From: Myxococcota bacterium | GTDB lineage: Bacteria > Myxococcota_A > Polyangia > Polyangiales > Sandaracinaceae | Assembly (NCBI GenBank): GCA_036149055.1 | Contig: JAYZQJ010000248.1 | Span: forward strand, 1-64,000 | Length of the DNA stretch: 64,000 nucleotides | Reading direction: 5' to 3' | Shown: piece by piece, positions 1 to 64,000 of the stretch | How the letters are laid out: each line of letters starts with the position of its first letter | How positions within the stretch are numbered: position 1 is the first letter of the stretch | Made by a program: the position numbers and the translations under genes | Notes under the pieces: generated by a model | The model's database searches: none | What the model was told of the DNA's origin: nothing | What the model saw: the letters and a program-made list of their open reading frames with translations, nothing else

Positions 1-1532
1 CCGCCTCGGGCGCCCCCCGCGGCTCCGACCCCGCGCGCGGGGGGGGGGGGGGGTTGGGGGGGGGGGGGGGGGCGCCGGGGGGGGCGGTCGATGACCGGGG
101 GCTCCTCGCCCTGGGCGATGCGGCGGAGGTGGCGACCGAAGGCGGTCATGACGAAGAGGTGCGCGAGCGCCTGGGTGAAGTTGTAGATGTACCAGGGCAG
201 GGTCGGGCGGAAGTCGTGGATCGCGGCGATGAGCGCGCGGCCGCGGAGGATCTCGCGGAACTCGAGCCGGCCCCGCCACTGCTCGTGCAGCTTCGCGAGC
301 ACCCCGCCGGTGATCATCAGGAGCTGGCGGTCGTGGCGCGAGTCGTCGTGATGATGGGTCAGCTCCAGCAGCACCGTGCCGACGAAGCGCAGCTTGAACT
401 CCACCACCGGGCCCTCGACGACGACGTCGAGGAAGGGCCACATGAAGCGGGGCAGCCAGTGCATGTACTCGTCGGTCGCCCAGGCCGCGCCGGCGCGCCC
501 GGGGAGCGGCAGCCGCTGGATGCTCCGCACGGTGCGCGCCTCGCGGATCGTCTTCGTGTCGGCGCGGATCATCGCCGCCCGCGGGTTCTCCACCGGGCGG
601 CCGTCCTCGTCGATCGAGCCCTCGAGCGCCTGCTCGAAGGTCTGGGTGTCGGTCTCCTGCAGCCAGTCGTTCAGCCAGTTGGGCTCCGGAACCACGGTGT
701 GCTCGAGGCTCTCGACCAGCGGCCCGACGAGCTCGATCGGGGCGCCGGTGAAGGTCGCCACCCAGCGGGTGGAGAGCCGCGGCGAGAAGAAGGGCGTCGG
801 CATCATCCAGCGGGACTTGCCCATGTGCCGGGCGGTGCGCCGCATCATCTCGCGGTAGGTCATCGCCTCCGGGCCACCGATCTCGAAGTGCCGCGAGAAC
901 GTCTCGGGGTCGCCCAGGCAGCGCAGCACCGCCCGGACCACGTCGTCGATGGCGATGGGCGACGACTTCGAGAGCGTCCAGCTCGGCAGCACCATCAGCG
1001 GCAGTCGGCGGACGAGCTGCACCAGCATGCGCATCGACGAGCCGCCGGGGCCGACGATGAGCCCGGCCCGCAGGGCGGTGGTCGGCGTGTCGCGCGCGGC
1101 GAGCACCTCCTCCACCTCGAGCCGGCTGGCGAGGTGCCGGCTCGGGGCCGCGTCCTTCTCGGGCCGGATGCCGCCCAGGTAGAGGATCTGTTTCACCCCG
1201 TTGGCCTCGGCGGCCCGGGCGAAGTTGTCGGCGAGCAGCACGTCCATGTCCACGAACGAGGCCTGGGTCAGGCGGGCGTTCGGCAGCATCGAGTGCACCA
1301 GGTAGATCGCGTAGTCGACGCCCTCGAGGGCGGCCTCGACCTGGGCCATCGAGAAGAGGTTGCAGTGGCGCCACTCGACCCCCCGGTCGTCCTCCTGGGC
1401 GGCGCGGGTGGCGGACCGGGTCAGGCCGATCACGCGGTAGCGATCGACGAGGGCGCTGGTGATCGCCTTGCCGACGAAGCCGGTCGCGCCGGCGATCGCC
1501 ACCACGGGACGTCGCTGCTCGGGCTCGCTCAC
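1..1532 (-). CDS. NAD(P)-dependent epimerase/dehydratase (atypical SDR) family protein, 3' end runs off the window
   Basis: Manual translation from GTG 1532 gives MSEPEQRRPVVAIAGATGFVGKAIT (GxxGxxG Rossmann motif) and later YLVHSM. No stop before the window edge, so it is absent from the ORF track. Confidence 0.8.
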   Translation of the reverse strand, partial: MSEPEQRRPVVAIAGATGFVGKAITSALVDRYRVIGLTRSATRAAQEDDRGVEWRHCNLFSMAQVEAALEGVDYAIYLVHSMLPNARLTQASFVDMDVLLADNFARAAEANGVKQILYLGGIRPEKDAAPSRHLASRLEVEEVLAARDTPTTALRAGLIVGPGGSSMRMLVQLVRRLPLMVLPSWTLSKSSPIAIDDVVRAVLRCLGDPETFSRHFEIGGPEAMTYREMMRRTARHMGKSRWMMPTPFFSPRLSTRWVATFTGAPIELVGPLVESLEHTVVPEPNWLNDWLQETDTQTFEQALEGSIDEDGRPVENPRAAMIRADTKTIREARTVRSIQRLPLPGRAGAAWATDEYMHWLPRFMWPFLDVVVEGPVVEFKLRFVGTVLLELTHHHDDSRHDRQLLMITGGVLAKLHEQWRGRLEFREILRGRALIAAIHDFRPTLPWYIYNFTQALAHLFVMTAFGRHLRRIAQGEEPPVIDRPPRRPPPPPQPPPPPARGVGAAGGARG

Positions 1533-1558
1533 GCGAGGGATGTAGGTCCGGATCCCGA

Positions 1559-2893
1559 TCAGTCGCCAGCGCGCTGCTGGAGCATTCTCGCGATCTCGGC
1601 CACCCGGTCCCAGTGGCGCTGCTCGTTCGAGCTCGTGGCCAGGTCCTGGTAGAGGCGGAGCGCCTCGCCGAGCTCGCCGCGCGCGACCATCGCCTCCGCC
1701 TCCCGCTCCTCGGCGCCGAGGCCCACCTCGGTCGGGTCGTCCCAGCTGTCGGCGTCCACCCCCTCGACCCCCGGCTCGAAGGTGGCCGCCTCGTCCTCGA
1801 CCCGGATCCCGGTCCAGCTCCGGTCGACGTCTCCGACCTGGACGCGCTCACCGCCCGCCGGGCGCTCGCCGGGCTCGCGGACCTCCCACGGGCCGGCGCT
1901 CGGCAGAGCCACCTCCCCCGTCTTCAGCGGGCCGGCGTCGAGCTCGAGCTCCCCCTTGCTCGGCAGCGCGGCCGGCGGCGGGGGGTGGCTGCTGTCGTAG
2001 CGGGGCTCGAACGCGGGCGCCGGCGGGTCGAAGCTCTCCATCGGGAACGGGCCCGAGCCCTCGGGCGGGGGCTTCATGCCGCGGGGCAGCCCGAACGAGC
2101 GGCTCGGCGTCTCCCGAGGCGCGCGCGTCACCGCCGACACCTCGGTCGGCCCCTCCGCCTCCTCACCGTCGAGCTCGTCGGCGACGTCGAGGGCGGGCGC
2201 GCTCTGCTCGATGTCGTCGAGCAGGTCGTCGAGCTCGTCGTCCTCCATCTGACGGCGCAGCTCCTCGAGGGGCAGCTCGCCCGCGGCGGCGACCCGCGTC
2301 GTCTCCTTGCGCGAGGCGTCGACCGGGAGCTGCGACGGATCGACCGCGCGGGTGCTCTCGTCGATCAGCTCGTAGTCGCCGAGGTCGAGGTTCATCGTCG
2401 GCTCGTCCCGGAACGCCTCCGGGGGCACCACCGGCTTCACCGCCGCGGTCTCGTCGTCGGTCTCGAACGCCGACAGCGGCAGCTCGCCCGGCGCCGCGTT
2501 CCGGGTGGAGTCCTCGAACGTGGGGCCCGCGAGCGGGAGCGGCTTGCCGGCGGCGGCCGCGAGCACGAGCCGGGCCCGGTCGGCGAGCCGGAAGGCGAGC
2601 TCGGCGCGCGGGTTGGTGCGCGCGATCGCCTCCCACTGGGCCAGGGCGTGCTTCAGATCCCCGCGCTCGAGGCCCTTCACCGCCGCCTCGAAGCGCGGAT
2701 CGGCCTCGGTCGAGCCGAGCCAGACCTGCGACATCAGCAGCTCGAGCGCCTCGACCGCGCGCTTGGCGTCGCCGTTGCCGGGGTCGCGCATGTGCACCGC
2801 GCGCACCGCCTCGAGCCCCGCCTCGAGGTCACCCCGCGCGAGGGGACCTCCGAGCGCGTCCGCGAGCGCCCTCTTTCGGTCGTCGTTCGGCAC
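1559..2893 (-). CDS. Hypothetical protein with TPR-like helical ends and a long acidic, Pro-rich linker
   Basis: 444 aa ORF; helical segments (GDLKHALAQWEAIARTNP, GELGEALRLYQDLA) flank a low-complexity acidic region. Confidence 0.7.
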   Translation of the reverse strand: MPNDDRKRALADALGGPLARGDLEAGLEAVRAVHMRDPGNGDAKRAVEALELLMSQVWLGSTEADPRFEAAVKGLERGDLKHALAQWEAIARTNPRAELAFRLADRARLVLAAAAGKPLPLAGPTFEDSTRNAAPGELPLSAFETDDETAAVKPVVPPEAFRDEPTMNLDLGDYELIDESTRAVDPSQLPVDASRKETTRVAAAGELPLEELRRQMEDDELDDLLDDIEQSAPALDVADELDGEEAEGPTEVSAVTRAPRETPSRSFGLPRGMKPPPEGSGPFPMESFDPPAPAFEPRYDSSHPPPPAALPSKGELELDAGPLKTGEVALPSAGPWEVREPGERPAGGERVQVGDVDRSWTGIRVEDEAATFEPGVEGVDADSWDDPTEVGLGAEEREAEAMVARGELGEALRLYQDLATSSNEQRHWDRVAEIARMLQQRAGD

Positions 2894-3017
2894 GGGCCTG
2901 GGCGATCACACCGCGGAACCGGCAGATCGTCAATGACCTCGGAGGCCATCGCGCTGGCTCCGGGGCGCGATGCGTGCCATGTGCCTCCGGAATCTTCCGC
3001 CTTCGGCCGACCCCCGG

Positions 3018-4505
3018 ATGCTCTTCAACAGCACCGACTACGTCGTCTTCCTCGCCCTGGTGTTCCTCGCCTTCTGGGCGTTCGAGCCCGGCGCGAGCGT
3101 CTTCGCGCGGCGGGTCCTGAGCCCCGAAGAGCGCCGGTCCCGCCTGCTCCGCGCGGTGCGGACGACGATCCTGCTGCTGGCCTCCTACCTGTTCTACATG
3201 TCGTGGAACTCGGTGTTCATCGTCTTGATCATCGGGTCCACGCTGGTCGACTACTGGATCGGCCTGGCCCTCGGTCGGACGGAGCGGGAGGGCGCGCGCA
3301 AGGGGCTGGTGGCGCTCAGCCTGCTCATCAACCTCGGCGCCCTCGGCCTCTTCAAGTACGCCGACTTCGGGCTGGTCGCGTCGTCGCAGGTGCTGAGCCT
3401 CTTCGGCGTCCGCTGGGAGCCGCCGCTCCTCCACCTGATCCTGCCGGTCGGCATCAGCTTCTACACCTTCCAGACCCTCAGCTACACGATCGACGTCTAC
3501 CGCCGGCGGCTCGAGCCGCACCGCGACCTGCTGGAGTTCGCCACCTACGTGGCCTTCTTCCCGCAGCTCGTCGCCGGCCCGATCGTGCGCGCCAAGGAGT
3601 TCCTCTGGCAGTTCAACGAGGCGCCCAGGCTCTCGGTCGCCGGCGCGCAGAGCGGCATCTACCTGATCCTCCGCGGCCTGGTGAAGAAGGTCGCGATCGC
3701 CGACTTCCTCGCCACCCGGCTGATCGATCGCGTCTTCGACAACCCCGGCGCGTTCAGCACGAGCGAGGTGTGGATCGCGGTCTTCGGCTACACCTGGCAG
3801 CTCTACGGCGACTTCAGCGGCTACACCGACATCGCCCGCGGCAGCGCGCGCCTCTTCGGCTTCGAGCTGCCCGAGAACTTCGACCGCCCCTTCAACTCCA
3901 CCGGGCCGATCGAGTTCTGGCGACGATGGCACATCACCCTGTCACGCTGGGTCCAGGACTACCTCTACATCCCGCTCGGCGGCAGCCAGAAGGGCCCCGG
4001 CCGCACCTACGTCAACCTCTTCCTCTCCTTCTTCATCATCGGCGTGTGGCACGGCGCCGGCTGGACCTTCGTGGTCTTCGGCCTCTGGCACGCGAGCGGC
4101 GTGACCCTGAACCGCCTCTACCGATCCTGGAAGGAGGCGCGCGGTGGAGATCCCAAGCCGCCGAAGACCGGCTGGCGCCGCGTGCTGCTCACCCTGCTGA
4201 GCCTCTCGTTCTTCGTCGTGCACTGGCCGATGTTCCGCTCGCCGAACCTCGCCAACATGCTCGACATGTACGACCAGATGTGGGGCACCGACTGGCTCCC
4301 CATCCGCGTCGATCCGTGGGTCTGGGTCGCGATGATCGCGGTGATGATCCCGCACTTCGCGCCGAGCGCCTGGGTGAAGCGCGCCGAGACGACCCTGAAG
4401 GAGCTCCCCTGGTGGGCGATGAGCCTCCTCATCGTCGTCGTCGCCGCCCTGCTGCTCCACCTCTCGGCCGGTCAAGCGGCGCCGTTCATCTACTTCCAGT
4501 TCTGA
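3018..4505 (+). CDS. MBOAT family O-acyltransferase (AlgI/PatA/DltB-like)
   Basis: MLFNS start, LPVGISFYTFQ, FFPQLVAGPI, DFSGYTD, FWRRWHITLS, GVWHGA, C-terminal FIYFQF. Confidence 0.95.
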   Translation: MLFNSTDYVVFLALVFLAFWAFEPGASVFARRVLSPEERRSRLLRAVRTTILLLASYLFYMSWNSVFIVLIIGSTLVDYWIGLALGRTEREGARKGLVALSLLINLGALGLFKYADFGLVASSQVLSLFGVRWEPPLLHLILPVGISFYTFQTLSYTIDVYRRRLEPHRDLLEFATYVAFFPQLVAGPIVRAKEFLWQFNEAPRLSVAGAQSGIYLILRGLVKKVAIADFLATRLIDRVFDNPGAFSTSEVWIAVFGYTWQLYGDFSGYTDIARGSARLFGFELPENFDRPFNSTGPIEFWRRWHITLSRWVQDYLYIPLGGSQKGPGRTYVNLFLSFFIIGVWHGAGWTFVVFGLWHASGVTLNRLYRSWKEARGGDPKPPKTGWRRVLLTLLSLSFFVVHWPMFRSPNLANMLDMYDQMWGTDWLPIRVDPWVWVAMIAVMIPHFAPSAWVKRAETTLKELPWWAMSLLIVVVAALLLHLSAGQAAPFIYFQF

Positions 4506-4542
4506 GGCTGGCACCGCGGTCCAGACGCCCTACACCCCGGGC

Positions 4543-5928
4543 GTGAATCGGGCGCGGTCGACATGGAGGCTTCTGGTCGCCGCGCTGCGCGGGGACGTGG
4601 ACGGGATCGCGTCGGGGCCGCTCCGGCGTGCGATCCCGCTGCTCGCGATCCCGATGGCGCTCGAGATGGCGGGCGAGGCGCTGTTCGCGCTGGTGGACGT
4701 GTTCTTCGTCGGGCACCTGGGGGCGACCGCGGTCGCCACCGTCGGGCTCACCGAGTCGATGATGGCGCTCCTCTACGCGCTCGCGTTCGGGCTCGCGATG
4801 CCGGCGACGGCGATGGTCTCGCGGCGGGTCGGCGAGGGGGAGCCCGAGGAGGCGGGCAGGACGGCGGCTCAGGCGATCTGGGTGGCCGCCGCGGTCGGGG
4901 CGGTCGTGGCCACGTCGAGCGCGTTCGCGCCCCAGCTGCTCGCGCTGATGGGCGGCACGCCGGAGGTGGTGCGCGAGGGCTGGACCTTCACCGCCCTCAT
5001 GCTCGGCGCGAGCCCCCTGGTGATCCTGCTCTTCGTGGGCGGCGGCGCGCTGCGCGGCGCGGGAGACGCGGCCGGGGCGATGCGGGCGCTCTGGATCGCC
5101 AACGGCATCAACATCGCGCTCGACCCGTGCCTCATCCTCGGGCTCGGGCCGTTCCCGGAGCTCGGCCTCACCGGCGCCGCGCTGGCCACCGTGGTGGGGC
5201 GCAGCGCCGGCGTGGTCTACCAGCTCTGGCGCCTGTCGCGCGCGCGGGAGGTGTCGATCCGCGGCCGCCTCGCCTTCCGCCCCGACATCGCGCGGCGGCT
5301 CCTGCGCCTCTCGATCGGCGGCACCGCGCAGCACCTGGTGGAGACCGGGAGCTGGGTCGCGGTGGTGCGCGTGCTCGCCGAATTCGGGAGCGTCGCCGTC
5401 GCCGGCTACACGGTCGCGATGCGGCTCGTGATCTTCACGCTCTTGCCGGTCTGGGGCTTCTCCAACGCCACCGCGACGCTGGTGGGGCAGAGCCTCGGCG
5501 CGGGCGATCCGGCCCGGGCCGAGCGCGCGGTGTGGCTCTCGGGGAGCTTCGCGAGCGTGATCCTCGCGATCGTGTCGCTCGCCTTCCTCCTCGCGCCCCA
5601 GCCCCTCGCCGCGCTCTTCGCCGACGACGTGGCGGTGGTCGAGGTCGCCGGCCGCGGCCTCTTCATCATCGCCTTCGGCTACTTCTTCTACGGCTGGGTG
5701 ATGGTCTGCCAGCAGGCCTTCAACGGCGCCGGCGACACGACGACCCCCGCGTGGATCAACGTGGGCTGCTTCTGGTGCCTGCTCATCCCGCTCGCCTGGA
5801 CGCTCGCCAACCCGGCGGGCTTCGGCCCGAGCGGGGTCTTCATCGCGATCGCCACCGGCTACAGCGTCTCGGCGATGGTCAGCGTCTTGCTCGTGCGCCG
5901 CGGCCGCTGGAAGCTGGCGCAGGCATGA
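4543..5928 (+). CDS. MATE family efflux transporter
   Basis: About 12 hydrophobic segments; LVDVFFVGHLG, NIALDPCLILG, GAALAT, VGQSLGAG. Confidence 0.92.
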   Translation: MNRARSTWRLLVAALRGDVDGIASGPLRRAIPLLAIPMALEMAGEALFALVDVFFVGHLGATAVATVGLTESMMALLYALAFGLAMPATAMVSRRVGEGEPEEAGRTAAQAIWVAAAVGAVVATSSAFAPQLLALMGGTPEVVREGWTFTALMLGASPLVILLFVGGGALRGAGDAAGAMRALWIANGINIALDPCLILGLGPFPELGLTGAALATVVGRSAGVVYQLWRLSRAREVSIRGRLAFRPDIARRLLRLSIGGTAQHLVETGSWVAVVRVLAEFGSVAVAGYTVAMRLVIFTLLPVWGFSNATATLVGQSLGAGDPARAERAVWLSGSFASVILAIVSLAFLLAPQPLAALFADDVAVVEVAGRGLFIIAFGYFFYGWVMVCQQAFNGAGDTTTPAWINVGCFWCLLIPLAWTLANPAGFGPSGVFIAIATGYSVSAMVSVLLVRRGRWKLAQA

Positions 5929-6830
5929 CCCCGGTCACCGTCGTCACCGGCTTTCTCGGCGCGGGCAAGTCGACCCTGCTCGAGGCCTGGCTGCGCGCGG
6001 AGGATCGCGACCGGGTGGCGGTGATCGTGAACGAGCGGGGCGAGGTCGGGGTTGACGGCGCGCTGCTCGCGTCCCGGGTGGCGCGGCTCCGGGAGATCAC
6101 CGCCGGCTGCGTGTGTTGCGAGACCCAGGCCGAGCTCGCGGCGGCGCTCGACGAGCTGTCCGGCGCGGGGCTGGCGCGCGTCTTCGTCGAGACCTCGGGC
6201 GCCGCCTCGCCGGCCGGCGTGATCCGCCCGGCGACCCGGATCGACGGGCTGCGGCTCGACGGCGTGATCACGGTGCTCGACGCGTCGCGGCTCGAGCGCG
6301 CCCTCGGCTTCGACCTCGCGATCGAGCAGCTCGGCTTCGCCGACGTGGTGGTGCTCTCGCACGCCGACCGCGAGGACGAGGACGCGCTCGCGCGGGCGGA
6401 GGAGGCGGCCGTGCGCCACGCTCCGGCCGCGGTGATCGCGCGCTCGGGCCGCGGGGACGCGCCGGCGCTGGGCGCGCTGCTGGATCGCCGCGACGACGCC
6501 CTCCGCGTCTTCCCGGAGGCGCGCGGCCATCACCCGATCGAGGCGGTGTCGGTCGTGGCGCCGGGCGAGCTCGACGAGGACCGCTTCGCCGACTGGGTCG
6601 AGGCGGCGCTCGGCGCGGTCGAGGCGCGCATCCTCCGGATCAAGGGCATCCTCGCGATGCACGGGGTCGACGCCCGGGTGATCGTGCAGGGCGTGGGCGA
6701 GGCGGTGGAGGTGAGCCTCGGCGCGCCCTGGGGAGACGCCCCGCGAGACTGCCGCCTGGTGGTCCTCGGCCTGGGGCTGGACGCGGCCGCGATCGAGGCC
6801 GGCTTCCGGCGCTGCTTGAAGCGGCAGTAA
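5925..6830 (+). CDS. CobW/COG0523 family P-loop GTPase (metallochaperone)
   Basis: VTGFLGAGKST, VNERGE, GCVCC, ETSG, RIKG in the C-terminal domain; ATGA overlap with the MATE stop. Confidence 0.92.
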   Translation: MTPVTVVTGFLGAGKSTLLEAWLRAEDRDRVAVIVNERGEVGVDGALLASRVARLREITAGCVCCETQAELAAALDELSGAGLARVFVETSGAASPAGVIRPATRIDGLRLDGVITVLDASRLERALGFDLAIEQLGFADVVVLSHADREDEDALARAEEAAVRHAPAAVIARSGRGDAPALGALLDRRDDALRVFPEARGHHPIEAVSVVAPGELDEDRFADWVEAALGAVEARILRIKGILAMHGVDARVIVQGVGEAVEVSLGAPWGDAPRDCRLVVLGLGLDAAAIEAGFRRCLKRQ

Positions 6831-6862
6831 AGGTCGCTAGAACGTGCGTCGTGTCGACGCAC

Positions 6863-8422
6863 GTGAAGACTGCGCCTTCGCCTGCGGGCAGGCCCGGAGG
6901 CGCGCACCCCGCCGGCGTATGGCGGGCGCTCCTGATCGCCGGCTTCGCCGCGTGCTTCGCGTGGATCCCCTACGCGTTCGACGGTCTCGAGGACTTCCAG
7001 GTCGTCGGGCCGAACGACGCGATCCCGCTGACCGACCTCATCTCCGCGAGCCCGCGGCAGGGCGGGGCATCGCTGGCCGGGGCGCTGCGGCGGCCCAGCC
7101 TGCTCGAGGAGGACGACGAGGCGCTGATGGAGGCCGCGCCGCTGCCCGAGGCGGTGCGCGTGGAGCCCCGCCAGAGCCGCCGCCGCCCGCCCTCCGAGGA
7201 CGAGCCGGAGCGCACGCCGCTCGCGCGGGTCGACCCGGAGGAGTTCGAGGGGCTGACCCGTGAGATCGAGGACCCGCGCGGATCGATGCGCGGCTTCTAC
7301 CAGCGCCTCGCCGCGGTGGAGCGCGACGAGCGGACGCTGGCCCGGCTGGGCGTCTACGGCACCTCCACCAACGGCGCCGATCGCATGACCTCGCAGCTCC
7401 GCCGCCTGCTCCAGCGCCGCTTCGGCGACGGCGGCAAGGGCTGGGTCCCGGTGGCCGCCGGCTGGCGTTATCAGCGGCACCAGGACGTCGACTGGAGCTA
7501 CGACCACTGGCGCACCTACGTGGTCAACCGCGCGAACGGGCCGCTCGACCGCTACGGCTACGGCGGCGTGCTCGCGGTCAACCGGCACCGCGGCGCCGAG
7601 AGCCACTTCGGCACCACCGACAGCGGGCCCGGCCAGGCGGTCAGCGTCTTCCGCCTCTTCCATCAGGCGTTCCCCGAGGGCGGGCGCCTCCAGATCCGGG
7701 TCGACGACGGCCCGGCCCGCACCCTCGACACCCGCGCCGACACGCCGACCGACCGGGTCGAGGAGATCCGCGTCCCCGACGGCGCCCACACCCTGCACCT
7801 GAGCGCGGTGGGCGAGGAGGACGGCCAGGGCGAAGAAGACTTGCGTCTCTACGGCGTGGTCATGGAGCGGGACGGGCCCGGCGTGGTGGTCGACGGCCTC
7901 GCGCTCATCGGCGCGTTCACCCGCGTGCTCCGGCTGTGGGACGCCGAGCACCTCTCCACCCAGATCCAGCAGCGTGACCCCAACCTGATGGTGTTCTGGA
8001 TGGGCGCGAACGACGCGGTGAGCGAGACGGTGCCCTTCGTCGAGGACCAGTACCGCGAGCACTACCGCGGCATCCTCCGCCGCTTCCAGGACGCCAACCC
8101 CGGCATGAGCTGCATGGTGATGAGCATCCTCGACAAGGGTGAGCGCGAGGGCGGCCGCATCCGCACTCGCGCCCGGGTGCCCCGCATGGTCGAGGTGCAG
8201 CGCGAGATCGCCCACGCCGAGGGCTGCGCCTTCTTCGACACCTACGAGGCGATGGGCGGCGAGGGCACGATGCGCCGCTGGTACGGCAGCAGCCCGCGCC
8301 TCGTCACCGCCGACCTCGGCCACCTCACCGCGTCGGGCTCGAGGGTCATGGGCACGCTCGTCTACCGCGCGCTGATGAAGGGCTTCGACGACTGGATCGC
8401 CGACGGCGAGCCGGCGCCGTGA
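6863..8422 (+). CDS. Membrane-anchored SGNH/GDSL hydrolase family protein (PatB/Ape-like)
   Basis: N-terminal TM; block I YGTSTN, RFGDGGKG, block III MGAND, block V DLGHLT. Start uncertain. Confidence 0.8.
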   Translation: MKTAPSPAGRPGGAHPAGVWRALLIAGFAACFAWIPYAFDGLEDFQVVGPNDAIPLTDLISASPRQGGASLAGALRRPSLLEEDDEALMEAAPLPEAVRVEPRQSRRRPPSEDEPERTPLARVDPEEFEGLTREIEDPRGSMRGFYQRLAAVERDERTLARLGVYGTSTNGADRMTSQLRRLLQRRFGDGGKGWVPVAAGWRYQRHQDVDWSYDHWRTYVVNRANGPLDRYGYGGVLAVNRHRGAESHFGTTDSGPGQAVSVFRLFHQAFPEGGRLQIRVDDGPARTLDTRADTPTDRVEEIRVPDGAHTLHLSAVGEEDGQGEEDLRLYGVVMERDGPGVVVDGLALIGAFTRVLRLWDAEHLSTQIQQRDPNLMVFWMGANDAVSETVPFVEDQYREHYRGILRRFQDANPGMSCMVMSILDKGEREGGRIRTRARVPRMVEVQREIAHAEGCAFFDTYEAMGGEGTMRRWYGSSPRLVTADLGHLTASGSRVMGTLVYRALMKGFDDWIADGEPAP

Positions 8423-8450
8423 GCTCCGACTCTTTGCGCGTCGCCGCTCG

Positions 8451-9677
8451 ATGCGCGAAATTGGCCGCGACGTGAGGCGTTCAGCGTGGATCGGGGCCGC
8501 GATGTTGGCCCTCTTCGCCGCCAGCGGCGTCGAGCGGAGCGAGGCCCAGCCGCCGGTCCTGAGGACCTCGGTGCCGCAGGCCGACGCGCCGGTCAGCCCG
8601 GTGTGGGTGGAGAACCCCGGAGCGCTGAGCCACTTCCATCGCGCGCTCGAGGCGCTGCGGCGCGACCGGACGCGCACGGTGCGGGTGCTGCACTTCGGCG
8701 ACAGCAACGTCGCGGCGGATCTCTGGACCCACGTCGCGCGGGAGACGCTGCAGCAGCGCTTCGGCTCGGGCGGGAGCGGCTACCTGCTGCCCCGCGGGCA
8801 CGGGAGCTGGCATCGCGGCCCGGTGCGGGTGCGCGCCGAAGGCCGCTGGCTGAGCCGACGCCGGGGCTTCGCGCGCGACTTCGGCCCGAACGACGGGCTC
8901 TGGGGCCTCGCCGGCGTCGGGGTCGAGCCCGAGGCGGCGGGCGCGCGGGTGCGGCTCGACGTGCCCGAGGGGCGGGGGACGCGGCGGCTCGAGCTGCACG
9001 GGCTCGGGCGGGCGGCGCTCGGGCGGCTCGCGGTGAAGATCGACGACGGCGACTGGCAGGTGGTGGATCTGCGCTCGCCGTCCGCGCGCCTCGTGCTGCG
9101 GCGCTGGACCCTCGACGCGCGGCCCCACGTGGTCACCGTGCGTCACGCCGGCGGGCGGCCGCGGCTGCTCGGGCTGGTGGTCGAGGAGGAGTCGGGCGTC
9201 GTCTACGACGTGCTCGGCATCAACGGCCACCGCGCGAGCGCGATCCTGCACTGGGACGAGGGCCTGCTCCGGGCGCAGCTCCGCGAGCGCCAGCCCGACC
9301 TCGTGGTGCTGAGCTACGGCGGCAACGAGGCCCTCGACCCAAACCTGCCGCTCGACACCTACGCGGCGCAGACCCGCGAGGCGGTCGAGCGCATCCGCGG
9401 GCTGGCCCCCGAGGCGAGCTGCCTGCTCGTCGGGCCGCTCGCGACCTACCCGACCTACGCCGACCGCATGAGCGCGGTGACCGCGATCCAGCGGAGCCTC
9501 GCGCCGGGCCTGGGCTGCGCCTTCTGGGACAGCAGCCAGACCTCGGGCGGCCCGGGCACGCTGCGGCGCTGGGGGCGCTACCCGGGCATGGTCAGCGGCG
9601 ATCACCTGCACCTCGGGCCGCAGGGCTACGAGCGCGTGGGGCGTGAATTCACCGAGGCGCTCCTCCGGGGGCTCTGA
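8451..9677 (+). CDS. Secreted SGNH/GDSL hydrolase family protein (Ape1/PatB-like)
   Basis: Signal peptide; FGDSN, RFGSGGSG, GING, YGGNE, DHLHLG. Confidence 0.85.
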   Translation: MREIGRDVRRSAWIGAAMLALFAASGVERSEAQPPVLRTSVPQADAPVSPVWVENPGALSHFHRALEALRRDRTRTVRVLHFGDSNVAADLWTHVARETLQQRFGSGGSGYLLPRGHGSWHRGPVRVRAEGRWLSRRRGFARDFGPNDGLWGLAGVGVEPEAAGARVRLDVPEGRGTRRLELHGLGRAALGRLAVKIDDGDWQVVDLRSPSARLVLRRWTLDARPHVVTVRHAGGRPRLLGLVVEEESGVVYDVLGINGHRASAILHWDEGLLRAQLRERQPDLVVLSYGGNEALDPNLPLDTYAAQTREAVERIRGLAPEASCLLVGPLATYPTYADRMSAVTAIQRSLAPGLGCAFWDSSQTSGGPGTLRRWGRYPGMVSGDHLHLGPQGYERVGREFTEALLRGL

Positions 9678-9724
9678 TCGATCGTGACGCGACCGGCCCG
9701 TCGCCGTATCCTGGGCGACGCGGT

Positions 9725-11074
9725 ATGGGACTCGGGGATACGCTGAGCGAGAAGGACGGCCCCGACCGCAGGTTCGGTGAGACCCTCGACTCGGAGGAGC
9801 TGCTCCTCGACTCCTCGAGCGGCGACCTCGCGATGGAGCCCACCCAGGCGAGCGTGGCCCGGCCCGAGCTCCGCGACTCGCACCCGAGCTTCGACGAGGT
9901 CGAGGACGACCCCTTCGGCGATCTGAGCACCGGCGCGCACCTCGGCGGCCGCTACCGGCTCGAGAAGATCCTCGGCAAGGGGGCGACCGGCGTGGTCTTC
10001 GAGGCGAGCCACCTGGTGATCGGCAAGCGCGTCGCCCTGAAGTGCCTCTACCCGCACCACCGCGCGGCCACCAACGCGGTCGAGCGCTTCTTCCGCGAGG
10101 CGCGCATCGCCGCGACGGTGGAGCACCCGAACGTCATCCAGGTCTTCGACGGCGGCGACGAGAAGGAGACGCTCTTCCTCGCGATGGAGCTGCTCGACGG
10201 CGAGTCGCTCGGCGATCGGCTCGAGCGCGGCCCGCTCCCGCTCGACGAGGCGGTCGCGATCTTCGTCGAGATCATGGACGGCGTCGCGGCGGTGCACGAG
10301 CGAGGCGTGATCCACCGCGATCTCAAGCCCGACAACGTCTTCCTCGTCCGCCCGGTGCGCGGCGAGCGGCCCACCCCGAAGGTGCTCGACTTCGGGATCA
10401 GCAAGCTCAAGGAGCCGGGCCTGCGAGAGCTGACCTCGGCGGGCTCGGTGATGGGCACGCCCTACTACATGGCGCCGGAGCAGGTCGCGAACACCCGCGG
10501 CGTGGACCCGCGGGCCGACGTGTACTCGCTCGGGGTGATGCTCTACGAGGCGCTCTCCGGCGACGTGCCCTACGCGGCCGACTCGGTGCTCGACATCTTC
10601 CAGCGGCACGCCCAGGGCGGCGCGACGCCGCTCGACATGGTCCGCCGCGACGTCCCGCGCGAGCTCGCCGAGCTGGTCCGCAAGGCGATGGACCCGGAGT
10701 CCTCCAAGCGGTTCGCGAGCGTGCGCGAGATGCGGGACGCGCTCGCGGCGATCGTCCTGCCCGACACCGGCACGGTGGAGGCGCCGTCGGGCGAGGTCCG
10801 CATGACGGTGCGCGACGTGATGAGCCCCCTCTACCTCGCCGAGCGCGAGGCGCGCGAGAAGGCGCAGGAGAAGGACAAGGACACGGTCGACGACGACGAC
10901 GACGTCCGGTCGCCGCTGCACGGCGTCGACCCGGCGAGCCTGGACGCGAAGCGGACCCGGCCGATGCCGGCCCCGGTCGAGATCACGCCGCGCTGGGTCT
11001 GGCCCACGCTCATCGTGCTCGGCGTGACCACGTTCTTCTCGTTCGGCTTCGCGATCGTCGCGCTGATCCTCTGA
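9725..11074 (+). CDS. Ser/Thr protein kinase (Pkn2 type) with C-terminal TM anchor
   Basis: LGKGATGVV, VALK, HRDLKPDN, DFG, GTPYYMAPE, DVYSLG. Confidence 0.95.
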   Translation: MGLGDTLSEKDGPDRRFGETLDSEELLLDSSSGDLAMEPTQASVARPELRDSHPSFDEVEDDPFGDLSTGAHLGGRYRLEKILGKGATGVVFEASHLVIGKRVALKCLYPHHRAATNAVERFFREARIAATVEHPNVIQVFDGGDEKETLFLAMELLDGESLGDRLERGPLPLDEAVAIFVEIMDGVAAVHERGVIHRDLKPDNVFLVRPVRGERPTPKVLDFGISKLKEPGLRELTSAGSVMGTPYYMAPEQVANTRGVDPRADVYSLGVMLYEALSGDVPYAADSVLDIFQRHAQGGATPLDMVRRDVPRELAELVRKAMDPESSKRFASVREMRDALAAIVLPDTGTVEAPSGEVRMTVRDVMSPLYLAEREAREKAQEKDKDTVDDDDDVRSPLHGVDPASLDAKRTRPMPAPVEITPRWVWPTLIVLGVTTFFSFGFAIVALIL

Positions 11075-11088
11075 CCTCGCCGCGCTCC

Positions 11089-12354
11089 ATGGCCGAGTCC
11101 GCTCCTCGCAGCGCGCTGTCCCGGGCCCGGCGCCCTCTCCTCGGGCTGCTCTTCGTGATCGCCGCGACCGAGCTCGGCGCGGCCGCGGTCTGGTGGGGCA
11201 CCCAGGGCGCGCCCTTCTCGTATGCGGAGATGACGGAGCGCCGGCGCGCGCTCGGGGGCGAGGGCCTGCCGGCGGGCCCCGAGGCTCCCTTCATGAATCA
11301 CGAGATCTTGCACCCCTACGCGGGCTATCTCCACGACCCGGACCGCTACGAGGGCGGGGACATGCACGCGTGGCCCCACGGGGGCGGCCTCTTCGACACC
11401 GCGGACGAGGACTTCGTGGTGCTGGTCGTCGGCGGCTCGGTCGCCGGGCAGATCACGGGGCACCTCGAGGAGGCGATGGTCGAGGCGGGGCTGCCGCGCC
11501 CGATCCTCGTGGGGACCGCCGAGGGCGGCTACAAGCAGCCGCAGCAGCTGGCGATCGTGAGCTACCTGCTCTCGGTCGGCGCCCGCTTCGACGTGCTGAT
11601 CAACGTCGACGGCTTCAACGAGGCGGTCCTGCCGGTCACCGACAACATGCGCTTCGGTGTCTCACCGCACTACCCGCGGTCGTGGCACGAGCGCTTCGCC
11701 GACGCGCGCGACCGCCCGAGCCTCCGCCTCATCGGCGCGATCGTGCAGCGACAGGAGCGCCGGGCCGAGGTGGCCCGCTGGCTCTCCGGCTCCTGGCTCC
11801 GCTTCAGCGTCACCGCGAACGTGGCCTGGTCGTCCTGGGATCGCGGGCTGGAGGCCGAGCTGGCGGCGACCCGGGAGCGCCTGCGATCGCGAAGGGGCGG
11901 ACGCACGTATCGGACGCACGGCCCCCGCCCGCCGGAGCGCGAGGACGACACCCTGCGGTCCGCGGCGGACGTGTGGGCCCGCTCGTCGATCCTGCTCGAC
12001 CAGCTCGCCCGGGCGAACGGCTTCGTCTACCTCCACGTGCTGCAGCCGAACCAGTACCTGCCGGGCACCAAGCCCTTCACCGACGAGGAGCGGCGCCTCC
12101 ACATCCGCCGGGGCAGCACCTACGGCGCGGTCGCCGCCCAGGGCTACGACGCCCTCTTCGCCGCCGCGCCCCGCCTCGTGGAGGCCGGTGTCGACTTCCA
12201 CGACCTGACGCGCGTCTTCGAAGGCGACCCCCGCACCCTCTACGAGGACGACTGCTGCCACGTCAACGAGCTCGGCCGCCGCGCCCTCGCCGACCGCGTC
12301 GCCCAGCTCCTCGCCGCGCGCCTCGAGCGTCAGCGCGCCGCGGACGCCCCATAG
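11089..12354 (+). CDS. SGNH-like membrane-anchored protein
   Basis: N-terminal TM; VGGSVA, DGFNE, LQPNQY and DDCCHVNELG resemble SGNH blocks. Confidence 0.65.
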   Translation: MAESAPRSALSRARRPLLGLLFVIAATELGAAAVWWGTQGAPFSYAEMTERRRALGGEGLPAGPEAPFMNHEILHPYAGYLHDPDRYEGGDMHAWPHGGGLFDTADEDFVVLVVGGSVAGQITGHLEEAMVEAGLPRPILVGTAEGGYKQPQQLAIVSYLLSVGARFDVLINVDGFNEAVLPVTDNMRFGVSPHYPRSWHERFADARDRPSLRLIGAIVQRQERRAEVARWLSGSWLRFSVTANVAWSSWDRGLEAELAATRERLRSRRGGRTYRTHGPRPPEREDDTLRSAADVWARSSILLDQLARANGFVYLHVLQPNQYLPGTKPFTDEERRLHIRRGSTYGAVAAQGYDALFAAAPRLVEAGVDFHDLTRVFEGDPRTLYEDDCCHVNELGRRALADRVAQLLAARLERQRAADAP

Positions 12355-12393
12355 CCTGGTCGCTCGGGCCAGCTACGTGGGTTCGAAATCTCG

Positions 12394-12425
12394 CGCAAAG
12401 ACGCAATGACGCAATGACGCAAAGG
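12394..12425. repeat. Four tandem 8-mers CGCAA(A/T)G(A/G)
   Basis: cgcaaaga cgcaatga cgcaatga cgcaaagg between convergent genes; same core as the 32.6-34.3 kb arrays. Confidence 0.75.
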
Positions 12426-12489
12426 GCCTGGCGGCCGCGGGGCGAAGCTTCGTCGAGTCGGGTCAACCGGACCCGACCCCGCCCAATGG

Positions 12490-12732
12490 TCACAGCCAGC
12501 GGTAGAGGAGGAAGGCGACGGCGGCGATCAGGACGATGGTCCAGAGCACGTTGGAGAGGGTGCTCTCCTTCTGCTTCGGCTGGGAGTCGCCCGCGCCGAC
12601 CGCGGACTTGAAGCCGTTCCGCATGCTCTGCATCACCCCGCCGCCGCTCGCGGTCTTGGGCACGCCGGTGGACGCGGAGCTGGTGCCATCGCTGCCGCTC
12701 TTCTTCTTTCGCTTCTTGCGCTTCTTCGCCAT
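12490..12732 (-). CDS. Small protein with basic N-terminus and C-terminal TM helix
   Basis: MAKKRKKRKKK...VLWTIVLIAAVAFLLYRWL; GGAG upstream of ATG 12732. Confidence 0.7.
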   Translation of the reverse strand: MAKKRKKRKKKSGSDGTSSASTGVPKTASGGGVMQSMRNGFKSAVGAGDSQPKQKESTLSNVLWTIVLIAAVAFLLYRWL

Positions 12733-12763
12733 GGCTCCCCCGGAGGATAGCACCGGGGAGCGC

Positions 12764-13459
12764 TCATCGGCGCCGCTGTGCTTCTCCGGTCATGGGCACG
12801 AAGCGCACCGGGATGTGCCGCCGCCGGGGGAAGCCGTCCTCGGTCCGGGTCACCACGATCAGGTCCTGCACGCCGCGCCCCACCGGCACGACGAGGCGGC
12901 CGCCCACCGCGAGCTGCTCGAGCAGGGGCTCGGGGATCTCGGGCGGCGCGGCGGTCACGAGGACCGCGTCGAAGGGCGCGTGCTCCGGCCAGCCGCGGTA
13001 GCCGTCGCCGATCCGGGTGTGCACCCGGTCGTAGCCCAGCTCGGCGAGCAGCCGGCCCGCGCGCTCACCGAGGGGACGCACGATCTCGATCGACCACACC
13101 TCGCAGCCGAGCTCGGCGAGCACCGCCGCCTGGTAGCCGCTCCCGGTGCCGATCTCGAGCACCCGATCACCGGGCTCCAGGGCGGCCAACTGGGTCATGA
13201 GCGCCACGATGTAGGGCTGGCTGATGGTCTGCTCGTGCCCGATGGGGAGCGGGCGGTCGTCGTAGGCCCAGGGCCGCTGCGCGGCGGGCACGAAGCGGTG
13301 ACGCGGGACCCGTCGCATCGCGGCCAGCACCCGCTCGTCGGTGATGTCGCGCGCCGCCAGCTGCCGCCGCACCATCTCCGCCGCGTCGCTCTCCTGCTGG
13401 GCCTCCGCGCAGGTGGAGAGCGCGAGGATCGAGGCGAACACGAAGGCGGCGCGGGGCAC
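12764..13459 (-). CDS. pcm: Protein-L-isoaspartate O-methyltransferase
   Basis: [51 protein letters not shown]. Confidence 0.95.
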
Positions 13460-13469
13460 GGTGGGGGAG

Positions 13470-16412
13470 CTAGTCCCCGGAGGCCCGCGCGCTCGCGCCG
13501 AGCCGGGCCAGGGCGACGCGGAGCTGGCGCGCGTCGAACGGCTTGCGCAGGAGCGGCACCTGCTTCTTCGGGTCGGGCCACTCGAAGGCGAACCCGGTGA
13601 TCAGCAGACACGGCATCCCGGGCCGGAGCGTGCGGGCGCGATCGATCAGCTCGGTGCCGGTCAGGCCGGGCATCACCTGATCGGTGATCATCGCGTCGAC
13701 GCGCTCGCCGGACTCGAGCACCTCGAGCGCCTCGCCGGCGTCGGCGGCGAGGATCACGTCGTAGTCGTCCCGGACGAGCAGCCGCTGGAGGGTGCGGAGG
13801 ACCTGCGGCTCGTCGTCGACCACCAGCAAGGTCGCCCCCGGCATGGTCGCGGTGACGTCCTCCGCGTCCTCGCGGCGCGTCGACGCGGGCACCGGCAGGA
13901 GGATGGAGAAGACGCTCCCCGTGCCCTCGACGCTCCGGACGGTGATGCAGCCGCCGTACTGGCTCGCGATGCCGTAGCAGGTGGAGAGCCCGAGGCCGGT
14001 GCCGCCCGCCCCCTTCGTGGTGAAGAACGGATCGAAGATCCGCTCGGTCAGCGCCTCGGGGATGCCGACGCCGGTGTCGGCGACCTCGACGTGCACGTAG
14101 CGACCGGGCGCGAGGCCGTGGGAGCGCCCCTGCTCGCCATCCAGATAGCTGGTGAAGATCCTCATCTCGATGCGGCCGTCTTCGCGGATCGCGTCGCGGG
14201 CGTTGAGGGCCAGGTTCATCACGACCTGCTCGAGCTGGTGTCCGTCCAGCGCGACGCGCGTCGGCTCGTCGGGCAGGTCGAGGCGGAGCGCGATGCCCGC
14301 CGGGAGCGTGCGTCGAAGCAAGCGAGCCGCCTTGCGCACGGTGGCGACCGCGTCGACCTCCGCGTCGGTCGGCGGCTGCTTCCGGGCGAAGGACATCAGG
14401 TCGCGCACGATCTTCGCGGCGTCGTCGCAGGTGGTGAGGATCGTGTCGAGGTCCTCGGCCGCCGGGTGCTCGGGGCCCACCGACTCGAGCGCGAGATCCG
14501 CCGACCCCATGATCACGGCGAGCAGGTTGTTGAAGTTGTGGGCGAGCCCGCCGGTCAGGTGCCCGATCGCCTCCATGCGCTGGGCGTGCTGGAGCTGGGC
14601 CTCGAGGCGCTTGCGCTCGCTGACGTCGCGCAGCACCAGCGCGATCTGCGGCGGCCCCTCGTCGCGCGTCACCGGGAGGACGGCGGCCTCGAACGTCCGC
14701 TCGTCGCCCTCGAGGCGCGCCTCGCCCACCCAGACGTCGCCCCGCAGGGCGTTCTGGACGAGCTGCTCGGCCGGCGGCGCCGCGGTGAGCGCCACCGCGT
14801 CCTCGACCAGCTCGCCCACCTCGAAGCGGTCCGGCAGGTGCATCGTCACCGCGGTGTTCCAGTCGACGACCCGGGCCTCGCGATCGAGGATCAGGAGCGG
14901 GTCGGTGGCGGCGCGCAGGAGGTGCATCGCGGCGGGGGAGGCGGCGGCCGTCTGCTCGACCAGCTGCCGGAGCGGGCCCACCGCGGCCACCTCACCGGGG
15001 TGCCAGCCGGCGCTCCGCCCCCGGGACTCCTCCCGCCAGACCTCGAACGATCCACGCGGCTGCAGGCGCCCGTCCGGCCCGCGCGCCAGGTCCTCCGTGG
15101 GATCACCCGCCCAGGTGACCGTCTTGCGCTGCTCGGGTCGGAACCAGAGGAACCACGCGCTCCCGCTCCCGTCGAGGCGCAGCGCGATCAGGCCGGCGGC
15201 GACCTCGGCCAGCGCGGCCCCGGGCGGCCACTCGTCGCCGAGCCGACGGGTCACGAAGAGCCGCTCGGGACGGGGCGCCAGCCAGGCGACCAGCGCCTCG
15301 AGATCCGCACGGGCCGGCACCTCGCCCGCGGTCCGCACCTGGTTCGCCATCACCATCGCGATCCCCGCCGCGTCGGGCACGCGGCGCAGCTCGTCGAGCC
15401 GGCCAGCGAGCGCGGCCGTGACCCCCTGGCGGGTGTCGAGGCCCTCGAGGATCTGGTCCAGCCGTCGGCGACCTCGCGCCGCGATCTCCGCGTTCTCGAG
15501 CCGCTCCTGGCGCTCGGCCAGGACCGAGAGCATCTGCGAGAGCAGGTGGGTGAGCGCGACGAGCGAGGGCGGGGCCGGCCGGGGCGAGAGGTGGTGGCAG
15601 GCGACCAGGCCCCAGAGCCGATCCTTCCGGACCAGGCTGATCGCGAGGCTGGAGCGCACGCCCATGTTCGACAGGTACCGGAGGTGGATGGGCGAGACGG
15701 CGCGGTAGGTGGCCCCCGACAGATCCAGGTCCTGACCGAGGATCGGGCTCGGGGTGTAGTGGACGTCCTCGATCACCCGGGATCGGTTGAGCACGAACAG
15801 GCGCCGCGCCTGAGCGGGGATGTCGGCCGCCGGATAGTGCAGGCCCAGGTAGCTCTCGAGGTCGGCGCGCTTCGACTCCGCCGCGACGTGCCCGGAGTCG
15901 TCGTCGTCGAAGCGGTAGACCATCACCCGGTCGTAGCCGGTGAGCTGCCGGATCCGTCGGGCGAAGAGGCTCATCAGCCCGGCGAGGTCGGCGGCCCCGT
16001 CGAGCTCGTGCACGTCGACGAGGGAGTGGAAGCGGTCGCTGAGATCGGCCGCCGGGTCGGCGTCCAGGCAGGCCTCGAGCACCACCCGCTCGGCGCCGAG
16101 CTCACGGTGGACGAAGACCGCGAGCACGCGGCCCCCCCACGGGTAGCGCCGCAGCACGCGTGTCGGCGCGGCCGGCAGCTCGGCCAGGTCGTTCGCGATG
16201 AGGGCGGCCGTCGCCGCTCCCCACACCTCGGTCAGCGTCTCACCGAGCAGCGACGCGGCCGGGCGGTCGAAGAGCGCGACCACGTTCTCGCTCGCCGACA
16301 CGACGGTGAGCGGGTCCCCCTCGAGCGCGAGCAGGCAGCCCGCGGGTCGCACCGCCCCGATCCGGTGGATCGGCTCGGCGGCGCACTCCTCCAGCTTCTC
16401 GGCGTCGATCAT
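13470..16412 (-). CDS. Bacteriophytochrome hybrid histidine kinase (PAS-GAF-PHY-PAS-HisKA-HATPase-REC)
   Basis: N-terminal [10 protein letters not shown] (bilin Cys), [49 protein letters not shown], receiver TDQVMPG. Confidence 0.93.
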
Positions 16413-16436
16413 CGACGAGTCCCCCTGGGGGAGACT

Positions 16437-18815
16437 CTAGCAGCGTCGGCGGCGGAGCGAGACCAGCAAGGCGAGCAGCAGGGCAGCGCCGGCGGGGATC
16501 GGGGAGCGCCCCGCCGCCGCGCAGCCGCAGCCTCCGGTGAGCGCCCGGCTCCCGTCGGCCCCGCCGTCGGGGAGGAGCGCCGAGGCGTCGCGGAGGCACC
16601 CGGTCTCGTCGACGAACCCGTCGCAGTCGTCGTCGGTCCCGTTGCAGGTCTCGGCCGCGGCGTGCTCGTCCACGAGCCCGTCGCAGTCGTCGTCGGTCTC
16701 GTTGCACATCTCGGCCATCGCCGCCTCGTCGACCACGCCGTCGCAGTCGTCGTCGGCCGCGTTGCAGATCTCCATCGTCGCCACGCAGGCGCGCCCCGCG
16801 CTCAGGATGGTCGACCAGTAGCGGTGCGCGTCCCAGCCGCCGTCGTTGGTCATCTCGCCGAGCTCGATCGCCTCGCTCGAGAAGCCGGCGCCCTCGGAGA
16901 GGTGGCAGCGCCAGCCCGCGCCCGCCCGCGCGCAGAGATCGTCGAGGCCGTCGCCGTTCAGATCGGCCAGGCGCACGGTCTGGTAGTGCCGGGCGCGCCG
17001 CCAGCCGACGTCGTCCGCCCACGCGGGGCCGTCCACGCGCTCCCAGCCGCTCGCGCGCCGCGCCCAGCAGAGCATGCCCGCGTCGGCCCGGGCGCAGAGG
17101 TCCTCGGCCCCGTCCCCGTCCACGTCGCCGGCGCGGAGGGTCGCGTAGTTCGTCTGGTCGTCCCAGCCGCTGTCGTTGGAGAGCTCGGCCACGCGCTCGG
17201 CGTCACCGAAGCCCTCGCCGGAGAAGAGGTGGCAGGAGAGGTCGCGCGAGCTCCGCGCGCAGACGTCGTCGTCCCCGTCGCCGTCCACGTCGAGCATGCG
17301 GATGGTGCTCCAGTAGCGTCGGTGCCCCCACCCGTTCTCGTCGCTCCACGCGGGGCCGTCGATCCGGGTCGGGAAGCCGGTGCCGTCCGAGAGCCAGCAC
17401 TCGAAGCCGCTCGCGCTCCGGCCGCAGAGATCGGCGCGGCGGTCGCCGTTCACGTCGGCCAGCCGGATGGTCCCGTACTGTCGAGCCGCGCCCCAGCCCT
17501 CGTCGTTCGACCAGGCGGGGCCCTCGACCACGTCGACGAAGGCCTCGCCGTCGCTGAGCCAGCAGCGCATGCCCGCGTTGCGGCGCGCGCAGAGATCGTC
17601 CCGCCCGTCGCCGTTCACGTCGCCGAGGCGCAGGGTCGTGTAGTTGTCGGGCTGACCCCAGCCGTTGTCGTCGCTGACGCCGTCCTTCCACATCGCGCTC
17701 GGACCGAAGGCGCCGCCCTGCGAGAGCGCGCAGTACACGCCGGCGTTGCCCCGCGCGCAGACGTCGGCGAGCCCGTCGCCGTTCACGTCGCCCATGCGCA
17801 GCGTCGCGTAGTTCGTCACGTCGTCCCAGCCGCTGTCGTCGCCCCAGTCGGTCGCCGCGATCTCCTCGCGCCATCCGCTCGCGTTCGACGGCCAGCAGCG
17901 GACCCCGACGTAGCCGCGCGCGCAGACGTCCGCGGTGCCGTCGCCGTCGATGTCGGTCGACTCCGGAGGCGCGTAGGCGGAGGGCTGATCGTGCAGGAGA
18001 TCGATCTCGCAGACGTCGCCCGAGTCGGGGGTGCCGTCGCAGTCGTCGTCCTCGCCGTTGCATCGCTCGGGCTGCGGCGTCGGCGCGTCGCAGCTCCCCC
18101 AGCGGCCGCCCGAGCAGCTCTCGCGGCCGTTGCCGCACGCGGTCGAGCAGACGCGGGTGACGCCCTCGTCGGTGCGCCCGTCGCAGTCGTCGTCGCGCCC
18201 GTTGCAGGACTCGGCGCTCGGGCTGCACGTGCTGCACGCGGTCCCCGGCGCCTCGCGGTAGGCGCGCTGCTGGACCCAGCGGGTGGTGGACGGCCCGCAG
18301 CGCCCCGAGAACATGTCGGTCGACGCCGCGCCCGAGCTGCGCCGATAGCCCAGGTGCAGGTGGGGCCCGGAGCTGCTGCCGCTCGAGGCGGAGCGCCCGA
18401 TGACCTGCCCGCAGCTCACCGAGGCGCCGTTGCTCACCCGGAGCGAGTTGCGCTGCATGTGACAGTAGATCGTGCGCGATCCGTCGGAGTGCGTGATCGC
18501 GACGTAGTTGCCGCAGCGGCCGCCGCAGGGGTTGCCGACGTAGCCGGTGTTCGCGCAGCCGTTGTAGGTCGCGGTCACGCGGCCGGCCTGGGCGGCCCGG
18601 ATCTCGGTGCCGGTCGGCGTGCCGAAGTCCATCCCGGTGTGGCCGTCGTAGCAGGCGCCGCCGCAGTTGTAGTCGGTGCACCCGCCGCCGCCGCGGTGAT
18701 CGAAGCCGTAGTTGAGGCGGTAGTTGGGCGAGTACGGTCGGCGGAAGCGGACCTGGGCGTCGGCCACCGAGGCGAAGCCGAGCGCGAGCGCGAACGCGCA
18801 GACGAAGGCTCTCAT
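16437..18815 (-). CDS. Secreted M23 peptidase with Cys-rich repeats, FG-GAP/VCBS-type propeller and MYXO-CTERM anchor
   Basis: Signal peptide; HTGMD and HLH zinc motifs; CNGxDDDCDG repeats; about seven DVNGDGxxDLCAR repeats; C-terminal GGCGC + TM + RRRR. Confidence 0.88.
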   Translation of the reverse strand: MRAFVCAFALALGFASVADAQVRFRRPYSPNYRLNYGFDHRGGGGCTDYNCGGACYDGHTGMDFGTPTGTEIRAAQAGRVTATYNGCANTGYVGNPCGGRCGNYVAITHSDGSRTIYCHMQRNSLRVSNGASVSCGQVIGRSASSGSSSGPHLHLGYRRSSGAASTDMFSGRCGPSTTRWVQQRAYREAPGTACSTCSPSAESCNGRDDDCDGRTDEGVTRVCSTACGNGRESCSGGRWGSCDAPTPQPERCNGEDDDCDGTPDSGDVCEIDLLHDQPSAYAPPESTDIDGDGTADVCARGYVGVRCWPSNASGWREEIAATDWGDDSGWDDVTNYATLRMGDVNGDGLADVCARGNAGVYCALSQGGAFGPSAMWKDGVSDDNGWGQPDNYTTLRLGDVNGDGRDDLCARRNAGMRCWLSDGEAFVDVVEGPAWSNDEGWGAARQYGTIRLADVNGDRRADLCGRSASGFECWLSDGTGFPTRIDGPAWSDENGWGHRRYWSTIRMLDVDGDGDDDVCARSSRDLSCHLFSGEGFGDAERVAELSNDSGWDDQTNYATLRAGDVDGDGAEDLCARADAGMLCWARRASGWERVDGPAWADDVGWRRARHYQTVRLADLNGDGLDDLCARAGAGWRCHLSEGAGFSSEAIELGEMTNDGGWDAHRYWSTILSAGRACVATMEICNAADDDCDGVVDEAAMAEMCNETDDDCDGLVDEHAAAETCNGTDDDCDGFVDETGCLRDASALLPDGGADGSRALTGGCGCAAAGRSPIPAGAALLLALLVSLRRRRC

Positions 18816-19537
18816 CGCCCACCTCCGATCGCGAGCCGGACCTCGTCGCCCGCCTCGTCCTCGAAGATCAGGTCGCCGCCCTCCACCCGCGAGGCCCGGA
18901 CCGACGACGGGAAGCGCTCCGTCTCGATCACCTCCGGCTCTCCGTCACCGAGCCGCAGGAGCCGCGGGCCACCGGTCGCGCCGCTGACCACGTAGATCTC
19001 ACCGTCCGGGCCGAGCGCCGGGTTCCAGGTGGGCGCGAGGTCGTGGCTCACCTGGGCGCGCTCGCCGGTGCGCACGTCGGCCCGCGCCACCTCGAGGAAC
19101 GGCGGGTCACCGATCGTGTAGACCAGGGCCGCGCCCCGGACCCCGATCGGGCCGTGCACCGCCTCGTCGACCACCGAGACCTCGGCGCCCCGATGCACCT
19201 CGAGGTGATGGTCGGGCGTGATCACCGCGACCGCGCCGTCGACGAAGCGGGCGTCGAGCACCGAGGCGCCGTCGAGCCCGGGCGCCAGGGTCGCCGGCTC
19301 CACCCGCAGGGTCACCACGCGGTCCGGGTCGGCGTTGGGCGGCGCCTCGCGCGGGAGCCCGAGCAGGCGACCCGTCGGCGAGGTGTCGAGCGCGATCCAC
19401 CCGCCCTCCTCCGCGTCGCGTCCCTCGGCCAGGGCCTCGGCCTCGACCTGCGGCGCCTGGACGCGAGCCGGGTCGGTGGGCTCGGATCCGCAACCGAGGA
19501 GCCACAACGACGCTCCACACAGCAGCCCACGGCTCAT
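18812..19537 (-). CDS. Hypothetical lipoprotein, beta-propeller-like
   Basis: Lipobox LLGC; TWNPALGPDG resembles a TolB-like repeat; stop overlaps the M23 start (ATGA). Confidence 0.65.
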   Translation of the reverse strand: MSRGLLCGASLWLLGCGSEPTDPARVQAPQVEAEALAEGRDAEEGGWIALDTSPTGRLLGLPREAPPNADPDRVVTLRVEPATLAPGLDGASVLDARFVDGAVAVITPDHHLEVHRGAEVSVVDEAVHGPIGVRGAALVYTIGDPPFLEVARADVRTGERAQVSHDLAPTWNPALGPDGEIYVVSGATGGPRLLRLGDGEPEVIETERFPSSVRASRVEGGDLIFEDEAGDEVRLAIGGGR

Positions 19538-19681
19538 GGCTCCACACTTCATGTGGAACCCAGCTTACAAGGATCGTGCCCTCGTCCGCTCGAAATGGAA
19601 TCGTCGGGGGCTGCGGCACTCAGGCCGCGTCCTTCGGTCCGAACGGGCACGATCGCCCGCCCCGCACCGTTCAGCTTCTGG

Positions 19682-20038
19682 TCAGCGCCCGAACTTCGCG
19701 GTGACGTCGGCCGCGGTGCCGGCGTGCACGAGGGCGTGCGTGCTGAGGGAGCCGTCGTAGCGGAGCACCCAGTAGTAGCCGATGTTGCTGCGGTACACGC
19801 CGAGGTGGCGGCCGTCCTGGAAGGCGCGCGACCAGCGCTCGTCGGAGGTGCGGTCGGCGAGCTTCAGCGCGCGCTGCGCCTTGTCGGAGAGCGGGGTCGG
19901 GCCGTTGCCCCAGCTGTAGCGCTTGTAGAGCGCGCTCAGGTCGATCCGCTTGTCCGTCGCGTCCACCTCGCGCCCGTCGCGGAGCTTCCGGTCGACCGCC
20001 AGGATGTGCTTCTCGACTTCTTCCGACGAGGTGTGCAT
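19682..20038 (-). CDS. Hypothetical protein, possible degenerate RelE/ParE-like fold
   Basis: Only the 3' third of the 328 aa ORF looks protein-like (MHTSSEEVEK...); start uncertain. Confidence 0.55.
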   Translation of the reverse strand: MHTSSEEVEKHILAVDRKLRDGREVDATDKRIDLSALYKRYSWGNGPTPLSDKAQRALKLADRTSDERWSRAFQDGRHLGVYRSNIGYYWVLRYDGSLSTHALVHAGTAADVTAKFGR

Positions 20039-20093
20039 GCGGCCCGCAGGGTAGCGCATTCGCGCCCGCTTCGGATCCGGGACATCATGGGCC

Positions 20094-20870
20094 ATGCGCT
20101 GCGGCACGTGCGGCTTCGAGGGCGCCGGCGAGGAGGTCGTCACGGGCATGCAGGTGTGCCCGTCGTGCGGCGCGCTCGCCGCGGAGGGGATCGACGCGGT
20201 CTTCGATCGCACAATCTTTCGACGCGCGCGGCGCCTGGTCGGCCGGCTCCCCGATCGCGTCTCGCCCGGGCTCTTCGACGCCGCCGATCGACCGCTGGCG
20301 CGCGGGATGCGGACCACCCGCGGCGCGCGCATGGCCCTCGCGTGGATCGCCGGCGCGGTGACGCTGACCGCCCTGCTCCTGCTCTGGCCGCTCGCGGGCG
20401 GAGGGGCGCTCTTGGAGTACGTGCTCGCGCCGCTGATGCTCTGGGCCTCGCTCGCGGTGGTGGCCTGGCTGCGGCCCTGCCCGACCCTCGTGCTCTTCTC
20501 CACCGAAGGCGAGCCGCGGGCGCTGCTGCGGGTGGTGTCCGAGGGGCGCCGCGGCTTCCGCTCGCGCCTGCGGGTGGAGGGCCCCGAGGGCGCCGCGCTC
20601 GGCACGCTCACCCTCGACCGCCTGCGCGAGCAGGTCTTCGCGCTCTCCGGCCGGCCCTGGCTCCGCATCGAGCCCAGCGTGGGCGCCCCGATCGAGGTCC
20701 GGCGGGCGTCGAGCTGGCGCCCCGGCTGGATCTTCGAGCGGGGAGGCGAGGCGATCGCCAGCTACGGCCTGAACCCGGGCGCCGCCGGGCGCGACGAGCT
20801 CGAGCTGCCCGATCCCGACGCGGTGGATCCGCGCCTGCTCGTCGCGGCCACGCTGATCGCGCGGCCCTGA
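20094..20870 (+). CDS. Hypothetical membrane protein with N-terminal zinc ribbon
   Basis: CGTC...CPSC, two TM segments, beta-rich C-terminal region. Confidence 0.6.
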   Translation: MRCGTCGFEGAGEEVVTGMQVCPSCGALAAEGIDAVFDRTIFRRARRLVGRLPDRVSPGLFDAADRPLARGMRTTRGARMALAWIAGAVTLTALLLLWPLAGGGALLEYVLAPLMLWASLAVVAWLRPCPTLVLFSTEGEPRALLRVVSEGRRGFRSRLRVEGPEGAALGTLTLDRLREQVFALSGRPWLRIEPSVGAPIEVRRASSWRPGWIFERGGEAIASYGLNPGAAGRDELELPDPDAVDPRLLVAATLIARP

Positions 20871-20873
20871 AGC

Positions 20874-21545
20874 TCACACGAGGATCTTGCGCGCCTCCTC
20901 GGCGAACTTCTCCTCGTCCTCTTCCATCAGCTCGACCTTCCTCGGCACGGCGAGGCCGCGCTGCACCGCGGGGCGCCAGCGGATCTTGTCGAGCCACGCC
21001 TTCAGGTGCGGCAAGCCCTCGACGCTGACGCCGCTCCAGCTGTAGGTGTGCGCCCACGCGTAGTTGGCGATGTCGGCGATCGAGTAGTCGCCCGCGAGCC
21101 ACTCGTGCTCGGCCAGCTGCCCGTCGAGCACCTCGAGCAGGCGGCGGCTCTCGCGCTGGTAGCGCTCGATCGCGTACGGGATCTTCTCCGGCGTGTAGCG
21201 GAAGAAGACGTTGGCCTGGCCCATCATGGGGCCGACGCCGCCCATCTGGAACATCAGCCACTGGACCACGCGGGAGCGCGCCTTCGCCTCGGTGGGGAGC
21301 AGGCGGCCGGTCTTCTCGGCGAGGTACATCATCACCGCGCCCGACTCGAAGACCGCGAAGTCGTCGTCGTCGTGATCGACGATCGCCGGGATGCGGCCGT
21401 TCGGGTTGATGGCGAGGTAGCCGGGCTCCTTCTGCTCGCCCTTCATCAGGTCGATGGCGTGGACCTCGTAGGGCAGCCCCAGCTCCTCGAGCGTGATCGA
21501 GGCCTTCCACCCGTTGGGCGTGGGCGAGGTGTAGAGGCTGATCAT
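20874..21545 (-). CDS. Glutathione S-transferase (YfcG/YghU-like)
   Basis: [42 protein letters not shown]. Confidence 0.95.
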
Positions 21546-21588
21546 GCTGCGAGCCTGCGTGCTCGCGCGCGCCCCGACAAGGGGGGCT

Positions 21589-22185
21589 TCACCGGACCGC
21601 CTGCTCCACCAGCGCCTTCTCGACCAGCGCCCTCGCGCTCGGCTCGAGCTCGAGCGCGAGCGCCAGCTCCCGGCCCCGCGGGCTCATCTTCGCCCAGGTC
21701 TTGCGGAGGATCTCGATCAGGTCGTCCTCGTCCTTGCCCTCCGCGAACTCCGCGAGCTGGGTCTCGAGGAACACGAGGCACGCCGCGTCCTCGAGCGCCT
21801 GCGCGTCGGGGTCGCTCTTCAGCTGCTTCTTCATCACGAGCCCGCGCACCCGCTCGATCGCGTCGGCCTCGTAGCCGGCCTCGGCCATCGCCTCCGCCGC
21901 GCGCCGGGCGTGGCGCTTCTTCTGCTCGGTGCGCCAGGCGTGATACCCGGCCTTGCCCTTCGGGTACTCCTCACGGGGGAGGGTCCAGCGCATGAGGTGC
22001 TGGGCGCGCACCGCGATCTTGAGGGCCTCGTCGGCGTCGGGCTTGAGCGCGTCGAGGGCGGCGCTCATGCGCTCGGCGTAGGCCAGCTCCGCGGGCATGG
22101 CCTCGTGGTGGGCGAGCTCGTGCTCCGGATCTTGCGCGTGCATGGCGTCGATCGCCGCGATCGCGCGCTGGTAGCGGCCTTCCAT
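21589..22185 (-). CDS. DUF4202 family protein
   Basis: [55 protein letters not shown]. Confidence 0.85.
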
Positions 22186-22245
22186 CACGATCGCCATATA
22201 GGTCCCGCTCGCGCGCGGCCACCCCACGTGTCAAGAACGCAGCGG

Positions 22246-22842
22246 GTGGAGGAGCCGGAGCACGAGACGGTGGCCATCGACGCGCCGCGTCCGCGCCGAC
22301 AGCGCTGGCGTACGTGGCTCCTCGTCCTGTTCTTCGTCGGCACCCTGGCGGCGGCCAAGGCGACCGGGCTCGACGAGCACATCTCCGTCGAGGTGGTGCG
22401 CGACTGGATGCAGTCGATGGGCGTCTGGGGCTTCGTCGCCTTCCTCGGAGTCTTCGCGGCCGGCGAGCTGATGCACGTGCCCGGCATGGTCTTCGTCAGC
22501 GCGGCCTCCATCGCCTACGGCCAGGCGTGGGGCGTGCCGGCGGCCTACTTCGGCTCCCTGGTGAGCGTCGGCATCAGCTTCCTCGTCGTGCGCGGCATCG
22601 GCGGCCAGCCCCTCGGCGACGTGCGCAAGCCCTGGATGAAGAAGATCCTGGCCCGCCTCACCGACCGCCCCGTCACCACCGTCGCCCTGCTCCGCCTCGT
22701 CCTCTTCCTCACCCCGGCGCTCAACTACGCCCTGGCGATGAGCTCGATCCGCTTCCGCGACTACATGCTCGGCTCCGCCCTCGGCCTCCTGCTCCCGATC
22801 CCGGTCATGGTCCTCGTCATCGACTGGATCGCGACCTGGTAG
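22246..22842 (+). CDS. TVP38/TMEM64 (VTT/DedA) family membrane protein
   Basis: Hydrophobic; LLRLVLFL, LNYALAMSSIRFRDYMLGSALGLL. Confidence 0.85.
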   Translation: MEEPEHETVAIDAPRPRRQRWRTWLLVLFFVGTLAAAKATGLDEHISVEVVRDWMQSMGVWGFVAFLGVFAAGELMHVPGMVFVSAASIAYGQAWGVPAAYFGSLVSVGISFLVVRGIGGQPLGDVRKPWMKKILARLTDRPVTTVALLRLVLFLTPALNYALAMSSIRFRDYMLGSALGLLLPIPVMVLVIDWIATW

Positions 22843-22904
22843 GGGGGGACGGAGTGAACTTGTGAACCTACGTAGGCAATTCACCTACAGCGGGCTCACC
22901 CGCC

Positions 22905-24389
<1,485 letters not shown>

Positions 24390-24506
24390 CGCGATGAGTG
24401 TTCGACGCGCCAGGCGCCTCGAAGTTACGCGCGACGACGCTCGGCGGATCGGATCGCGATCGAGACGAGCCATCAAGGCCAGGGTGTTACCGCCGTACCA
24501 CCGACC

Positions 24507-26591
24507 ATGACCGAGCTCGATCCCCACGCGATCCTCGAGGCCTCGGCGTGCGTGCACGTGGTGTGGGAGCGCGACCGGCCCTGGACCGCCGCCGCCGTCA
24601 TGGGCGACACGCGAGGTCTCCTCGGCGTGGCCGCCGAGTCGCTCGAGGGCGACGCGATCTCGACCCTGGTCGCGCCGGAGGACCGTGCGCGCCTCGACGC
24701 GGCCCGCGCCGACGGTGGGTGCGGGCTCGCCGCCGCGAAGGTCACGCGCCCGGACGGAGCCGTGCGCTGGGTCGGCATGCGCGAGCGCGAGACGGCGGCC
24801 GGACAGCGCGTGGCGGCGTGGTGGGACGTCACCGCGCACGTCGAGGCCGAGCGGGCCGCCGAGGTCCGGCGCGAGCGATTCGAGATGGTGCTGGAGGGCA
24901 CCCGCCTCGGCATGTGGGACTGGAACCCGCAGACCAACGACGTGGTCTTCGACGAGCGCTGGGCGCAGATGTTGGGCCACACGCTCGCCGAGGTGCCCTT
25001 CGAGCTCGAGTCGTGGAAGAGCCGGGTCCACCCCGACGATCTCGACGCCTGCTACGCCGACCTCGGGCGCCACATGAGCGGCGAGGTGGACTTCTACGAG
25101 AACGTGCACCGGATGCGTCACGCCGACGGCCACTGGGTGCACATCCTCGACCGCGGCAAGATCATGGAGCGCGACGCGGACGGAAACCCGACGCGCTTCA
25201 CCGGCACCCACACCGACATCACCGCCCAGCGCGAGGCCGAGCTCGCGGCGGAGGCGGCGAACCGCGCCAAGAGCGTGTTCCTCGCGAACATGTCGCACGA
25301 GATCCGGACGCCGATGAACGCGATCCTGGGCTACACCCAGCTGCTCGAGCGGAACCCGGCGCCGGCGGAGCGCGACCGCTTCCTGCGGGTGGTGCGCAAG
25401 AGCGGCGAGCACCTGATGTCGCTCATCGATCAGGTCCTGGCGATGTCGAAGATCGAGGCCGATCGCGTCGAGCTCACCGTGGAGCCCACCGCGCTGCACG
25501 AGCTGGTGAGCGACGTGGCGATGATGTTCGAGAGGCGCGCGAGCGACGCGGAGATCACCTTCGAGGTGGAGGGCGTCGAGGCGCTGCCGCGGCACGTGGA
25601 CGCCGACGCCGGGAAGATCCGCCAGGTCCTCATCAACCTGCTCAGCAACGCGTTCAAGTTCACCCGCGGGGGGCGCGTCACGCTCTGCGCCAGCGCCGAG
25701 GGAGCGCGGCTCTCGTTCGAGGTGCGGGACGACGGCGTGGGCATCGCCTCGGCGGACCAGGAGCGGATCTTCCAGCCCTTCGAGCAGACCGAGGCCGGCG
25801 CCGCGGTGGGTGGCACCGGGCTCGGCATGCCGATCAGCCGCTCGTTCGCGCGCATGATGGGCGGCGATCTCACCGTGGAGAGTCGCGAGGGCGAAGGGGC
25901 CCGCTTCCTGTTCACGCTGGAGACGACCGCCCGCGAGCCGTCGAGCAGCCTCCGTCCGGCGGCCCGCCGCGTCGTGCGCGCGGTGAGCGACGCCCCGCGG
26001 GTCCTGGTGGTGGACGACCGCGAGACGAACCGCGACCTCGTCTGCACGCTCCTGGCCGCGGTCGGGGTGGAGACCAAGGAGGCCGCCAACGGGCGCGCCG
26101 GGGTGGAGGCCGCCCTCCGCTGGCGCCCCGACCTCGTGCTGATGGACTTCCAGATGCCGCTGATGGATGGGATCGAGGCCACCCGCGCGCTGCTGCGCGA
26201 GGAGGCGACCGCCTCCATCCCGGTGGTGATGCTCTCGGCCAGCGCCCTGTCGCACCAACGCGACGCCGCGCTGGCGGCGGGGGCGGCGGCGTTCCTGCGA
26301 AAGCCCTTCCGTGAGAGCGAGCTCTTCGCGCTCATGGAGGAGCTGACCGACGTGCGCTGGGCCTACGAGGACCACGCCCCGGCGACGGCGACGTGCGCCG
26401 GGGGGGAGGCCGTCCCCGACGACCTGCGCGCGGCCATCGTGGAGGCGACCGAGGACGGCGACGCGGCGAGGCTCCACGCGATCGTGGATCAGCTGGGCGG
26501 CCCTCACCCGGCGCTCGCCGCCCGGCTCTCGGAGCTCGCCGGCTCGTACTCCTACGAGGCGATCCTGGAATGGATGAGCGAGACGGCGTGA
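24507..26591 (+). CDS. PAS-domain hybrid sensor histidine kinase
   Basis: GMWDWN and VHPDD PAS; FLANMSHEIRTPMN; NLLSNAFKFT; GGTGLG; receiver MDFQMP. Confidence 0.93.
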   Translation: MTELDPHAILEASACVHVVWERDRPWTAAAVMGDTRGLLGVAAESLEGDAISTLVAPEDRARLDAARADGGCGLAAAKVTRPDGAVRWVGMRERETAAGQRVAAWWDVTAHVEAERAAEVRRERFEMVLEGTRLGMWDWNPQTNDVVFDERWAQMLGHTLAEVPFELESWKSRVHPDDLDACYADLGRHMSGEVDFYENVHRMRHADGHWVHILDRGKIMERDADGNPTRFTGTHTDITAQREAELAAEAANRAKSVFLANMSHEIRTPMNAILGYTQLLERNPAPAERDRFLRVVRKSGEHLMSLIDQVLAMSKIEADRVELTVEPTALHELVSDVAMMFERRASDAEITFEVEGVEALPRHVDADAGKIRQVLINLLSNAFKFTRGGRVTLCASAEGARLSFEVRDDGVGIASADQERIFQPFEQTEAGAAVGGTGLGMPISRSFARMMGGDLTVESREGEGARFLFTLETTAREPSSSLRPAARRVVRAVSDAPRVLVVDDRETNRDLVCTLLAAVGVETKEAANGRAGVEAALRWRPDLVLMDFQMPLMDGIEATRALLREEATASIPVVMLSASALSHQRDAALAAGAAAFLRKPFRESELFALMEELTDVRWAYEDHAPATATCAGGEAVPDDLRAAIVEATEDGDAARLHAIVDQLGGPHPALAARLSELAGSYSYEAILEWMSETA

Positions 26592-27676
26592 CGCCCCCGC
26601 GGCTCGCGGTGGTGGACGACAACCCGCACAACCTCCGGCTCCTCCAGGAGGAGCTGGAGTCGCGGGGCTATCGGGTGCTCTGCTTCCCGCGCGCCGAGAT
26701 GGCGCTGCGCGCGGCCGAGCGGAGACCCCCGGACCTCTTCCTGCTGGACGTGCAGATGCCGGGCATGGACGGCTACGCGCTCTGCGAGGCGCTCAAGCGG
26801 AGACCGGCGCTCGCCGACGTCCCCGTGATCTTCGCGAGCGCGAAGGTGGAGCCCGAAGACAAGCTGCGCGGCTTCGAAGCCGGCGCCGTGGACTACGTGA
26901 CCAAGCCGCTGCAGATGGCCGAGGTCCACGCGCGTGTCGCCGCGCACGTCAAGCTGCACAGGCAGCGCCAGCTCCTCGAGACCCAGAAGCAGGCCCTCGA
27001 AGAGGCGCAGAGGTTTCGCGCCGAGGTCGAGGCGATCACCCAGCACGACCTGAAGTCGCCCCTGACGGCCATCATCGGCTTCGCGCGGCTGCTGACCCGA
27101 CCCGGATCGTCGCTCGGCGAGCGAGACCGCGAGCTCGCGACTCGGATCGCCAGGGCGGGCGTGCGCATGCAGGCGATCGTGAACACCACCCTCGACACCT
27201 TTCGGATGGAGCAAGGGCTGTACGTCCCGGAGGCCACCCTCGTGAACCTGACGGCGCTGGCCCAGGAGGTCGCCGCCGAGGCGCGCGCGCTTCGCGAGGG
27301 CGTCGCGGTGGAGCTGACCGGCCCCGGGACGCCGGTCCAGGTCCTGGGCGACGAGCGGCTCGTGTGGACCATCCTCGCGAACCTGGCCAAGAACGCGGTG
27401 GAGGCCTCACCTCCGGGAGCGGTCGTGACGCTGGAGGTCGACCCGGCGGGCTCGCTCGCGGTGCGGAACCGGGGCGAGGTGCCCGCGAGCGTCATCGACC
27501 GATTCTTCGAGAAGCACGTCACCGCCGGCAAGGTCGACGGCACCGGGCTGGGCACCTACACGGTGAGGCTGGCGGCCGAGCTCCTCGGGGCGGCGGTGTC
27601 GCTGGACGCGTCGGAGCCGGGTCACACCTCGATCGAGGTCACGTTTCCGGCACCGACCATCGCCCGGACGGGCTGA
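26588..27676 (+). CDS. Receiver-histidine kinase hybrid (REC-HisKA-HATPase)
   Basis: VVDD, LDVQMPGMDG, DYVTKP, HDLKSPL, NLAKNAVEA, GTGLGTY; GTGA overlap with the upstream gene. Confidence 0.9.
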   Translation: MTPPRLAVVDDNPHNLRLLQEELESRGYRVLCFPRAEMALRAAERRPPDLFLLDVQMPGMDGYALCEALKRRPALADVPVIFASAKVEPEDKLRGFEAGAVDYVTKPLQMAEVHARVAAHVKLHRQRQLLETQKQALEEAQRFRAEVEAITQHDLKSPLTAIIGFARLLTRPGSSLGERDRELATRIARAGVRMQAIVNTTLDTFRMEQGLYVPEATLVNLTALAQEVAAEARALREGVAVELTGPGTPVQVLGDERLVWTILANLAKNAVEASPPGAVVTLEVDPAGSLAVRNRGEVPASVIDRFFEKHVTAGKVDGTGLGTYTVRLAAELLGAAVSLDASEPGHTSIEVTFPAPTIARTG

Positions 27677-27710
27677 CGTCTCGGCCCCACCCGTGCGACG
27701 CTGTGCGGGC

Positions 27711-28763
27711 ATGGTCACGGTCGCACTCGACGCGATGGGCTCGGACCTGGGCCCGAAGGTCACGGTCGCGGGGGCCGCCCGGGCGAGCCTCGGCGCCGGC
27801 GCGCCGGACGTCCTCCTGGTCGGCGACGAGGCGGTGCTCCGCCGGCTGCTGCTCGTGCACGAGCACGACCGCGAGAAGATCGCGATCCTGCACGCGCCCA
27901 CCCAGGTCGCGCAGGACGACAAGCCGCGCGACGCGCTCGACGGAGCGCCCGACTGCTCGATCCTGCGGGCGGCGGAGGCGGTGCGGGACGGACACGCCGA
28001 CGTGCTGGTGAGCGCGGGGAACACCGGCGCGGTCACCCTCGCCTGCGCGCGCACCTTCGGCCGGCTCCCCGGGGTGGCCCGCTGCGCCCTCGGCGCGGTC
28101 TATCCCACCGAGCGGCGGCGCGGCGAGAAGGACGATCCCTTCAGCCTGATCCTCGACGCGGGGCTGACCCTCGAGGTGGACGCCCAGGACCTGGTGGTGT
28201 TCGCGGTGATGGGCTCGGCCTACGCGTCGCGCATCTCGCGCAACCCCAACCCGAAGGTCGCACTGCTCTCGAACGGGAGCGAGCCGACCAAGGGCACCGG
28301 CGCGGTGGTGGAGGCGAACCGTCGCCTGAGCGAGGTCCGCTGCCTGGAGTTCATCGGCAACATCGAGGGCATGGACATCCCGAAGGGCACCGCCGACGTG
28401 GTCGTGACCGGCGGCTTCACCGGCAACATCGTGCTCAAGATGCTCGAGGGGGTGGCCGAGACGGTGATGCGCCTCGGGCGCTACGCGGGCGACACCTCCC
28501 TCCGCTACAAGGCCGGCCTCGGGCTGCTCGCGCCCGCGGTGAAGAAGCTCCGCCGCGCGACCGACTGGGAGCAGTACGGCGGCGCGCCGATCCTCGGCTT
28601 CGATCACCTCTGCATCAAGGCCCACGGCCGCAGCACCGAGCGCGCGATCGGCAACGCGATCAAGGTCGCGACCCGGGCGGCGCGCACGGAGATGGTGCGG
28701 GCGATGCGGGAGAGCCTCGAGGAGCTCGCCGAGCCCTCCCCCTCGTCACACGCGACCCGCTGA
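27711..28763 (+). CDS. plsX: Phosphate acyltransferase PlsX
   Basis: VALDAMGSD, VSAGNTGA, LLSNGSEPTKG, FIGNIEG, GFTGNIVLK, YGGAPILG, KAHGRS. Confidence 0.92.
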   Translation: MVTVALDAMGSDLGPKVTVAGAARASLGAGAPDVLLVGDEAVLRRLLLVHEHDREKIAILHAPTQVAQDDKPRDALDGAPDCSILRAAEAVRDGHADVLVSAGNTGAVTLACARTFGRLPGVARCALGAVYPTERRRGEKDDPFSLILDAGLTLEVDAQDLVVFAVMGSAYASRISRNPNPKVALLSNGSEPTKGTGAVVEANRRLSEVRCLEFIGNIEGMDIPKGTADVVVTGGFTGNIVLKMLEGVAETVMRLGRYAGDTSLRYKAGLGLLAPAVKKLRRATDWEQYGGAPILGFDHLCIKAHGRSTERAIGNAIKVATRAARTEMVRAMRESLEELAEPSPSSHATR

Positions 28764-28777
28764 TCTACCCTCGCCGC

Positions 28778-29140
28778 GTGACCGACGATCGCGAGGAGGA
28801 GGATCGAAAGGCGATCCTGGCGCGACGCTCGAAGCTGATCGCGCTCGCGCTCGGAGGGCTCACGTCGGCCACCGGCTGCTACGAGTCGCACGCGGTGGGC
28901 ATGGCGCCGACCCGGCCGGACGCCGAGGCGCCCCGACGGGACGCGGAGCCCGGACCCTGCCTCGGCGCGCCGATCGACGCCGGCCCGCGGCCCTGCCTGG
29001 ACGCGCCGATCGACGCCGGGCCGGGGCCTTGCTTGAGCGCCCCGATCGACGCCGGCCCCCCGCCCGAGGACGCGGCGGTCGCCGACGGCGGGGTCGCGCC
29101 CACGCCGTGTCTCACCATGCCGCCGCCGGATCCCGAGTGA
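28778..29140 (+). CDS. Small Pro/Cys-repeat peptide or lipoprotein
   Basis: ILARRSKLIALALGGL..ATGC leader; three 36-bp repeats encoding PCLxAPIDAGP and a fourth PCL. Confidence 0.75.
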   Translation: MTDDREEEDRKAILARRSKLIALALGGLTSATGCYESHAVGMAPTRPDAEAPRRDAEPGPCLGAPIDAGPRPCLDAPIDAGPGPCLSAPIDAGPPPEDAAVADGGVAPTPCLTMPPPDPE

Positions 29141-29751
29141 TCGTCCCGGGCAGCCCGTTCGAGCCAGACGACCCGATCGTGCACGACGAGGATCTCTCCA
29201 GCCTCTCGGCGGTGATCCCGGCGTCCTATCGGCTGCGCGGCATGTTCTTCTCGCGCCTCGCGGCCAAGCTCCCGGCCGAGGTCTGGGCGGGCTTCGCTCC
29301 GTCGCTCCGGGAGCCCCCCGACGGCGGCCGCTACGTCGCGTTCCAGAGCTACCCGTACGCCGACTACCACGAGCTCCTCCTCGCGGTGGGCGCGTCCCGA
29401 TACCCGACCCTGAGCGCCTGCGAGGGCCTCCGTCGCATCGGGCGCGACGACTTCGCCACCTACACCGAGTCGATGGTCGGCCGCGTCTCGCTCCGGCTGA
29501 TCCGCGACGCGCGCGCGGCGCTCCTCCGCCTCCCCGGCATCTACGAGGCGATGGCCTCGGGGGAGTGGAAGGTCGCGGCCCGCGAGGTGGACGACCGGAC
29601 GGTGCGCCTCGAGTTCGACGACTTCTTCGGCGCCTGGCCGTACCAGGTCGGTCAGATCGAGGAGATCGTGCGACGCCTCGGAGGCCGCTCGCGCATCGAG
29701 GTGCTCCGCCCCCACCTGCGCGCGCTGCGCCTCGACATCACGCACCGCTGA
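29137..29751 (+). CDS. DUF2378 family (Myxococcales-type) protein
   Basis: RGMFF, YVAFQSYP, LRRIGR, ESMVGR pattern; GTGA overlap with the upstream peptide. Confidence 0.75.
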   Translation: MIVPGSPFEPDDPIVHDEDLSSLSAVIPASYRLRGMFFSRLAAKLPAEVWAGFAPSLREPPDGGRYVAFQSYPYADYHELLLAVGASRYPTLSACEGLRRIGRDDFATYTESMVGRVSLRLIRDARAALLRLPGIYEAMASGEWKVAAREVDDRTVRLEFDDFFGAWPYQVGQIEEIVRRLGGRSRIEVLRPHLRALRLDITHR

Positions 29752-31834
29752 CGCGAGACGACAGGGCGACGCGGACCCGCAGCCCGCCGCCCTCGCGCGG
29801 GTGGACCGAGGCGCGCCCGCCGTGAGCCTCGGCCAGCTCGGCCACGAGGGAGAGGCCGATGCCGGTCCCGGGCGCGTGCGCGGTGTCCTCGCGCTCGACG
29901 CGGTGGAAGCGGTCGAAGACCTTGCGACGCTCGGCCTCGGGCACGCCGGGGCCCCGGTCGCGGACCTCGATCACCGGCCCCGCCTCCACCGCGACCTCGA
30001 TCGCGCGCTCGCCGGTCGCCGCGTACTTCACCGCGTTGTCGAGCAGGTTGATCACGATCTGCTCGACCGCCTGCCCGTCGAACTCGCAGGGCACCGCGCC
30101 CGGCCCGGGGCCCTCGAGGGTGAAGCCGCGCTCCTCGATCAGGTGCCGCTGCGCCTCCACGATCTCGCGGACGTGCGCGCGCAGATCCCCCGGAGACGGC
30201 GCGATGCCGCGGCGCCCCTCCTCGAGCTTCGAGAGGCTCAGCACGTTGTCGACCAGACGCGCCAAGCGGACGCTCTCGCGCACCAGCTCGCGGTGCACCT
30301 TGGGCCGGCGCGTCTCGTCCACCATGCCCTCGTCGAGCATCTCGGCGTGCATGCGGAGGGTGGTCAGCGGGGTCCGGAGCTCGTGGCTCACCGCCGAGAC
30401 GAAGGCGCTCTTCTGGCGGGAGAGGGCCTCGGCGCGTCGGGCGTAGACGGCGATGGCCGCGGCGGCGAGGAGCGCGATCAGCACCAGGAGCGCGAGGGCG
30501 CCGAGCTGCACGTGGAGCGCGTCTCCGTCCGAGGCCGCGGCGAGCTGCGCCGGCGCGAAGCAGAGCTCCAGGTCCGGCAGGGTCGCCGACGCGCGCTCCC
30601 GGAGCGCACAGGCGCCCTCCCCGGCGCGCACCACCGTCGGCGCGACCGAGGCCTCGACCCGGCGGGTCACCAGCCCCGGCAGCCAGGCGTCCCTCAGGTG
30701 GGCCTCGTCGAGCAGGACACCTTGCACGACCGCGGTCTCCTCGTGGGACACGAGCCGGTGCAGGACCCAGCTGTCGCCGAGCGCGCGGAAGGTCATCGGC
30801 GTGTAGACGACCTCGCCGGCGCGGCGCACGCGCTGCTCGAGGTCCCGACCGTCGGCGAGCTCCAGCCTCGCGTCGGCGCTGCGGTAGCCGAAGCGGACGG
30901 TGAGCGCGCCGCCGTCGGTGGCGGGGAAGCGCAGCGCCTCCAGCGCCCGCACCACGCACGCCGACTCGGGATCGCTGCTCGCGCGCAGCACCCGTCCGTC
31001 GGCCGCCACCCGGAGGCGCACCCGCACCGCCTCGGGGGTGCACGCCCGGACCGCCTCCTCGGCCCCCGCCAGGGTCGCCCGCACCCGCTCGCGCGAGAGC
31101 GGCCGCGACGCGCTCGGCCGGGGAGGCGCCGCCCGCTGTTGCACGGCCTCGTCCCAGGTGACGTTGCGCCGCGACATCGGGCCGACCTGTCGGCCGCGCT
31201 CGATCACCCGCTGGTTCGCCATCTCGTCGCCGCGCTGGGCCGCCAGGATGTCGCGCGCCTGGGAGCTGCCGTACCGATCCAGATCGGTCAGCTGGTTGTC
31301 CGGGTTCCGGACGATCTCGAGCGCGCCGCTCCCGGGGATCTCCGGCGCCGCGGCGACGCCGAGCGTGTCCGACGCCTCACCGCGGACCAGCGCGCGCAGG
31401 GGATCGAAGGCGTCGCCCCGCACGAGCCGGGCGACCTCGACGTGCAGGGGCGGGGGCGCGGCGTCGGGATCGGCCGCGTAGGGGGTCCGCACCCGCCCGT
31501 CGGGATCGATCTGGAAGTAGGCGCGCACCCGCGGATCGGCGCTCGGCCGGGCGCGCGGCGAGACGGCCACCGGGTCGGTGATCGCGAGCACGTCCGGCGG
31601 GCTGTAGAGGTGCTGGTACAGGTAGAAGGGCCGCTCGTCCTCGCGGCGGCGGAGCTCCTCGAGGCTCTCGTCGACCGCGCCCCGCACCGCGTCGGCGGCG
31701 CGCATCAGCCGCGCCCGCGCCTCGGCCCGCCGCACGTCGCGCTCGCGCAGGGTGGCGAAGAGCCAGCCGCCGGCGAGCGCCAGCGACGCGACGACCAACC
31801 CGATCGCGAGCGCGATGACCCGGCGGCTGCTCAC
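29738..31834 (-). CDS. Membrane sensor histidine kinase with large extracytoplasmic region
   Basis: Two TMs; VSHELRTPL, NLLDNAVKY, DRGPG, GTGIGL; GTG start overlaps the regulator stop. Confidence 0.9.
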   Translation of the reverse strand: MSSRRVIALAIGLVVASLALAGGWLFATLRERDVRRAEARARLMRAADAVRGAVDESLEELRRREDERPFYLYQHLYSPPDVLAITDPVAVSPRARPSADPRVRAYFQIDPDGRVRTPYAADPDAAPPPLHVEVARLVRGDAFDPLRALVRGEASDTLGVAAAPEIPGSGALEIVRNPDNQLTDLDRYGSSQARDILAAQRGDEMANQRVIERGRQVGPMSRRNVTWDEAVQQRAAPPRPSASRPLSRERVRATLAGAEEAVRACTPEAVRVRLRVAADGRVLRASSDPESACVVRALEALRFPATDGGALTVRFGYRSADARLELADGRDLEQRVRRAGEVVYTPMTFRALGDSWVLHRLVSHEETAVVQGVLLDEAHLRDAWLPGLVTRRVEASVAPTVVRAGEGACALRERASATLPDLELCFAPAQLAAASDGDALHVQLGALALLVLIALLAAAAIAVYARRAEALSRQKSAFVSAVSHELRTPLTTLRMHAEMLDEGMVDETRRPKVHRELVRESVRLARLVDNVLSLSKLEEGRRGIAPSPGDLRAHVREIVEAQRHLIEERGFTLEGPGPGAVPCEFDGQAVEQIVINLLDNAVKYAATGERAIEVAVEAGPVIEVRDRGPGVPEAERRKVFDRFHRVEREDTAHAPGTGIGLSLVAELAEAHGGRASVHPREGGGLRVRVALSSRVSGA

Positions 31835-32535
31835 GACGAGATGGGCGCGACGAAGCGATAGCCCCGACCGCGCACGGTGGCGATCCAGGCCGCGCCGCCG
31901 ATCGGCTCGAGCTTCGCGCGGAGCTGCTGCACGTGCACGTCGACGGTCCGCGTCCGCACGGTGCCGTCGTTGTAGCCCCACACGTCGACGAGCAGCTCCT
32001 CGCGGGTGACGGGGCGATGACGACGCTCCACCAGGTAGCCGACCAGCGCGGCCTCGCGCGCGGTGAGCCGGACGGCGGGCTCGCTCGCGATGCGCTGCGC
32101 GTCGAGATCCACCTCCAGCGCGCCGACCGAGAAGCGCCGAGGCCGCTCGGGCGCCGGGCGCGCGCGCCGCAGGAGGCCTCTCGCCCGGGCCGCGAGCTCC
32201 CGGACCCCGAAGGGCTTGGTGACGTAGTCGTCCGCCCCCGCCTCGAGCCCGGCGACGACGTCCTCCTCGGCGCCCTTGGCGGTCAGGACGAGCACCGGCG
32301 TGTCGTCCCCGTGCGCCCGCACCCGCCGGAGCACGCCGAGCCCGTCGACCTTCGGCAGCATCAGGTCCAGCACCACGAGGTCGAAGCCGCCGCCCGCCAG
32401 ATGCTCGAGCGCCTGCGCCCCATCGGCGGCCTGCACGGTGTCCCACCCCTGCCCGGAGAACAGCGCGTCGAGCCCATCGAGGATCGGCTCCTCGTCCTCG
32501 ACCAGCAGCACCCGCGGCGCCCCCTCGTCCGACAT
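31831..32535 (-). CDS. OmpR/PhoB family response regulator
   Basis: LLVEDE, LDLMLP, GADDYVTKPF, RTVDVHV, TVRGRGY. Confidence 0.95.
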   Translation of the reverse strand: MSDEGAPRVLLVEDEEPILDGLDALFSGQGWDTVQAADGAQALEHLAGGGFDLVVLDLMLPKVDGLGVLRRVRAHGDDTPVLVLTAKGAEEDVVAGLEAGADDYVTKPFGVRELAARARGLLRRARPAPERPRRFSVGALEVDLDAQRIASEPAVRLTAREAALVGYLVERRHRPVTREELLVDVWGYNDGTVRTRTVDVHVQQLRAKLEPIGGAAWIATVRGRGYRFVAPISS

Positions 32536-32606
32536 CGCCCTCAGGGTCTCACGCCCCCCGCCCTCGCGCACCGTACCGTTCGTAAGCCTCCCGTAAATTT
32601 CGTCTC

Positions 32607-33227
32607 GATCGGGGCGCTTCGGTGACTTCTTGGCTCTCGCCAAGGCGCCAAGCCGCAAAGGGGCTGACGTGGCCGCGCGATGGCGGCTCGCCGCCGGGTC
32701 CACGGCTGCAATTTATCCCTCGCAGAGGCGCAGAGACGCAGAGAACGAGGCGGGCCGCGCGATGGAGACTCGCCGCCGCGTCCGTGATCGTCCTTCGCTT
32801 GGCCAGGGTGGATCGGTGCGCTTCGGTGGCTTTTTGGCTCTCGCCAAGGCGCCAAGCCGCAAAGGGGGCGATATGGCCGCGCGAAGACGGCTCGCCGCCG
32901 GGTCCACGGATGCAATTTATCTCTCGAAGAGGCGCAGAGGCGCAGAGACGCAGAGGACGGGGCGGGCCCCGCGATGGAGACTCGCCGCGGCGTCCGTGAT
33001 CGTCCTGCGCTCGGCCGGCGTGGATCGGTGCGCTTCGGTGGCCTTTTTGGCTCTCGCCAAGGCGCGAAGCCGCAAAGGGGCTGACGAGGCCGCGCGATGG
33101 CACATCGCCGCCGGGTCCACGACTGCAATTTATCTCTCGAAGAGGCGCAGAGACACAGAGGACGGGGACGGGCCGCGCGATGGAGACTCGCCGCCGCGTC
33201 CGTGATCGCCCCTGTACTCGGCTCGTC
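32607..33227 (+). repeat. Tandem array, three units of about 205-212 bp
   Basis: Units start at 32607, 32811 and 33023 with gatcgg(g/t)gcgcttcggtg; each has two CGCNNAGN triplets. Confidence 0.9.
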
Positions 33228-33298
33228 GATCGGGCGCTCCTCCGTGGTCCCCAGGAGCGCCCCGCGTAGGGTCGGGCAGGCACGCCCCGGCCAGTCGC

Positions 33299-34290
33299 CA
33301 TCCCGCCGCCACCCAACCCCTTGGCGGCTTGGCGCCTTGGCGAGAGCACAAGAAGCCACCGAAGCGCACCCATCCACCCGGCCGAGCGCTCGGCGACCAG
33401 GAAAGCGGCGGCCAGTCCCCAGCCCGCGGCCCGTCCTCTGCGACTCTGCGCCTCTGCGAGAGACAACATGCAAACCGGCACCCGCCGGCCAGCCGCCAGC
33501 CCGCGGCCAACCCAGCCCCTTGGCGGCTTTGCGTCTTTGCGTGAAATAATTTGCCCCCCAAGCCCTCGAAGTTCGAGAACGGCCCCCCGAGCCAGGGGAG
33601 CCGGGCACCCGCCGGCGAGCATCCATCCCGCCGCCACCCAACCCCTTGGCGGCTTGGCGCCTTGGCGAGAGCACAAAAGGCCACCGAAGCGCACCCGTCC
33701 ACCCGGCCGAGCGCTGGGCGACCAGGGACGCAGCGGCCAGCCCCCAGCCCGCGGCCCGTCCTCTGCGACTCTGCGTCTCTGCGAGAGACAACCTGCAGAC
33801 CGGCACCCGCCGGCCAGTCGCCATCCCGCGGCCAACCCAGCCCCTTGGCGGCTTTGCGTCTTTGCGTGAAATGAATTGTCCCCCAAGCCCTCGAAGATCG
33901 AGAACGGCCCCCCGAGCCAGGGAAGCCGGGCACCCGCCGGCGAGCATCCATCCCGCCGCCACCCAACCCCTTGGCGGCTTGGCGCCTTGGCGAGAGCAAG
34001 AGAAGCCACCGAAGCGCACCCGTCCACCCGGCCGAGCGCTGGGCGACCAAGAACGCGGCGGCCAGCCCCCAGCCCGTCCTCTGCGACTCTGCGCCTCTGC
34101 GAGAGACAACCTGCAGATCGGCACCCGCCGGCCAGCCGCCATCCCGCCGCCAACCCAGCCCCTTCGCGTCTTTGCGTCTTTTCGTGAAATAAATTGTCAC
34201 TCGAATGCCCGCCGGCGAGCATCCATCCCGCGGCCACCCGGTCCCTTGGCGGCTTGGCGCCTTTGCGAGAGCACCAAGAGCCGCCGAAGC
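33299..34290 (-). repeat. Tandem array, about three 325-bp units plus a partial unit, inverted relative to the left array
   Basis: Units start at 33299, 33624, 33949 and 34224; each full unit has three reverse-complement CGCNNAGN triplets. Confidence 0.9.
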
Positions 34291-35667
34291 CTAACGAGCA
34301 GGCGCAGGGGAGAGGTCGGCGGCGACCTCGCGGACCTCGCGGCGGGCGTAGAGGCCGGCGATCGCGCCGCTGATCAGGTTCGCGGCGGCGATGCCGAGGA
34401 AGAGGCCGGTGAGGTCGTAGAGCTCCGAGCCGAGCCACGCGAGGGGGATGGCGAGGAGCACGAGGCGGATGGCGGCGAGCACGGTCGCCTTGAGGGGCTG
34501 ATCGAGCGCGTTGAACACCGACGCCACCAGGAGCGCGACGCCGAAGGCGGCGTAGCTGATGGGGACGGTGCGAAGGAAGAGCGTCGTCTGGGCGACGACC
34601 TCGGGGTCGTCGTTGAAGACTCGCGCGATCGGGTCGGCCACCGCCGCCAGCAGCAGCGCCGCGCCGAAGCCCCAGAAGAGCGACAGCTTGATCACGAAGC
34701 GCAGGGTCTCGCGGATGCGCTCTCCCTTGCCCGCGCCGAGGTTCTGACCGACGAACGGGGTGATGGCGGCGGTCATCGCGAAGACGCCGATCATCGAGAG
34801 CCCCTCGACCCGGGTGCCGACGCCGAAGGCCGCGACCGCGTGGGGGCCGTAGTCCGAGACGAGCCGGGTCACCGCGCCGGCGGCGAGCGGGGTCAGCAGG
34901 TTGGTGCCCGCGGCCGGCACGCCGATGCGGAGGATCGCCCTCCACGACGCGAGCGTGTCCTCGAGCTTCGGCAGCTCGAACGACAGCATGTGCTCGCGCT
35001 TGCCCAGCACGTAGAACGCCACCGCCATCGCGATGGTGTAGGAGCCCACGGTCGCGAACGCGGCGCCGCGGAGGCCCATCGCCGGGATCGGGCCCCAGCC
35101 GAAGATGAGCAGCGGGTCGAGCAGCGCGTTGGTCAGGCCCGCCGCGACCATCACGAAGCTCGGCGTCTTGGTGTCGCCGCTCGCCCGGATCGCGCCGTTG
35201 CCGACCATCGGGATCACGAGCAGGCCGACGCCCGCGTACCAGGGGACCATGTACTCGCGGATCAGCGGGAGCGTCTCCGCGTCGGCGCCGAGCAGCGTGA
35301 AGAGCGGGTCGAGGGTCGCGATGCCGATGGCCGAGACCGTCACCACGAGCGACACCGCCAGGATCAGCGAGTCGGTGGTCAGGCGCTTGACCCGGCCCTC
35401 CTCGCCCTTGCCGATCGCGCGCGCGATCACCGCGGTCGAGCCGATGCCGATCCCGATGGTGAGGTTGGTGACCACCATCGCGACCGGGAAGGTGAAGCCC
35501 ATCGCCGCGAGCTCGTGCGGGCCGAGCTGGCCGACCCAGAAGGTGTCGACGATGTTGAAGAACAGGATCGCCGCGATGCCGACCATCATCGGCAGCGTCA
35601 GGCGGATCAACGTGGGCCCGACCGGCCCCTCGAGCAGACGCCGCTGCCGGTCGGGATCCTTCTTCAC
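34291..35667 (-). CDS. MATE family efflux transporter
   Basis: IVDTFWVGQLG, GDTKTP, LLDPLLIFG, GAAFAT, VGQNLGAG. Confidence 0.93.
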   Translation of the reverse strand: MKKDPDRQRRLLEGPVGPTLIRLTLPMMVGIAAILFFNIVDTFWVGQLGPHELAAMGFTFPVAMVVTNLTIGIGIGSTAVIARAIGKGEEGRVKRLTTDSLILAVSLVVTVSAIGIATLDPLFTLLGADAETLPLIREYMVPWYAGVGLLVIPMVGNGAIRASGDTKTPSFVMVAAGLTNALLDPLLIFGWGPIPAMGLRGAAFATVGSYTIAMAVAFYVLGKREHMLSFELPKLEDTLASWRAILRIGVPAAGTNLLTPLAAGAVTRLVSDYGPHAVAAFGVGTRVEGLSMIGVFAMTAAITPFVGQNLGAGKGERIRETLRFVIKLSLFWGFGAALLLAAVADPIARVFNDDPEVVAQTTLFLRTVPISYAAFGVALLVASVFNALDQPLKATVLAAIRLVLLAIPLAWLGSELYDLTGLFLGIAAANLISGAIAGLYARREVREVAADLSPAPAR

Positions 35668-35716
35668 GGCGCCGTTCTAGGGCGTCGGCGCGCCTCCGAC
35701 AACGGGGGAGATCCGG

Positions 35717-36739
35717 CTACATCGCGTCGAGCGCGGACGCGGCGAAGGACACGACCGCCCACTGCTCGGACAGGCCGGCTTCGCCGAGGTCGGCGTGGCC
35801 GATCAGCGGGGTGCGCAGGGCGGTGGCGGACGGCAGCTCCCGGGCGATCCACTCGGCCTCGCTGGGGGCGACCAGAGGATCCCCCTCGCCGTGCAGCACG
35901 AAGACCGGGACCCGCACCCGGGCGAGGCGGCCGGCGGGCGACACCGCGGCCAGCTCGGCGGCGTGGCGCTCGGTCAGCCGGGCCAGCGCCTCGCGATCGG
36001 GCGCTCGTCCCTGGCGCAGCGCCTCGACGCGGGCGCGGGCCTCGGGGTGCAGCGCGTCGAGCTGGGGCGCGGTCCCCCGGAGCACGTCGCCGAGCGCGGC
36101 GCGTGCGCCCTCGGCGTCGTGCGCGAAGTAGTCCTCGGCGTAGGCGTGGGCGAGCACCTGCGCCCCGTAGCGCTCGGCGCCTTCCGTCACCCGGGCGCCG
36201 TCCGGCCCGGCGATGGGCTCTCCGCGCCACCAGGCGGCGAGGCGCGCGGCGTCGTGGTGGGCGCCGATCGTCCAGACGGCGCCGATCGCGGGCTCGTTCG
36301 AAGCGGCGACGAGCGCGAGGCCGCCACCGAAGCTGATGCCGACCACGCCGACCGTCGGCCGCCCCAGCGCGCGCGCCGCGGCCGCGATCTGATCGGCGGC
36401 CCCGGGGTCGAAGCGGAGCGCGCGCAGCGCGGGGATCTCGGGGGTGCTCACCACGAAGCCGGCTTCGGCGAGGAGCGAGGCGAAGCGGACGAGGCGGGGC
36501 TCGTCGATGCCGCCCGGGTGCGCGCCGTGCACCAGCAACAGAGGTGGCCCCTCGCCGCGATAGGTGCGGGATCGGAGCCCGGCGAGGGGGTGCTCCTCCA
36601 CCCGCACGTCCACCGGGCGCGCGTCCCCGAACCCCGTGAGCAGACGGGCGGCCCGGAAGTACCGAGCTCCGGGTCCCCAGGCGAGGGCGAGCCCCACCAG
36701 CGGGATTGCGATCATCATCGCCGTGCGCCGCCGCTTCAC
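35717..36739 (-). CDS. Alpha/beta hydrolase, N-terminally anchored
   Basis: LVHG, GISFGG nucleophile elbow, HGEGDPLV, GH. Start may be 36739 or 36718. Confidence 0.8.
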   Translation of the reverse strand: MKRRRTAMMIAIPLVGLALAWGPGARYFRAARLLTGFGDARPVDVRVEEHPLAGLRSRTYRGEGPPLLLVHGAHPGGIDEPRLVRFASLLAEAGFVVSTPEIPALRALRFDPGAADQIAAAARALGRPTVGVVGISFGGGLALVAASNEPAIGAVWTIGAHHDAARLAAWWRGEPIAGPDGARVTEGAERYGAQVLAHAYAEDYFAHDAEGARAALGDVLRGTAPQLDALHPEARARVEALRQGRAPDREALARLTERHAAELAAVSPAGRLARVRVPVFVLHGEGDPLVAPSEAEWIARELPSATALRTPLIGHADLGEAGLSEQWAVVSFAASALDAM

Positions 36740-36748
36740 GCCCCCAGC

Positions 36749-36797
36749 TTCACACTTCTTCATCGCCTCGCACGTCATGCCTTCACGCCGCGTTCAC
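36749..36797. promoter_or_regulatory. Candidate OmpR-family binding sites (TTCAY direct repeats)
   Basis: TTCAC/TTCAT at 36749 and 36759, TTCAC at 36782 and 36793, upstream of a two-component locus. Confidence 0.45.
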
Positions 36798-36822
36798 AGG
36801 TTCGATCGGGCAAGGAGGTCAC

Positions 36823-37350
36823 ATGTTCGGATTCATCATCGGTTTTCTGAGCCTCGCCGGGCTCATCATGGTGCTCAAGGGCGGGCGCCGTGGCTGCGGC
36901 GGGCGCGGCTGGCACGGCGGCGGCTGGCGCGGGCGACGCGGACGCTGGGGGCACCACGATCACGACCGCGAGCGCGGGCGTCACGGCTGGGGACGGCGCG
37001 GCATGCTGCGCATGCTCTTCGAGCGCCTCGACACCACGCCGGGTCAGGAGAAGGAGATCGCCGCGGCGGTCGACGAATTCGTCGCCAAGGCGCGCGAGCT
37101 GCGGGGCGAGTCCCGCTCGAGCCGCGACGACGTCGCGCGCCTGCTCCGCACCGAGACCCTCGACGAGAACATCCTGGGCGACCTCTTCGGGCGCCACGAC
37201 GAGAAGCTGCGCGACCTGCAGAAGGCGTTCGCGGACGCGCTCGGCCGCGTCCACCAGGCGCTCGACCCCGAGCAGCGCGACCAGCTCGCGCAGCTCCTCG
37301 AGACGGGCCGTGGCCCCGGCTTCGGCGGCCCCTACCGCGGTTGGGTTTGA
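36823..37350 (+). CDS. Spy/CpxP/heavy-metal-sensor-like helical protein
   Basis: AAGGAGG RBS; TM, Gly/His/Arg-rich linker, LDTTPGQ and LDPEQR (LTxxQ-like) motifs. Confidence 0.8.
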   Translation: MFGFIIGFLSLAGLIMVLKGGRRGCGGRGWHGGGWRGRRGRWGHHDHDRERGRHGWGRRGMLRMLFERLDTTPGQEKEIAAAVDEFVAKARELRGESRSSRDDVARLLRTETLDENILGDLFGRHDEKLRDLQKAFADALGRVHQALDPEQRDQLAQLLETGRGPGFGGPYRGWV

Positions 37351-37368
37351 AGGAAAGAGAGATTGATC

Positions 37369-37671
37369 ATGAAGCGCAGACTCCTCATCGGCCTGTTCAC
37401 CTTCGGCACCCTCTTCGGGTTCGGCTCCGGCTTCTTCTCGATGGCGCGGTGGCACCATCACCACCACCAGCGCCGCGCCGCCTTCGAGCGACACGTGGCC
37501 GACGTGTGCACCGACGCCGCGTACCGCGTCCGTGATCGCCGGCCCCGCGACGCGCCCCCGCCCCGCTGGGACGACCGGGACGATCGCCGCCGAGGCCACT
37601 GGTCCGAGGGTCGACGTCACCACGATCGGCGCTACGACGATCGCGGCTACGACGACCGCGACTGGCGCTGA
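37369..37671 (+). CDS. Small His-rich membrane protein
   Basis: N-terminal TM, HHHHH, FERHVADVC, Asp/Arg-rich tail. Confidence 0.75.
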   Translation: MKRRLLIGLFTFGTLFGFGSGFFSMARWHHHHHQRRAAFERHVADVCTDAAYRVRDRRPRDAPPPRWDDRDDRRRGHWSEGRRHHDRRYDDRGYDDRDWR

Positions 37672-37680
37672 AACCCCCGA

Positions 37681-37712
37681 GCCCCCGCCTCGTGCTCCCC
37701 CGAGGCGGGGGC
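37681..37712 (+). other. Perfect 12-bp GC hairpin between genes
   Basis: gcccccgcctcg-tgctcccc-cgaggcgggggc; no U-tract. Confidence 0.6.
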
Positions 37713-37738
37713 GACGCTTCTCCGATAGGATCACCGCG

Positions 37739-38422
37739 ATGGCCATCCGGGCACTCTTGATCGACGACGACGCGCGGCTCGCGGAGCTGCTCGAGGGCTA
37801 CTTCTCGGACCACGAGATCGCGCTCGAGGCCGCCCAGAGCGGGGCCGCGGGCATCGACGCCCTCGGCCGGGGCACCTTCGACGTGGTGCTGCTCGACGTG
37901 ATGATGCCCGGCATGGACGGCCTCGAGGTGCTCCGGCGGCTGCGGGGCAAGAGCGCGATCCCGGTGATCATGCTCACCGCGCGGGGCGACGAGGCGGACC
38001 GGGTGGTCGGCCTCGAGCTCGGCGCGGACGACTACGTGCCGAAGCCATTCAGCCCCCGGGAGCTGCTCGCGCGCATCCGGGCGGTCCTGCGCCGGGCGCA
38101 GCCGGAGGCCACGAGCGAGCGGATCGCGATCAGCGGCGTGGAGGTCGACGTCGGCGCGCGCAGCGTCCGCCTCGAGGGCGAGGACGTGGAGCTGACCGGG
38201 CTCGAGCTCGACATCCTGGTGGCCCTCATGCGCCGCGCCGGTCGCGTGGTGCCGCGGGACGCGCTCCTGAGCGAGGCGGGCCGCGACGACGTGGTCGTCG
38301 GAGAGCGCACGGTCGACGTGCACATCTCTCATCTCCGCAAGAAGCTCGGCGACGACCCCCGCGCGCCGGCGCGCATCCGCACCGTGCGCGGCGTGGGCTA
38401 CGTCTTCGTGCGCGACGCATGA
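37739..38422 (+). CDS. OmpR family response regulator (CpxR-like)
   Basis: LIDDD, LDVMMPGMDG, GADDYVPKPFSPRELLARI, TVRGVGY. Confidence 0.95.
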   Translation: MAIRALLIDDDARLAELLEGYFSDHEIALEAAQSGAAGIDALGRGTFDVVLLDVMMPGMDGLEVLRRLRGKSAIPVIMLTARGDEADRVVGLELGADDYVPKPFSPRELLARIRAVLRRAQPEATSERIAISGVEVDVGARSVRLEGEDVELTGLELDILVALMRRAGRVVPRDALLSEAGRDDVVVGERTVDVHISHLRKKLGDDPRAPARIRTVRGVGYVFVRDA

Positions 38423-39735
38423 CCGGCCATCGACAGTGCCGCCACGCGCAGCATCGGGGGCGCTGGCACGCCAAGAAGAGCCGGTGGCGCCGCAGCGGTC
38501 GCCTGCAGCGGCGGCTCTTCATGTGGTTCGGGGCGACCATCGTCTTCACCGCGATCGTGGTCGGGCTGATGTTCCGTCTGCTGTCGCCGACCGAGCGCTT
38601 CCAGCGTGACGCGGAGGGCTTCCAGCGCTTCGTGAGCGCCCGCTTCGAGCAGGTCTGGCGGCACCCGCCGGCCCGCGACGCGCTCGTGCGCGACCTGAAC
38701 CGGGATCTCCGCCTCGACGCCACGCTCTACGACGCGGGCGGCCACGTGCTCGTGCGGCACGGGGCGCGCTGCGACGAGGCCTGGGGCCGGATCCCGCTCG
38801 TGCGCCGCGACGGCCATCGGCTGGGCACCCTCGAGGTCTGCGGCGAGCCCTATCGCTGGGGCGGGTGGCGCTTCCCGGTGGCGCTGCTCGTGGGCGTGCT
38901 GATCCTCTGGGCGGCGGCCGGCATCCTCGCGCGCCGCCTCACCCGCCCGCTCCGGCGCCTCGAGGGGCTGGCCCGACGCATCGGCGAGGGCGACCTCAGC
39001 GCCCGCTCCGAGCTCGACCCGCAGCGTCACGGCGAGCTCGGCACGCTGGGCGTGACGATGGACGAGATGGCGGAGCGGATCGAGAAGCAGCTCGCCGATC
39101 AGCGGGAGCTGCTCGCCGCGGTCAGCCACGAGCTCCGGACGCCGCTGGGGCACCTCCGGGTGCTGCTCGAGATGGCCCGGGGCAAGCCGAGCGAGAAGAT
39201 GATCGACGACATCGAGGAGGAGGTCCTCGAGGTCGACGCGCTGGTGGGGCAGCTGCTGGCGAGCTCGCGGGTGGACTTCGGCAGCCTGCAGGTCAAGAGC
39301 GTCGACGCGGTGGAGCTGGCCTCGCGGGCCCTCGAGCGCGCCGAGCTCCCGCCGGACGACCTCGCGGTCGAGGGCGATCCCGCGCTGATGGAGGCCGACC
39401 CCACGCTGCTCGCCCGCGCGCTCGCCAACCTGCTGCAGAACGCCAAGCAGCACGGCGGCGGGGTCGAGGCGCTGACCATCCGCTTCCGGCCGACCGACGT
39501 GGTCTTCGAGGTGTCCGACCGCGGGCCCGGCTTCTCGGAGGCCGAGCGCGAGCGCGTCTTCGAGGCCTTCTACCGGGGCGAGCACCGGGCCGGCGCGAGC
39601 CTCGGCCTGGGCCTCTCGCTGGTGCGCCGGATCGCCGAGGCCCACGGCGGCCGCGCCTGGGTGGAGGACAACGCGCCGGGCGCGCGGGTGTGCTTCTCGC
39701 TCGACGCCGCCCCCGCGTCCGATCCCCGAGTTTGA
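38419..39735 (+). CDS. HAMP-domain sensor histidine kinase
   Basis: Two TMs, HAMP (LTRPLRRL), SHELRTPL, NLLQNA, DRGPG, GLGLS. Confidence 0.93.
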   Translation: MTGHRQCRHAQHRGRWHAKKSRWRRSGRLQRRLFMWFGATIVFTAIVVGLMFRLLSPTERFQRDAEGFQRFVSARFEQVWRHPPARDALVRDLNRDLRLDATLYDAGGHVLVRHGARCDEAWGRIPLVRRDGHRLGTLEVCGEPYRWGGWRFPVALLVGVLILWAAAGILARRLTRPLRRLEGLARRIGEGDLSARSELDPQRHGELGTLGVTMDEMAERIEKQLADQRELLAAVSHELRTPLGHLRVLLEMARGKPSEKMIDDIEEEVLEVDALVGQLLASSRVDFGSLQVKSVDAVELASRALERAELPPDDLAVEGDPALMEADPTLLARALANLLQNAKQHGGGVEALTIRFRPTDVVFEVSDRGPGFSEAERERVFEAFYRGEHRAGASLGLGLSLVRRIAEAHGGRAWVEDNAPGARVCFSLDAAPASDPRV

Positions 39736-39768
39736 CCCGGGGTGGGGCGCCGGAAATGATGCGGCGCG

Positions 39769-41718
39769 ATGGGCCTCCTCCGCGGCGCCGAGCGCGACCC
39801 GAACGCGCGTCTGATCGCGCTCGTGCTCGCGTCGGGGGTGCCGCTCGCCGCCTACCTCGCCACCGCCTCCGCCCACGACTACTGGCTGGACGCGGGCGAG
39901 TTCACCGCCCAGGCGATCTGGCTCGACGTCGCCCACCCGCCCGGGCACCCGCTCGCCGGCCTGGTCGGGCGGCTCTTCGCGCTCCTGCCGCTCGGCCCGA
40001 TCCCGCTGCGGGTCGCGATCGGACAGGCCTGCTGCACCGCGCTCGCCGCCGGCTTCCTCTTCGCCGCGATCGACACGACGGTCCGGGTGATCGGGGTGCG
40101 CCGCGACCGGCTCGCCCTCCCGCTCGCGCTCGGCGCCACTTGGATGATCGCGCTCAGCCACGCGTGGTGGTTCCAGGCGGTGCGGCCCGAGGTCTACGGG
40201 CTGCAGGCGCTGCTGATGGCGATCGTCATCGAGCGGATCGTGGCGCTCGAGGCGGCCTGGCCGACGCTCGACGTGCGCCCCCTCTACGTCGCCGCGCTCG
40301 CCCTCGGGCTCGGGCTCGCGAACCACCACCTCGTCGCCTTCCTCACCCTGCCCGCCGTCGCCTCGACCGCGGCGCGCGTCTACCGGGCGCGCGGCGGCAA
40401 GACGCTGCTGAAGGCCGGCCTCGCCACCCTGGTCGGGCTCTCGACCTACGTCTACCTGCCGGTCCGCGCGGCCACCGAGCCGCCCCTGAACCTCGGCGAC
40501 CCGAGCTCCGCCTCGCGGCTGTTCTGGGTGGTGAGCGCGAAGGTCTACCAGCAGAACAAGCTCACCGAGGCGCCGCAGCCGCTCGACGAGCGCCTCCGGG
40601 ACGTGCTCCGGGTGGTGGGCGAGAGCTTCGGCGGCGCGATCCACGATCCGCTGAACGTGGCGCTGTGGGCCTTCGGGGTGCTCGGCGTGGCGCTCATCGG
40701 CGCCTACGCGCTCCTCCGCACCGCGGGCGCGCGGCGCATCGCGTTCGTCTGGGTCGCCCTCGTGCTCTTCGTGCTCACCGGGCCCGCGTGGCTGATGTCG
40801 GTGAAGAACAACCCCGACGTGCTCGGCTACATGATGGTCGGGCTCGCGGCGCTCATCGCGCTCGGCACCGGGCTGCTCGCGACGGTGCTCGCCCGGGTCG
40901 GTCAGCGCCCCGACGGGACCCCGAAGCTGCCCGCGCTGCTCGTCGGCGTGCTCGCCGCGGGGCTCGGGCTCGCGCACCTCTCGCCGAGCGCGGGGCGCGC
41001 GTCGCTGACGAGCTTTCACGCCACCGACGACTTCGACGAGGAGCGCATCCGGCGCCTGCCCGACGACGCGGTGGTGGTGCTGCATCGGCCGCAGACCGTG
41101 TTCCGCCACTGGTCGGCGATGGCCGCCGAGCACGTGCGCCCCGACGTGACCGTCGTGCCGATGCCCTTCCTCGACTACCCCGGCGTGGTCGAGGCGCTGG
41201 CCGCGCGCGATCCGGACCTGGCGGAGCTGCTCCGGGGCTACCTGCTCGAGGGCGAGCTGCGTCAACCCGATCTGCAGTCCCTCGCCGCCCGCCGGCCGCT
41301 GCTGGTCGAGATGGACCTGCGGGTGCCGACCGATCTCTACGAGACGATGGTCCCGGCCGGCCTCTACTACGAGGTGGTGGACGCGGGCGCGACCGACACC
41401 GACGTCATCGAGGCGGCGGAGCCGCACGCAGCGGTCCTCGGCCGGCTCTACGCGCACCTGGGCGAGCACGGCGTGGAGGAGACCGAGACCCAGGGGCACC
41501 TGCTCTGGCTCCACTACATGGACGCGCTCTACTACGCGTCGGTCGGCGCGCGCGACCCGGCCCGGGACGCGGTCCGGCGGGCCCTGGCGCTCCGCCCGGA
41601 GAGCGCCGAGATCCGGGCGCTCGCGGCGGCGCTGGCGGATCCCGAAGCCGAGGGCCCGCTGAACGTCTCGCCCTTCGTGGTCGGCGCCCCCCGGCGAGGC
41701 GTATCCTCGGATCCATGA
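39769..41718 (+). CDS. DUF2723/TMEM260-like GT-C glycosyltransferase with C-terminal TPR-like region
   Basis: DAGEF, AHPPGHPL, EVYGL, GLANHH, YLPVRA; multiple TMs. Confidence 0.85.
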   Translation: MGLLRGAERDPNARLIALVLASGVPLAAYLATASAHDYWLDAGEFTAQAIWLDVAHPPGHPLAGLVGRLFALLPLGPIPLRVAIGQACCTALAAGFLFAAIDTTVRVIGVRRDRLALPLALGATWMIALSHAWWFQAVRPEVYGLQALLMAIVIERIVALEAAWPTLDVRPLYVAALALGLGLANHHLVAFLTLPAVASTAARVYRARGGKTLLKAGLATLVGLSTYVYLPVRAATEPPLNLGDPSSASRLFWVVSAKVYQQNKLTEAPQPLDERLRDVLRVVGESFGGAIHDPLNVALWAFGVLGVALIGAYALLRTAGARRIAFVWVALVLFVLTGPAWLMSVKNNPDVLGYMMVGLAALIALGTGLLATVLARVGQRPDGTPKLPALLVGVLAAGLGLAHLSPSAGRASLTSFHATDDFDEERIRRLPDDAVVVLHRPQTVFRHWSAMAAEHVRPDVTVVPMPFLDYPGVVEALAARDPDLAELLRGYLLEGELRQPDLQSLAARRPLLVEMDLRVPTDLYETMVPAGLYYEVVDAGATDTDVIEAAEPHAAVLGRLYAHLGEHGVEETETQGHLLWLHYMDALYYASVGARDPARDAVRRALALRPESAEIRALAAALADPEAEGPLNVSPFVVGAPRRGVSSDP

Positions 41719-42959
41719 CGCGTTGGCTCCTGGGCGCGGCGTTCCTCTGGATCGCCGCCGGCTGTGACTGCGCCGGCGATCCCGGCGGCGACCCCTGCGC
41801 CGTCGACGGCGACTGCGCCTCCGGCGAGCTGTGCGTGGACGGACGCTGCGAGACGCGCCCCGACGGCGGCTTCGACATGGACGGCGGCGGCGGAGGTGAC
41901 GACGGCGGCGCGCGGCGCGACGCCGGGCCGCTCCCCGACGGGAGCTCGCGCGACGACGCGGGCGCGGACGCGAGCTGCGGCGGCGAGAGCGTCGCCTTCG
42001 ACTACCGCCCGCCGAACGTGCTGCTGATCTTCGACCGCTCGTGCTCGATGCGGCGCTTCCTCGACGGCTCCGACTTCGGCACCGGCCCCGAGGACCCGAC
42101 CACCCGCTGGAACGTGGCGCGCGAGGCGGTGCTCGGGCTGATCGGCCGCTTCCCCACCCGCGTGTTCTGGGGCCTGATGGCGTTCCCCGATCCGCGCGAG
42201 GGCTGCGGCGATCCGGTCGATGCGGAGGTGGCGCCGGGGCCGGGCACGGCGAGCGCGATCGAGACCTCGCTCCGCTCCGACGCCATCCAGCCCTTCGGCC
42301 TTTGCGGGCCGGACAACTCGGACACCACGACCCAGCCGCGCCAGACGCCGACCGCCGACGCGATGACGAGCGCGCTCGGGCTGAGCGAGCTGACGGCCCC
42401 GATGCGGGAGAGCTTCGCCATCGTCGTGACCGACGGCGGCGTCAGCTGCGGGGTGAGCGACGGCGAGCTGAGCACGCTGGCCGACATGATGCGCGCGGCC
42501 GGCATCCCGACCGCGGTGATCGGCTTCGCCACCGGCAGCGCCGAGAGCTCCCTCGAGGCGATCGCCTCCGCCGGCGGGCTGCCCAACCCGGCCGGGCCCC
42601 CGAGCTACTACGTGGCCGAGAGCCGCACCGACCTCGACACCGTCTTCGACGAGATCGCGACCCGCGTGGTGAGCTGCGATCTCGCGCTCTCGAGCACGCC
42701 CCCCGATCCGTCGGCGCTCTTCGTGAACGTCAACGACATGCCGCTCGCCGAGGACGCGGCCGACGGGTGGAGCTACGACGCGGCCAGCAACACGCTCACG
42801 CTGAACGGCGCCTCCTGCGACCAGCTGCGCCGCGGCGACATCCGCCGCATCAGCGTGAGCTTCGGCTGCGCGCCGGTCGACTGCGAGCCGCGCCCCGAGG
42901 TATGCAACGGCCTCGACGAGGACTGCGACGACGTGGTGGACGAGGAGTGCCTGCTGTGA
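41715..42959 (+). CDS. Cys-rich VWA-domain lipoprotein (CglB-like architecture)
   Basis: Lipobox AAGC; MIDAS DRSCS, TPT, VTDG; C-terminal EVCNGLDEDCD. Confidence 0.85.
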   Translation: MTRWLLGAAFLWIAAGCDCAGDPGGDPCAVDGDCASGELCVDGRCETRPDGGFDMDGGGGGDDGGARRDAGPLPDGSSRDDAGADASCGGESVAFDYRPPNVLLIFDRSCSMRRFLDGSDFGTGPEDPTTRWNVAREAVLGLIGRFPTRVFWGLMAFPDPREGCGDPVDAEVAPGPGTASAIETSLRSDAIQPFGLCGPDNSDTTTQPRQTPTADAMTSALGLSELTAPMRESFAIVVTDGGVSCGVSDGELSTLADMMRAAGIPTAVIGFATGSAESSLEAIASAGGLPNPAGPPSYYVAESRTDLDTVFDEIATRVVSCDLALSSTPPDPSALFVNVNDMPLAEDAADGWSYDAASNTLTLNGASCDQLRRGDIRRISVSFGCAPVDCEPRPEVCNGLDEDCDDVVDEECLL

Positions 42960-44068
42960 AGACGACCCGCTCGATCCTGATCTTGCTGTTGCTGATGGCC
43001 GGCTGCGACGGCGGCGACGCGGCCGACGCCGGCTCCGAGCCGATCGACGCGCGGGTGGCCCGCGACGCGACGCCGACGCCCACCGACGCGCAGCCCACCG
43101 ACGCGCAGGCCGGCGAGGACGCGCGCGTGACCGAGCCCGACGCCGGGACCGCGAGCGGGCACTACTTCCCCGCCGGCTCGTTCTTCCTCGAGGACGTGTC
43201 CGACGCGCCGGCCGCCGACTACTCGGACGACATGATCGCCGCGCTCCGCGCCGCCGGCGGCTGGGGCAACCGCGACCGCTTCCAGATCGACTTCTCCCTC
43301 GAGGTCCTGCAGGCCGACGCCTCCACCGAGAAGCGCGCCTTCGAGCGAACCAGCGCGTTCTACGACCCGGACTGCGACCACGTGCCGATGCCGGTGCCCG
43401 TGGGCGGCAACCTGGAGGGGGAGAGCGGCTACGCCTGCGAGCGCGACGGCGACTGCCACCTCATCGTCTTCTCGCCGCTCGAGCGGCGCCTCTACGAGAT
43501 GTGGCGGGCCGACATCCGCGGCGACGTGTTCCAGGGCGGCTGCCTGGCGGTCTGGGACACGAGCCGGGTCTACCCGGAGACCGGCCGGGGCGAGCAGTGC
43601 ACGAGCGCCGACGCCGCGGGCTTCCCGATCGCGCCGCTCCTCTTCACCGCCGACGAGGTCGCGGCCGGCGAGATCGCGCACGCCATCCGCTTCATCCTCC
43701 CGAACGATCGCGTGCGCGCCTCGCGCTACGTGCGCCCGGCCACCCACGGCACCCGGACCCGCGGCGGCCCCGACACCCCGCCCTACGGCGTGCACTTCCG
43801 GCTGCGCGCGGACTTCCCGCTGGACTCGCTGCCGAACGACGGCGCGCGCACGGTGGCCCGGGCGCTGCAGCGCTACGGCATGTACCACGCCGACGGCGGC
43901 AACATCGCGTTGACCGCGCAGTCCGACCGCCACACCACCGCGTCCTGGGACGGCCTGCTCGGCCCCCACGACCTGCGCATGCTCCAGGTGGAGGACTTCG
44001 AGGTGATCCATCACTCGGACCCGATCGAGGTCACCTTCGACTGCCGCCGCGAGCCCCTGACCGAGTGA
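42956..44068 (+). CDS. Hypothetical lipoprotein
   Basis: Lipobox MAGC, Asp/Ala/Thr linker, globular domain (GDCHLIV, SADAAG, HAIRF); GTGA overlap. Confidence 0.8.
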   Translation: MKTTRSILILLLLMAGCDGGDAADAGSEPIDARVARDATPTPTDAQPTDAQAGEDARVTEPDAGTASGHYFPAGSFFLEDVSDAPAADYSDDMIAALRAAGGWGNRDRFQIDFSLEVLQADASTEKRAFERTSAFYDPDCDHVPMPVPVGGNLEGESGYACERDGDCHLIVFSPLERRLYEMWRADIRGDVFQGGCLAVWDTSRVYPETGRGEQCTSADAAGFPIAPLLFTADEVAAGEIAHAIRFILPNDRVRASRYVRPATHGTRTRGGPDTPPYGVHFRLRADFPLDSLPNDGARTVARALQRYGMYHADGGNIALTAQSDRHTTASWDGLLGPHDLRMLQVEDFEVIHHSDPIEVTFDCRREPLTE

Positions 44069-44114
44069 CCGTGGGAGCCGTGCTAGCGTGCCGGCCTCAG
44101 CTCGGAGGTGAGGC

Positions 44115-44882
44115 GTGGCGGAACCGGTGATCCATCTCGAAGACAAGGTCGCGATCGTGACCGGCGCGAGCCGGGGCATCGGCGCGGAGATCGCGCGCAC
44201 GTTCGCGCGGGCCGGCGCCAAGGTGGTGCTCGCGAGCCGCAAGATCGAGGGCCTCGAGGCGGTGGCGAAGGAGATCACCGACGCCGGCGGCGAGGCCCAC
44301 CCGATCGCCGCCCACATGGGCAAGGAGGAGGCGGTCCGGGGCCTCGTCGAGGACGCGATCGCCAGGTACGGCAAGGTCGACGTGCTCGTGAACAACGCGG
44401 CCACGAACCCCTACTTCGGCCCGATCATGAACATCGACTGGGGCGCGTGGGACAAGACCTTCGAGGTGAACGTGAAGGGCTACTTCATGGCCATTCGCGA
44501 GGTCACCCGGCACCTCCAGGAGCGCGACGGCCGCGGCGCCGTCGTCAACATCGCTTCCGTGGCTGGGTTCATGGCGATGCCCCTCCAGGCTTGCTACGGC
44601 ATGACCAAGGCGGCGGTCATCTCGATGACCAAGTCGCTGAGCATCGAGCTGGCGCCGCACGTGCGCATGAACGCGATCGCCCCCGGGCTGATCGAGACGA
44701 AGTTCGCGAGCGCGCTCACCCAGAACGACGAGATCCTGCAGTCGGTGCTCGACCGGACCAGCCTCAAGCGCGTCGGTCAGCCCCAGGACGTCGCGAGCGC
44801 GGCGCTCCTGCTCGCCAGCGACCAGGGCGCGTACTTCAACGGCACCCTGCTCACCGTCGACGGCGGCTGGTCGATCGGCTGA
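44115..44882 (+). CDS. Short-chain dehydrogenase/reductase
   Basis: TGASRGIG, VNNAA, YGMTK, IAPGLIET, VDGG. Confidence 0.95.
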   Translation: MAEPVIHLEDKVAIVTGASRGIGAEIARTFARAGAKVVLASRKIEGLEAVAKEITDAGGEAHPIAAHMGKEEAVRGLVEDAIARYGKVDVLVNNAATNPYFGPIMNIDWGAWDKTFEVNVKGYFMAIREVTRHLQERDGRGAVVNIASVAGFMAMPLQACYGMTKAAVISMTKSLSIELAPHVRMNAIAPGLIETKFASALTQNDEILQSVLDRTSLKRVGQPQDVASAALLLASDQGAYFNGTLLTVDGGWSIG

Positions 44883-44888
44883 CGCCGC

Positions 44889-45563
44889 CTACAGGAAGGT
44901 GCGCAGCGCCGGGGGCAGGTGCCCCACGCAGTTGAAGCGGAAGAGGCCGCGGGCGGTGAGCTCGGTGACCGACGCGTTCTGGACCGAGAACATGAGGTCC
45001 ACGCCGTGGGTGTCGCCGAGGCCGAGCGCGCCCGCGACCGCGGCGCCGACCGGCCCGCCCGAGGTGATCGCGACCGCCCAGCCGTCACCCTCGGGGTGCA
45101 GGCCGGCCACGCACGCCTCGACCTTGCCGCGGAAGAGCCGATAGGCCTCGACCTCGGGGTGGTCGAGCTCGCCCTGGGTCCAGTGACGCATCACCCGCCG
45201 GAAGAGCGGGAGGAAGCTCTGGATGCCGCCCTTCAGGTCGCGCGCGTCGCGGGCGAGGGCGCCCAGCTCGTCCTCGCGATCGACGAGGTCGTCGAAGAGG
45301 AGGCGGGTCAACATCACGCCCTGGTGCTCGTCGAGCGCGTCGTCGACCTCGACCTCCAGCGGCTCGCCGAAGGTCTCCAGGAACGCCTCGGTCGTCTCGC
45401 GGTGCCGGCGGCGCGGGCCGCGCACGAGCCTCGAGATCACGCGCCCCTCGTTGCGCCAGGCGAGCCCGAGCGCGCGGGCCTGCTCGAAGCCCTTGTCCGA
45501 GAGCTGGTCGTAGTCGTCGCGGTGCGCCGACGCCTGCCCGTGCCGCACGAGCGCGACCCTCAC
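44889..45563 (-). CDS. Histidine phosphatase family protein
   Basis: LVRHGQAS, R..ET, LDEH, TSGG, NASVT. Confidence 0.9.
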   Translation of the reverse strand: MRVALVRHGQASAHRDDYDQLSDKGFEQARALGLAWRNEGRVISRLVRGPRRRHRETTEAFLETFGEPLEVEVDDALDEHQGVMLTRLLFDDLVDREDELGALARDARDLKGGIQSFLPLFRRVMRHWTQGELDHPEVEAYRLFRGKVEACVAGLHPEGDGWAVAITSGGPVGAAVAGALGLGDTHGVDLMFSVQNASVTELTARGLFRFNCVGHLPPALRTFL

Positions 45564-45727
45564 GGCGCCACCTCCGCGGCGGGCGCCTCGTCCTGGCTCG
45601 ATCGCCACCAGGCGGCGCCCGCGATCATCAGCCCGGCGAGCACGCCGACCAGGACCGCCATCACCAGGGTCCGTCGCGACATCTTGGGCGGCGCGCCGAT
45701 CGCCTCGAGATCCTCTTCTTCGCTCAC
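45560..45727 (-). CDS. Small single-TM protein (55 aa)
   Basis: VSEEEDLEAIG...VMAVLVGVLAGLMIAGAAWW; overlaps both neighbours by GTGA. Confidence 0.65.
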   Translation of the reverse strand: MSEEEDLEAIGAPPKMSRRTLVMAVLVGVLAGLMIAGAAWWRSSQDEAPAAEVAP

Positions 45728-46203
45728 GGCGCGCCTCCGCTCGGCAGCCGGCGCTGCGCGTTCTCCTCCACCTGGAGCAGCGTGCGGCGCACCTCGTCGG
45801 GCACGCTGCGCGCGAGCACGATGCGGTAGCCGTCGGGCTCGTGGGCCATCACCACCCGCACCTCGTCGCGCGGGTAGACGTAGGCCCAGTCGCCGGCGAG
45901 CTCGTAGCGGAGGTCGTCCTTGGCCGCGGCGAGCATGCCGAGCACGTAGCCGGCCATGCCCTCGCCCCCGGGCTGGTCGATGTCGGTGAAGCAGGCGCGC
46001 CAGGCCTCGCGGTCCTGCAGCGCGAAGCCGCCGCCCTCGGCCATGCGCGCCTGCACGGTCTCCTGCGGCACGTCCCCGAGCCCGTAGGCGCCGAGGAGGG
46101 TCTCGACGGTGTGCTCGGGGGTCGAGAAGCGCGCGTCGGCGCGGGAGACGCCCTCGTCGCAGCCGACGAGCGAGAGGAGCGAGAGGAGCACGAGCCTGCG
46201 CAC
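45724..46203 (-). CDS. Hypothetical lipoprotein
   Basis: VRRLVLLSLLSLVGC lipobox; FSTPEHTV. Confidence 0.75.
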   Translation of the reverse strand: MRRLVLLSLLSLVGCDEGVSRADARFSTPEHTVETLLGAYGLGDVPQETVQARMAEGGGFALQDREAWRACFTDIDQPGGEGMAGYVLGMLAAAKDDLRYELAGDWAYVYPRDEVRVVMAHEPDGYRIVLARSVPDEVRRTLLQVEENAQRRLPSGGAP

Positions 46204-46303
46204 GCCGTGCTCTACCACGCCACTGCCGACCATGCCGCCGTCGACCATGCCGCCGTCGACCACGCCGCGTTCCACCACGCCGCGTTCCACCGCGCCGCGT
46301 CAG
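46199..46303. repeat. Imperfect 15-bp tandem repeat, about seven copies
   Basis: accatgccgccgtcg x2, accacgccgcgttcc x2 and variants. Confidence 0.8.
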
Positions 46304-47595
46304 CGACCGAGGACCACGTTGCCATGCGGGAGGGCGACCGCGCCGCCGCTCCGGACCTCGCACACCGAGAAGAGCACCCGCGACGGCGCGCCGGTCTGGA
46401 AGGCGACCCGACGCCCCTCGATGTGAACGCCCGCGAGGTCGAGGCGGCTGTCGTGCAGCGACGCCCCGACGTCGCCGACGATCGCGCCGCCGGTCGCGCG
46501 CACGTTGGCGTCGCGCGCGTCGAGCGCCACCTCCGCGCGGCCCCCGATCTGCACGTTGTCGAGCCGCACGTCGGAGGAGCGGATGACCAGCGAGTCCAGC
46601 CGCGCGTCGTGGATGCGGACGCCCCGGCAGCCCTCGACGAGCACGTGACCGAGCCGACCGGTCAGCTCCACGTCCGCCTGCCCGCGGCAGGTGAAGGGGC
46701 GCGGCGAGGCGCCGGTCGAGCGCGACGCGGCCGGGGACGCCCCGGACAGGTGGCGCCGCACCTCGGCCACGAACGCCTCCGGCGCGTCGGCCATCGGCAC
46801 GTGACCCGCGTCGTCGAGGACCACGAGGCGCGCGTGCCCGATGCGATCGTCGAGCAGCCGCCCGGTGCGCAGCGGGGCGACGCGGTCCCGGCGGCCCCAC
46901 ACCACCAGGGTCGGGGCCCGGATCGACGACAGCGCCGGCCCGACGTCGGTCGCGATCAACGACAGCGCGGCCACCTGCTCCGGCGGGCCGCCGGCGATGG
47001 CGCCGACCGAGGCGAGCGCCCCGGGGTCGGGCTCGAAGCGGCGCACCGCGCCGAGCAGGCTCTCGAAGCCGCCGCCCCCCGCCTCGCCGAGCTGGCTCGA
47101 GACGAACGCCTCGCGGTGGAGCACCCCGGCGACGTCGACCAGCACCAGCCGCTCGACCAGCTCGGGGTGGGCGCCCGCGACGAGGATGGCGATCGCGCCG
47201 CCCATCGAGTGGCCGAGGAGGTGGGCCGGCCGGCGCAGGTGCTCGCGCATCCACCGCGCGATCAGGGCCGCGTCGTCCACCGGGTGCAGGGAGTGGCCGG
47301 CCGCCGGCGAGCCCCCGAAGCCCGGAAGGTCGAGGGCGATGACGTGAAAGCCCTCGGCGAGCGCCTCCGCGACCGGCTCGAAGTCGGCCGAGGCGTTGGC
47401 CCCGAGCCCGTGCACCAGGACGAGCGGCGGGCTCGCCCGGTCGCCCCACTCGCGGACCCTCAGCTCTCCCTCGTAGGCGGCGCTCGCGGCCCGGGGCGCG
47501 GGGGCCGGCAGGGCGGCGTGGGGCGCGTGCGCGACCGAGCCGCAGCCCGAGAGGGCCGCGAGGGCGAGCGAGACGAACGCAGCGCGGGGGAGCAT
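46300..47595 (-). CDS. Alpha/beta hydrolase lipoprotein with C-terminal beta-helix-like extension
   Basis: Lipobox LSGC; VHGLG, DLPGFG, GHSMGG, WGRRD, AGHVP. Confidence 0.85.
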   Translation of the reverse strand: MLPRAAFVSLALAALSGCGSVAHAPHAALPAPAPRAASAAYEGELRVREWGDRASPPLVLVHGLGANASADFEPVAEALAEGFHVIALDLPGFGGSPAAGHSLHPVDDAALIARWMREHLRRPAHLLGHSMGGAIAILVAGAHPELVERLVLVDVAGVLHREAFVSSQLGEAGGGGFESLLGAVRRFEPDPGALASVGAIAGGPPEQVAALSLIATDVGPALSSIRAPTLVVWGRRDRVAPLRTGRLLDDRIGHARLVVLDDAGHVPMADAPEAFVAEVRRHLSGASPAASRSTGASPRPFTCRGQADVELTGRLGHVLVEGCRGVRIHDARLDSLVIRSSDVRLDNVQIGGRAEVALDARDANVRATGGAIVGDVGASLHDSRLDLAGVHIEGRRVAFQTGAPSRVLFSVCEVRSGGAVALPHGNVVLGR

Positions 47596-47792
47596 GGCCG
47601 CGCCCCCGTGCAACCCACGTGCCCCCACCGCCGGCGGCGCCAGCGAGCCCGTCCGAGAACCGGGCTTCACGGTTCGGCGTGTCGGGGGCGCCCGCCGTTC
47701 ACGATCGCTGGCACACCTCGCGTGATCGTCCCCGGGCGTGGGCTGGTGACGCGGGCAGGTGGGAGCATGTGCTCGGAGACTGGGGGTCTCCG

Positions 47793-48281
47793 TTGCGGTT
47801 CGTCGTCTGCTGCGACATCCAGCGCCCGCCCGAAGACGTCTTCGCGTACCTGGAGCGCGTCGACGAGCAACCGCGCGCGCGCTTCTCGCTGGTGCCGCCG
47901 CCGATGGGATCGCCGCCGGCTCCCCGTCATCGGCCGGTCGGCGCCAAGCACCGCGAGATGGTGCAGCTGCTGCCCGCGGTCCGGACCGAGATCTGGGCCG
48001 AGCTGGTGCACCGCGACCCGCCCCACGCGCTCCGCTACCGCTGGGAGGGCGGCTACGTCAGCGGCGACCTCGACTACGTCATCCGCCCCACCCGCCACGG
48101 CAGCCGGCTCGAGCACGTGATGTCGCTGACCCTGGAGGGATCGCTCTCGGTCCTGGCCGCCCTCATCCGGCAGACCCTCTACAGCTCGATCGTCGCCCGG
48201 CTCGCCGCGGTCAAGACCGAGCTCGAGGGTCGGGTGAGCGCTGACACAAGTCAGCACAGCGGACCGTCGAACAGCCTGTGA
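47793..48281 (+). CDS. SRPBCC family protein
   Basis: IQRPPEDVFAYL and C-terminal RLAAVKTELE helix. Start uncertain. Confidence 0.65.
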   Translation: MRFVVCCDIQRPPEDVFAYLERVDEQPRARFSLVPPPMGSPPAPRHRPVGAKHREMVQLLPAVRTEIWAELVHRDPPHALRYRWEGGYVSGDLDYVIRPTRHGSRLEHVMSLTLEGSLSVLAALIRQTLYSSIVARLAAVKTELEGRVSADTSQHSGPSNSL

Positions 48282-48289
48282 CCGCAAGG

Positions 48290-48351
48290 GTTTTGGCTCA
48301 GTGCCAAAACGTGCCAAGCCGGGTTGACCCAGCCCTCCGGGTGCTTAGGTT
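48290..48351 (+). promoter_or_regulatory. Candidate clpB promoter and upstream palindrome
   Basis: GTTTTGGC-tcagt-GCCAAAAC at 48290-48310; TTGACC (48324)-N16-TAGGTT. Confidence 0.4.
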
Positions 48352-48372
48352 GAGCCCCAACCGGAGACACCC

Positions 48373-50973
<2,601 letters not shown>

Positions 50974-50985
50974 GCCCCGGCGAGA

Positions 50986-51387
50986 TCACGCGCGGAGGTG
51001 GTAGGTGAGCGCCTCCTCGAGGCAGGCCTCGAGGCAGGCGCGGGGGAGCGGGCCGTCGATCGGGACCCGCACCGCGCGGTTGCCCTCGTAGCTCAGGGCG
51101 TCGCCGAACCAGCTCCGGAAGGTCTCCACCAGAGTGGTGCGGCAGTGGAAGTAGAGCTGCACGTGCTCCGGCGTCGCCGGCTTCCAGCCGATGCGGACCG
51201 TGGTCCCGCTCCGGCTCTCCGCCGTCAGGTACGCGGGCTCGCCCCACTTGAGGGTCTCGGTCAGTCGCCCCACCTCCGAGCGCGACTCCGCGACCTCGAA
51301 CACGAGCGAGCGGAGGGCGAGCGCGCGCTCCCGAGCCTCCGGCGGCATCCGGGCGAAGACCTCGGCCACCGGCGCGGGCGGGCTCAC
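50986..51387 (-). CDS. DUF1801 family protein
   Basis: ETLKWGEPAY, SGTTVRI, FHCRTTLVETFR, YEGNRA, ALTYHL. Confidence 0.85.
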   Translation of the reverse strand: MSPPAPVAEVFARMPPEARERALALRSLVFEVAESRSEVGRLTETLKWGEPAYLTAESRSGTTVRIGWKPATPEHVQLYFHCRTTLVETFRSWFGDALSYEGNRAVRVPIDGPLPRACLEACLEEALTYHLRA

Positions 51388-51530
51388 GGCGCCCTCTCGA
51401 CCGGGATCGCGTGCAACGCCATTCCTCGTGTATGAACGGAAGCCTCCGGGTCCGCAACGGAGCATGGGAGCGCCCGAACCCCCGCGGCGGCTCGTCTTCC
51501 GGCTCCATCCCCTGCGGGAGCAACGCACCG

Positions 51531-52001
51531 ATGCGCCTCTTCGTCTCCGCCCTCGCCCTCACCTCCCTCCTCGCCGCGCCGGCCGCGGCCACGCCGAGCT
51601 CCGCGCTGCGGGAGGCGGACGTCGCGCTCCACGACGCCACCCTCGCAGGGCGGCGCCTCCTCCAGGTGCTCGACGAGACCCGGCGGAGCGGCGACCGCGC
51701 CCGGAGCCGCTGCGTGGACGTGAAGCTCAGCCAGGTGAACAGCTTCCAGCGCGTGCTGACCGAGCGCCGGGCCCGGCTGGCGGCGGCGATCGCTCGAGGC
51801 GACGAGGAGACGGCCCGCCACCACCGGGTGGTGATCCGGACCCTGCACCGTCAGCTCCGGGCCGCCGAGCGCGCCGGCCGCGCCTGCGTCATGCCCGAGG
51901 TCGAGGCCGACGGCCGCACGGTGGTCGAGGTGATCATCTCCCCGGACGTGCCCGACGAGGACCCCTCCATCCTCAGCGAGGAGGAGCGGCGTCGCCGTTG
52001 A
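51531..52001 (+). CDS. Secreted helical hypothetical protein with a Cys pair
   Basis: Signal peptide ending APAAA; CVDVKLSQV...RACV. Confidence 0.7.
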   Translation: MRLFVSALALTSLLAAPAAATPSSALREADVALHDATLAGRRLLQVLDETRRSGDRARSRCVDVKLSQVNSFQRVLTERRARLAAAIARGDEETARHHRVVIRTLHRQLRAAERAGRACVMPEVEADGRTVVEVIISPDVPDEDPSILSEEERRRR

Positions 52002-52078
52002 TCCCCTCGACTTCGCTTGTCGCTTGCACCGCCGTCCGGGGCGTGCCACCTTCCGCGGCCCCAAAGGACAGTGTGACC

Positions 52079-52354
52079 ATGAGCAACGGTTCTTCGAGCA
52101 ACTCGAACAGTCCCTCCTCCTCGCAGCAGGCGCCCGACGCGGTGCAGGTGAAGCCGGTCGAGGTCGTCGTCGGTGAGAAGGGCGTCGAGCGCGCCATCAA
52201 GCACCTCAAGCGCAAGATGGCCTCCGAGGGCATCCTCCGGGAGCTCAAGCGCCGCCGGCACTACATGAAGCCGTCGGTGCGCAAGCGTAAGAAGGAGTCC
52301 GAGGCGGCTCGTCGTCGCCGCAAGCGCGAGAAGCAGCTCGGCGGCGGCCGCTGA
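52079..52354 (+). CDS. rpsU: 30S ribosomal protein S21
   Basis: ERAIKHLKRK..EGILRELKRRRHYMKPS.RKRKK..A.RRRRK. Confidence 0.92.
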   Translation: MSNGSSSNSNSPSSSQQAPDAVQVKPVEVVVGEKGVERAIKHLKRKMASEGILRELKRRRHYMKPSVRKRKKESEAARRRRKREKQLGGGR

Positions 52355-52382
52355 GCTCGCGCCGCTCGAAGGAGCGGCTCCC

Positions 52383-52423
52383 GCGAAACGACCCTGTGAG
52401 GCCTCGCCTCGCGGGGTTTTCGC
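52383..52423 (+). terminator. Intrinsic terminator after rpsU, possibly bidirectional
   Basis: accctgtgaggc-ctc-gcctcgcggggt then ttt, between convergent genes. Confidence 0.65.
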
Positions 52424-52426
52424 AAT

Positions 52427-53689
52427 TCACTCGCCCGGGATCTGCCAGGGGCGTCGCTTGGTGTGGACGCAGAGACCGGAGGGGACCTCCGTCACCTCGA
52501 GGTCCTCGGGCACCACGTCGTGGGCCACCTCGCCGCCGGGGTGCACGACGAAGCCGTCCGGGAGCTGCGCGCCCTTGCCGATCACCGAGAGCGCCGCGTC
52601 GCCGCCCCGACCCACCCGGGCGCCGTGGCCGAGCTTCGCCCGCTTGTCGACGATCGCGCGCTCGACGAGGGCGCCGTCACCGATCCAGGTGTCGTTGAGC
52701 ACGATCGAGTCGCGCACCGTCGCGCCCTTGCGGATCCGGACGCCCGGGCCGAGCACGCTCCGCTCCACGGTCGCGTCCTCGTCGATCACGCAGCCGTCGC
52801 AGACCAGGCTGTCGACGATGTTGGCCTTCCCGAGGCGGGCCGGCGCCCGGTTCTCGCTGCGGGTGTGGATGAGCCAGCCGACGTCGTTCAGGTCGTAGGC
52901 GGGCGGCTGGGCGAGCAGGTCCATGTGCGCGTCCCAGTAGGACTCGAGCGTGCCGACGTCGCGCCAGTAGCCGTGGTAGGGCCAGGTGAAGACCTTCTCC
53001 CCGTCCGCGATCATCTTCGGGAGGATGTTCTTTCCGAAGTCGTGGTCGGAGTCCTCGCGGTGGTGATCCTCGATCAGCACCCGGTCGAGCACGTCGTAGT
53101 CGAAGACGTAGACCCCCATCGAGCCCATGCCGGGCGGCGGCTCCTTGGGCTTCTCGACGAAGCTCGTGGCCCAGCCGCCGTCGTCGGTGCCCACGATGCC
53201 GAAGCGCGGCGCCTCCTCGGGCGTGACCGGGATGGTCGCCAGGGTCACCGCCGCTCCGGACGCCTCGTGCGCGTCGATGAAGTGGCGGTAGTTCATCCGG
53301 TAGATGTGATCGCCGCTGAGGACGAGCACGAGATCGGGCTTGCGATCCTTGATGAACAGGAAGTTCTGTTGCACCGCGTCGGCGGTGCCGACGAACCAGT
53401 CGGCGAGCTCGCGGGAGCGGTAAGGCGTGTAGATCCGGACGCCGCCCCAGCGCTCGCGGTTGAGGTCCCAGGGGCCGCCGCCGCCGATGTGCTCGATGAG
53501 CGAGTGCGGCCGATACTGGGCCACGATCATCACGTCGAAGAGACCGGAGTTGACGCAGTTCGAGAGCGCGAAGTCGATGATCCGGTACTTCCCCGCGAAG
53601 GGGACCGCGGGCTTGGTGCGCTTCGCGGTGAGGATGCCGAGACGCGAGCCTTCGCCGCCCGCCAGGATGATCGCCAGGACTTTCTTCAT
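52427..53689 (-). CDS. glgC: Glucose-1-phosphate adenylyltransferase
   Basis: LAGGEGSRL, KPAVPFAGKYRIIDF, GTADAV, LSGDHIY, FVEKP, YWRDVGT. Confidence 0.96.
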   Translation of the reverse strand: MKKVLAIILAGGEGSRLGILTAKRTKPAVPFAGKYRIIDFALSNCVNSGLFDVMIVAQYRPHSLIEHIGGGGPWDLNRERWGGVRIYTPYRSRELADWFVGTADAVQQNFLFIKDRKPDLVLVLSGDHIYRMNYRHFIDAHEASGAAVTLATIPVTPEEAPRFGIVGTDDGGWATSFVEKPKEPPPGMGSMGVYVFDYDVLDRVLIEDHHREDSDHDFGKNILPKMIADGEKVFTWPYHGYWRDVGTLESYWDAHMDLLAQPPAYDLNDVGWLIHTRSENRAPARLGKANIVDSLVCDGCVIDEDATVERSVLGPGVRIRKGATVRDSIVLNDTWIGDGALVERAIVDKRAKLGHGARVGRGGDAALSVIGKGAQLPDGFVVHPGGEVAHDVVPEDLEVTEVPSGLCVHTKRRPWQIPGE

Positions 53690-55122
53690 GCCTTCTTCCG
53701 CGCCCGACCCGCGGCCAGGCGTTCGTAGAGCCGAACGTAATCACACGCCGACGCTTTCCAGGACCAATCGGCGCGCATCCCGCGATCGACCAGCGCGCGC
53801 CAGCGCGGGCGACCGAAGAGCGCGAACGCGCGGCGGAGCGCGAACGCCTGACTGGCGGGGGTGGCCACCGGGAAGAGGATCCCGGTCGCGTCCTCGCTGA
53901 GGTCGGCGTCCTTCACGGTGTCCGCGAGCCCGCCCGTCTCGCGCGCGACCGGGACGCAGCCGTACCGCATCGCGATCATCTGGGTCATGCCGCAGGGCTC
54001 GTAGCGGCTCGGGATCGCGAGGCAGTCCGCCCCGGCGTAGATGCGGCGCGCGAGGGCCTCGTCGAAGCCGATCCGCACGCGGACCCTGTCGGGCAGCTCG
54101 GCGGCCAGCGCCTGGCAGTCCCGCTCGATGCCCGGGTCGCCGGTGCCGAGGATCACCGCCTTCCAGGGCAGCGCCGTGAGCTGCCGGAGCGCCTCGATCA
54201 CGAGGTCGACGCCCTTCTGCGCCACGAGCCGGCTCACCACCGCGAGGAGCGGCGCCTCGTCGTCGGGCAGGCCCAGCTCCGCGTGGAGCGCGGCCCGACA
54301 GGTGGCGCGGCCGCTCAGGTCGTCCGCGGAGTAGGGCGCGGCGATCGCCGCGTCGTGGCTCGGGTCCCAGCGCTCCACGTCGAGACCGTTGCGGATGCCG
54401 GTGAGATCGGCGCGTCGTTCGCGCAAGAGGTGCTCGAACCCGCAGCCGTGCTCGGCGGTGAGCATCTCGCGGGCGTAGCCCTCGGAGACCGTGGAGAGCC
54501 CGTCCGCGGCCGCCAGCCCGAGCACCAGCGGGATGAAGCGGTGCCCGTAGGCGACCCGCGGGTCCTCGGTGCCGCCGATCCCGTAGGCGTGGAGCGCCGC
54601 GTCGGCGCCCTGCCCGCTGTAGGGGAGGTTGTGCACGCTCAGCAGGCTCGCGATCGGCGCGAGGTCCGGGTCACCCGGCCGCCGCCGCGCCAGCACGTGC
54701 GGCGCCACCGCGGTGTGCCAGTCGTGGCAGTGCAGGACGTCGGGCCGCCACTCGAGGCGACGGCAGAGCTCGAGCGCGGCGAGCGAGAAGAAGACGAAGC
54801 GCTCGCCCTCCTCGTCCATGCGCCCGGTGTAGACCACGCCCTCGTCGGGGATGGGCGGCCCGGCGATCAGGTACGCCGGGACTCCGTCCAGCTCGCTCTC
54901 CCAGAGGGTCGCGTGCTGGGGCCCGCCCCCGTGGCCGATGGCGAACGAGGTGACGCGGCGAGGGCTCGGCGCCTTCCGCAGGAGCCCCGCGTGGGCCGGC
55001 ACGCAGACCCGCGCGTCGACGCCCTCGCCCCGCAACACCCGAGGCAGAGAGCCGACCACGTCCCCCAGGCCGCCGACCTTGGCCCACGGCGCGACCTCGC
55101 TCGCGACGAAAAGCACACGCAT
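53686..55122 (-). CDS. glgA: Glycogen synthase
   Basis: KVGGLGDV, HCHDWH, VSRLVAQKG, PSRYEPCG, TGGLADTV. Confidence 0.96.
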   Translation of the reverse strand: MRVLFVASEVAPWAKVGGLGDVVGSLPRVLRGEGVDARVCVPAHAGLLRKAPSPRRVTSFAIGHGGGPQHATLWESELDGVPAYLIAGPPIPDEGVVYTGRMDEEGERFVFFSLAALELCRRLEWRPDVLHCHDWHTAVAPHVLARRRPGDPDLAPIASLLSVHNLPYSGQGADAALHAYGIGGTEDPRVAYGHRFIPLVLGLAAADGLSTVSEGYAREMLTAEHGCGFEHLLRERRADLTGIRNGLDVERWDPSHDAAIAAPYSADDLSGRATCRAALHAELGLPDDEAPLLAVVSRLVAQKGVDLVIEALRQLTALPWKAVILGTGDPGIERDCQALAAELPDRVRVRIGFDEALARRIYAGADCLAIPSRYEPCGMTQMIAMRYGCVPVARETGGLADTVKDADLSEDATGILFPVATPASQAFALRRAFALFGRPRWRALVDRGMRADWSWKASACDYVRLYERLAAGRARKKA

Positions 55123-55154
55123 CGAAGACGGGTGTACCCGATCCACGCGCTCGC

Positions 55155-55718
55155 TCAATCCTCCACGCGGAGGCGGACGGGGCCGAACTTCGCCGGGAAC
55201 TTTCCTTGCTTTCCTTCGTAGAAGTCGCGGATCCGGTCCATGTCCTCGCGGATGTTGCCCGTCGGCACGAAGGCGAGGCCGAAGCCGCCGCGCTTGCGCG
55301 CGTAGTCGAGGTAGCCGCAGACGATCGGCACCTTCGCGGTGAAGGCGATTTGATAGAAGCCGCTCTTCCAGTGCTCGGTCCGGCTGCGCGTCCCCTCGGC
55401 CGGCACGGTGAGCACGAGGTCCTCGTGCTGCTCGAAGAGCGCGGCGAGCTGCTCGACCCGGTTCTGGCGCTCGTGACGCACGATGGGCACGCCGCCGAGG
55501 AGGCGCATGACCGGGCCGAACGGGGGCCGGAAGAGCGTGTGCTTCCCCGCCCAGCGGATGGGCACGTCGTAGACGTAGGACAGGGCCAGCGTGAAGGGCA
55601 GGTCCCAGTTGCTGGTGTGCGGCGCGGCGATGAGCACGAACGAGGAGGCCTCGGGCGCCTCGCCCTCTTCGCGCCATCCGAAGGCCCGCAGCCACGCGCG
55701 GCCGATGAGTCGCTTCAC
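55155..55718 (-). CDS. Lysophospholipid acyltransferase (PlsC-like)
   Basis: PHTSNWD (HxxxxD), PAEGTRS, WKSGFY. Confidence 0.9.
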   Translation of the reverse strand: MKRLIGRAWLRAFGWREEGEAPEASSFVLIAAPHTSNWDLPFTLALSYVYDVPIRWAGKHTLFRPPFGPVMRLLGGVPIVRHERQNRVEQLAALFEQHEDLVLTVPAEGTRSRTEHWKSGFYQIAFTAKVPIVCGYLDYARKRGGFGLAFVPTGNIREDMDRIRDFYEGKQGKFPAKFGPVRLRVED

Positions 55719-55750
55719 GGGTTTCAAGGTGCTGCTCGGCGCCGACTGTA

Positions 55751-56449
55751 TCAGAAGGCCAGCACCACGCCCCCGCCGAGATCGCGGAACGAGGCCTGCG
55801 AGAAGCGATGGAGGGCGGCCGGCCGGCCCCGGCCCTCGCGGCGCTCCTCGCCGGTGGGCTCGACGATGTCGAGCGCCAGGATCTTCCGGCGGAAGTTCCG
55901 CTTGTCGAGCGCGCGGTCGAGGATGACCTCGTAGACCTCCTGCAGCTCGCTCAGGGTGAAGCTCTCCGGCAGGAGCTGGAAGGCGACCGGCGCGTACTCG
56001 GTCTTGTAGCGGAGGCGCTCGAGCGCGTAGTCGACGATGCGCCGGTGGTCGAAGGCGAGCTCGGGCAGGTCGGAGACGTCGAACCAGCCCACCTCGGTCG
56101 CGTCGGTCCCGGCGCGGGGCGAGAGCGAGCGGGCGTCGATCAGCGCGAAGTAGGCGACGGTGATCACCCGCCGCGCCGGGTCGCGCTCCACGTCGCCGAA
56201 GGTGTAGAGCTGCTCGAGCCATCGCACCGAGACCCCCGCCTCCTCGGCGAGCTCGCGGCGGGCGGCGGCGTCGAGGCTCTCGTCGACCCGGACGAAGCCG
56301 CCGGGCAGCGCCCACTCCCCCTCGAACGGCGGCAGGTCGCGCCGGACGAGCAGGACGCGGAGCGCGCGGCCCTCGATGGTGAAGAGGATGACGTCGACGG
56401 TGACCGACGGCTGCGGGTGCGAGCGAGGATCGTAGGCCTGCTTCGACAT
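55751..56449 (-). CDS. nrtR: Nudix-related transcriptional regulator NrtR
   Basis: WALPGGFV, AARRELAEE, QLYTFG..RDP, LAFDH, FTLSELQ, DKRNFRRK, GRPA; follows pncB. Confidence 0.9.
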   Translation of the reverse strand: MSKQAYDPRSHPQPSVTVDVILFTIEGRALRVLLVRRDLPPFEGEWALPGGFVRVDESLDAAARRELAEEAGVSVRWLEQLYTFGDVERDPARRVITVAYFALIDARSLSPRAGTDATEVGWFDVSDLPELAFDHRRIVDYALERLRYKTEYAPVAFQLLPESFTLSELQEVYEVILDRALDKRNFRRKILALDIVEPTGEERREGRGRPAALHRFSQASFRDLGGGVVLAF

Positions 56450-56450
56450 C

Positions 56451-57824
56451 TCAGGACCGGGCCTCGTCGGGCGCGCGATCGGCGCGGATGGACTCGGCGA
56501 GGGCGCGCAGGCGAGGCCCGATCCGGGTCGGCGGGATGTCGAAGTCGTGGAGCCGCTTCAGCCCGGCCGGGAGCGACGCGAGGCCCTCGGCGCAGCGGGC
56601 CCGCGCGGCCTCGAGCGAGAGGAGCGCCTCGGGCGCGACCACCTCGCCGCCTCGCATCATCGGCGCGAGCAGGGGCGCGCCGGGCGCCTCGGCGGTCGCG
56701 ACCTCGATGACGTCGCGCTTCAGGCGACCGCCCTCGATCTGCCGGAACACCTGCTTGGCGCCCGGCCAGGAGATCTTGCCTTCGGCCAGCTTCATGACCG
56801 GCGTGACCTCGCCGCCGACCTCGCGCTCGACCAGCTTGTAGACGCCCGAGAGCGAGGGCGCGTCCTTCGAGGTCACCAGCTCGGTCCCGACGCCGTAGCT
56901 GTCGATCGGGGCGCCAGCGGCGCGCATCGCCGCGATCTTGTCCTCGTTCAGGTCGCCCGAGGCGACGATCTTGGTCTGCCCGAGGCCCGCCTCGTCGAGG
57001 ATCCCGCGGCAGCCCCGCGCCAGCTCGGCGAGGTCGCCCGAGTCGAGGCGGACGCCCTTCAGGTCGGCGCCCACCGCGGTCGCGCGCCGGCACCCGCGGA
57101 GGGTGTCGTAGGTATCGATCAGGAGCACGCAGTGGTCGGGGTACATGCCGTGATACGCCGCGAACGCGTCCTCCTCGCGGTCGAAGCTCATGATGAACGC
57201 GTGGGCCGCGGTGCCGCGCACCGGCACGCCGAGCTTCTGGCCGGCGAGCACGTTGGAGGTGCCGTCGAGGCCGGCGATCCAGCTCGCCCGGGTGGCCAGC
57301 ATCGCCGCCCCGTAGCCGTGGGCGCGCCGCGGGCCGAAGTCGATCACCTGCGCGTCCCCGGCCGCGATCCGCACCCGGGCCGCCTTCGAGGCGATCAGGG
57401 TCTGGGCGTTGAGCGTCGCCAGCAGGTAGGTCTCGACGAGCTGGGCCTGCCAGAGCGGGGCCCGGACCCGGAGCACCGGCTCGTTGGGGAAGAAGACGGT
57501 GCCCTCCGGCATCGCGTCGACGTCGCCGGTGAAGCGGAAGTCCCGCAGCATGTCGAAGAAGCCGGGGTCGACGGAGCCGAACACCGGCAGGCGTCGCAGC
57601 CAGTCGATCTGCGCCTCGGTGAAGCGCAGGTCCTTCAGGTAGGCGAGGCCCTGCTCGAGCCCGGCGGCCACCAAGAAGCCCCGGAAGGCGGGCAGCCGCC
57701 GCACGAAGAGCTCGAAGGTCGCCGTCGTCTCCGGGTGATGCGCCCGGTACGCCGCCATCATCGTCAGCTGGTAGAGGTCGGTGGCGAGGGCCAGGTCGTC
57801 GTCCGCGGGCAGCAGGTGGTCCAT
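56451..57824 (-). CDS. pncB: Nicotinate phosphoribosyltransferase
   Basis: TDLYQLTM, DFGPRRAHG, GTAAH, LIDTYD, GVRLDSGD, GVYKLVE. Confidence 0.95.
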   Translation of the reverse strand: MDHLLPADDDLALATDLYQLTMMAAYRAHHPETTATFELFVRRLPAFRGFLVAAGLEQGLAYLKDLRFTEAQIDWLRRLPVFGSVDPGFFDMLRDFRFTGDVDAMPEGTVFFPNEPVLRVRAPLWQAQLVETYLLATLNAQTLIASKAARVRIAAGDAQVIDFGPRRAHGYGAAMLATRASWIAGLDGTSNVLAGQKLGVPVRGTAAHAFIMSFDREEDAFAAYHGMYPDHCVLLIDTYDTLRGCRRATAVGADLKGVRLDSGDLAELARGCRGILDEAGLGQTKIVASGDLNEDKIAAMRAAGAPIDSYGVGTELVTSKDAPSLSGVYKLVEREVGGEVTPVMKLAEGKISWPGAKQVFRQIEGGRLKRDVIEVATAEAPGAPLLAPMMRGGEVVAPEALLSLEAARARCAEGLASLPAGLKRLHDFDIPPTRIGPRLRALAESIRADRAPDEARS

Positions 57825-57845
57825 TTAGTGTCTCCCGGACACATA
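57825..57845. promoter_or_regulatory. NrtR operator
   Basis: TTAGTGTC-TCCCG-GACACATA, a 21-bp imperfect palindrome with GT-N7-AC core, abutting the pncB ATG. Confidence 0.85.
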
Positions 57846-57861
57846 ATGGATCTTCGCCGCC

Positions 57862-58587
57862 TCAGATGCAACGACCTTCGGGCACGCACCAGTCCGCGGT
57901 GTCCAGGCGCTCGCCGCGGGGGAGGATCACGAGCAGGAAGCGGCTGAGATAGACGAGCACGCCGTCGTCTCGCTTGATCTGGTATCGAAACGGATAAGCG
58001 CGGGCGCAGCTGCGGGGGATGTTGGTGCCGAACGCGAAGCGGACCTCGTACACGAGCTGGGTCCGCCCGAAGACGCCCACGATCTGGCCCGCCTCGGGGC
58101 GCACCTCGAACACGTTCTCCATCGGGACCGCGCCGACCGCCTGGCTGGACTCGAGGAAGTCGAGGGCCTCGATGTCGATGGGGTCGACGACCGGGAGCGA
58201 CTCGAAGGCGGCGGTGAAGGTCTGCCCCTCCCCGCGCACGAGCCGCTCGATCCCGAGCTGGGTCGCGGCCGCCTCGGTCTCGGTCAGGAAGACCAGCTCG
58301 TCTCGCTCCGGGGAGCCGGGCTCGAGCGGCGAGAACCCGAAGTCGCGCTCCACGCGGTCGGTGAGCCCGTCGCCGTCGGTGTCGGGCAGCGTCGGATCGG
58401 TGCCCCACGACAGCTCGGTCTCGTCGCAGAGCCCGTCACCGTCGGTGTCGATGGGCTCGAACGGCGCGCCGTCACGCGCCGGTCCCGAGTCCGGCCGGGG
58501 AGGTGGCGGCTCGACCGACCCGGGGCACCCGGTGAGCGCGAGGCTCGAGAGCGCGAGGATCGCGGCGAATCGGCGAGGCCCCTCCAC
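57862..58587 (-). CDS. Lipoprotein with DxDxDG calcium-binding (TSP3-like) repeats
   Basis: Lipobox LTGC; DTDGDGLCD and DTDGDGLTD. Confidence 0.8.
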   Translation of the reverse strand: MEGPRRFAAILALSSLALTGCPGSVEPPPPRPDSGPARDGAPFEPIDTDGDGLCDETELSWGTDPTLPDTDGDGLTDRVERDFGFSPLEPGSPERDELVFLTETEAAATQLGIERLVRGEGQTFTAAFESLPVVDPIDIEALDFLESSQAVGAVPMENVFEVRPEAGQIVGVFGRTQLVYEVRFAFGTNIPRSCARAYPFRYQIKRDDGVLVYLSRFLLVILPRGERLDTADWCVPEGRCI

Positions 58588-58692
58588 CGCCGCAGTCTAG
58601 CTCCATTCTGGCTGACGCCAACGAGACGTCGGGGCGCCCGCGAGTGTGCAGCCTCACGGGCAGCGCCTCGCCAGCGGGGCTAGACACCTCAC

Positions 58693-59544
58693 ATGGCACT
58701 CAACCCGGACGCCGTGGGGACCAGGACCGAGCCGGTCGAGCATCCCTACGATTGGCAGGACGCGGCGCTCTACGCGCTCGGCATCGGCGCGAAGGCCGAT
58801 CAGCTGGACTTCCTCTACGAGAAGCGCGGGCCGAAGGTCTTCCCGACCTTCGCGGTGGTCCCCGCCTTCGAGGTCAACCGCAAGCTCTTCGACGTCGTCG
58901 GCGGCGACCTGAGCGGCGTGGTGCACGGGAGCCAGAAGATCACCTTGCACGCGCCCTTCCCCTCGAAGGCGACGCTCACCACGGTGGGCGAGGTCGCGGG
59001 CATCTACGACCTCAAGCGCATGGCGCAGTCGGTGATCCGCACCGAGACCCGGGACGACGAGGGCACGCTCCTCGCCGAGACCGAGTGGACGATCATGTAC
59101 CTGAAGGACGGCGGCTTCGGCGGCGACCCGCCCCCGCGCTCGCCGAAGATCCGGCCGCCGGAGCGCGAGGCGGACTGGAAGGTCGAGGGCCCGACCTCGC
59201 CCGAGCAGGCGATCCTCTACCGGCTGGGCGGCCACGACTACAACCCGCTCCACATCGATCCCGAGGCGGCGATGAAGGCGGAGAAGGTCACCCAGGGCCG
59301 GCCGATCCTGCACGGCCTCTGCACCTACGGCTACATCGGTCGCGCCATCGTCGAGCAGGAGTGCGGCGGCGACCCCGCCAAGCTGAAGACCTTCTACGGC
59401 CGCTTCAGCAAGCCCATCTGGCCGGGCGAGACCCTCGTCACCGAGGGCTGGCGCGAGGACGGCCGCCTCGTCGTGCGCGCGGCCACGAAGGAGCGGCCCG
59501 ACGAGCACATCTTCACCAACGCCTACGCCGAGTTTTCTGGCTGA
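58693..59544 (+). CDS. MaoC-type (R)-specific enoyl-CoA hydratase (double hot-dog)
   Basis: LYALGIG, VHGSQ, DYNPLHIDP, ILHGLCTYG. Confidence 0.92.
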   Translation: MALNPDAVGTRTEPVEHPYDWQDAALYALGIGAKADQLDFLYEKRGPKVFPTFAVVPAFEVNRKLFDVVGGDLSGVVHGSQKITLHAPFPSKATLTTVGEVAGIYDLKRMAQSVIRTETRDDEGTLLAETEWTIMYLKDGGFGGDPPPRSPKIRPPEREADWKVEGPTSPEQAILYRLGGHDYNPLHIDPEAAMKAEKVTQGRPILHGLCTYGYIGRAIVEQECGGDPAKLKTFYGRFSKPIWPGETLVTEGWREDGRLVVRAATKERPDEHIFTNAYAEFSG

Positions 59545-59556
59545 TCGGAGACCCCC

Positions 59557-60750
<1,194 letters not shown>

Positions 60751-60791
60751 TTCCTCGCACTTTCGCCCTCCCCGATCTGGTGTGACACTGG

Positions 60792-60830
60792 AAGGGTCTC
60801 GCGCGACCGGCGCGGGGCCCTTTCGCCTTT
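60792..60830 (+). terminator. Intrinsic terminator-like hairpin after the thiolase
   Basis: aagggtctcgcgc-gaccg-gcgcggggccctt then tcgccttt. Confidence 0.55.
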
Positions 60831-60857
60831 CTGGGGCCTGCAGCTGAAGGACAGCCG

Positions 60858-62123
60858 ATGACCGACACCACCCGCGCGGGCGAGATCGACGACAGCGACG
60901 TCTCGCAGCTCATCTACGACTGGAACTCCAAGCGCTACCGCGGCCCGGTGATCGCCAACCGCGCGTTCGAGCTGCACGACGAGACGCTCCGCGACGGCAT
61001 CCAGAACCCGTCGGTGGTGGACCCCGAGATCGACGACAAGCTCGAGATCCTGCACATGCTCGAGGAGATCGGCGTCGACACCATCGACGTGGGCCTCCCC
61101 GGCGCCGGTCAGCGCGCGTTCAACGACGTGCTCCGGCTCTGCCGCGAGATCGCGGACCAGAAGATGAGCATCCGCCCGACCTGCGCCGGCCGCACCCTGG
61201 TGCAGGACATCGCGCCGATGGTCGAGGTGAGCCAGCGCGCCGGGATCCCGATCGAGGTGATGACCTTCATCGGCTCCTCGCCGATCCGCGGGCTGGCCGA
61301 GGACTGGTCGGTGGAGCTCATCCGCCGCCGCTCGGTCGAGGCCATCGCGTTCGGCGTGAAGGAGGGTCTGCCGGTCAACTACGTCACCGAGGACACCACC
61401 CGCTCGCGCCCCGACGTGCTCTGGGAGCTGTTCCGGGCCGCCATCGACGCCGGCGCGTCGCGCCTGACCCTCTGCGACACCGTGGGCCACGTGACCCCCG
61501 ACGGCGTGCGCAACCTGGTCCAGTTCACCCGCCACCTCATCGACGCCTCCGGGGCCGAGGTGGGCATCGACTGGCACGGCCACAACGACCGCGGCCTCGG
61601 CGTGGTGAACGCGATCTGGGCGCTCGAGTACGGCGCGCACCGCACGCACGGCACGATCCTCGGCATCGGCGAGCGGGTGGGCAACGCGTCGCTCGACCAG
61701 ATCCTCGTGAACCTGAAGCTGCTCGGCGTGCTCGGCGACCGCGACCTGACGAAGCTCTCCGCCCTCTGCGAGAAGGTCTCGACCGCGACCGAGTTCCCGA
61801 TCCCGATCAGCTACCCGGTGTTCGGCGAGGACGCCTTCCGCACCGGCACCGGCGTGCACGCGGCCGCGATCATCAAGGCGATGGAGAAGGGCGACGCCTT
61901 CCTCGCCGACCACGTCTACTCGGGCGTGCCGGCGGGTGACTTCGGCCGCGAGCAGGAGATCGGCATCGGCCCGATGAGCGGCATCAGCAACGTCCGCTAC
62001 TGGTGCCGCAAGCGCGACATCGAGCCCACCGAGGCGATCACGAAGGCGATCCTCGGCAAGGCCAAGGAGAGCAAGCGCCTGATGACCGACGCGGAGATCC
62101 ACGCGGTCATCGAGCAGAGCTGA
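60858..62123 (+). CDS. LeuA-family (DRE-TIM) Claisen-type synthase, short form
   Basis: DETLRDGIQ, CDTVG, HGHNDRG, GIGERVGN; 421 aa with no regulatory domain. Confidence 0.88.
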   Translation: MTDTTRAGEIDDSDVSQLIYDWNSKRYRGPVIANRAFELHDETLRDGIQNPSVVDPEIDDKLEILHMLEEIGVDTIDVGLPGAGQRAFNDVLRLCREIADQKMSIRPTCAGRTLVQDIAPMVEVSQRAGIPIEVMTFIGSSPIRGLAEDWSVELIRRRSVEAIAFGVKEGLPVNYVTEDTTRSRPDVLWELFRAAIDAGASRLTLCDTVGHVTPDGVRNLVQFTRHLIDASGAEVGIDWHGHNDRGLGVVNAIWALEYGAHRTHGTILGIGERVGNASLDQILVNLKLLGVLGDRDLTKLSALCEKVSTATEFPIPISYPVFGEDAFRTGTGVHAAAIIKAMEKGDAFLADHVYSGVPAGDFGREQEIGIGPMSGISNVRYWCRKRDIEPTEAITKAILGKAKESKRLMTDAEIHAVIEQS

Positions 62124-62532
62124 GCGGGCGCGCGACGGGCCAGTGGCTCAGCGCGATCAGCGCCCCGTCCGGATCGCGGACGTAGAGGGAGAAGTCGGAC
62201 TCGCGCTCGACCGGGTACCCGGCGGCCTCGAGCCGGCTCCTCCAGCGTTCCCTGTCGAGTGAGTCGATCTGCATCGCGAGGCAGTGCAAGCCGGCCTCGT
62301 GATCGTGGCGTGTGGCCTCACCGGGCGCTTCCTCCACGGCCAGGAATGCACGCTCCTCGTCGGCGGAGTCACCGAACGCGAGCCACACCGATCGGAGGCT
62401 CCCATCTTCGCGGTGCCACCGGCGCAGCTCCTCGAGCCCGAGCGCGTCGCGATAGAATTCCAGCGCTCCTGGGAGATGTTGTACGCACACGGCGACGTGG
62501 TGCACGCGACCGGCCCGCATCGTTCCGCTCAT
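62107..62532 (-). CDS. VOC/glyoxalase family protein
   Basis: HHVAV, FYRDALGL, SLYVRDPDG; AAGGAG upstream of ATG 62532. Confidence 0.85.
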   Translation of the reverse strand: MSGTMRAGRVHHVAVCVQHLPGALEFYRDALGLEELRRWHREDGSLRSVWLAFGDSADEERAFLAVEEAPGEATRHDHEAGLHCLAMQIDSLDRERWRSRLEAAGYPVERESDFSLYVRDPDGALIALSHWPVARPLSSAR

Positions 62533-62547
62533 GGGCTCCTTTCGGAT

Positions 62548-62567
62548 CTGCAAGCCGTCGCTTTCAG
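62548..62567. promoter_or_regulatory. Candidate enhancer (bEBP) site 1
   Basis: CTGCAAG-ccgtcg-CTTTCAG; matches site 2 at 63280. Confidence 0.55.
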
Positions 62568-62636
62568 GGGTGGGACGGATCGAGGGCAGACCGCGACCAG
62601 GGTCGCACGATCGGGCGAGGATCGGGGCCCCGAGCG

Positions 62637-62654
62637 TTGGCACGCAGCTCGCTA
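62637..62654 (+). promoter_or_regulatory. Sigma-54 (-24/-12) promoter 1
   Basis: TTGGCACG-cagc-TCGCTA, GG-N10-GC. Confidence 0.8.
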
Positions 62655-62663
62655 AGGTTCGGG

Positions 62664-62778
62664 GCAGGCATGACACCACGGCGGGCGATTGCCCCCCCGA
62701 CCGCCTGCCAAAGTCATGTCGGTCTTTCACGACCCCGGCGCAACTCCCCCCCAGCGCCGGGGTCGTGTGCTAATTTTT
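62664..62778 (+). ncRNA. Candidate sRNA 1 with two C-rich-loop hairpins
   Basis: Stem 62667-62720 with C6 loop; 14-bp hairpin 62728-62767 with loop AACUCCCCCCCA; then uaauuuuu. Confidence 0.7.
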
Positions 62779-62911
62779 GCTGGAGGGTTTGGGGCAAACC
62801 CTCCCCCCATGGGGCGGAGCGCCCATGGGGCCCCCCTCCCGACTCCGTCGGCGCCTCGCGCGCTTCGCGCGCTGGCGCCGCGTACCCCGGCGACGGGGCG
62901 CCGGGGGCCCT

Positions 62912-63209
62912 GCGGCTCGCGCTCGCGCTGTGCGCTCGCTGGCCGCCTTTCACCGGTTCGCCACCCCGCTCGGCGGCTCCCGCTCGCGCTTTGCGCTCGC
63001 TGGCCGCCTCTCACCGATTCGCCACGGCTGCCGCCCGCGGCTCCCGCTCGCGCTTTGCGCTCGCTGGCCGCCTCTCACCGATTCGCCACGGCTGCCGCCG
63101 GCGGCTCCCGCTCGCGCTTTGCGCTCGCTGGCCGCCTCTCACCGATTCGCCACGGCTGCCGCCGGCGGCTCCCCGCTTCGCGCTCTGCGCTCGCTCGCCG
63201 CTTCACCGA
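62912..63209. repeat. 64-bp tandem repeat, about 4.7 copies
   Basis: Units at 62912, 62973, 63037, 63101 and 63165 of gcggctcccgctcgcgctttgcgctcgctggccgcctctcaccgattcgccac... Confidence 0.9.
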
Positions 63210-63279
63210 GCTGGCGTGCTGGGGGTCTCCAGGGCGGGATCTCCAGGGCGGGATCACTGGTGGGAGATTGACTTCCATT

Positions 63280-63299
63280 CTGAAAGAGGGCGCTTTCAA
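63280..63299. promoter_or_regulatory. Candidate enhancer (bEBP) site 2
   Basis: CTGAAAG-agggcg-CTTTCAA inside a longer ccatt...aatgg palindrome. Confidence 0.6.
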
Positions 63300-63359
63300 G
63301 AATGGAGGAGATGATGGGTGTCATGGGGGCGGATCGGCTTCGATCAGGCGATCTCGGGG

Positions 63360-63377
63360 TTGGCACGGGTGTCGCTA
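63360..63377 (+). promoter_or_regulatory. Sigma-54 (-24/-12) promoter 2
   Basis: TTGGCACG-ggtg-TCGCTA, GG-N10-GC. Confidence 0.8.
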
Positions 63378-63386
63378 CTAGGGTGA

Positions 63387-63498
63387 GTGACATGGCGAAT
63401 CGGCTGGCGACGTAGCCCCCCCCTGTTGCTCGCCCGCCATGTCTATCTTCGGCGGCCTCGGTGCGACTCCCCCCCAACGCATCGAGGCCGCCTTCTTT
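63387..63498 (+). ncRNA. Candidate sRNA 2, paralog of sRNA 1
   Basis: Stem 63389-63443 with C7 loop; 15-bp hairpin 63451-63492 with loop ACUCCCCCCCAA; then uucuuu. Confidence 0.7.
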
Positions 63499-63557
63499 CC
63501 GTCCGTCCATGGGTTTGACGGTTCTCGCGCGGAGGCCGAGACTCGGCACCGCGAGGT

Positions 63558-64000
63558 GTGGGTTTGGGGTCTCGAACCGTTCTGATCTTGCTCGGGCTCG
63601 GGCTGGCCGGCTGCGGGGGCGAGGTGGTGGAGGAGTCGGCGCCGGCCGCGCCTCCGGTGCGCCTGGACGACGTGGTGTCGACCGAGCGGGTGCCGCACGC
63701 GGCGGGCACGGCCGAGCTGGAGCCGCTCCGGCGCGCGACGCTGTCGGTGGAGGCGCCCGGGCGGGTGGTGGCCATCGACATGGAGCGCGGGCAGCGGGTG
63801 GAGGCGGGCGACGTCCTGGTCCGCCTCGACGTGGGGCGCACCGCGGTGGCCACGGCGGCGGCGGCCGCGAACGTGACCCAGGCCGAGGCCGCGCTCGCTC
63901 AGGCGGAGCGGGAGCGGGGGCTGGCCGAGCGGCTGGTGGAGAGCGGGAGCGCGTCGGCGCGCTCGCTCGATCAGGCGCGAGACGCGCAGTCGCTGGCCGA
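63558..64000 (+). CDS. RND efflux periplasmic adaptor lipoprotein, truncated by the window end
   Basis: Manual translation: lipobox LAGC, PGRVVAIDMERGQRVEAGDVLVRLD, then an alpha-hairpin. Start 63558 or 63564. Confidence 0.85.
   Translation, partial: MGLGSRTVLILLGLGLAGCGGEVVEESAPAAPPVRLDDVVSTERVPHAAGTAELEPLRRATLSVEAPGRVVAIDMERGQRVEAGDVLVRLDVGRTAVATAAAAANVTQAEAALAQAERERGLAERLVESGSASARSLDQARDAQSLA

Follow-up and report, generated by a model that had tools for sequence, protein, structure and literature searches.

Two paralogous genes for putative sigma-54-dependent small RNAs with C-rich loops in a Sandaracinaceae bacterium and their probable distant relationship to Pxr

The window (the whole stretch of 64,000 nucleotides of contig JAYZQJ010000248.1 that was analysed, from a Myxococcota bacterium of the family Sandaracinaceae) carries two related units at 62638–62779 (copy a) and 63361–63500 (copy b), both on the + strand and 723 bp apart. 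The predicted small RNA of copy a (62664–62779, +, about 116 nt) takes its 5′ end from the promoter geometry and its 3′ end from the U tail, and that of copy b (63387–63500, +, about 114 nt) has two predicted ends. Hairpin 1 of copy a (62667–62720, +) consists of an outer helix (62667–62674 with 62713–62720) and an inner helix (62680–62687 with 62702–62709), and its loop displays a C7 run at 62692–62698; in copy b (63389–63443, +) the outer helix (63389–63397 with 63435–63443) and the inner helices (63402–63412 with 63424–63434) present a C8 run at 63416–63423. In both folds a 7-nt pyrimidine-rich linker leads to hairpin 2, which in copy a (62728–62779, +) is terminator-like, with 14 bp (62728–62741 with 62754–62767), the loop AACUCCCCCCCA at 62742–62753 and the tail UGCUAAUUUUUG, and in copy b (63451–63500, +) has 15 bp (63451–63465 with 63478–63492), the loop ACUCCCCCCCAA at 63466–63477 and the tail UUCUUUCC. 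The loop string ACTCCCCCCCA is common to both copies (62743–62753 and 63466–63476). The units, their positions, promoters and shared loop were all found where an earlier note, made from the letters of this DNA, had put them, and folding reproduced the long C-loop hairpin (C7/C8), the pyrimidine linker and the 14/15-bp hairpin that it had described. Its U-rich tails hold for copy a (UAAUUUUUG), whereas the tail of copy b is weak and U-poor (CUUCUUUCC).

The + strand folds reach −59.9 kcal/mol for copy a and −60.2 kcal/mol for copy b (z of −5.8 and −7.4, with none of 200 shuffles matching either energy), and the reverse strands give z values of −2.8 and −5.2. The statement of the earlier note that the stems differ almost completely between the copies was too strong: they share about 63% identity (75 matching columns in 119 nt), and compensatory pairs between the two amount to 5 of 28. 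The strong covariation described below comes from the wider family and not from the comparison of copy a with copy b. Single short motifs are not rare, with 1.7 and 1.0 matches to the promoter and the shared loop, respectively, expected in the window at up to one mismatch; the 9.9-Mb genome has exactly two occurrences of the joint pattern of promoter, N70–120 and CTCCCCCC, and none of its reversed control.

The promoter of copy a (62638–62653, +, TGGCACGCAGCTCGCT) reads TGGCAC-N5-TCGCT, with GG and GC 12 bp apart, and that of copy b (63361–63376, +, TGGCACGGGTGTCGCT) has the same form, so that TGGCACG-N4-TCGCT stands about 11 nt 5′ of each RNA of about 115 nt. Linkage of RNA and promoter is general, the element TGGCA[CT]-N5-xxGC being kept at a fixed distance in 32 of the 32 homologues examined, as expected if the RNAs are transcribed from a sigma-54 promoter; the genome holds one rpoN (sigma-54) gene. 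Further upstream lies a putative enhancer, which in copy a (62540–62568, +, TTTCGGATCTGCAAGCCGTCGCTTTCAGG) contains the dyad CTGCAA-N8-TTTCAG, ending 71 bp before TGGCAC, and in copy b (63275–63305, +) is the palindrome CCATTCTGAAAG-AGGGCG-CTTTCAAGAATGG, whose dyad ends 62 bp before TGGCAC and which recurs 5′ of the second copy in a genome of the same genus (G001). The enhancer motif is conserved 5′ of most family members, at 51, 60–63, 71–73 or 83 bp from the promoter, a spacing with increments of roughly one helical turn. A stricter form of the string has four occurrences in the 9.9 Mb, three of them preceding sRNA copies, and GATCTG[AC]AA-N5-9-TT[TG]CA has a single match in the genome, at 62545, 5′ of copy a. 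A regular expression combining dyad and promoter returned three matches in the genome (none for the control), namely the two window copies and a site directly after a sigma-54 activator gene on another contig, C118.

Between 62770 and 63380 no ORF has a third-position GC above 0.8, and none there makes a credible coding frame; a 351-aa ORF at 62259–63311 has no Pfam match. The spacing of 723 bp is explained by the insertion between the copies of a dispersed repeat of about 167 bp (62781–62947, with 174 blastn matches in the genome) and of 64-bp tandem repeats; in G001 the pair is about 250 bp apart. Nine loci, including relatives in other genera and families, occupy a syntenic site behind an HMGL-like gene.

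A covariance model built from copies a and b (R1) found relatives in 10 of 61 genomes. The model R2 recognises four copies in the genome of the window (copy a at 105.8 bits, copy b at 111.1 bits), in keeping with the multicopy family foreseen by the earlier note, and has matches in 14 of the 32 genomes of the family Sandaracinaceae and in 15 of 151 genomes of the order, across three families, with four to five dispersed copies per genome. The family member whose genome consists of one contig carries a copy at G003:C1:9817963-9818072. R2 detected nothing in 151 genomes of the class nor in 151 of the phylum outside the order, a null that bounds the Sandaracinaceae-type subfamily alone and not the superfamily, since even Pxr receives only some 20 bits from this model. 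The matching loci are assigned to Sandaracinaceae, Polyangiales and Polyangia, a lineage outside Cystobacterineae, as had been supposed. In the alignment of 20 sequences fitted to the covariance model, 97.1% of the cells pair and 23 of the 28 pairs show double changes, a level reached by none of 500 shuffles, and slid controls pair in 29–47% of the cells. Within the family, compensatory changes affect 5 of 8 pairs of helix 1 and 6 of 7 pairs of helix 2 in hairpin 1, and 12 of 13 pairs in hairpin 2; an independent run of MAFFT and RNAalifold on 28 sequences predicted 19 pairs, 15 of which show compensatory changes. The structured, covarying homologues in Sandaracinaceae and other Polyangiales bear out the selection on RNA structure that the earlier note had suggested. 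Altogether, the two units are very probably real sigma-54-driven sRNA genes.

Two pattern searches covered 401 genomes of the phylum. The combination of promoter, C7 and GCGGYC matched 12 genomes, mostly Polyangiales; two of its matches in one other genus (L088 and L089) are recognised by neither R2 nor Rfam. The combination of enhancer and promoter matched nine genomes, and none of the five matches lying beyond the known family loci (four outside the order, and L096 of genome G145 inside it) has a C-loop RNA downstream.

In one seawater metatranscriptome run, 42% of the sampled words were present, and contigs of this RNA library cover 62300–62802 (depth 7.35) and 63221–63434 (depth 3.64). These contigs also span the promoter and the neighbouring gene, and for this reason they attest presence in an RNA library and not a discrete sRNA; no transcript with defined ends was seen among them. 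A very high depth at 62781–62951 in the same library belongs to the dispersed repeat.

Among the regulatory sRNAs of myxobacteria only Pxr has been studied; in Myxococcus it gates the development of fruiting bodies by negative control. With the Rfam model of Pxr (RF01812), copy b scores 12.6 bits (E 3.6, 141-nt search) against a threshold of 80, and copy a has no match at E ≤ 10; no other Rfam family reaches its threshold with the window copies either. Pxr loci were located in metagenome contigs by a degenerate motif, and ten of them score 111–129 bits with the Rfam Pxr model. When R2 was run with filters off on these ten confirmed loci, its best match was pxr itself, on the right strand and over the full length, in all ten, which are close kin and do not make independent counts; pxr scored 17.5–26.6 bits, with E values between 7e-4 and 0.036, while no further match exceeded 13 bits. 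In a search of 88 kb, eight of eight Pxr loci were scored, and two unrelated stretches also reached this range, with 20.3 and 17.6 bits.

A closer inspection of the Pxr loci revealed several features in common with the window family. A sigma-54 promoter, TGGCA[CT]-N5-xTGC, precedes pxr in 10 of the 10 loci, in line with the published promoter type (PMC5684412), and GATCTG[AC]AA-N-TT[TG]CA, the enhancer string of copy a, lies about 95 bp 5′ of the promoter in 5 of the 10 pxr genes, again not an independent count; the string GATCTG[AC]AA-N5-9-TT[TG]CA could be the PxrR site. The RNAs are of similar length (about 110 nt), with a C7 loop in the first hairpin (C7 also stands in the Rfam consensus and in all ten loci) and a GC-rich terminal hairpin whose 3′ arm and tail in copy b, GCCGCCUUCUUU, equal a string at the 3′ end of Pxr. 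The alignment blocks common to both are GAC..GAA..GGCUG, the C7 loop and GCCGCCUUCUUU, and the base of the terminal hairpin with its tail reads GCGGCC...GGCCGCCUUCUUU in both; a conserved 8-bp segment is published for the SL3 stem of Pxr, with which this base may coincide. The earlier note had located the critical C-run of Pxr in its last loop; according to PMC5684412, the C-rich loop essential for function is that of the first stem-loop, SL1. The arrangement of the window pair also has a parallel in Cystobacter, where PMC5568312 describes tandem paralogues, each under its own sigma-54 promoter.

There are also differences. Pxr was published with three stem-loops (SL1–SL3), whereas the window family has two hairpins, in the first of which an inner helix follows an outer one. 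In the R2 alignment, this outer helix corresponds to the 5′ stretch of Pxr that precedes the start of the Rfam model and to the SL2 region, with 7 of its 8 pairs formed in most loci and all 8 in one (L107), so that the two- and three-stem architectures may be reconcilable. The second loop of the window family is C7, while its counterpart in Pxr, ACUCCC, is paired into the longer SL3 stem. Unlike pxr, which stands directly behind pxrR (nla19), the window copies are not linked to an activator gene, and their family is multicopy and dispersed (4–5 per genome). It is found in Polyangiales, outside the range given for Pxr in PMC5568312 and PMC11928866.

The gene upstream of pxr encodes a REC-AAA+-HTH_8 protein. 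For seven of seven queries, the best match of this pxr-adjacent activator in the genome of the window is G000:C118:11935-13284 (51–53% identity), with 328–407 bits as against at most 318 bits at any other place; the assignment as an orthologue comes from a one-way search, with Pxr-side queries against this genome. The C-terminal HTH of the C118 gene ranks first of 65 and shares the identical stretch TTLWRKMKR with the pxr activator, and the enhancer-plus-promoter module recurs directly after this gene. The sigma-54 activator domain gives 65 matches in the genome, and position alone could therefore not name an activator. In none of the 33 loci inspected does an activator gene (PF00158) lie within 1.5–2 kb, and the nearest PF00158 match on the contig of the window, a weak one, is at 76001, about 12.5 kb away. 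The PxrR-like gene lies on a separate contig, C118. Of the 32 genomes of the family, 29 have the activator orthologue, some of them from genera in which the sRNA was not detected, and 14 have the sRNA; co-occurrence consequently gives no discrimination, and the two do not vary together. The enhancer-plus-promoter pattern is absent from four genomes of the two genera that lack the sRNA.

The earlier note had left the choice between a remote Pxr homologue and an analogue, and the full-length matches of R2 on pxr, the enhancer string and the activator match favour remote homology: the RNAs of the window are probably homologous with Pxr, and the activator module with that of PxrR. The multicopy family, which is found in Sandaracinaceae and also in some Polyangiales outside them, most likely represents a distant branch of the Pxr family that occurs in Myxococcaceae. 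In the explanation that we find best overall, and rather likely as a whole, the window holds two paralogous, self-contained genes for trans-acting small RNAs of about 115 nt, each laid out as a dyad CTG[AC]AA-N7-8-TT[TG]CA, a sigma-54 promoter 62–71 bp on and two hairpins. Transcription would probably be switched on by the PxrR (Nla19) orthologue on C118, an NtrC-type response regulator, which, once bound to the enhancer, would activate sigma-54 RNA polymerase. The two-helix hairpin 1 would present a C7–C8 loop, the counterpart of the essential SL1 loop of Pxr, and the terminator-like hairpin 2 a second C7 loop. These exposed loops, above all the first, would most likely pair with G-rich stretches such as Shine-Dalgarno regions and lower the translation or stability of the target mRNAs, a mode of action that we consider somewhat better than an even guess.

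The most serious alternative, to which we give a modest chance, is convergence: the sigma-54 C-loop sRNAs of Polyangiales would resemble Pxr by design and have an independent origin, and the common enhancer would only mean that related NtrC-type activators recognise similar dyads. The design does recur. The 6C RNA of Actinobacteria (RF01066; 28.3 bits for copy a and 21.4 for copy b, threshold 47) and the Streptomyces RNA Scr3202 (RF02833; 23.7 bits, threshold 52) fall short of their thresholds and, like the window family, have two hairpins with C-rich loops; Actinobacteria are not known to have sigma-54, and this likeness is one of design, not descent. The alphaproteobacterial ar14 (RF02344) gives copy a its best Rfam score (30 bits, threshold 58.8) and no match on copy b at E ≤ 10, and CcsR1 (RF02791) gives 9.8 bits against 65.3. 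Both share with the window family hairpin loops bearing C-rich motifs of anti-Shine-Dalgarno type, often in several copies, while their loop motif is CCUCCUCCC and not C7, and they belong to a different promoter type and a different phylum. Against the window copies, C-loop RNAs of unrelated phyla score as high or higher, and RNA-level likeness alone cannot separate homology from convergence. The 12.6 bits, or nothing, of the Rfam Pxr model, the different number of stem-loops and the absence of linkage to the activator gene all suit convergence, as does the placement of the origin of pxr within Cystobacterineae in PMC5568312 and PMC11928866; nothing contradicting that origin was found in the literature on Pxr or small RNAs in Sorangium or Sandaracinus. 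Set against this are the full-length top match of R2 on pxr in 10 of 10 (closely related) loci, an enhancer string of about 20 nt that is unique in 9.9 Mb and also precedes 5 of the 10 pxr genes, the clear best match of the activator with its identical recognition stretch, the same module directly behind the C118 gene, and the identical 3′ arm and tail GCCGCCUUCUUU. The regulatory logic of an NtrC-family activator and sigma-54 driving several paralogous or modular sRNAs is known from Qrr1–5 of Vibrio and NrsZ of Pseudomonas, with which Rfam scans of the window copies showed no likeness in sequence or structure; Qrr depends on Hfq, whereas hfq is absent from M. xanthus according to PMC5684412.

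It is less probable that copy b is a sigma-54-driven 5′ leader or attenuator, with hairpin 2 as a conditional terminator, of the RND efflux operon beginning at 63558. The same strand carries, about 58 nt downstream of copy b, the start of the HlyD-type adaptor gene and then a 1072-aa ORF, an HlyD gene follows the second copy in four loci (L003, L008, L011 and L013), and the tail of copy b is U-poor; yet relatives stand in many other settings, several of them with a convergent gene downstream (L020, L021 and L015), the U tails of copy a and of most relatives are good, and conservation extends over the whole unit, which ends at hairpin 2. Moreover, the complementarity of the loops to the HlyD start does not exceed that to random sequence, their duplex energies being matched by 8–35% of 3000 random windows; a duplex computed for the whole molecule was discarded, as it ignores internal structure.

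Slightly less probable still, the RNAs might titrate a protein that binds C-rich loops and pair with no mRNA. Multivalent binding of this kind would fit molecules that each carry two nearly invariant C7 loops and are encoded in several copies, and no preferred mRNA site emerged from the duplexes at the HlyD start or from G6AG sites at the Shine-Dalgarno position before long ORFs (33 of 581, a rate like that of control motifs). By contrast, the studied C-loop sRNAs 6C and RoxS/RsaE pair with G-rich mRNA sites, and no protein binding C-loops is known or conserved beside the sRNA genes. According to PMC5684412 and PMC11928866, M. xanthus lacks hfq and the targets of Pxr remained unknown or tentative, which would fit titration, while the latter, a 2025 paper, proposes pxrA mRNA as a binding target of Pxr, which would not. 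Finally, it is highly improbable that the units lack an RNA function and represent copies of a dispersed DNA repeat, or two GC-rich palindromes that arose by chance: true dispersed repeats do fill the local intergenic DNA, yet the units number only four, each with its own enhancer and sigma-54 promoter, their stems change by compensatory substitutions around fixed loops, and relatives hold the syntenic site behind the HMGL-like gene, so that covariation and promoter linkage contradict a repeat unlinked to the promoter.

Pxr is a textbook case of sRNA control of multicellular development and of recent sRNA birth. If the distant-branch reading is true, the origin of Pxr moves much deeper than Cystobacterineae, a testable consensus for the DNA site of the activator becomes available, and the family provides natural variants (two C-loops, several copies, no activator linkage) for studying how C-loops find their targets; the Rfam Pxr model would then be too narrow to find its own distant kin. 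On balance, we lean slightly towards a Pxr/PxrR module that predates the split of Myxococcia and Polyangia and that multiplied in Sandaracinaceae as dispersed paralogues with two C-loops, a reduced C7-loop hairpin being kept behind the activator gene. Should the module be that ancient, the published 5′ end and SL2 of Pxr may hide an outer helix common to the window family, and the ancestral job of Pxr would have been other than gating fruiting of the Myxococcus type.

The region 62548..63500 had been described in the earlier note as carrying two sigma-54-driven small RNA genes, and the sequence bears this out, with promoters, C-rich loops and the shared loop motif all in place. The promoter of copy a (TGGCACGCAGCTCGCT, 62638-62653, + strand) and that of copy b (TGGCACGGGTGTCGCT, 63361-63376, + strand) each carry GG and GC at sigma-54 spacing, and the loop motif ACTCCCCCCCA occurs at 62743-62753 and 63466-63476 (+ strand). 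Taken singly, neither the promoter motif nor the loop motif is rare; the joint pattern has exactly two matches in the 9.9-Mb genome of origin, against none for the reversed control. Folded from assumed 5' ends at 62664 (copy a) and 63387 (copy b), the + strands adopt a common structure in which an outer helix surrounds an inner helix with a C7 loop in copy a (62692-62698) and a C8 loop in copy b (63416-63423), followed by a 7-nt linker, a second hairpin of 14 bp or 15 bp with the shared C7 loop, and a tail. The folding energies of -59.9 and -60.2 kcal/mol (z -5.8 and -7.4) were reached by none of 200 shuffles, and no credible coding frame was found across the two RNAs. Identity between the copies is about 63%, with just 5/28 pairs compensatory from one to the other; the statement that their stems differ almost completely was therefore too strong.

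A scan against Rfam returned no family at threshold for either copy. The top matches were other C-loop RNAs, all sub-threshold: ar14 (30 bits, threshold 58.8), 6C (28.3, threshold 47) and Scr3202 (23.7, threshold 52). The model of Pxr, the Myxococcus xanthus small RNA (RF01812, threshold 80), gave 12.6 bits for copy b and no match for copy a, and the window RNAs are therefore not Pxr by Rfam's definition.

A covariance model built from copies a and b (R1) found a third copy in the genome of origin and matches in 10/61 related genomes. A second model (R2), built from 20 matches, recognized four copies in the genome of origin, namely the window pair, C259:67-186(-) and C182:112355-112466(-). The search of Myxococcota that the earlier note had proposed gave R2 matches in 14/32 genomes of the family Sandaracinaceae and in 15/151 of the order Polyangiales, spread across three families (one matching genome, the unpublished G023, is included in these tallies and no result hinges on it); outside the order, under strict filters, none was found in 151 genomes of the class or in 151 of the phylum. 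A pattern scan of named genome records yielded 34 stretches, with titles mostly of Sandaracinaceae, Polyangiales, Polyangiaceae, Polyangia, Myxococcales or Deltaproteobacteria MAGs, and R2 confirmed 27 of the 33 searched (L063 was excluded because it overlaps L050). In the R2-fitted alignment, biased as it is towards its own structure, 97.1% of cells pair and 23/28 pairs show double changes, a level reached by 0/500 shuffles, while in slid controls the paired fraction of cells is only 29-47%. The test was therefore repeated with MAFFT and RNAalifold on 28 sequences, where 15/19 predicted pairs showed compensatory changes. The loops are C-rich throughout the alignment, and tandem pairs also occur in G001 (twice), G002, G010, G017 and G018. 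UUUCCGUC(C/G) lies directly 3' of the second hairpin in about a third of the homologues printed (counted by eye), including window copy b (63497-63508), copies c and d of the same genome, G002a, G017a/b, G018a/b, G022a and G003.

Two other kinds of element were noted apart from these. Another family of the order (G543, L082:1500-1593) has a one-hairpin variant, in which a lone hairpin, with C8 in its loop and a U tail behind it, comes after TGGCACGGAAGTCGCT; the R2 match covers only the first half of the model (20.7 bits). In genus g207, of another class of the phylum, TGGCAC-N5-TTGCT precedes a short RNA-like segment in which C7 occurs twice (L088 and L089), conserved between two species and recognized by neither R2 nor Rfam, which may be yet another sigma-54 C-run RNA.

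The promoter TGGCA[CT]-N5-xxGC stands at a fixed distance 5' of the RNA in 32/32 homologues extracted. On the 5' side of the promoter a dyad is also conserved, CTG[AC]AA-N7-8-TT[TG]CA, preceded by TTTCGGAT in first-type copies and placed 51, 60-63, 71-73 or 83 bp from TGGCAC, in steps of about one helical turn; a dyad so phased fits the expectation for the enhancer of a sigma-54 activator. In its strict form, T[TC]CGGATCTG[AC]A, the string has four matches in the genome of origin, three of them before sRNA copies. The fourth, TTTCGGATCTGAA at C137:111626, has no sigma-54 promoter within 140 nt and precedes what we take to be a queA-like start (MDTDELDYDLPESL). Copy b carries a palindrome, CCATTCTGAAAG-N6-CTTTCAAGAATGG (63275-63305), with an identical one at the second copy of G001. 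A single sigma-54 gene is present in the genome of origin, where the sigma-54 activator domain has 65 matches. A weak, atypical match to this domain (139 bits, 364-aa frame) was seen on the same contig beyond the window, at C248:76001-76447, 12.5 kb downstream of the sRNA pair.

The pair is preceded by an HMGL-like gene (60858-62123, + strand) and a glyoxalase-fold gene (62107-62532, - strand) and followed by a HlyD-type adaptor gene (start 63558) and a 1072-aa ORF. The HMGL-like gene lies 5' of the sRNA in nine loci from several genera, and the HlyD gene 3' of the second copy in four. The 723-bp spacing of the window copies results from a dispersed repeat of about 167 bp and 64-bp tandem repeats. 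The former (62781-62947), directly 3' of the copy a terminator, contains internal hairpins, matches the genome at 174 places by blastn, many of them at the ends of contigs, and reaches very high depth in two metatranscriptome runs (many short contigs, 90-99% likeness). About four of the latter follow (62940-63200), themselves dispersed (236 matches).

Passages of PMC5568312 and PMC11928866 (2025) place the origin of pxr within Cystobacterineae, and a full-text literature search turned up no Pxr-like RNA described from Sorangium, Sandaracinus or allied groups. In the Pxr consensus of the Rfam alignment the first hairpin presents a C7 loop and the terminal one ends in GCCGCCUUCUUUU, and a direct comparison was therefore made. 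Scanning metagenome contigs with a degenerate motif from this consensus gave 22 loci; ten of the first 20 were Pxr at 111-129 bits, all close kin, so that counts over them are not independent. With filters off, the top R2 match was pxr, on the right strand and at full length, in 10/10 of these loci (17.5-26.6 bits, E 7e-4 to 0.036; runner-up at most 13 bits). When 88 kb were searched, family loci among them, 8/8 Pxr loci scored, as did two unrelated stretches (20.3 and 17.6 bits), and the RNA-level evidence is thus consistent but not overwhelming. In the alignment the family and Pxr have in common 5' GAC...GAA...GGCUG, the C7 loop, and the base of the terminator with the tail, whereas the second C7 loop of the family (ACUCCCCCCCA) has as its counterpart in Pxr an ACUCCC that is base-paired to a G-run within a longer SL3.

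In 10/10 Pxr loci the first base of the Rfam model is 40 nt downstream of a sigma-54 promoter, which predicts a primary transcript about 13 nt longer at its 5' end than the model. The extra bases (GGGACACAUCG) can pair with the SL2 region, which would give an outer helix comparable to helix 1 of the Sandaracinaceae RNAs. R2 aligns the family outer helix to these bases and to the region drawn as SL2, with 7/8 pairs in most loci and 8/8 in L107, where substitutions convert a mismatch into a pair. The stretch was seen in L106, L107, L110, L113, L114, L117, L119, L121, L124 and L125.

About 95 bp before the promoter, 5/10 Pxr loci carry GATCTG[AC]AA-N-TT[TG]CA, and this pattern has its sole match in the genome of origin (9.9 Mb) at position 62545, 5' of copy a. 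On its upstream side pxr is flanked by a gene for a REC-AAA+-HTH_8 activator, for which 7/7 queries, in a one-way test of orthology, had their best match in that genome at C118:11935-13284 (51-53% identity, 328-407 bits; elsewhere at most 318 bits). The C-terminal HTH of the C118 protein ranks first of 65, with TTLWRKMKR identical to the pxr-side activator. A dyad-plus-promoter pattern has three matches in the genome, the two window copies and a spot right after the C118 gene (control 0). At this last spot (C118:13285-13480, L128:6285-6480) the sigma-54-like AGGCACGCCGGTTGCT stands 61 bp downstream of a TTTCA/TGAAA dyad, and after it come a C-rich leader that lacks a Shine-Dalgarno sequence and then a receiver-only response-regulator gene; the element holds the position of pxr behind pxrR in Myxococcus, a layout kept in G001. 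In two other genera of the family (G003, L130:1522-1640; G015, L133:1540-1640), the activator orthologue is followed by a sigma-54-like promoter, a long hairpin whose loop carries C7 (fold z -2.5 and -2.4; R2 only 9.6-14.2 bits) and then a receiver-only gene; this hairpin may be the positional counterpart of pxr, and the genus of G015 is without an R2-detected sRNA.

According to passages of PMC5684412, the SL1 loop is required for Pxr function, a C-to-A change at its fifth base inactivating the RNA, accumulation requires SL3 and pxr is regulated by pxrR; a likely target is pxrA mRNA (passages of PMC11928866). By analogy and likely homology with Pxr, the first C-loop of the family would act as a seed that pairs with G-rich sites in mRNAs. 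CUCC, which is complementary to GGAG, is present in the second loop. No mRNA target was found: the loop match to the neighbouring HlyD start was no better than random windows, and G6AG sites before starts were not enriched. The region is present at low depth in one metatranscriptome run (contigs 62300-62802 and 63221-63434); these contigs, which include promoter and neighbouring gene, are no proof of a discrete sRNA.

Against homology with Pxr stand the failed Rfam threshold, the modest R2 scores, the different stem-loop count and the unlinked activator gene (none within 1.5-2 kb of the sRNA at any of 33 loci). The activator orthologue, present in 29/32 family genomes (74-96% identity), also occurs in genera where R2 and the enhancer pattern find no sRNA. 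As judged from sequence, copies a and b are a real, unannotated pair of predicted sigma-54 sRNA genes, and their Polyangiales family is most plausibly a distant branch of Pxr that has been rearranged.
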